Below the pieces are notes generated by a model. It searched no databases. It saw only the letters and a program-made list of their open reading frames with translations, and was not told where the DNA came from. A DNA stretch of 20,000 bases from an uncultured virus (IMG/VR IMGVR_UViG_3300046507_000547) (Duplodnaviria > Heunggongvirae > Uroviricota > Caudoviricetes): IMG/VR virus record IMGVR_UViG_3300046507_000547, one strand, 5' to 3'. A program made the position numbers and the translations under genes. Below, in pieces: positions 1 to 20,000 of this stretch (the stretch's first letter is position 1; each line of letters opens with the position of its first letter).

Positions 1-36
1 CCAACCCACCTTCTCGACGGTACCGAGAGGCGAGCC

Positions 37-657
37 ATGCCCCAGATTATCTGCTCCGTTGACGAGTGCGAGCGTCCAGTCCTGGTTAAGTCGCGTGGAT
101 GGTGCAGGATGCACTACCTGCGATGGCGAAAGACTGGCGACCTCGGGCCCGCTCAAAGCTTGAAGCTCAAGAACGGGAGCGAATGCGCGGTCGATGGCTG
201 CGTCGGCCAGCCACGGAAACGCGGCATGTGCGAGATGCACTATCGCCGACGGCGCATCCATGGCGACCCGGGCCAGGCCGCGAAGCTGTGCCAGCGGAAT
301 CCCACTGAGTGCACCATGGACGACTGCACCCGAACACCAAAGGCCCGCGGCCTATGTGAAATGCACTATGTGCGCCAGTGGAAGCATGGCGATCCGAATC
401 GCGTCGACCAGACGAGCGGTAACTTCCGCGGCGACAACATCGGCTACTCCGGAATTCACATGCGTGTTCGGTCACTGCGGGGTCCGGCAACACAGCACCA
501 CTGCCGTCACTGTGGCGATGGCGCCGAGCAGTGGGCATACGACCACGGCGACTCCAACGAGCGTCGCGATGACGAGGGTCGGCTGTACAGCACAGAGGCA
601 AGCCACTACATGCCGCTCTGCGTCCCTTGTCATCGGGAGCTTGACGGCCTGCCGTAG
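37..657 (+). CDS. Putative HNH-like (homing) endonuclease with three N-terminal CCCH Zn-binding repeats
   Basis: Three C-x4-C...RG[WML]C-x-MHY-x-R...GD[LP] repeats; C-terminal CRHC...DH...CVPCH HNH-like Zn module; GAGAGG RBS at 25-30. Confidence 0.65.
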   Translation: MPQIICSVDECERPVLVKSRGWCRMHYLRWRKTGDLGPAQSLKLKNGSECAVDGCVGQPRKRGMCEMHYRRRRIHGDPGQAAKLCQRNPTECTMDDCTRTPKARGLCEMHYVRQWKHGDPNRVDQTSGNFRGDNIGYSGIHMRVRSLRGPATQHHCRHCGDGAEQWAYDHGDSNERRDDEGRLYSTEASHYMPLCVPCHRELDGLP

Positions 658-672
658 GGAGGTGGATGCGTA

Positions 673-1152
673 ATGGCAGGGGAGTGGGGGCTGCGTCACG
701 GCAATGACCTGCGGCGCATCTCCCGCGAATTGCGCGGCATGGACAACAAAGAGATCAAGAAGCGGTTCGCCAAGGAACTACGGGCCGCCGCCAAGCCGCT
801 CGTGCCCGTGGTCCGCAACTCGATCCGCTCCATCCCGTCGAAGCGCGCCTACAGCGCGTCCGGCCTGCGCGGGAATCTGTCGCGCGCCACGAAGCTCGAG
901 GTCCGCACCGTCGGCCGGCAGGCGGGCATCGCGATCCGCGTCGACGGCCGCAAAATGCCCACCCACATGAAGGGCCTACCGAAGGCTGTCGAGGGTACGA
1001 AGCGCTGGCGTCACCCCGTCTTCGGCCACCGTGACCGGTGGGTCAACCAGCCGAAACAGCCCTACTTCTTCCACGTCGTGCGACCTCTCGGCCCCGCCTC
1101 ACGCAAAGCGGTCAACCGCGTCCTCGACGGCATCTCACGAGACATCCGCTAG
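673..1152 (+). CDS. HK97 gp10-like neck/tail-completion protein
   Basis: Basic 159-aa protein; GGAGG RBS; 'EGTKRWRHPVFG...QPYF' C-terminus resembles gp10-like proteins; lies in the tail module. Confidence 0.55.
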   Translation: MAGEWGLRHGNDLRRISRELRGMDNKEIKKRFAKELRAAAKPLVPVVRNSIRSIPSKRAYSASGLRGNLSRATKLEVRTVGRQAGIAIRVDGRKMPTHMKGLPKAVEGTKRWRHPVFGHRDRWVNQPKQPYFFHVVRPLGPASRKAVNRVLDGISRDIR

Positions 1153-1159
1153 GAGAACC

Positions 1160-1597
1160 ATGGCCCTGTCCCGAGACGGCATCCTCGGAGCCGTAGACGT
1201 CCAGACCGAGAAAGTCTTCGTCAAGGAGTGGGGGGACGACGTCATCGTCCGTGGCCTCACCGGCGACGAGCTCGACGCCTTCCAGGGTTCGGTCCGGCAG
1301 TTCCGGCCCACCTTCGACGGCAAGGGCATGGAAGCTGTCCTCGTCCAGGAAGGCATGCGGGCCAAGCTCCTCGTGAAGTGCCTCATTGACGAGTCCGGGG
1401 AGCGGCTGTTCACCGACCAGGACGCGTCCGCGCTCGGCGCGAAGAACGGTGCCGTCATCGACAAGCTGTACGACGTCGCTTCCCGCCTGTCCGGCCTGTC
1501 CGAGGAGGAGAAGGCTGAGCTGGAGGGAAACTCCGATCCGGCGGAGAGCGCCGGTTCTACTTCTTCCTCGCCCGACGCGTCTTCCACTGCTCTGTAG
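1160..1597 (+). CDS. Tail assembly chaperone (gpG-like), 145 aa
   Basis: AGGAGA RBS then ATG at 1160 (MALSRDGIL...); just upstream of the TMP; contains slippery GGGAAAC. Confidence 0.85.
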   Translation: MALSRDGILGAVDVQTEKVFVKEWGDDVIVRGLTGDELDAFQGSVRQFRPTFDGKGMEAVLVQEGMRAKLLVKCLIDESGERLFTDQDASALGAKNGAVIDKLYDVASRLSGLSEEEKAELEGNSDPAESAGSTSSSPDASSTAL

Positions 1598-1725
1598 CGG
1601 AGATGCTCCGACGGGTTTCCGCCCGGGAGCTCACCGAGTGGGAGATCTATTTCCGCCTCGAAGACGAGGACCGCGAGGCCGCCGAGAACGAGGCTGCTGA
1701 GCCCCGCCACCGCAACTGGCCCTGA
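1160..1725 (+). CDS. Tail assembly chaperone -1 frameshift product (gpGT-like, ~188 aa)
   Basis: G GGA AAC at 1525-1531 in correct phase; -1 frame reads LRSGGERRFYFFLARRVFHCSVAEMLRRVSARELTEWEIYFRLE... to TGA 1723-1725. Confidence 0.85.
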
Positions 1726-1750
1726 CCACCCGTGAGTGAGGGGAGGCGTC

Positions 1751-4700
1751 ATGACCAGTTCCAGCATCGTCTACCGGCTCATCGCCCACGACAGCGCATC
1801 CCGCACCTTCAATACCGTGGGCCGGTCGGCGAGCAGCACGGAGCGCACGCTCGCGAAGCTCGGCCAGACCGCCGTCAAGGCGGGCGCGGCCATGGCTGCC
1901 GGGCTCGCGGTGGGACTGGGTGAGTCGGCGAAGAAGGCAGCCGAGTTCCAGTCCGAGATGACTCGGATCTCGACGCAGGCCGGCGGCACCGCGAAGGACG
2001 TCAAAGTCCTGTCGGATCAGGTGCTGAAGCTGGGCACGTCTACCCAGCAGGGTCCGCAGCACCTCGCCGAATCGCTGTACCACCTGAAGAGCGTCGGCAT
2101 GGACAACGTGTCGGCGATGAAGGCGCTGAAGGAGTCCGCGGACCTGGCCGCGGTCGGCCACGCCAACCTTGAGGAGACCACCAACGCCCTGGCGGGCGCC
2201 TGGCGTACCGGCATCAAGGGCGCCACCTCGTTCCACGAGGCTGTCTCCACGGTCAACGCGATCATCGGCGCGGGCAACATGAGCATGGACGCTTTCAACG
2301 CGGCCATCGGTACCGGCATCCTGCCCTCGGCGAAGACGTTCGGCCTGTCGATGAAGCAAGTCGGTGCCGCCTTGGCCCTGATGACGGACGAGGGTATCGA
2401 CTCTGCGTCGGCCGCTACCCGGCTGCGCATGAGCTTCTCGCTGCTCGGCGCCCCGTCTAAGGCGGCAGAAAAGCAGCTCGGGAAAATCGGGCTCACCGGC
2501 CTGAACTTGGCCGACGCGATGCGCGGCCCCAAGGGTTTGATCGGCGCCATCGGACTGTTGAAGGAGCACCTCGACAAGTCGGGGCTGTCCGCATCGAAGC
2601 AGTCCCAGCTGCTGTCCCGCGCGTTCGGCGGGGGCCGTTCCTCGAGCGGCATCCTGCTCATGCTCAACAACCTCGACGTGCTCGAGAAGAAGCAGGAGCA
2701 GATCAACCGATCGACGGGCAAGTTCGACGACGCGGTCAAGATGCAGCGCAAGACCGCCGAGGCCCAATGGCACCTGCTCACCTCGAACCTCGAAGTAATG
2801 GGCATCCGGGTCGGCACGAAGGTGCTGCCCCCGGTCACCAGCTTCATCCACTTCCTGGCCACCGATGCGATGCCGACCGCCGCGCGCTTCGGCCGCGCCA
2901 TGGCCGCGATCGTTCCCGTGGATCAGATCAAGCAAGGATTCTCCCAAGCGCAGGGCATGGTCGGAGACTTCCTCAAGGGCTTCTCCGGGACCAAGAAGGC
3001 CACCTCGGATCTTCTGGGCGGCCTGTTCGATACATCGCCACACCTGGGCAGCAGCAAGGCGTCCGTGGCCTCCAAGGGGCCCGCGTTGGCGCCGATGCCG
3101 CACTTCGGCGTGGGTCAGGTGGCGCCCACCACCGGTGTGCAGGGGCCTGCCCTGGCGCCTATGCCGCACGGTGGGTCGGGGCTGGTGGCCTCGCTCGTGT
3201 CGCCGAAGGCGAAGCCGCCCAAGAGTGCTGCTCAGAAGATCGGCGAGACGATTCGCCGGGCCATCTCTGGCGGCTTCAAGGACATCAACTGGGGCAACCT
3301 GGGCTCGATCCTCGGCAAGGGCCTCGGGGATGCGATCGGCTGGGTCGGGAAGCACACCGCCGACTTCACCAAGAAGATCGCGAAGGTCTTCGCTGGCCTG
3401 GACTTCGTCGAGATCGGCAAGGGCTTCGGGGCGTCCGCGATTCCGCTCGCGATCGGCTTCATCAAGTCGGTGTTCGACCCCCTGTTCAGCCTCGACTTCT
3501 GGAAGAAGCACTGGCTCGACACGATCCTTGCGGTCATCTCGATCATCCCGATCGGTCGCGTCGCCGGAGTACTCGGCAAGGTCTTCGAGCACATCCCGTT
3601 CCTGAAGGTCTTCGAGCCGCTACTCAAGGGCGTCGGGAAGCTCGGCGGCTGGATCGAGAAGGCCTTCGGCAAGGCCGTGAAGTTCTTCGGTACGAACCTG
3701 TGGAGGGGGCTCGCCAAGGTCTTCCCTGAGGCCGCAAGCGTCGTTGAACGCGAAAGCGGGCTGCTCACCACGCGCATCGGCGTGTGGGGCATCAAGCTGA
3801 TGGACAAGGGCAAGGCCGCCATCCACTTCCTGGGCAACGGCATCCGTGATGGAGCCGGCTGGGTCATTGCGAAAGTCGGCGAGATCGTCGGCCTCGTCGT
3901 GAAGCCTTTCGTCAAGGCTGGCGGCTGGCTGATCCGCAAGGGTGCCGACGTCGCGCGGGGCTTCGGCGGCGGTATCGCCCGGGGCGGCCGGAGCATTGGC
4001 GGCTTCGCCAAGAAGTGGGTCATCGACCCGGTTGTTGGCGCCTTCTCGCGTGCCGGGTCGTGGCTGCTGTCCAAGGGGCGTGCGCTCGTCTCCGGTTTCA
4101 GGGGCGGCGTGAGTGCTGGCGCGAAGGCGATCGGGGGCTGGGTGTTCGACCGCATCTTGGTGCCCGTCGCCAACTGGATGGCCAGATCCGGAAGGTGGCT
4201 GATCGGCAAGGGCAGTGCGCTGGTGTCCGGCTTCAAGTCGGGCGTCAGCGCCGGGGCCAAGGTGATCGGGAGCTGGACGATTTCGCACATCGTCAGCCCG
4301 GTTCTGAGCCGCTTCACCAAGGCGGGCGGCTGGCTCGTGAGCAAGGGCGGCTCGCTGATCTCCGGCTTCAAGAGCGGGATCGTCGGAACGATGAAGGGCA
4401 TCGGCTCTTGGATCAAGAAGACCATGGTCGATCCCGTCGTCAACGCGGTGAAGCACTTCTTCGGCATCCGCTCGCCCAGCCGCGTTTTCATGGGCATCGG
4501 CGGCCACATCGTCTCCGGCCTCATGAAGGGCATGGCGAAGACCAGCGGCACGGCCATCGCGAAGAAGGTCTTCGGCAGCTTGCCCAAGGCCCTCGGATCG
4601 ATCGTCAAGAAGGGCTTGGTCAGCATCACCAAACTGCCCGGGAAGGCCCTCAAGGCGCTCGGTGGGCTGGGCGGCGACGTTCTCGGTCTCCTTGGTCTGG

Positions 4701-6415
4701 GCGGGAGCGGCGGCGGCTCGTCGGCCAACCAGAAGATCGGCGAGGCTCTGGCCGCAGCCCGGGGCTGGTCCGGCCCGCAGTGGGCTGCCCTGAAGAACCT
4801 GTGGAATGGGGAGTCCGGCTGGAACGAGCGGGCCCTGAACAAGTCGTCGGGCGCGTATGGCATCCCGCAGTCGCTGCCCGCGAGCAAGATGGGCTCGGCC
4901 GGCTCGGACTGGAAGACGAACGCGTCCACGCAGATCAAGTGGGGTCTGTCGTACATCAAGTCCGTGTACGGCAATCCGCTGAACGCCTACTCGCAGTGGC
5001 TCGCCCGCTCTCCGCACTGGTACGCCCAAGGCACGGGCGGCGCGGCCAGGGGCCTGGCCTGGGTCGGCGAAAAGGGTCCTGAGCTGGTCAATTTCAAGGG
5101 CGGCGAGGACGTGATGTCCAACCCGCAGTCGATGGCGTTCGCCAAGGCCAACAACATCAAGCTGCCCGGTTACGCCTCGGGCACCATCACCAACGCGGCG
5201 GACCGGGTGCGGCGCGACCACCAGCGCGTCCAAGACGCGAAGGACGATGTGGCGCGCGCCAAGCGGCGACACAAGGGCGTCCAGGCGGCGGAGACCCGGC
5301 TCCGGGCGGCGCAGAAGGAGCTGCAGGCGGCGAACATCGCGCTGAAGAACGCGCAGCGGTCGGCGAAGACGTCGATCGCCAACACGATCGCCACCGGCCT
5401 GCTCAAGACCCTGAGCACGGGCACCTCGTCGGCTATCGCATCGGCGATCAAGAGCCTGGCGACGAAGCTGCTGAACGCGGGCTACAACCGCACCGCCGCC
5501 AGCATGCAGAAGAAGGGCGGTCGGCTGGAGAAGCTCGCCGACAAGCGGGCCAGTGTGCAGAAGACCATTGCCGCGGCCAACCAGTACGCGAGCGACCAGG
5601 CCTCCACCATCAAGGACTTCCTGAGCATCAGCGGGACGTCGGCCACCGACATCGGCGGCCTCATCTCGCAGATGAGCGGCCAGCAGAAGACGGCGAGCAG
5701 CTTCGTGGGTCTGACCCGGTCGCTGAAGGCTCGTGGCGCTTCGAAGGACTTGCTCCAGCAGCTGTCCGACGCAGGTCCGGGCAGCCAGCTCGCGACCATC
5801 CTCGGTCAGAGGAACGTCACCACCCAGGACATCAGCAAGCTCAACGGCCTGGTGGCCAGCGGCGGGAAGCTGGCGACGTCCTTCGGCAAGGACATGGCCG
5901 ACCTGATGTACGACACCGGGAAGCATGCCGGAGAAGGCTTCCTTGCCGGACTGAAGGCCACGGAGAAGGATCTCCAGAAGCAGATCGACAAGCTCGCCAA
6001 GGGCCTGATTGCGGCGATCAAGAAGGCGCTGAAGATCAAGAGCCCGTCGGTCGTCATGCGCGACGAGATCGGCAAGAACGTCGTCCTCGGCTGGGTCGCC
6101 GGAATGGACATGCACAGCCACCTCGTCGGCGGCGCAGCCCAGCGTCTCGCCGACACCGCGTCCGGCGTGTCCGTGCGCCGCCGCTACGTCCCGACCGTTG
6201 CCAGTCAGGGTGGCGCCCGCGAAGACGCGCTGTGGGAGCGGCTTGCAAGCGCACTCGAGCAGCAGGCCAGCCGGGACAGTCACCTCACCGGCGAACTGCG
6301 CCTCGACTCCGGCGAACTGCTCGGAGTCATCCAGGGCGCCGTGAAGCCGCAAATCAAGGCCTCCGCGAACATGCAGGCCTACCGGGCCAAGGTCGGGCGG
6401 AGGAGCGGCGGATGA
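1751..6415 (+). CDS. Tape measure protein (1554 aa) with lytic transglycosylase-like domain
   Basis: GGGAGG RBS, ATG 1751; long Ala/Gly/Lys-rich helical ORF with TP901-like core and Trp/Phe-periodic repeats; ESGWN...SSGAYGIPQ motif at ~4811-4870. Confidence 0.95.
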   Translation: MTSSSIVYRLIAHDSASRTFNTVGRSASSTERTLAKLGQTAVKAGAAMAAGLAVGLGESAKKAAEFQSEMTRISTQAGGTAKDVKVLSDQVLKLGTSTQQGPQHLAESLYHLKSVGMDNVSAMKALKESADLAAVGHANLEETTNALAGAWRTGIKGATSFHEAVSTVNAIIGAGNMSMDAFNAAIGTGILPSAKTFGLSMKQVGAALALMTDEGIDSASAATRLRMSFSLLGAPSKAAEKQLGKIGLTGLNLADAMRGPKGLIGAIGLLKEHLDKSGLSASKQSQLLSRAFGGGRSSSGILLMLNNLDVLEKKQEQINRSTGKFDDAVKMQRKTAEAQWHLLTSNLEVMGIRVGTKVLPPVTSFIHFLATDAMPTAARFGRAMAAIVPVDQIKQGFSQAQGMVGDFLKGFSGTKKATSDLLGGLFDTSPHLGSSKASVASKGPALAPMPHFGVGQVAPTTGVQGPALAPMPHGGSGLVASLVSPKAKPPKSAAQKIGETIRRAISGGFKDINWGNLGSILGKGLGDAIGWVGKHTADFTKKIAKVFAGLDFVEIGKGFGASAIPLAIGFIKSVFDPLFSLDFWKKHWLDTILAVISIIPIGRVAGVLGKVFEHIPFLKVFEPLLKGVGKLGGWIEKAFGKAVKFFGTNLWRGLAKVFPEAASVVERESGLLTTRIGVWGIKLMDKGKAAIHFLGNGIRDGAGWVIAKVGEIVGLVVKPFVKAGGWLIRKGADVARGFGGGIARGGRSIGGFAKKWVIDPVVGAFSRAGSWLLSKGRALVSGFRGGVSAGAKAIGGWVFDRILVPVANWMARSGRWLIGKGSALVSGFKSGVSAGAKVIGSWTISHIVSPVLSRFTKAGGWLVSKGGSLISGFKSGIVGTMKGIGSWIKKTMVDPVVNAVKHFFGIRSPSRVFMGIGGHIVSGLMKGMAKTSGTAIAKKVFGSLPKALGSIVKKGLVSITKLPGKALKALGGLGGDVLGLLGLGGSGGGSSANQKIGEALAAARGWSGPQWAALKNLWNGESGWNERALNKSSGAYGIPQSLPASKMGSAGSDWKTNASTQIKWGLSYIKSVYGNPLNAYSQWLARSPHWYAQGTGGAARGLAWVGEKGPELVNFKGGEDVMSNPQSMAFAKANNIKLPGYASGTITNAADRVRRDHQRVQDAKDDVARAKRRHKGVQAAETRLRAAQKELQAANIALKNAQRSAKTSIANTIATGLLKTLSTGTSSAIASAIKSLATKLLNAGYNRTAASMQKKGGRLEKLADKRASVQKTIAAANQYASDQASTIKDFLSISGTSATDIGGLISQMSGQQKTASSFVGLTRSLKARGASKDLLQQLSDAGPGSQLATILGQRNVTTQDISKLNGLVASGGKLATSFGKDMADLMYDTGKHAGEGFLAGLKATEKDLQKQIDKLAKGLIAAIKKALKIKSPSVVMRDEIGKNVVLGWVAGMDMHSHLVGGAAQRLADTASGVSVRRRYVPTVASQGGAREDALWERLASALEQQASRDSHLTGELRLDSGELLGVIQGAVKPQIKASANMQAYRAKVGRRSGG
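3908..4447 (+). repeat. Four tandem 135-nt (45-aa) repeats inside the TMP
   Basis: Units start at 3908, 4043, 4178, 4313 (FVKAGGWLIRKG / FSRAGSWLLSKG / MARSGRWLIGKG / FTKAGGWLVSKG). Confidence 0.9.
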
Positions 6416-7878
6416 CCATCTCGTATGTCGGGGCCGGCGCCTCAGCCAGCGGCACCACCAGCGTCACCTTGGCATACCCAGCCGGCGCCACCGCGGGCCG
6501 GCTGGCCGTGCTGCAGGTGATGTCCGGCGGGAGCGGGGACCCGATGCCCTCGACCCCGTCCGGGTGGACGCTGGCTGGCTCCCTCACTGGAGGCGGCGGC
6601 GCCTTCGGTTCCGGCACCGGTCCTCGGCGCCTGACCTGGTTCATGCGGGAACTCGTCGGCAGCGACTCCACCCCCAGCACGTCCATTCCGTCCAGCACGG
6701 GCTCGGTGATCGGCGGGGAGATCTTTGTGCTCTCCCGCACGGCCGGGACCGGCTGGCGGTGGGCCGCGGCCTTCGGTGAGGACACCGTCGCGGGCACTGG
6801 GTTCAGCGCACCCTGCCAGTCCGGGCTGACCTTCGCCGCCGGGGACTTCATCGCCCTCGGCTACAGCCTCGCCCTGAGCACGTCGTCGATCGGCACCGAG
6901 AGCGCCACCGCGTCTGGTGTCACGTTCGGCACCTTCACCCACCAGATCAACGTCAGCGTTGCGACGGGCAACGGCGGCAGGCTCGGCATGGCATGGGCCA
7001 CCGTCACTACCGGGGCCAGCACGCCCACGCCAACCGTCACCGCCACGCTGAGCGCCGCCACGATCGGTGTGGCCGGAGTGCTGCGGATCCGCGAAGCCAG
7101 CTCGGACGTCAACGCATCCCCACAGTCCGTTTTCCCGCCCCGCAACCTGGTGTCGGCAACTGGACTGACCGGCGACGACATCGTCACCGCGACCCTGTAC
7201 CGGCAGGTCGACACCACGCTCACGCCGGTGCGCGCAGCCAGCAGTATCGATGTGACTGGGCAAGCCTCGCTCCTGCGGGTGGATGCAGAGCAGCCGTTCG
7301 GGATCAGCGTGACCTACGCGGCCGTCCTCACTGACGTCAACGGGGTCCAGTGGACGGTGTTCTCCGGACCGATCACGTCGACCGTGGCCAGCGACGTCGT
7401 GTCCGACGCGATCCGCGGCGTCGGCGCCGCCGTAAAAATCGAGTCTCCGCTGGAGTGGAAACGAGACCGCGACAGCAGCCAGTTCAACATCAACGGCCGG
7501 ATCGTCGTCGTGGGCAAGCCGAGGTCGTCCCGGTCCGGCACGCTCACCGTCCGCACGGAAACCGACGATGACGGCGACGCGATGAACGAGCTCCTCGACA
7601 GTGCGACTGAGGGCACGATCCTCGTGCGCAAGCAGGTGTCGCTGTCCCGTCTCGACGGCACGTACTCCCTGATTGACGACACCGAGAGCCCGAACTGGTA
7701 CGACGAGTTCCGCTGGTTCGCCTTGACCGTCGTCAAGTCGGACGACTGGCCGGACGTGATGGAGGCTGCCGGGTTCACCCTCCAGGACATCGCGAACAAC
7801 TTCTCGATCCTTAGCGACATCAGCGCGTTTTTCACTGGCACTTTGCTGTCCATCGCCCAGTATGACTTTGGACCCTGA
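6412..7878 (+). CDS. Minor tail protein, probable distal tail (Dit-like) protein with extra N-terminal Gly/Ser/Thr-rich beta domain (488 aa)
   Basis: ATGA overlap with the TMP stop, GGAGGAG RBS; first gene after the TMP. Confidence 0.65.
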   Translation: MTISYVGAGASASGTTSVTLAYPAGATAGRLAVLQVMSGGSGDPMPSTPSGWTLAGSLTGGGGAFGSGTGPRRLTWFMRELVGSDSTPSTSIPSSTGSVIGGEIFVLSRTAGTGWRWAAAFGEDTVAGTGFSAPCQSGLTFAAGDFIALGYSLALSTSSIGTESATASGVTFGTFTHQINVSVATGNGGRLGMAWATVTTGASTPTPTVTATLSAATIGVAGVLRIREASSDVNASPQSVFPPRNLVSATGLTGDDIVTATLYRQVDTTLTPVRAASSIDVTGQASLLRVDAEQPFGISVTYAAVLTDVNGVQWTVFSGPITSTVASDVVSDAIRGVGAAVKIESPLEWKRDRDSSQFNINGRIVVVGKPRSSRSGTLTVRTETDDDGDAMNELLDSATEGTILVRKQVSLSRLDGTYSLIDDTESPNWYDEFRWFALTVVKSDDWPDVMEAAGFTLQDIANNFSILSDISAFFTGTLLSIAQYDFGP

Positions 7879-7879
7879 C

Positions 7880-8965
7880 ATGCTCGATATGTCGACCACC
7901 GCGCTCGCCGTCGTCCAAGGCTCGTACACCATGGACATCCGCGCCGAGTCCTGGCTCGGCGGCCTGCTGCTCGCCGACAGCATCCCGATCTCCGACGGCG
8001 GCGAGAACCGCGACCGCTCCCTGGCCGTCCCCGAACAGATCACCCTCACCGTGCCCCGCCGCGACGGCGGCTTCGACTGGGACCCCGGCACCGACCCGGC
8101 GCACCCGCTCGCCGCATACGGGCAGATGCTCCGCATCGACTACGGCGTCGACGTCGGCGGCCACATGGAGTGGATCAATAGGGGTTGGTTCCTCATCACC
8201 GAAAGCTCGACCGACGGCGACACCGTATCCGTCAGCTGCCAGGGCCTGCTGACGCTCATCGCCGAGGCCAACCTCATCTCGCCGTTCCAGCCGTCCAGCA
8301 GCGACACCCTCGTCTCCGTGATCCGCGCGCTCGTCGAGCCCGCCCTCACCGTGTCGTTCGACGGAACACTCGTCGACCGGGCTGTACCGCTCGGCATGCA
8401 GTGGGACAGCGACCGGCTTGGCGCCGTCACCGAAGTCCTCACTGCGTGGGGAGCGGCCGAACGGGTCACCGAAGACGGCTACCTCCTCATCGAACCCGTC
8501 AGCGACGCCGGAGCATCCGTCCTGTCCATCAGCGACGACCCGGAGACCGGCACCGTCGTCCGCTGGCAGGGCAACACCACCAGAGACGGCGCCTTCAACG
8601 TCGTCGTCGCCCAAGGCGAGGACGCGTCCGGCAACCAGATCCAGGGCGTCGCCTACGACTCGGACGGCACCAGTCCCTACCAGTACGGCGGTTCCTTCAA
8701 CCCGCTGCCCGTGCCGTTCCCATACCAGTCGTCACTCCTCACGACCGTCGCCCAGTGCCGGACCACGGCCGCCGCCCAGCTGAAGCTGCTGCGTCGGCAG
8801 GCCTTCCGGAAACTCCAGGTCACGATGGTTCCGCACCCCGGCCTGGTCACCGGCGACATCGTGTCCGTCACCGGTGCCGGCCTCACCAGCGCCCGCTGCG
8901 CGATCGAGTCCCTGTCGCTGCCCTACTCGCCTGGCGAGCAGAGTCTGACCGTCCGAGTGCTGTAG
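7880..8965 (+). CDS. Minor tail protein, Tal/baseplate-hub-like (DUF5047-like)
   Basis: Second gene after the TMP; 'HPLAAYGQMLRI...RGWFLI...FNVVVAQGE...PHPGLVTGDIVSV' hub-like motifs; start 7880 or 7889 uncertain. Confidence 0.7.
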   Translation: MLDMSTTALAVVQGSYTMDIRAESWLGGLLLADSIPISDGGENRDRSLAVPEQITLTVPRRDGGFDWDPGTDPAHPLAAYGQMLRIDYGVDVGGHMEWINRGWFLITESSTDGDTVSVSCQGLLTLIAEANLISPFQPSSSDTLVSVIRALVEPALTVSFDGTLVDRAVPLGMQWDSDRLGAVTEVLTAWGAAERVTEDGYLLIEPVSDAGASVLSISDDPETGTVVRWQGNTTRDGAFNVVVAQGEDASGNQIQGVAYDSDGTSPYQYGGSFNPLPVPFPYQSSLLTTVAQCRTTAAAQLKLLRRQAFRKLQVTMVPHPGLVTGDIVSVTGAGLTSARCAIESLSLPYSPGEQSLTVRVL

Positions 8966-8974
8966 GGGGAGCGG

Positions 8975-9787
8975 ATGCCCGACTTCGCCGATACTCGCGT
9001 GTCGCTCGCCGGAACAGGAGTCGTGCGCGGCATCGCGCAGACCGCGGTCTCCTCGAACGCCTGCCTGGTCACCGTCGGCGGGATCACTGTCACCGCCCGG
9101 GTCGCGACCGGCCTGACCGTGACAGCCGGCTCGATCCTGCTGATGGCCCGGCTCGGCAGCCTCTACTACGTCACCAGCGTCATCCCGGCCGCGCCGACAT
9201 CAACGCCGGCGACACCGCCCCCGGCCGACAGTGCACCCCCGGACACCGGGGACCCACCCCCGCCGCCCAAGCCCCTCACCCGGACCGGCACCCTGACGTG
9301 CGTACCGACGGCCACCGCCTGCTACCGCGACGGCAGTTGGCGCTCCGACGGCGACCCGACGAACTCGTTCGATCTCTTCCAGGGGCGGTACGGCGGCAGC
9401 AGCTACGGCCGGAACACCGGCGCCGCGTTCTACGGCTCCAAGCCGCACACGCTGAGCGGCGCCACCTGCACCAAGGCCACGGTGAAGATCAAGCGCCTGA
9501 GCGCCGGCGACTTCTCCGCGCGGTCGGCAACCCTGCGGCTCGTCTCGCAGACCAGCCGACCAGGCGGCGCCCCCACTCTCAACGAGTCCACCGGCGGCCC
9601 CAGCTTGAAGATCAACGACTCAACCACGTTCACGCTGCCGACGAGCTGGGGTCAGGCCATGATCGACGGCACCCGCGGAGGCATCGCCATCAGCATCGGC
9701 AGCGACGACCCGTACATCCAACTCGCAGGCCGCGGCTCCTGGTCCGCCGCCATGACCCTCGCAATCTCCTGGAGGCGCACCTCATGA
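8975..9787 (+). CDS. Minor tail protein with Pro-rich linker and C-terminal beta domain
   Basis: GGGGGAG RBS; tail-tip position; Pro-rich hinge at ~9184-9275. Confidence 0.7.
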   Translation: MPDFADTRVSLAGTGVVRGIAQTAVSSNACLVTVGGITVTARVATGLTVTAGSILLMARLGSLYYVTSVIPAAPTSTPATPPPADSAPPDTGDPPPPPKPLTRTGTLTCVPTATACYRDGSWRSDGDPTNSFDLFQGRYGGSSYGRNTGAAFYGSKPHTLSGATCTKATVKIKRLSAGDFSARSATLRLVSQTSRPGGAPTLNESTGGPSLKINDSTTFTLPTSWGQAMIDGTRGGIAISIGSDDPYIQLAGRGSWSAAMTLAISWRRTS

Positions 9788-10545
9788 CCGCCAACACCTC
9801 CAAGGGCATCACCTATCCACAGTCCACGGACCACACCCGACTGTGGGAGCACTTCCAGACCCTCGCCAACTCCGCCGACGGCATCATCATCGGCAACAAG
9901 GATGTCCAAATTTTCACCAGCTCCGGCACGTGGACGCGGCCCGCAAACGCGATCCTCGTCGACGTCCAAGTGCAGGCCGGAGGTGGCGGCTCCGGGGGCT
10001 GCGCGGCCACCGTCGCGGGCCAGGCATCGTGCGCACCAGGCGCCGGCGGAGGCGAGTACGCCAAGGGTGTCTACCTGCCCGCAACAGTCGGCGCGAGCGT
10101 CGCCGTCACCGTCGGTACCGGAGGCGCGGGAGGCACCGCCGGAGCGAACTCGGGCGCCACCGGCGGTGCCTCGTCGTTCGGCGCGCTCATCACCTGCAAT
10201 GGGGGCTTCGGTGGCCAGGGTGGCACCGCCACGTCGACGGCTGTCAGCCTCGGCGCGGCAAATGGCGGCACCGGCGGCACCGGCGGAGACATTCACATCA
10301 ACGGCGGCGATGGCGGCAACGGGCAAGTCATCAGCGCCACGCCGATCAAGTTCAACAATGGCGGCAACGCGTTTCTGGCAAGCACCACGCGCTCGTCCGG
10401 TGTCGCTGCCACCACTACCGGCGGCTTCGTCGGCTACCCCTACGGCGGTGGCGCATCTGGTCCCTCCAACGGCGCCTCGCAGAGCGCGGTCGCCGGGTCA
10501 GCAGGCGCTGGCGGCGTCGTCATCGTGACCACTTACACCGCATAG
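9784..10545 (+). CDS. Glycine-rich minor tail/fibre protein (253 aa)
   Basis: ATGA overlap, GGAGG RBS; 'FTSSGTWTRP...AGGGGSGG...GAGGVVIVT' Gly-rich tail domain. Confidence 0.75.
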   Translation: MTANTSKGITYPQSTDHTRLWEHFQTLANSADGIIIGNKDVQIFTSSGTWTRPANAILVDVQVQAGGGGSGGCAATVAGQASCAPGAGGGEYAKGVYLPATVGASVAVTVGTGGAGGTAGANSGATGGASSFGALITCNGGFGGQGGTATSTAVSLGAANGGTGGTGGDIHINGGDGGNGQVISATPIKFNNGGNAFLASTTRSSGVAATTTGGFVGYPYGGGASGPSNGASQSAVAGSAGAGGVVIVTTYTA

Positions 10546-10552
10546 GAGCACC

Positions 10553-10792
10553 ATGCCTCTCGACTCGCCCGAAAGTTCGAACAGCGACACCACCTGGGTC
10601 ATCAACGGCCGCCTGAACGCCAGCTCGGGCACTGGCTTCCAGACGACCATCACCACTGAGGGCCCTGCTACCGAAGCAGAGGGCGACGCGCTCCTACAGG
10701 ATCTCGTCGACCTGCTGTCGACCCGCTACTACAGCGTCACCGGCACCAAGGGCTACACGTCGTACACGACACGGAACATGACCCGGTCCTGA
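10553..10792 (+). CDS. Hypothetical protein (79 aa), last gene of the tail operon
   Basis: AGGAG RBS; followed by a terminator. Confidence 0.75.
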   Translation: MPLDSPESSNSDTTWVINGRLNASSGTGFQTTITTEGPATEAEGDALLQDLVDLLSTRYYSVTGTKGYTSYTTRNMTRS

Positions 10793-10812
10793 CCAGCCCT
10801 CCACCGCCACCC

Positions 10813-10836
10813 ACGCCCCGCTCCCGGGGCGTTTTT
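10813..10836 (+). terminator. Intrinsic terminator
   Basis: ACGCCCCG-CTCC-CGGGGCGT stem-loop followed by TTTT. Confidence 0.75.
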
Positions 10837-10853
10837 CATGCCCGGGAGGGGCT

Positions 10854-11741
10854 TTGACGTTCACCTTTCACGGCGGGAAGCTGCCCGCCCAGCCAGCCCG
10901 GTCGCAGCTGCGGCTGTCCGCGGTCCTCGGGGAGCGGCTTGCCGCGCCGCCCGCGGCCGTCGATTGGCAGGACGACCGCATCGTCTGGCCGATGTACGCC
11001 AACGACGAGGTCGGCGACTGCACGTGCGCCGGGGTCGGCCACCTCGTCAACCAGCTGACCTACTACGGCTCGGGCAGCGAAGTGCAGCCCACCGATTCGT
11101 CGGTGCTCGGCATGTACTCGGCGATCACCGGCTACGACCCGGCCAAGCCAGCATCGGACACCGGCGCCTACTGCCAAGACGTCCTCGCCTACTGGCGAAA
11201 GACCGGCCTCGAAGGCCACAAGATCACGGCCTACGCGTCGCTCGACGTCTCGAACCTTGTCGAGGTCAAGCAGGCCATCGCACTGTTCGGGACCGTCTAC
11301 GTCGGGCTCAGCTTCCCTGACAGCGCGATGAAGCAGTTCAACGGCGACCAGCCGTGGGACGTCGTCCGCGGCGCCAGGATCGAAGGCGGGCACTGTGTCA
11401 TCGTCGGCGCCTACGGCAGCGGCAAGCTCGGCCTCGTCACCTGGGGCGCCGAGACCACGATGACCGAAGCGTTCTGGAAGAAGTACGTCGACGAAGCGTG
11501 GGTCGTCCTCGACGCAGACGGGCTGACGAAGGCCGCCGCATATTTCACCGGGGCGGCCTCCTTCTATGCGCTCGGCCAGCAGTTCGCGGCGCTCACCAGC
11601 GAGAAGAACCCGATCCCCGCGCCGAAGCCGACCCCTACCCCTCCTCCGGCGCCCACGCCTTCTCCAGTGGATCCTCGCCTTGCTCAGGCGCTGGCTCTGA
11701 TGACGGCGTGGGGCCGCGACAACCATGTGACGGGAGCCTGA
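10854..11741 (+). CDS. Papain-like cysteine peptidase, putative endolysin component
   Basis: GGGAGGGG RBS plus TTG; VDW...GDCTCAG (Cys56)...GGHCV (His180)...TWG motifs; Pro/Thr linker and short C-terminal helix; adjacent to GH25 and holin. Confidence 0.65.
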   Translation: MTFTFHGGKLPAQPARSQLRLSAVLGERLAAPPAAVDWQDDRIVWPMYANDEVGDCTCAGVGHLVNQLTYYGSGSEVQPTDSSVLGMYSAITGYDPAKPASDTGAYCQDVLAYWRKTGLEGHKITAYASLDVSNLVEVKQAIALFGTVYVGLSFPDSAMKQFNGDQPWDVVRGARIEGGHCVIVGAYGSGKLGLVTWGAETTMTEAFWKKYVDEAWVVLDADGLTKAAAYFTGAASFYALGQQFAALTSEKNPIPAPKPTPTPPPAPTPSPVDPRLAQALALMTAWGRDNHVTGA

Positions 11742-11745
11742 GCTG

Positions 11746-12657
11746 ATGATCCACGGCATTGACGTCTCGGCATACCAGTCGGCGACGTACAGCACGGCAG
11801 GCCTCGACTTCGTCTTCGTGAAGGCCACCGAGGGTGTCTCCTACACCAACCCACGGATGGCCGCGCAGGCCAAGCGGGCACGCGACGCTGGGCTCGTCGT
11901 CGGCTACTACCACTACCCGCACATGGCCAACGACCCCGTTCAGGAAGCCAACTACTTCCTGAAGCAGGTCGCCTGGCAGCCGGGGGACATCATCGTCTTC
12001 GACTGGGAGGGCTACGACGCCGCCAACAAGAGTGTGCCGAAGTCCCGGCAGCTCGCCTACCGCGACGCCTGGCTGAAGTACGTCAAGGGCAAGATGGCCG
12101 CCCACCGGGTCGGCATGTACTGCAACACCGACTACTGGCTGAACGTCGACAAGACCGGCACCTGCGGTGACTTCCTCTGGATCGCCACCGGCGGCAAGCC
12201 GGCCGGGCAGCCGGGCATCAAGGCGCCGTGGCTGTTCCACCAGTACTCCACCGCGGGCGGCATCGACCACGACGTCGCCACCTTCACCGATCGCGCCGCC
12301 CTCGCCGCATGGGCGCAAGGTCTCACCCAGGAGAACGACATGGCCGTCACGGACGCCGATGCACTGAAGATCGCTCGCAAGGTGCTGACCCTCGACGAGA
12401 TCACCGCGCCGAAGGACGCGCCCGACGTGGCAACCAACCCGTCGTGGCGACTCGACTCGTACACCAAGGACACAAACGCGCGCGTGCGTGGCCTCGAGAA
12501 GCAGCTCGCCGCGCTCACCGCGACGAACGCGAAGCTCGTCGACACGGTCGCGAAGCTCGCGGCCGGCATCGGCGGCCTCGATCCCGCGGCGATAGTCGCC
12601 GAGCTGAAGCAGGCCATCGAGTCCATCGACATCCACCTCGACGTCCCCAACGTCTGA
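11746..12657 (+). CDS. Endolysin, GH25 muramidase
   Basis: GIDVSAYQ, FVFVKATEG, GYYHY, DWE (DxE), WLFHQYS...IDHD motifs; C-terminal helical/coiled-coil region. Confidence 0.92.
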   Translation: MIHGIDVSAYQSATYSTAGLDFVFVKATEGVSYTNPRMAAQAKRARDAGLVVGYYHYPHMANDPVQEANYFLKQVAWQPGDIIVFDWEGYDAANKSVPKSRQLAYRDAWLKYVKGKMAAHRVGMYCNTDYWLNVDKTGTCGDFLWIATGGKPAGQPGIKAPWLFHQYSTAGGIDHDVATFTDRAALAAWAQGLTQENDMAVTDADALKIARKVLTLDEITAPKDAPDVATNPSWRLDSYTKDTNARVRGLEKQLAALTATNAKLVDTVAKLAAGIGGLDPAAIVAELKQAIESIDIHLDVPNV

Positions 12658-12683
12658 CCCCTTCCCGCAGAAATGGACCTGCA

Positions 12684-13010
12684 ATGAACCTCGACATCTC
12701 CAAGGCCCAGGTCATAGGCCTGCTCGTCACCCTGGTCCTCCCGGTCCTCGTGGGCCTGGTCACGACCCGCGTCACCTCGCCCGGCGCGAAGGCCGTACTC
12801 CTGCTGCTCTTCACCGCGGCTGACGGGTTCCTGGTCGAGCTCGGCAACGCGGGCTCGGGCTACAACGTGGCGAACGGCGTGTTCTACGCGGTGATCGGCT
12901 TCGTGACCGCGGTCGCCATGCACTTCGGGCTGCTCAAGCCCACCGGGGTGTCCGGCAAAGCGCAGGACACCCTCATAACCGCCGGTCCCCGTACCGCTCA
13001 GGGCGCCTGA
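12684..13010 (+). CDS. Holin (about 3 TM segments, 108 aa)
   Basis: MNLDISKAQVIGLLVTLVLPVLVGLVT...; three hydrophobic stretches; directly after the endolysin. Confidence 0.8.
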   Translation: MNLDISKAQVIGLLVTLVLPVLVGLVTTRVTSPGAKAVLLLLFTAADGFLVELGNAGSGYNVANGVFYAVIGFVTAVAMHFGLLKPTGVSGKAQDTLITAGPRTAQGA

Positions 13011-13044
13011 GTCTGCCCATCTTGCGCGACCGGGAGGGCGCCAC

Positions 13045-14021
<977 letters not shown>

Positions 14022-14029
14022 GGAGCGCC

Positions 14030-14125
14030 ATGGAAGACGACGAGACCGCGGATCCGTTCTGGCTGTCGCCGCGGCCGTTCCTCGAACCCGACCTGCCGCC
14101 CCCGCCCGACGACGAGACCGAGTGA
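14030..14125 (+). CDS. Small acidic Pro-rich protein (31 aa)
   Basis: AGGAG RBS at 14021-14025, ATG 14030; MEDDETADPFWLSPRPFLEPDLPPPPDDETE; terminator follows. Confidence 0.55.
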   Translation: MEDDETADPFWLSPRPFLEPDLPPPPDDETE

Positions 14126-14128
14126 CGA

Positions 14129-14165
14129 CGCCCCTGCAGCTTCGGCTGTGGGGGCGCTTCTCCTT
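14129..14165 (+). terminator. Terminator of the lysis operon
   Basis: CGCCCCTGCAGC-TTCG-GCTGTGGGGGCG 12-bp stem (two G:U pairs), C(UUCG)G loop, pyrimidine tail. Confidence 0.75.
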
Positions 14166-14336
14166 GCCCGGTCGCAGCGGGACTAGCGCATAACGTTCCC
14201 TGAAGCGCTGCCCGTTGACCATGGACGGCTCTCGATAACATGCCGTATCGCGGGCCCTACTCCTCTGGAGCGGGGCCCTTCGTCATGTGGAGGGTCGCCT
14301 CTCAACTCACGGAAACGACAGGTGTTACCAAAGGTA

Positions 14337-14364
14337 GCCGCGTATAATTTCCCTTATACAAGCC
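14337..14364. other. Putative dif/lox-like recombination site overlapping a TATAAT -10 box
   Basis: GCCGC-GTATAA-TTTCCC-TTATAC-AAGCC: inverted hexamers around an asymmetric 6-bp spacer, upstream of the recombinase operon. Confidence 0.6.
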
Positions 14365-14383
14365 AGACTTGAGAGGGAGAATC

Positions 14384-14716
14384 GTGAGTCTTGCGAAGCC
14401 CAACGGCACATGGGAACTGACCGTCTCTTGCCCGCGCCCCCGCAACCGCGCGCTGGACGACTTCCATACCCAGCCGGAGAAGGTGGCTCGGATTGCTGCT
14501 CAATGGTTCGGGCCTGACGCGACGCTGACCCTGACCGCCCGCAGGGTCCGCCTGACGTGCACACTGGAAACGCCGCCACGCGATCTGACGACGTGGCACG
14601 ACCGCCTCGCCACCGCCTTGCACTGCCTGTATCTCGACACCCATGGCGACGACGGCTCGTACCACCTACCGCGACCAGCGCGTACCGAGGTGTACGAGAA
14701 GGAGCGGGCGGCGTGA
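14384..14716 (+). CDS. Hypothetical protein (110 aa), coupled to the recombinase
   Basis: GAGAGGGAG RBS plus GTG 14384; stop overlaps the recombinase start (GTGA). Confidence 0.65.
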   Translation: MSLAKPNGTWELTVSCPRPRNRALDDFHTQPEKVARIAAQWFGPDATLTLTARRVRLTCTLETPPRDLTTWHDRLATALHCLYLDTHGDDGSYHLPRPARTEVYEKERAA

Positions 14717-15870
14717 CCGACCCCGATGAGGTGGTCGACGCCGAGCTGGTGGACGACGGCCACCTCCCCGCCCCGCTCCCCAAGACGTCGCCCGCCCGGC
14801 CGCTCGTCGACCGGCACACGATCCTGGTCCCCGGCGAAGCGTTGCCCACCGAAGCCGAGCAGCCGACGTACACCGAACGCGACCTCTACGTCAGCAAGGC
14901 CACCGCCGAGCGGCTCAAGAACAAGTCCAAGCCGAAGAACACGTCCCGCACCTACGACAACCAGCGCGACCTCTTCCGCCGCTGGTGCGAGTCGCAGGGC
15001 CGCGTCCACCGCCCCTGCACCACCGCCACCTACGTCGAATACGTCGCCACCCTCATCGAGGCCGGCCGGGCACCCAACGCCATCTCCGTCGCCATGTCCG
15101 CCATCCGCACCTGGATGCCCGACGACAAGAAGCCCGGCACCGCCGAAGCGCGCGGCATGCTCAACGAGTACAAGAAGGAATGGAACAAGCGCGTCGGCGT
15201 CAAGAAGGCCCCCGCCATCACCGACGACATGATCCGCACCATGGTCGCCACCTGCGACCCGAACCACCCCATCGGCATACGCGACCGCGCCGTACTCCTC
15301 CTCGGCCGCGGCGCCCTCAACCGGCGCAGCGAACTCGCCGACCTCACCATCGGCAACGTCACCGTCGAATCCGACGGCGTCGCCCTCTGGTTCACCTCGT
15401 CGAAGACCGACCAGGAAGCAAAGGGTGAGGAGACGTTCATCCCGGCTTGGGACGACCCCGACATCGACCCCGTCCACGCCGCCCGCGCCTGGCTCGACGT
15501 ACTCCACCGACTCGGCGTCCACGAAGGCGCATTCCTCCGAGCCCTCACTCGGGAAGGCCGCCTACAGTCGCGGATCGCGGCGACCGATCGCGGCGAGCAC
15601 GTCACCGGGGACGCAATCAACGAGTGGGTGCGGAGCCGCGCCAAGCTCGCCAACATCAAAGGCTGGGAGAAGATCACGGCTCACGGTCTGCGTCGCGGCG
15701 GCGCGCAGGCCATCGCGGACGCCGGCGGTGATCCGACCAGCCAGGGCCGATGGCAAGAGGGGTCCGCAGTGGTGAAACGCGAGTATCTCGACCGAGCGTC
15801 GAACCGGCGCGATAATCCCTGGCTCAAGCTGGCCCGGCCCGCATCGACCGGCAATGAGGAGGCGACGTGA
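14713..15870 (+). CDS. Cre-like tyrosine recombinase (385 aa)
   Basis: RDRAVLLLG...RRSEL (R), SKTDQ (K), HGLRRG (HxxR), QGRW (W), REYLD (Y); N-terminal core-binding domain NTSRTY...FRRWC; AAGGAG RBS. Confidence 0.9.
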   Translation: MTDPDEVVDAELVDDGHLPAPLPKTSPARPLVDRHTILVPGEALPTEAEQPTYTERDLYVSKATAERLKNKSKPKNTSRTYDNQRDLFRRWCESQGRVHRPCTTATYVEYVATLIEAGRAPNAISVAMSAIRTWMPDDKKPGTAEARGMLNEYKKEWNKRVGVKKAPAITDDMIRTMVATCDPNHPIGIRDRAVLLLGRGALNRRSELADLTIGNVTVESDGVALWFTSSKTDQEAKGEETFIPAWDDPDIDPVHAARAWLDVLHRLGVHEGAFLRALTREGRLQSRIAATDRGEHVTGDAINEWVRSRAKLANIKGWEKITAHGLRRGGAQAIADAGGDPTSQGRWQEGSAVVKREYLDRASNRRDNPWLKLARPASTGNEEAT

Positions 15871-16040
15871 GCGGGCAGGAACCCGAGGAGCACCCGAAGG
15901 ACTGGATGGAGATCTGGTACGAGACGGGCGAGATCACCTGGCAGAAACCCCTATCGCCCGAGGCCGAGCAGCGCATTCAGGATCTCTGCCGCAAGCTGCT
16001 GGAGGAGCAGGGTGAGGGTGCGGAAGACGACCAGGCCTGA
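15867..16040 (+). CDS. Small acidic hypothetical protein (57 aa; not in ORF track)
   Basis: GAGGAGG RBS, GTGA overlap; MSGQEPEEHPKDWMEIWYETGEITWQKPLSPEAEQRIQDLCRKLLEEQGEGAEDDQA. Confidence 0.7.
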   Translation: MSGQEPEEHPKDWMEIWYETGEITWQKPLSPEAEQRIQDLCRKLLEEQGEGAEDDQA

Positions 16041-16048
16041 GCACGCGA

Positions 16049-16080
16049 ACGCCCCCGCAGTCGTCTGACTGCGGGGGCGT
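16049..16080. terminator. Bidirectional terminator hairpin
   Basis: Perfect 14-bp stem ACGCCCCCGCAGTC-GTCT-GACTGCGGGGGCGT between convergent genes. Confidence 0.8.
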
Positions 16081-16097
16081 CCTGCTGTCCAGTCGGC

Positions 16098-16574
16098 CTA
16101 CTTATAGAAGACGGCCACGCCTCCGTGGTGCGAGCAAGCACCCTGGTGGTGGGCGGCGTAGCTGTACGAGCCGTCATTGCACATGGCGGTGGCCCCGCCT
16201 CCGGCCACGCTGGAACTACCCGAAGAGCCCGACCCGCTACCCCCGGACGAACTGCCGCTACTCCCTCCGGACGAACTGCCGCTGCCGGAGGGGGCCTTCG
16301 CGGTGACCGTCACCTTCACCTTGACCGTCTTCGTGACGGTCTTCGTAACGGTCGGCGCGGGTTTCGGCGTCGCGGTCGCCGTGGCCGTCACGGTGACGGC
16401 GGGCCGGGGTTTCGCCGCGGCGGCCTTGGCGTCGCTGCTGTCCTGGCTGTTGCCGCTGGCTCCGATGACGACTGCGAGACCGAGCGCGGGAAGTACGTAG
16501 CGCTTGCGGGCCCACTTGGGAGCCGGTCGGGACGGCTGCGGCGGTACAGGCGGCCTGGTGTACGGGTTGCTCAA
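16098..16574 (-). CDS. DUF3761-like membrane-anchored/secreted protein
   Basis: N-terminal TM/signal, Thr/Val and Ser/Gly linkers, C-terminal ATAMCNDGSYSYAAHHQGACSHHGGV. Confidence 0.8.
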   Translation of the reverse strand: MSNPYTRPPVPPQPSRPAPKWARKRYVLPALGLAVVIGASGNSQDSSDAKAAAAKPRPAVTVTATATATPKPAPTVTKTVTKTVKVKVTVTAKAPSGSGSSSGGSSGSSSGGSGSGSSGSSSVAGGGATAMCNDGSYSYAAHHQGACSHHGGVAVFYK

Positions 16575-16667
16575 GGCGTCCCCCCTTGTCGTGCTTTCTG
16601 AGGGGATGACGGTAGCGGGAGGTGTAGGGGTTACGTAAGTGTAGTGACGATCTCGTGATCGTTGTTG

Positions 16668-17009
16668 CTATCCCTCTACGTACCCGAGCTCCGAGTCCGG
16701 CCGGCAATGCGAGCATGCGGCGACCCCTTCGGCGAGCGCCCGCAGCGCCTGGTCCCGCTGTACGCCCCGGCTGCGTTTGCCCGCCATGTGGCAGCCGCCG
16801 ACGTGGACGTACACGGCGGGGGAGTGCCCGTCGAGGCCCTGCTCGATGAGCCAGTCGGGTTCGGGCGGCCGGGCCTGTTCGCCGCGGCGCTGCTCGGCCT
16901 GCCGTCGTTCCTCTGCTGCGATCCACCTGCGGGTGCGCTCGAGGTCGGCTTCCTGGACGCGTTTGAGGAAGAGGAGCTGGTCGAGGCGAGAGGCGGGCTG
17001 GTCGTTCAC
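16668..17009 (-). CDS. DUF6233-like Zn-binding protein
   Basis: N-terminal coiled coil; VHVGGC...ACSHCRPD motif; leaderless GTG 7 nt after TAATAT. Confidence 0.75.
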   Translation of the reverse strand: MNDQPASRLDQLLFLKRVQEADLERTRRWIAAEERRQAEQRRGEQARPPEPDWLIEQGLDGHSPAVYVHVGGCHMAGKRSRGVQRDQALRALAEGVAACSHCRPDSELGYVEG

Positions 17010-17038
17010 ATGTTCGATATTACGCGTAGGCTGATTCC
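17002..17038. promoter_or_regulatory. Overlapping divergent leaderless promoters with an imperfect LexA (SOS) box
   Basis: -10 TAGGCT (17027-32, +) and TAATAT (17022-17, -); TCGAAC-ATGT-GAACGA on - strand vs consensus TCGAAC-N4-GTTCGA. Confidence 0.5.
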
Positions 17039-17251
17039 GTGGATGACCAGCGGTATCACCTGCTCCTGTCGACCGGCGGCCGGCCCGTCATGCACGGCTG
17101 GTGGGGCGACCGCGCGACGGCCGAGCGGAAGTTCCGGCGCTGGATCGGCGAGCACGGCAGCGTCTCCGGCGCCCGGGTCGTACTGGTCGACGAGCAGGAG
17201 CAGCGGGTCCTCACGTCCTGGCCCGACGAGGCGGACGGCCTGCCAGACTGA
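17039..17251 (+). CDS. Hypothetical protein (70 aa)
   Basis: GTG 6 nt after TAGGCT; RYHLLL...VMHGWW...AERKFRRWIGEHG...WP. Confidence 0.75.
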   Translation: MDDQRYHLLLSTGGRPVMHGWWGDRATAERKFRRWIGEHGSVSGARVVLVDEQEQRVLTSWPDEADGLPD

Positions 17252-17322
17252 TACCACCCCTCGTCGCCATCCCCCGTCGCCGAGGGGCGCCTGCCATCCT
17301 GGGGGTGGACCTAGGAGGGGCA

Positions 17323-17520
17323 GTGAGCGATCGGCTGGAAGCGCGGGAGCGTGAACGCATCGAAGGACTTCAGGTGCGGGTGAGGGAGCTGGAGGAGACG
17401 GTCCTCTACCTCTTCAAGACCTTGCAGCAGCACGGCGTCATCGACGACACCGTGGCCTCGGTCGCCGACCGCATGTACGCGCAGGGCCGCGACATCCGCA
17501 GACAGACCGGCGCCCGCTGA
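17323..17520 (+). CDS. Hypothetical coiled-coil protein (65 aa)
   Basis: AGGAGGGG RBS plus GTG 17323 (MSDRLEARERERIEGLQVRVRELEETV...). Confidence 0.7.
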   Translation: MSDRLEARERERIEGLQVRVRELEETVLYLFKTLQQHGVIDDTVASVADRMYAQGRDIRRQTGAR

Positions 17521-17531
17521 TCCCAGCCTCG

Positions 17532-17554
17532 TTGTCAGTGACCGCCCGTAAGGT
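17532..17554 (+). promoter_or_regulatory. PafBC-type (RecA-NDp) DNA-damage promoter
   Basis: TTGTCAGTG-N8-TAAGGT, exact match to tTGTCRGTG-N8-TAnnnT. Confidence 0.75.
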
Positions 17555-17560
17555 AGTGGC

Positions 17561-17630
17561 CAACATAACGACTACCTAGTCGGGTTGTTGCTGATGCCCC
17601 GCCCGGAGTGATGCCCGGTGCGGGGCTCGC
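17561..17630 (+). ncRNA. Candidate small RNA (two hairpins)
   Basis: Directly follows the PafBC-type promoter; hairpins at 17561-17590 and 17596-17626; no RBS-led ORF. Confidence 0.4.
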
Positions 17631-17635
17631 TGCTG

Positions 17636-17836
17636 TCAGGCCGCTGTCTCGTACCGCACGAGCGTCTTGAGTCCGAGCTCAACGTCCATCCGCCGCAGCC
17701 CGGCCTGTTCGGCGAACGCGCCGACCGCCTCGTGCACCTTGCGCGCCGTCTTCAGGGTCAGCTCGCCGCGCTGGATCTCAGCCCAGGAGGTGCGGGCCAG
17801 CGCGATCAGATCTTCGGGAAATTCGATAGATGCCAC
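17636..17836 (-). CDS. Hypothetical protein (66 aa)
   Basis: MASIEFPEDLIALAR...; GTG 6 nt after TAGGAT; high-GC3 codon use. Confidence 0.7.
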   Translation of the reverse strand: MASIEFPEDLIALARTSWAEIQRGELTLKTARKVHEAVGAFAEQAGLRRMDVELGLKTLVRYETAA

Positions 17837-17845
17837 CGGGAGATC

Positions 17846-18034
17846 CTAAGCCGCCTCAACGATCTCGCCCCGCTCGGCCGCTGTGGCGACTGTCCACTCG
17901 TCGCGGAGCATCTCGTACCGCTGCCGCGTCTCCCCGTACAGCCAGCCGCCCGCCTGCGCGACCAGGGCGCGGATCTCCTCGTTCACCACGGCAGACGGCC
18001 GCGCGAGGGCCGGGGCTGGGGGAGTGGGGGGCAT
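17846..18034 (-). CDS. Hypothetical protein (62 aa), leaderless
   Basis: RPSAVVNEEIRAL...RQRYEMLRDEW; ATG 7 nt after TAGGCT. Confidence 0.7.
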   Translation of the reverse strand: MPPTPPAPALARPSAVVNEEIRALVAQAGGWLYGETRQRYEMLRDEWTVATAAERGEIVEAA

Positions 18035-18041
18035 AGATCAA

Positions 18042-18063
18042 AGCCTAGCCGTCGGGTACGACA
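18042..18063 (-). promoter_or_regulatory. Second PafBC-type promoter (one mismatch)
   Basis: Minus strand TGTCGT-N10-TAGGCT-N7-ATG vs TGTCGG-N10-TAnnnT. Confidence 0.55.
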
Positions 18064-18085
18064 GTGGTCAGCCCTTGGTGTCCGG

Positions 18086-18361
18086 CTACTCGCCCGCCTT
18101 CTTGGCACGCCGACCCGTGACGGTTCCCTTGGCGATCTGATCGATACGGCCGATGGAGAGTTCGACGAGTTCGGCCACCTCTTTCAGGGTGCGGTCCTGT
18201 CGCAGCTCGCGGACGTCCGTGGCGCGCGCGTCCTTGAGCCGCTTGTCGTCCTCTACAGCCTTGAGGATGCGGGTGATGGTGCGGCCTCGCAGTGCGGGGT
18301 CATCGATGGCGAGGGCCTGCTCGATGGCCGCCTTGACGATCTCGTCGGGGTCGATGGTCAT
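18086..18361 (-). CDS. Small HTH DNA-binding protein (putative repressor)
   Basis: C-terminal TLKEVAELVELSIGRIDQIAKG HTH; leaderless ATG 6 nt after TAGAAT. Confidence 0.8.
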   Translation of the reverse strand: MTIDPDEIVKAAIEQALAIDDPALRGRTITRILKAVEDDKRLKDARATDVRELRQDRTLKEVAELVELSIGRIDQIAKGTVTGRRAKKAGE

Positions 18362-18367
18362 GCTCGG

Positions 18368-18431
18368 ATTCTAGACGTCTTGAAGATTCCTTTCTAGACC
18401 TCTTGACGTGAGTTATAGACCTCTATAACTT
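18368..18431. promoter_or_regulatory. Divergent promoters with three operator repeats
   Basis: TTCTAGACGTCTTGA (18369), TTCTAGACCTCTTGA (18392), TTATAGACCTCTATA (18413); TTGACG-N17-TAACTT on +. Confidence 0.75.
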
Positions 18432-18469
18432 GGAGTCATCGCAAGGGCCAGACCAGCAGGGGAGACGGA

Positions 18470-18868
18470 ATGAACGCCATCACGTGGACCGACCGGACGA
18501 ACTACCGCAACGCCCCGTCGCACCGACAGGCCAACGTCTGGGACGTCACCGTGAACGGCAAGACCTACCGGGTCGAGCGCGCACCCGGCGCCTACCACGT
18601 CTGGGACGGCCAGGACTGGGTCGGCATGTACGCCACCACCACCGACGTCGAGGCCGCCATCACGCCCGACGAGCAGGACGACAACGAGGCCACGGACAGC
18701 GACGTACTGGCCGCCTTCGAGACCAAGGCCAACGAGATCTCCAAGGCCAACGGCTGGACCATCGCCCGCACCGAGAACGTGATGCTCCGCTACCTCCGCG
18801 ACACCAGCCCCGCCGAGGCCGCCACCATCGCCGCCGCACTCCAGACGCGCCGCAACCTCGCCGCCTGA
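18470..18868 (+). CDS. Hypothetical protein (132 aa)
   Basis: GGGGGAG RBS; strong C-ending codon bias. Confidence 0.8.
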   Translation: MNAITWTDRTNYRNAPSHRQANVWDVTVNGKTYRVERAPGAYHVWDGQDWVGMYATTTDVEAAITPDEQDDNEATDSDVLAAFETKANEISKANGWTIARTENVMLRYLRDTSPAEAATIAAALQTRRNLAA

Positions 18869-18936
18869 CCCACCCCGCCCGGCCGCGAAGGGCCGGGCTT
18901 CAGTACCAGACCATCGCGCCAAGCAGGGGAGATCCA

Positions 18937-19155
18937 ATGCCGAAGCTGACACCCGCGCAGGATCGGGCCCTCCGGCAGATCCGCGCCAAGGGCGAGGAGT
19001 TCGCCTACAACGGCATCAGCCGCGCCACCGTCGCCGTCCTCGAACGCCACGGCCTCGTCACCGTGAAGTGGTCCGTCCGCACCTGGACCGCCCGCCGCAC
19101 CTACCGCAACCACTCGATGTGCGACTGGATCGCCCGACCCGTGAAGGGCGCGTGA
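18937..19155 (+). CDS. Hypothetical protein, possible winged-helix (72 aa)
   Basis: GGGGAG RBS; KLTPAQDRAL...RATVAVLERHGLV. Confidence 0.7.
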   Translation: MPKLTPAQDRALRQIRAKGEEFAYNGISRATVAVLERHGLVTVKWSVRTWTARRTYRNHSMCDWIARPVKGA

Positions 19156-19424
19156 GCACCATGACCGTGCCCATGACGGCCGACGCGTTCGCCGCCCAAC
19201 TCCGCGCCGCCGGATGTCGCGTGCAGATCGATCGCAGCTTCGCCGGAGCCGTGTACCTCCAGGCGTCGAAAGCTGACGACCTCACCGTGGTCACGATCGT
19301 CTTTGAGGGAGACCGCTTCAAGCGCGCCTTCGCCGTATGGCTCGGCACCCCCCGGCGCCGCTGGCCCAAGTTCCGCAGCATGAAGAGCATCCGCTGTTAC
19401 CTCGACGTGCGAGACGCGCGATGA
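19152..19424 (+). CDS. Hypothetical protein (~90 aa)
   Basis: GTGA overlap upstream and ATGA overlap downstream; exact start uncertain. Confidence 0.6.
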   Translation: MSTMTVPMTADAFAAQLRAAGCRVQIDRSFAGAVYLQASKADDLTVVTIVFEGDRFKRAFAVWLGTPRRRWPKFRSMKSIRCYLDVRDAR

Positions 19425-19621
19425 GCCGACCGAAGTGCGAGGGCGGGATATCCGGGCTCCGGTGCTACGCGTGGCCCCTCTGGAAGCTGCGAGACGAAGG
19501 CGACACCCTGGAGAGGAACTGGCTGTTCGCTTGCGGGCGCCACCTCAACCAGATCGCCAGAGAGCAAGCCGTCCACGCAGGCATGAAGCTGGACCTGATC
19601 CGGATCCACTCCGACGAATAG
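19421..19621 (+). CDS. Hypothetical Cys/His protein (66 aa), possible Zn-binding
   Basis: ATGA overlap; C-x8-C...CGRH. Confidence 0.6.
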   Translation: MSRPKCEGGISGLRCYAWPLWKLRDEGDTLERNWLFACGRHLNQIAREQAVHAGMKLDLIRIHSDE

Positions 19622-19634
19622 CCCAGCACGCCAG

Positions 19635-19654
19635 GTCCCGCCACGGCGGGGCTT
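19635..19654. terminator. Hairpin between convergent genes
   Basis: GTCCCGC-CACG-GCGGGGC followed by TT. Confidence 0.5.
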
Positions 19655-19661
19655 CGGCATG

Positions 19662-19910
19662 TCAGCCCTCGGCGGGCGGCTCGTCGGCGACGAAGGTACC
19701 GATGCCGACCTCGCCTCGCGCCAGGCCCTGCTCCTGAAGCGCCTTGTACACCTTCTGCACGGTCGACGACGCGATCTCGAACTCGGTCGACAACTCCACG
19801 ACTGAGGGGAGCTTCGACCGCGCCGGATACGTGCCGTCGGCGATGCGCTCGGCGACGATCGCCGCTACCTGCCGCCATACCGGCCGCGTCCGGTCAAGAT
19901 CCACACTCAC
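19662..19910 (-). CDS. GntR-family winged-HTH regulator (DNA-binding domain only)
   Basis: PVWRQVAAIVAERIADGTYP...KLPSVVELSTEF...STVQKVYKAL...GIGTFV; leaderless GTG 7 nt after TACGGT. Confidence 0.9.
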   Translation of the reverse strand: MSVDLDRTRPVWRQVAAIVAERIADGTYPARSKLPSVVELSTEFEIASSTVQKVYKALQEQGLARGEVGIGTFVADEPPAEG

Positions 19911-19928
19911 ACGGTCGACCGTAGATAG

Positions 19929-19980
19929 CCGCAGTACACCGCGCGACCGCAGTACAGTGCGGTTTACTGCGGTATACCGT
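19929..19980. repeat. Operator-like repeats upstream of the GntR gene
   Basis: CCGCAGTACA at 19929 and 19947, inverted TTTACTGCGG at 19963; tandem 10-mers GCAGTACAGT/GCGGTTTACT/GCGGTATACC. Confidence 0.65.
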
Positions 19981-20000
19981 GCAATTGCATGACCCCCGCG

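Follow-up and report, generated by a model that had tools for sequence, protein, structure and literature searches.

A Cre-like recombinase gene and its lox-like site in a putative Streptomyces siphovirus and related phage-plasmids

Layout of the locus and features of the recombinase

The DNA analyzed here, referred to throughout as the window, is a 20-kb (20,000-nucleotide) stretch of an uncultured tailed virus (IMG/VR record IMGVR_UViG_3300046507_000547). It bears a compact module, in which a palindromic site is followed on its 3' side by three same-strand ORFs that are coupled via GTGA overlaps, namely ORF110, a tyrosine recombinase gene and ORF57 (Table 1). All three genes and their overlaps had been described in the initial annotation of this DNA and are present as claimed, except that the GTG start codon of ORF110 lies at 14384 and had been placed at 14385. 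The hairpin that closes the preceding late/lysis operon forms the left boundary of the module. On the right, the perfect stem-loop between the convergent ORF57 and DUF3761 genes is likely a bidirectional terminator without a T-tract: of the terminator proposed there earlier, the hairpin stands, but the T-tract is absent and a terminator scan made no call. A megablast search with positions 13000-17500 of the window found no near-identical DNA among the INPHARED phages, a 30-mer of ORF110 does not occur in the viral or metagenome contig collections searched, and the window contains no tRNA gene that could serve as an attachment target.

Table 1. Features of the module and its flanks in the window (the site is predicted from sequence)
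Feature	Position	Strand	Remarks
Terminator-like hairpin closing the upstream late/lysis operon	14129..14156	+	12-pair stem, 9 GC pairs, tail CTTCTCCTTG
AACGTTCC box upstream of the site	14192..14199	+	also in L002, L001 and L053
Conserved accessory region	14229..14333	+	accompanies the site in the TAGCC class
Predicted lox-like recombination site	14334..14367	+	13+8+13: GTAGCCGCGTATA, ATTTCCCT, TATACAAGCCAGA
Shine-Dalgarno-like GAGGGAG of ORF110	14372..14378	+	in a leader conserved among relatives; 5 nt upstream of the GTG
ORF110, 110 aa, no known family	14384..14716	+	variable cargo between site and recombinase gene
Cre-type tyrosine recombinase, 385 aa	14713..15870	+	PF00589, catalytic residues, Foldseek
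ORF57, acidic, 57 aa, no known family	15867..16040	+	downstream slot likewise variable
Perfect 14-bp stem with 4-nt loop	16049..16080		between convergent ORF57 (+) and DUF3761 gene (16098-16574, -)

The product of the central gene belongs to the tyrosine recombinase superfamily, as indicated by matches to PF00589 over residues 169-341 (34.6 bits, with the cut-off at 27.1; E 2e-8) and to the integrase family phrog_1 (E 6.8e-8). The complete R-K-HxxR-W-Y set reported earlier was recovered in full as R204/R205, K231, H324, R327, W347 and Y358, with the C-terminal members assigned by motif alone, and these residues are invariant in 35 aligned homologues. A SAM-like core-binding domain (residues 72-133) precedes the catalytic domain (residues 169-341). 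Residues 1-60 form a low-confidence extension that matches no domain, and no arm-binding domain was detected in the protein. The structure model is of moderate quality (mean pLDDT 66.8, pTM 0.52). In a Foldseek search of the PDB with this model, Cre or its derivative Tre took all ranks listed up to 31 (best E 3.9e-7, target TM 0.50), and XerA, XerH, Tn1549 Int and lambda Int came after them. The model thus places the protein among the two-domain, Cre-type simple recombinases, with Cre as its apparent nearest solved fold. Sequence comparison does not demonstrate kinship to Cre: when the recombinase profile was run against PDB sequences, there were zero matches at E <= 0.01, the identity to Cre in the structural alignment is ~15%, and an hhalign comparison with P1 Cre reached a probability of 6.6% (E 0.0056, 154 columns), with a low-probability pairing of R204 with R173 and of K231 with K201.

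The lox-like site and its conservation among relatives

The core of the site, GTATAATTTCCCTTATAC (GTATAA-TTTCCC-TTATAC), is found at 14342-14359 with a perfect TATAAT at 14343-14348, which confirms the AT-rich element in GC-rich DNA that had first drawn notice; the GC content around the site is ~61% as against 67% for the window. The arms had then been taken as 6 bp. They are in fact 13-bp imperfect inverted repeats about an asymmetric center, and the site is accordingly larger, with an alternative 13+6+13 reading (14335-14366) that has the spacer TTTCCC at 14348-14353. Allowing up to two mismatches, GTATAA-N6-TTATAC occurs only once in the 20-kb window; shuffling gives an expectation of 0.01 matches to the pattern, with a match in 1 of 200 shuffles. 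A sigma-70 scan left the TATAAT in the site uncalled, with no -35 partner at 16-18 nt. Transcription may start from this hexamer, and the module might be autoregulated, as proposed in the initial annotation, to judge from a -10-like hexamer that sits inside the site without a -35 partner.

Comparison of near-full-length orthologues at 20 genome and plasmid loci (the window, L001, L002 and L013-L029) revealed an intact site upstream of the recombinase gene on the same strand in 16 of them; the rest comprise two half-site hybrids and two loci (L021 and L025) without a site within 1.5 kb. A protein scan of genome contigs gave two loci only. L003, which covers residues 227-376 alone, was excluded from the counts, and L012 coincides with L002. 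When IMG/VR was scanned for exact copies of the 17-nt core, 25 loci emerged, 16 high-GC and 9 low-GC. Every one of the 16 high-GC cores is followed, 200-700 nt downstream and in the same orientation, by an orthologue with 50-93% identity, and near none of the nine low-GC cores is there a recombinase orthologue. The site and the recombinase gene are thus stably paired across relatives, and the initial annotation's suggestion that the motif might be kept upstream of homologues as the intervening ORF varies proved correct. Since the two are linked in cis, shared descent would lead them to diversify together, and specificity is not thereby proven. The search for a second site in whole elements that had also been suggested showed that every one of the 10 genomes or records searched has a single copy. 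An extra site with three mismatches in one genome (G092) is on an AT-rich contig of 456 bp, which we take to be contamination.

The symmetry of the arms extends well beyond the core. In an alignment of 32 sites, 29 of them distinct, complementary letters fill 83% of the paired cells; sliding the partner columns lowers this to 23-46%. Changes are seen on both sides in 6 of the 13 arm pairs; none of 500 shuffles reached the observed values. In the viral loci, whose outer arm positions were unselected, the mean symmetry is 9.9 of 13, versus 6.9 in chance matches, and three sites (L022, L047 and L070) are perfectly symmetric at 13/13. Even in the distant L029, with a recombinase of 38% identity, the arm letters differ yet remain symmetric. 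The arms of the site family fall into two classes, TAGCC and CACCC, and its centers comprise seven sequences (TTTCCC, TTTACA, TTTACC, TCGGCA, GTTTGC, GATTCC and TTACGA). The arm classes require two changes on the recombinase tree, as against a shuffled mean of 10.2, with 0 of 500 shuffles as low. These patterns in aligned sequences support the view that the arms behave as protein-binding dyads, with outer positions that covary palindromically.

The DNA preceding the site is also conserved in part. Outside the coding sequences, the window has only positions 14226-14377 in common with the closest viral contigs (78-84%), and two viral contigs match a segment around the upstream box (14184-14217) at 91-93%. 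Within the accessory region, CGATA-N8-TATCG (14233-14250), a GC-rich hairpin (14252-14278) and an invariant GTTACC (14324-14329) can be recognized in an alignment (A3) of eight loci whose recombinases are 50-93% identical. Given the conservation of this region, recombination may need cofactors.

The opposite holds for the slot that separates site and gene: across 32 loci it is either empty or occupied by one of at least 15 unrelated ORF families, with the site end and the start codon as the boundaries of replacement. Neither ORF110 nor ORF57 matched Pfam or PHROG. Relatives of ORF110 amount to just 5 protein clusters in 5.8 billion, and a homologue occupies the slot only in L068 among the 32 loci; ORF57 likewise has a homologue only in L059. 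On 46 cargo ORFs, Pfam identified only DUF6221 (2), weak HAD-like domains (2) and an HTH (1). The proposal that the small ORFs are cargo or directionality factors is therefore retained for cargo, but they vary too much to serve as obligate directionality factors.

Replicons, integration and the function of the module

PLSDB holds 26 Streptomyces plasmids with an orthologue (60-80% identity), and sizes of 88-94 kb are found for 10 of 25 among the matches listed. The circular NZ_CP109510.1 (90,155 bp) encodes terminase, capsid, tape measure and lysin, and its recombinase gene follows the tail and lysis genes, the same position as in the window. Three genomes of 86-92 kb in IMG/VR, each with a completeness rating of 100%, end in direct terminal repeats. 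The episomal phage-plasmid life that had been suggested from the window is thus seen in its relatives, whose orthologues lie on circular ~90-kb phage-plasmids, the window itself covering only 20 kb. The tail gene of the window has weak matches to other elements only in the plasmid collection; the ~90-kb plasmids and the window phage have the module in common, and their backbones differ.

A chromosomally integrated relative separates the module from integration. In G169, an element of 85.8 kb sits inside an ABC permease gene, flanked by a 14-bp core repeat, and empty counterparts of the insertion site are present in three other genomes. The element carries its own 434-aa integrase adjoining attL (phrog_1, E 3.7e-32), and the Cre-like gene and an intact lox-like site are inside it. 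The Cre-like pair is not the integrase in this relative, and the separate integrase for which the initial annotation had advised a search is thus found here with its own attL/attR. A 61-nt repeat was rejected as the att of this element, being GC-rich coding similarity; the empty sites gave exact junctions instead. No serine recombinases were found in five viral records.

We consider the module to be, on balance, probably a Cre/lox-type resolution/cyclization system of a temperate Streptomyces siphovirus, with integration not its job. One recombinase monomer would bind each 13-bp arm of the 34-bp site (14334-14367), with strand exchange inside the asymmetric center TTTCCC. Given one site per genome, the natural substrates would be two copies in direct repeat, furnished by a dimerized circular prophage or plasmid or by an entering terminally redundant genome, and the outcome would be monomer resolution or cyclization, as with Cre in P1. 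In relatives that integrate, a different integrase would be responsible, and slot ORFs such as ORF110 would be interchangeable, co-transcribed cargo that is dispensable for the reaction. The catalytic activity of the recombinase, the cleavage positions and the role in resolution/cyclization are what we infer from this set of observations.

The location of the module directly after the lysis genes, which is the usual place of the integration cassette in temperate actinophages, could instead point to an arm-less simple tyrosine integrase that would use the lox-like site as attP, integrate at loosely matching chromosomal targets and excise by the same enzyme. No other integrase is recognizable in the 20-kb window, and IMG/VR labels three site-bearing contigs as 'provirus', both of which would agree with such an enzyme; yet in 10 of 10 genomes or records there is one intact two-armed site with no partner hybrid, the truly integrated G169 element employs another integrase and another core, and many orthologues reside on circular plasmids or contigs ending in terminal repeats. 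Two decayed chromosomal copies (G261 and G098) bear on both sides of the question. They are broken exactly at the site center, retaining the gene-proximal arm with foreign DNA from the spacer outwards, and so fit loose targets. At the G261 copy, the 5' UTR and start codon of a host gene stand in place of the left arm; five other species have this gene intact. The junction falls at the spacer edge, on an 8.6-Mb contig that ends 54 kb away. Against integration, G261 lacks both a partner junction (searched at <=2 mismatches) and the rest of the interrupted gene (only paralogues at <=39% identity), and the host sequence at the junction poorly resembles the arms (about 4 and 6 of 13 positions). The surroundings of this copy consist of IS elements and ordinary genes without phage genes, and a megablast against plasmids, run to look for a plasmid origin of the G261 distal arm, matched IS elements alone; in G098, the gene-proximal arm alone is left, beside a pseudogene. 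Taken together, we regard the integrase reading as unlikely.

The palindrome might also be mainly a promoter/operator of the ORF110-recombinase-ORF57 operon, with a dimeric regulator on the dyad and the recombinase acting on some other sequence. The perfect TATAAT within the site, the conserved leader and ribosome-binding site that follow, the conserved accessory region upstream and the hairpins that insulate the module on both sides are all in keeping with an operator. What makes this very improbable as the main role is that the hexamer has no -35 partner at 16-18 nt, that the site has 13-bp arms and an asymmetric center in constant orientation towards the gene, that the arms covary with the recombinase lineage, that the two decayed copies break at the site center, and that the arrangement is that of P1 lox-cra-cre; operator and recombination roles are, moreover, not mutually exclusive. 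Integron-like or shufflon-like capture or inversion of small ORFs at the site, a reading invited by the diverse or absent contents of the slot and its replacement boundaries at the site end and start codon, is extremely improbable. No second site flanks the cargo in the window or in the 10 genomes or records, and with one site per genome the swapping of accessory cassettes between two sites, as envisaged in the initial annotation, is unsupported. Recent swapping of cargo was likewise not seen: where loci have cargo in common, it differs between them to the same extent as the recombinase does (66-70% nucleotide identity), which argues for descent.

Relation to known recombination systems

The pairing described here looks like an actinobacterial counterpart of P1 Cre/loxP, by analogy of parts and layout. 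In both, a 13+8+13 site, a small ORF (cra in P1) and the gene of a single tyrosine recombinase follow each other on one strand, the enzyme has Trp in the second-His position, and the 34-bp site combines 13-bp inverted arms with an asymmetric 8-bp center. The left arm of the window site equals the P1 lox arm at 9 of 13 positions in the dyad-fixed frame (10 of 13 for L002), and the inner CGTATA is identical. Xer- and Cre-type sites share the inner ATAA/TATA motif, and the likeness to loxP may therefore be partly generic. The carriers also correspond, P1 and the replicons of the orthologues being ~90-kb phage-plasmids with one site per genome. Unlike P1 Cre, the window recombinase has a high-GC actinomycete host, an extra N-terminal extension of ~60 low-confidence residues and, at ~15% identity, no significant sequence match to Cre; unlike P1 lox, the window site has a symmetric A...T pair flanking its 6-bp center, and one site class has an accessory region of ~105 nt upstream.

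The XerCD/dif core architecture named in the initial annotation is there as far as ATAA-N6-TTAT goes, and dimer resolution of circular replicons is the presumed function in both cases, but the lox layout of 13+8+13 fits better than that of dif. The latter is a chromosomal terminus site of 11+6+11 bp served by two paralogous host recombinases; here there is one element-borne recombinase, with 13-bp arms and a site beside the gene on phages and plasmids, and Cre outranks the Xer structures in the fold search. The core is preceded by accessory DNA here, as it is at the plasmid sites cer and psi. With lambda-type integrases the recombinase shares the superfamily PF00589 and the genome position after the lysis genes, and differs in having no arm-binding domain, no attL/attR pair derived from the site and, in a relative, a separate integrase. 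The earlier assignment to a Cre/lox-like enzyme with a cognate site, rather than to the lambda type, is thus upheld by the paired conservation of the site, Cre as the nearest fold and the separate integrase of the integrated relative. Integrons differ in having recombination sites on either side of their cassettes (attI plus attC); a second site is absent from the window and from the 10 genomes or records.

Genome mining has already yielded Cre-type pairs by the same discovery logic as here, namely recombinases of 300-400 aa with the Cre set R173, K201, H289, R292, W315 and Y324 and, no more than 1 kb from the gene, a palindrome whose arms measure 13-15 bp, and the accessible main text of that study does not mention Streptomyces or Actinobacteria (Jelicic et al., 2023; PMC10250229). 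The orthologue-bearing plasmids are of the same kind as pZL12 and its relative pSLE1, which the available part of their description presents as circular Streptomyces plasmids of ~86-90 kb with phage particle genes and ParAB (PMC4487206). The ZL12 recombinase, in contrast, matches residues 73-260 only, at 28% identity. The accessible portions of the literature on Streptomyces phage-plasmids, Cre-type/lox-like systems and multimer resolution, with the original pZL12 paper outside their scope, contain no description of the recombinase family.

Streptomyces phage-plasmids of ~90 kb and some smaller temperate phages thus appear to use P1's solution of one recombinase with a private site, and the module provides a handle on how the poorly studied plasmid prophages of Streptomyces stay monomeric and stable. 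It may further constitute a ready-made recombinase/site pair of high-GC origin, probably an orthogonal one, and hence a possible tool for genome engineering, as the initial annotation had anticipated. Cre is already in use in actinomycetes. The natural variants of the site, with their two arm classes and seven centers, may be heterospecific, and possible uses include marker recycling and cassette exchange in actinomycetes.

A further prospect, which we hold to be quite unlikely, is that the recombinase family, besides resolving dimers, may sometimes recombine its site with unrelated chromosomal DNA, so that on linear replicons one crossover of this kind would swap chromosome ends. Such an exchange agrees with the G261 relic, which has one hybrid junction at the spacer, with the start of a conserved host gene fused to the module, and lacks both the remainder of that gene and a partner junction; if true, a phage-plasmid Cre-like enzyme would be a driver of the turnover of Streptomyces chromosome arms. 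The slot itself is a hot spot for ORFan cargo, paralleling the unexplained cra of P1.

A recombinase with a conserved lox-like site

By gene annotation, the window (67% GC) carries late genes of a siphovirus-like actinophage, and the recombinase module is the next unit after the terminator-like hairpin that closes the late block (see table). We read the module as a predicted Cre/lox-type pair, a distant actinobacterial member of that known kind, which most likely serves to resolve or cyclise a circular prophage. The initial proposal of a Cre/lox-like recombinase with its cognate site is supported by the conservation of the site together with the gene, by Cre being the nearest solved fold and by a gene order like that of P1. 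The three genes described as coupled by GTGA overlaps are all present, whereas the terminator placed after ORF57 is a perfect stem that lacks a T-tract.

Features of the window and of the recombinase module
Feature	Coordinates	Strand	Remark
HNH endonuclease	37-657		late region
Tail assembly chaperone			late region
Tape measure protein	1736-6415		late region; 1559 aa
Tail and fibre proteins			late region
GH25 endolysin	11746-12657		late region
Holin-like genes			late region, with endolysin
Collagen-like protein	13329-14021		late region
Terminator-like hairpin	14129-14156		closes late block
CGATA-N8-TATCG	14233-14250		accessory block
GC-rich hairpin	14252-14278		accessory block; T-G/G-T positions become C-G/G-C in some loci (compensatory)
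GTTACC	5 nt ahead of left arm		accessory block; invariant
ORF110	14384-14716		GTGA overlap with recombinase gene
Recombinase	14713-15870		GTGA overlaps with ORF110 and ORF57
ORF57	15867-16040		GTGA overlap with recombinase gene
Hairpin	16049-16080		perfect 14-bp stem, no T-tract
DUF3761 gene	16098-16574	minus	right of module, convergent on it

The AT-rich palindrome with a TATAAT reported ahead of these genes is indeed there: GTATAATTTCCCTTATAC, at 14342-14359 and including the TATAAT, is the sole match in the window at up to two mismatches (shuffle expectation 0.01). The full site is larger, with 13-bp imperfect inverted arms flanking a 6-bp centre, and in a P1-type 13+8+13 frame it spans 14334-14367. 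Across 20 loci with near-full-length orthologues (the window, the plasmid locus L001, Streptomyces mirabilis L002 and L013-L029), a site of the same kind lies upstream on the coding strand in 16; two (L013, L027) have the gene-proximal half-site only, and two (L021, L025) have no site within 1.5 kb. An exact scan of IMG/VR with the 17-nt core returned 25 loci: each of the 16 high-GC matches is followed at 200-700 nt by a same-strand orthologue, as against none of the nine low-GC matches, which are chance occurrences. The motif is kept upstream of most homologues while the intervening ORFs vary, the pattern that the initial proposal asked for.

The arms also covary. Complementary bases occupy 83% of arm positions in an alignment of 32 sites (29 distinct), compared with 23-46% once the partner columns are slid; six of the 13 arm pairs change on both sides, and none of 500 shuffles reaches the observed values, a score slightly flattered at position 11 because the tool counts G-T as a pair. 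Symmetry is perfect in three sites (L022, L047, L070), and the most distant locus, L029 (38% identity), retains it with other arm letters. The arm class, beginning TAGCC or CACCC, requires two changes on the recombinase tree versus 10.2 with shuffled labels; since site and gene are linked in cis, this shows stable pairing but does not prove specificity. On the coding strand the centre is TTTCCC in most sites, the remainder having TTTACA, TTTACC, TCGGCA, GTTTGC, GATTCC or TTACGA. The left arm supplies all of the TATAAT but its last base, which is the first of the centre; the hexamer has no -35 partner at 16-18 nt and drew no call in a promoter scan, and autoregulation through it is plausible.

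The recombinase matches PF00589 above the cut-off and a SAM-like N-terminal domain weakly, its residues 1-60 having low model confidence and no domain match. The catalytic R-K-HxxR-W-Y set is complete, as first noted: R204/R205, K231, H324, R327, W347 and Y358 are invariant in 35 homologues. Sequence methods by themselves give no link to Cre. With a moderate-quality AlphaFold model (pLDDT 66.8) built from the 35-homologue alignment, every Foldseek match against the PDB listed down to rank 31 is Cre or a Cre derivative (best E 3.9e-7), followed by XerA, XerH, the Tn1549 integrase and lambda integrase; a weak hhalign alignment pairs R204 with Cre R173 and K231 with Cre K201. The 129-kb Streptomyces phage Gilgamesh and a Microcystis phage (MN234216.1, PP395638.1) encode distant homologues, at 33-36% identity.

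In the P1 record, lox (13+8+13) is followed on one strand by the 73-aa ORF cra ('cre associated function') and cre, the same order as site, ORF110 and recombinase in the window. As read from the printed sequences, the left arm of the window equals the P1 arm at 9/13 positions and the right at 6/13, while the left arm of L002 does so at 10/13 with an identical inner CGTATA, though some of the similarity may be a general property of Xer- and Cre-type cores.

Single sites, central breakpoints and a separate integrase

The initial annotation argued against a lambda-type integrase, and an integrated relative bears on this point. In genome G169 the module lies in a 6.9-Mb chromosome within a prophage-like element of 85.8 kb (G169:C1, 5,651,932-5,737,783; L074-L079), whose ends are fixed by empty loci in three other species. 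The element interrupts an ABC permease gene, and each of its ends carries the 14-bp core AACTTCATCTGGAA. A conventional integrase of 434 aa (phrog_1, E 3.7e-32) adjoins attL, and the Cre-like gene with an intact site lies about 10 kb inside the opposite end. In this relative a different enzyme, acting at a different site, carries out integration. Five related records were searched for serine recombinases and contained none, and the window contains no tRNA.

The alternative that accessory cassettes are swapped between two sites is not supported. Five genomes with class-C (CACCC) sites each contain the site pattern once, as do five genomes or records with class-T (TAGCC) sites; the sole extra match (in genome G092) is on an AT-rich 456-bp contig. 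The search for a second site and a separate integrase yielded one site in each of these ten genomes or records and, in the G169 element, an integrase of its own.

Two decayed copies bear on the Cre/lox-type reading. In G261 the module is on an 8.6-Mb contig, 54 kb short of its end (G261:C1, ~8,547,270 to 8,601,509; L013/L030-L033). In place of the left arm stand the 5' UTR and start codon of an SDR/NmrA-like gene, of which five other species have intact copies; the switch point is at most ~2 bp from the left edge of TTTCCC. The remainder of that gene and a partner junction are absent from G261. In G098 the gene-proximal arm alone stands beside a recombinase pseudogene. That two independent breakpoints coincide with the predicted crossover point argues for strand exchange there. 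As the host junction resembles the arms poorly, the G261 case looks like an infrequent off-target event that later decayed; it could also be a relic of chromosome-end exchange. Its neighbourhood has IS elements and no phage genes; IS elements likewise occupy the distal stretch, with a gene for helicase-associated domains near the contig end.

Variable cargo and accessory DNA

The gap between site and gene ranges from 17 to 1271 nt across 32 loci; six hold no ORF of at least 40 aa, and the rest hold at least 15 unrelated families, and Pfam recognises hardly any of these ORFs. Within these loci, homologues of ORF110 and ORF57 occur only in L068 and L059, respectively, and ORF110 falls in five clusters among 5.8 billion proteins. 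Close relatives resemble each other up to the end of the site and again from the recombinase start codon onwards. Where cargo is shared, it has diverged as far as the recombinase, which points to old replacement rather than active swapping. Of the two roles suggested for the flanking ORFs, cargo fits this variability, and because of it required directionality factors are unlikely. Several slot ORFs unrelated to ORF110 are small and Cys-rich with CxxC-like motifs (L001 8699-8983; L002 5720-5953).

A block of ~105 nt just upstream of TAGCC-class sites (14229-14333 in the window) is conserved in eight loci with recombinases 50-93% identical, and the S. mirabilis locus lacks it. The block may provide accessory binding DNA for the recombination complex, as at cer and psi, or act as an insulating terminator. 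Further upstream, a AACGTTCC box (14192-14199) is common to the window, L001, L002 and L053, and between it and the site the window has ~110 nt more than L002 (14218-14329), with edges GTTGACC and GTTACC.

Distribution across phage-plasmids and other elements

More than 120 Streptomyces relatives of the recombinase (64-92% identity) were recovered, many on 82-102 kb contigs; orthologues are present in 18 of 401 sampled Streptomyces species genomes and, at 60-80% identity, on 26 PLSDB Streptomyces plasmids, 10 of the 25 listed being 88-94 kb in size. The one plasmid inspected, NZ_CP109510.1, is a circular record of 90,155 bp with terminase, major capsid, HK97 gp10, tape measure, amidase, DnaB-like helicase and Rad52 genes, and is therefore a phage-plasmid; its recombinase gene comes after those for tail and lysis functions, like that of the window. 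Among the site-bearing IMG/VR genomes, three of 86-92 kb possess direct terminal repeats and carry a completeness rating of 100%. The ~86-90-kb Streptomyces plasmids pSLE1 and pZL12 carry phage genes and 'putative integrases' to which their description assigns no role (PMC4487206). Cre-type recombinases have been mined by the same logic, in a study that names neither Streptomyces nor Actinobacteria in its main text (Jelicic et al., 2023; PMC10250229), and our literature search found no description of this Streptomyces recombinase/site family.

The suggested episomal phase fits orthologues on phage-plasmids such as NZ_CP109510.1. The backbone of the window differs from that of the ~90-kb phage-plasmids: the tail protein encoded in the window resembles plasmid proteins only weakly and matches those of ~35-61-kb actinophages at 25-34%. 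None of 50,697 phage records has DNA near-identical to the stretch compared (13000-17500). Since the closest relatives of the module share with the window just the recombinase gene (82-87% nucleotide identity) and 14226-14377 (78-84%), the module is mosaic across elements. Within the window, the tape measure protein has a phrog_12661 match at residues about 1000-1100, a transglycosylase-like segment. The ORFs beyond the DUF3761 gene are without family match, and 12-nt periodic repeats inside its coding region (16296-16399) suggest a repetitive, low-complexity segment.
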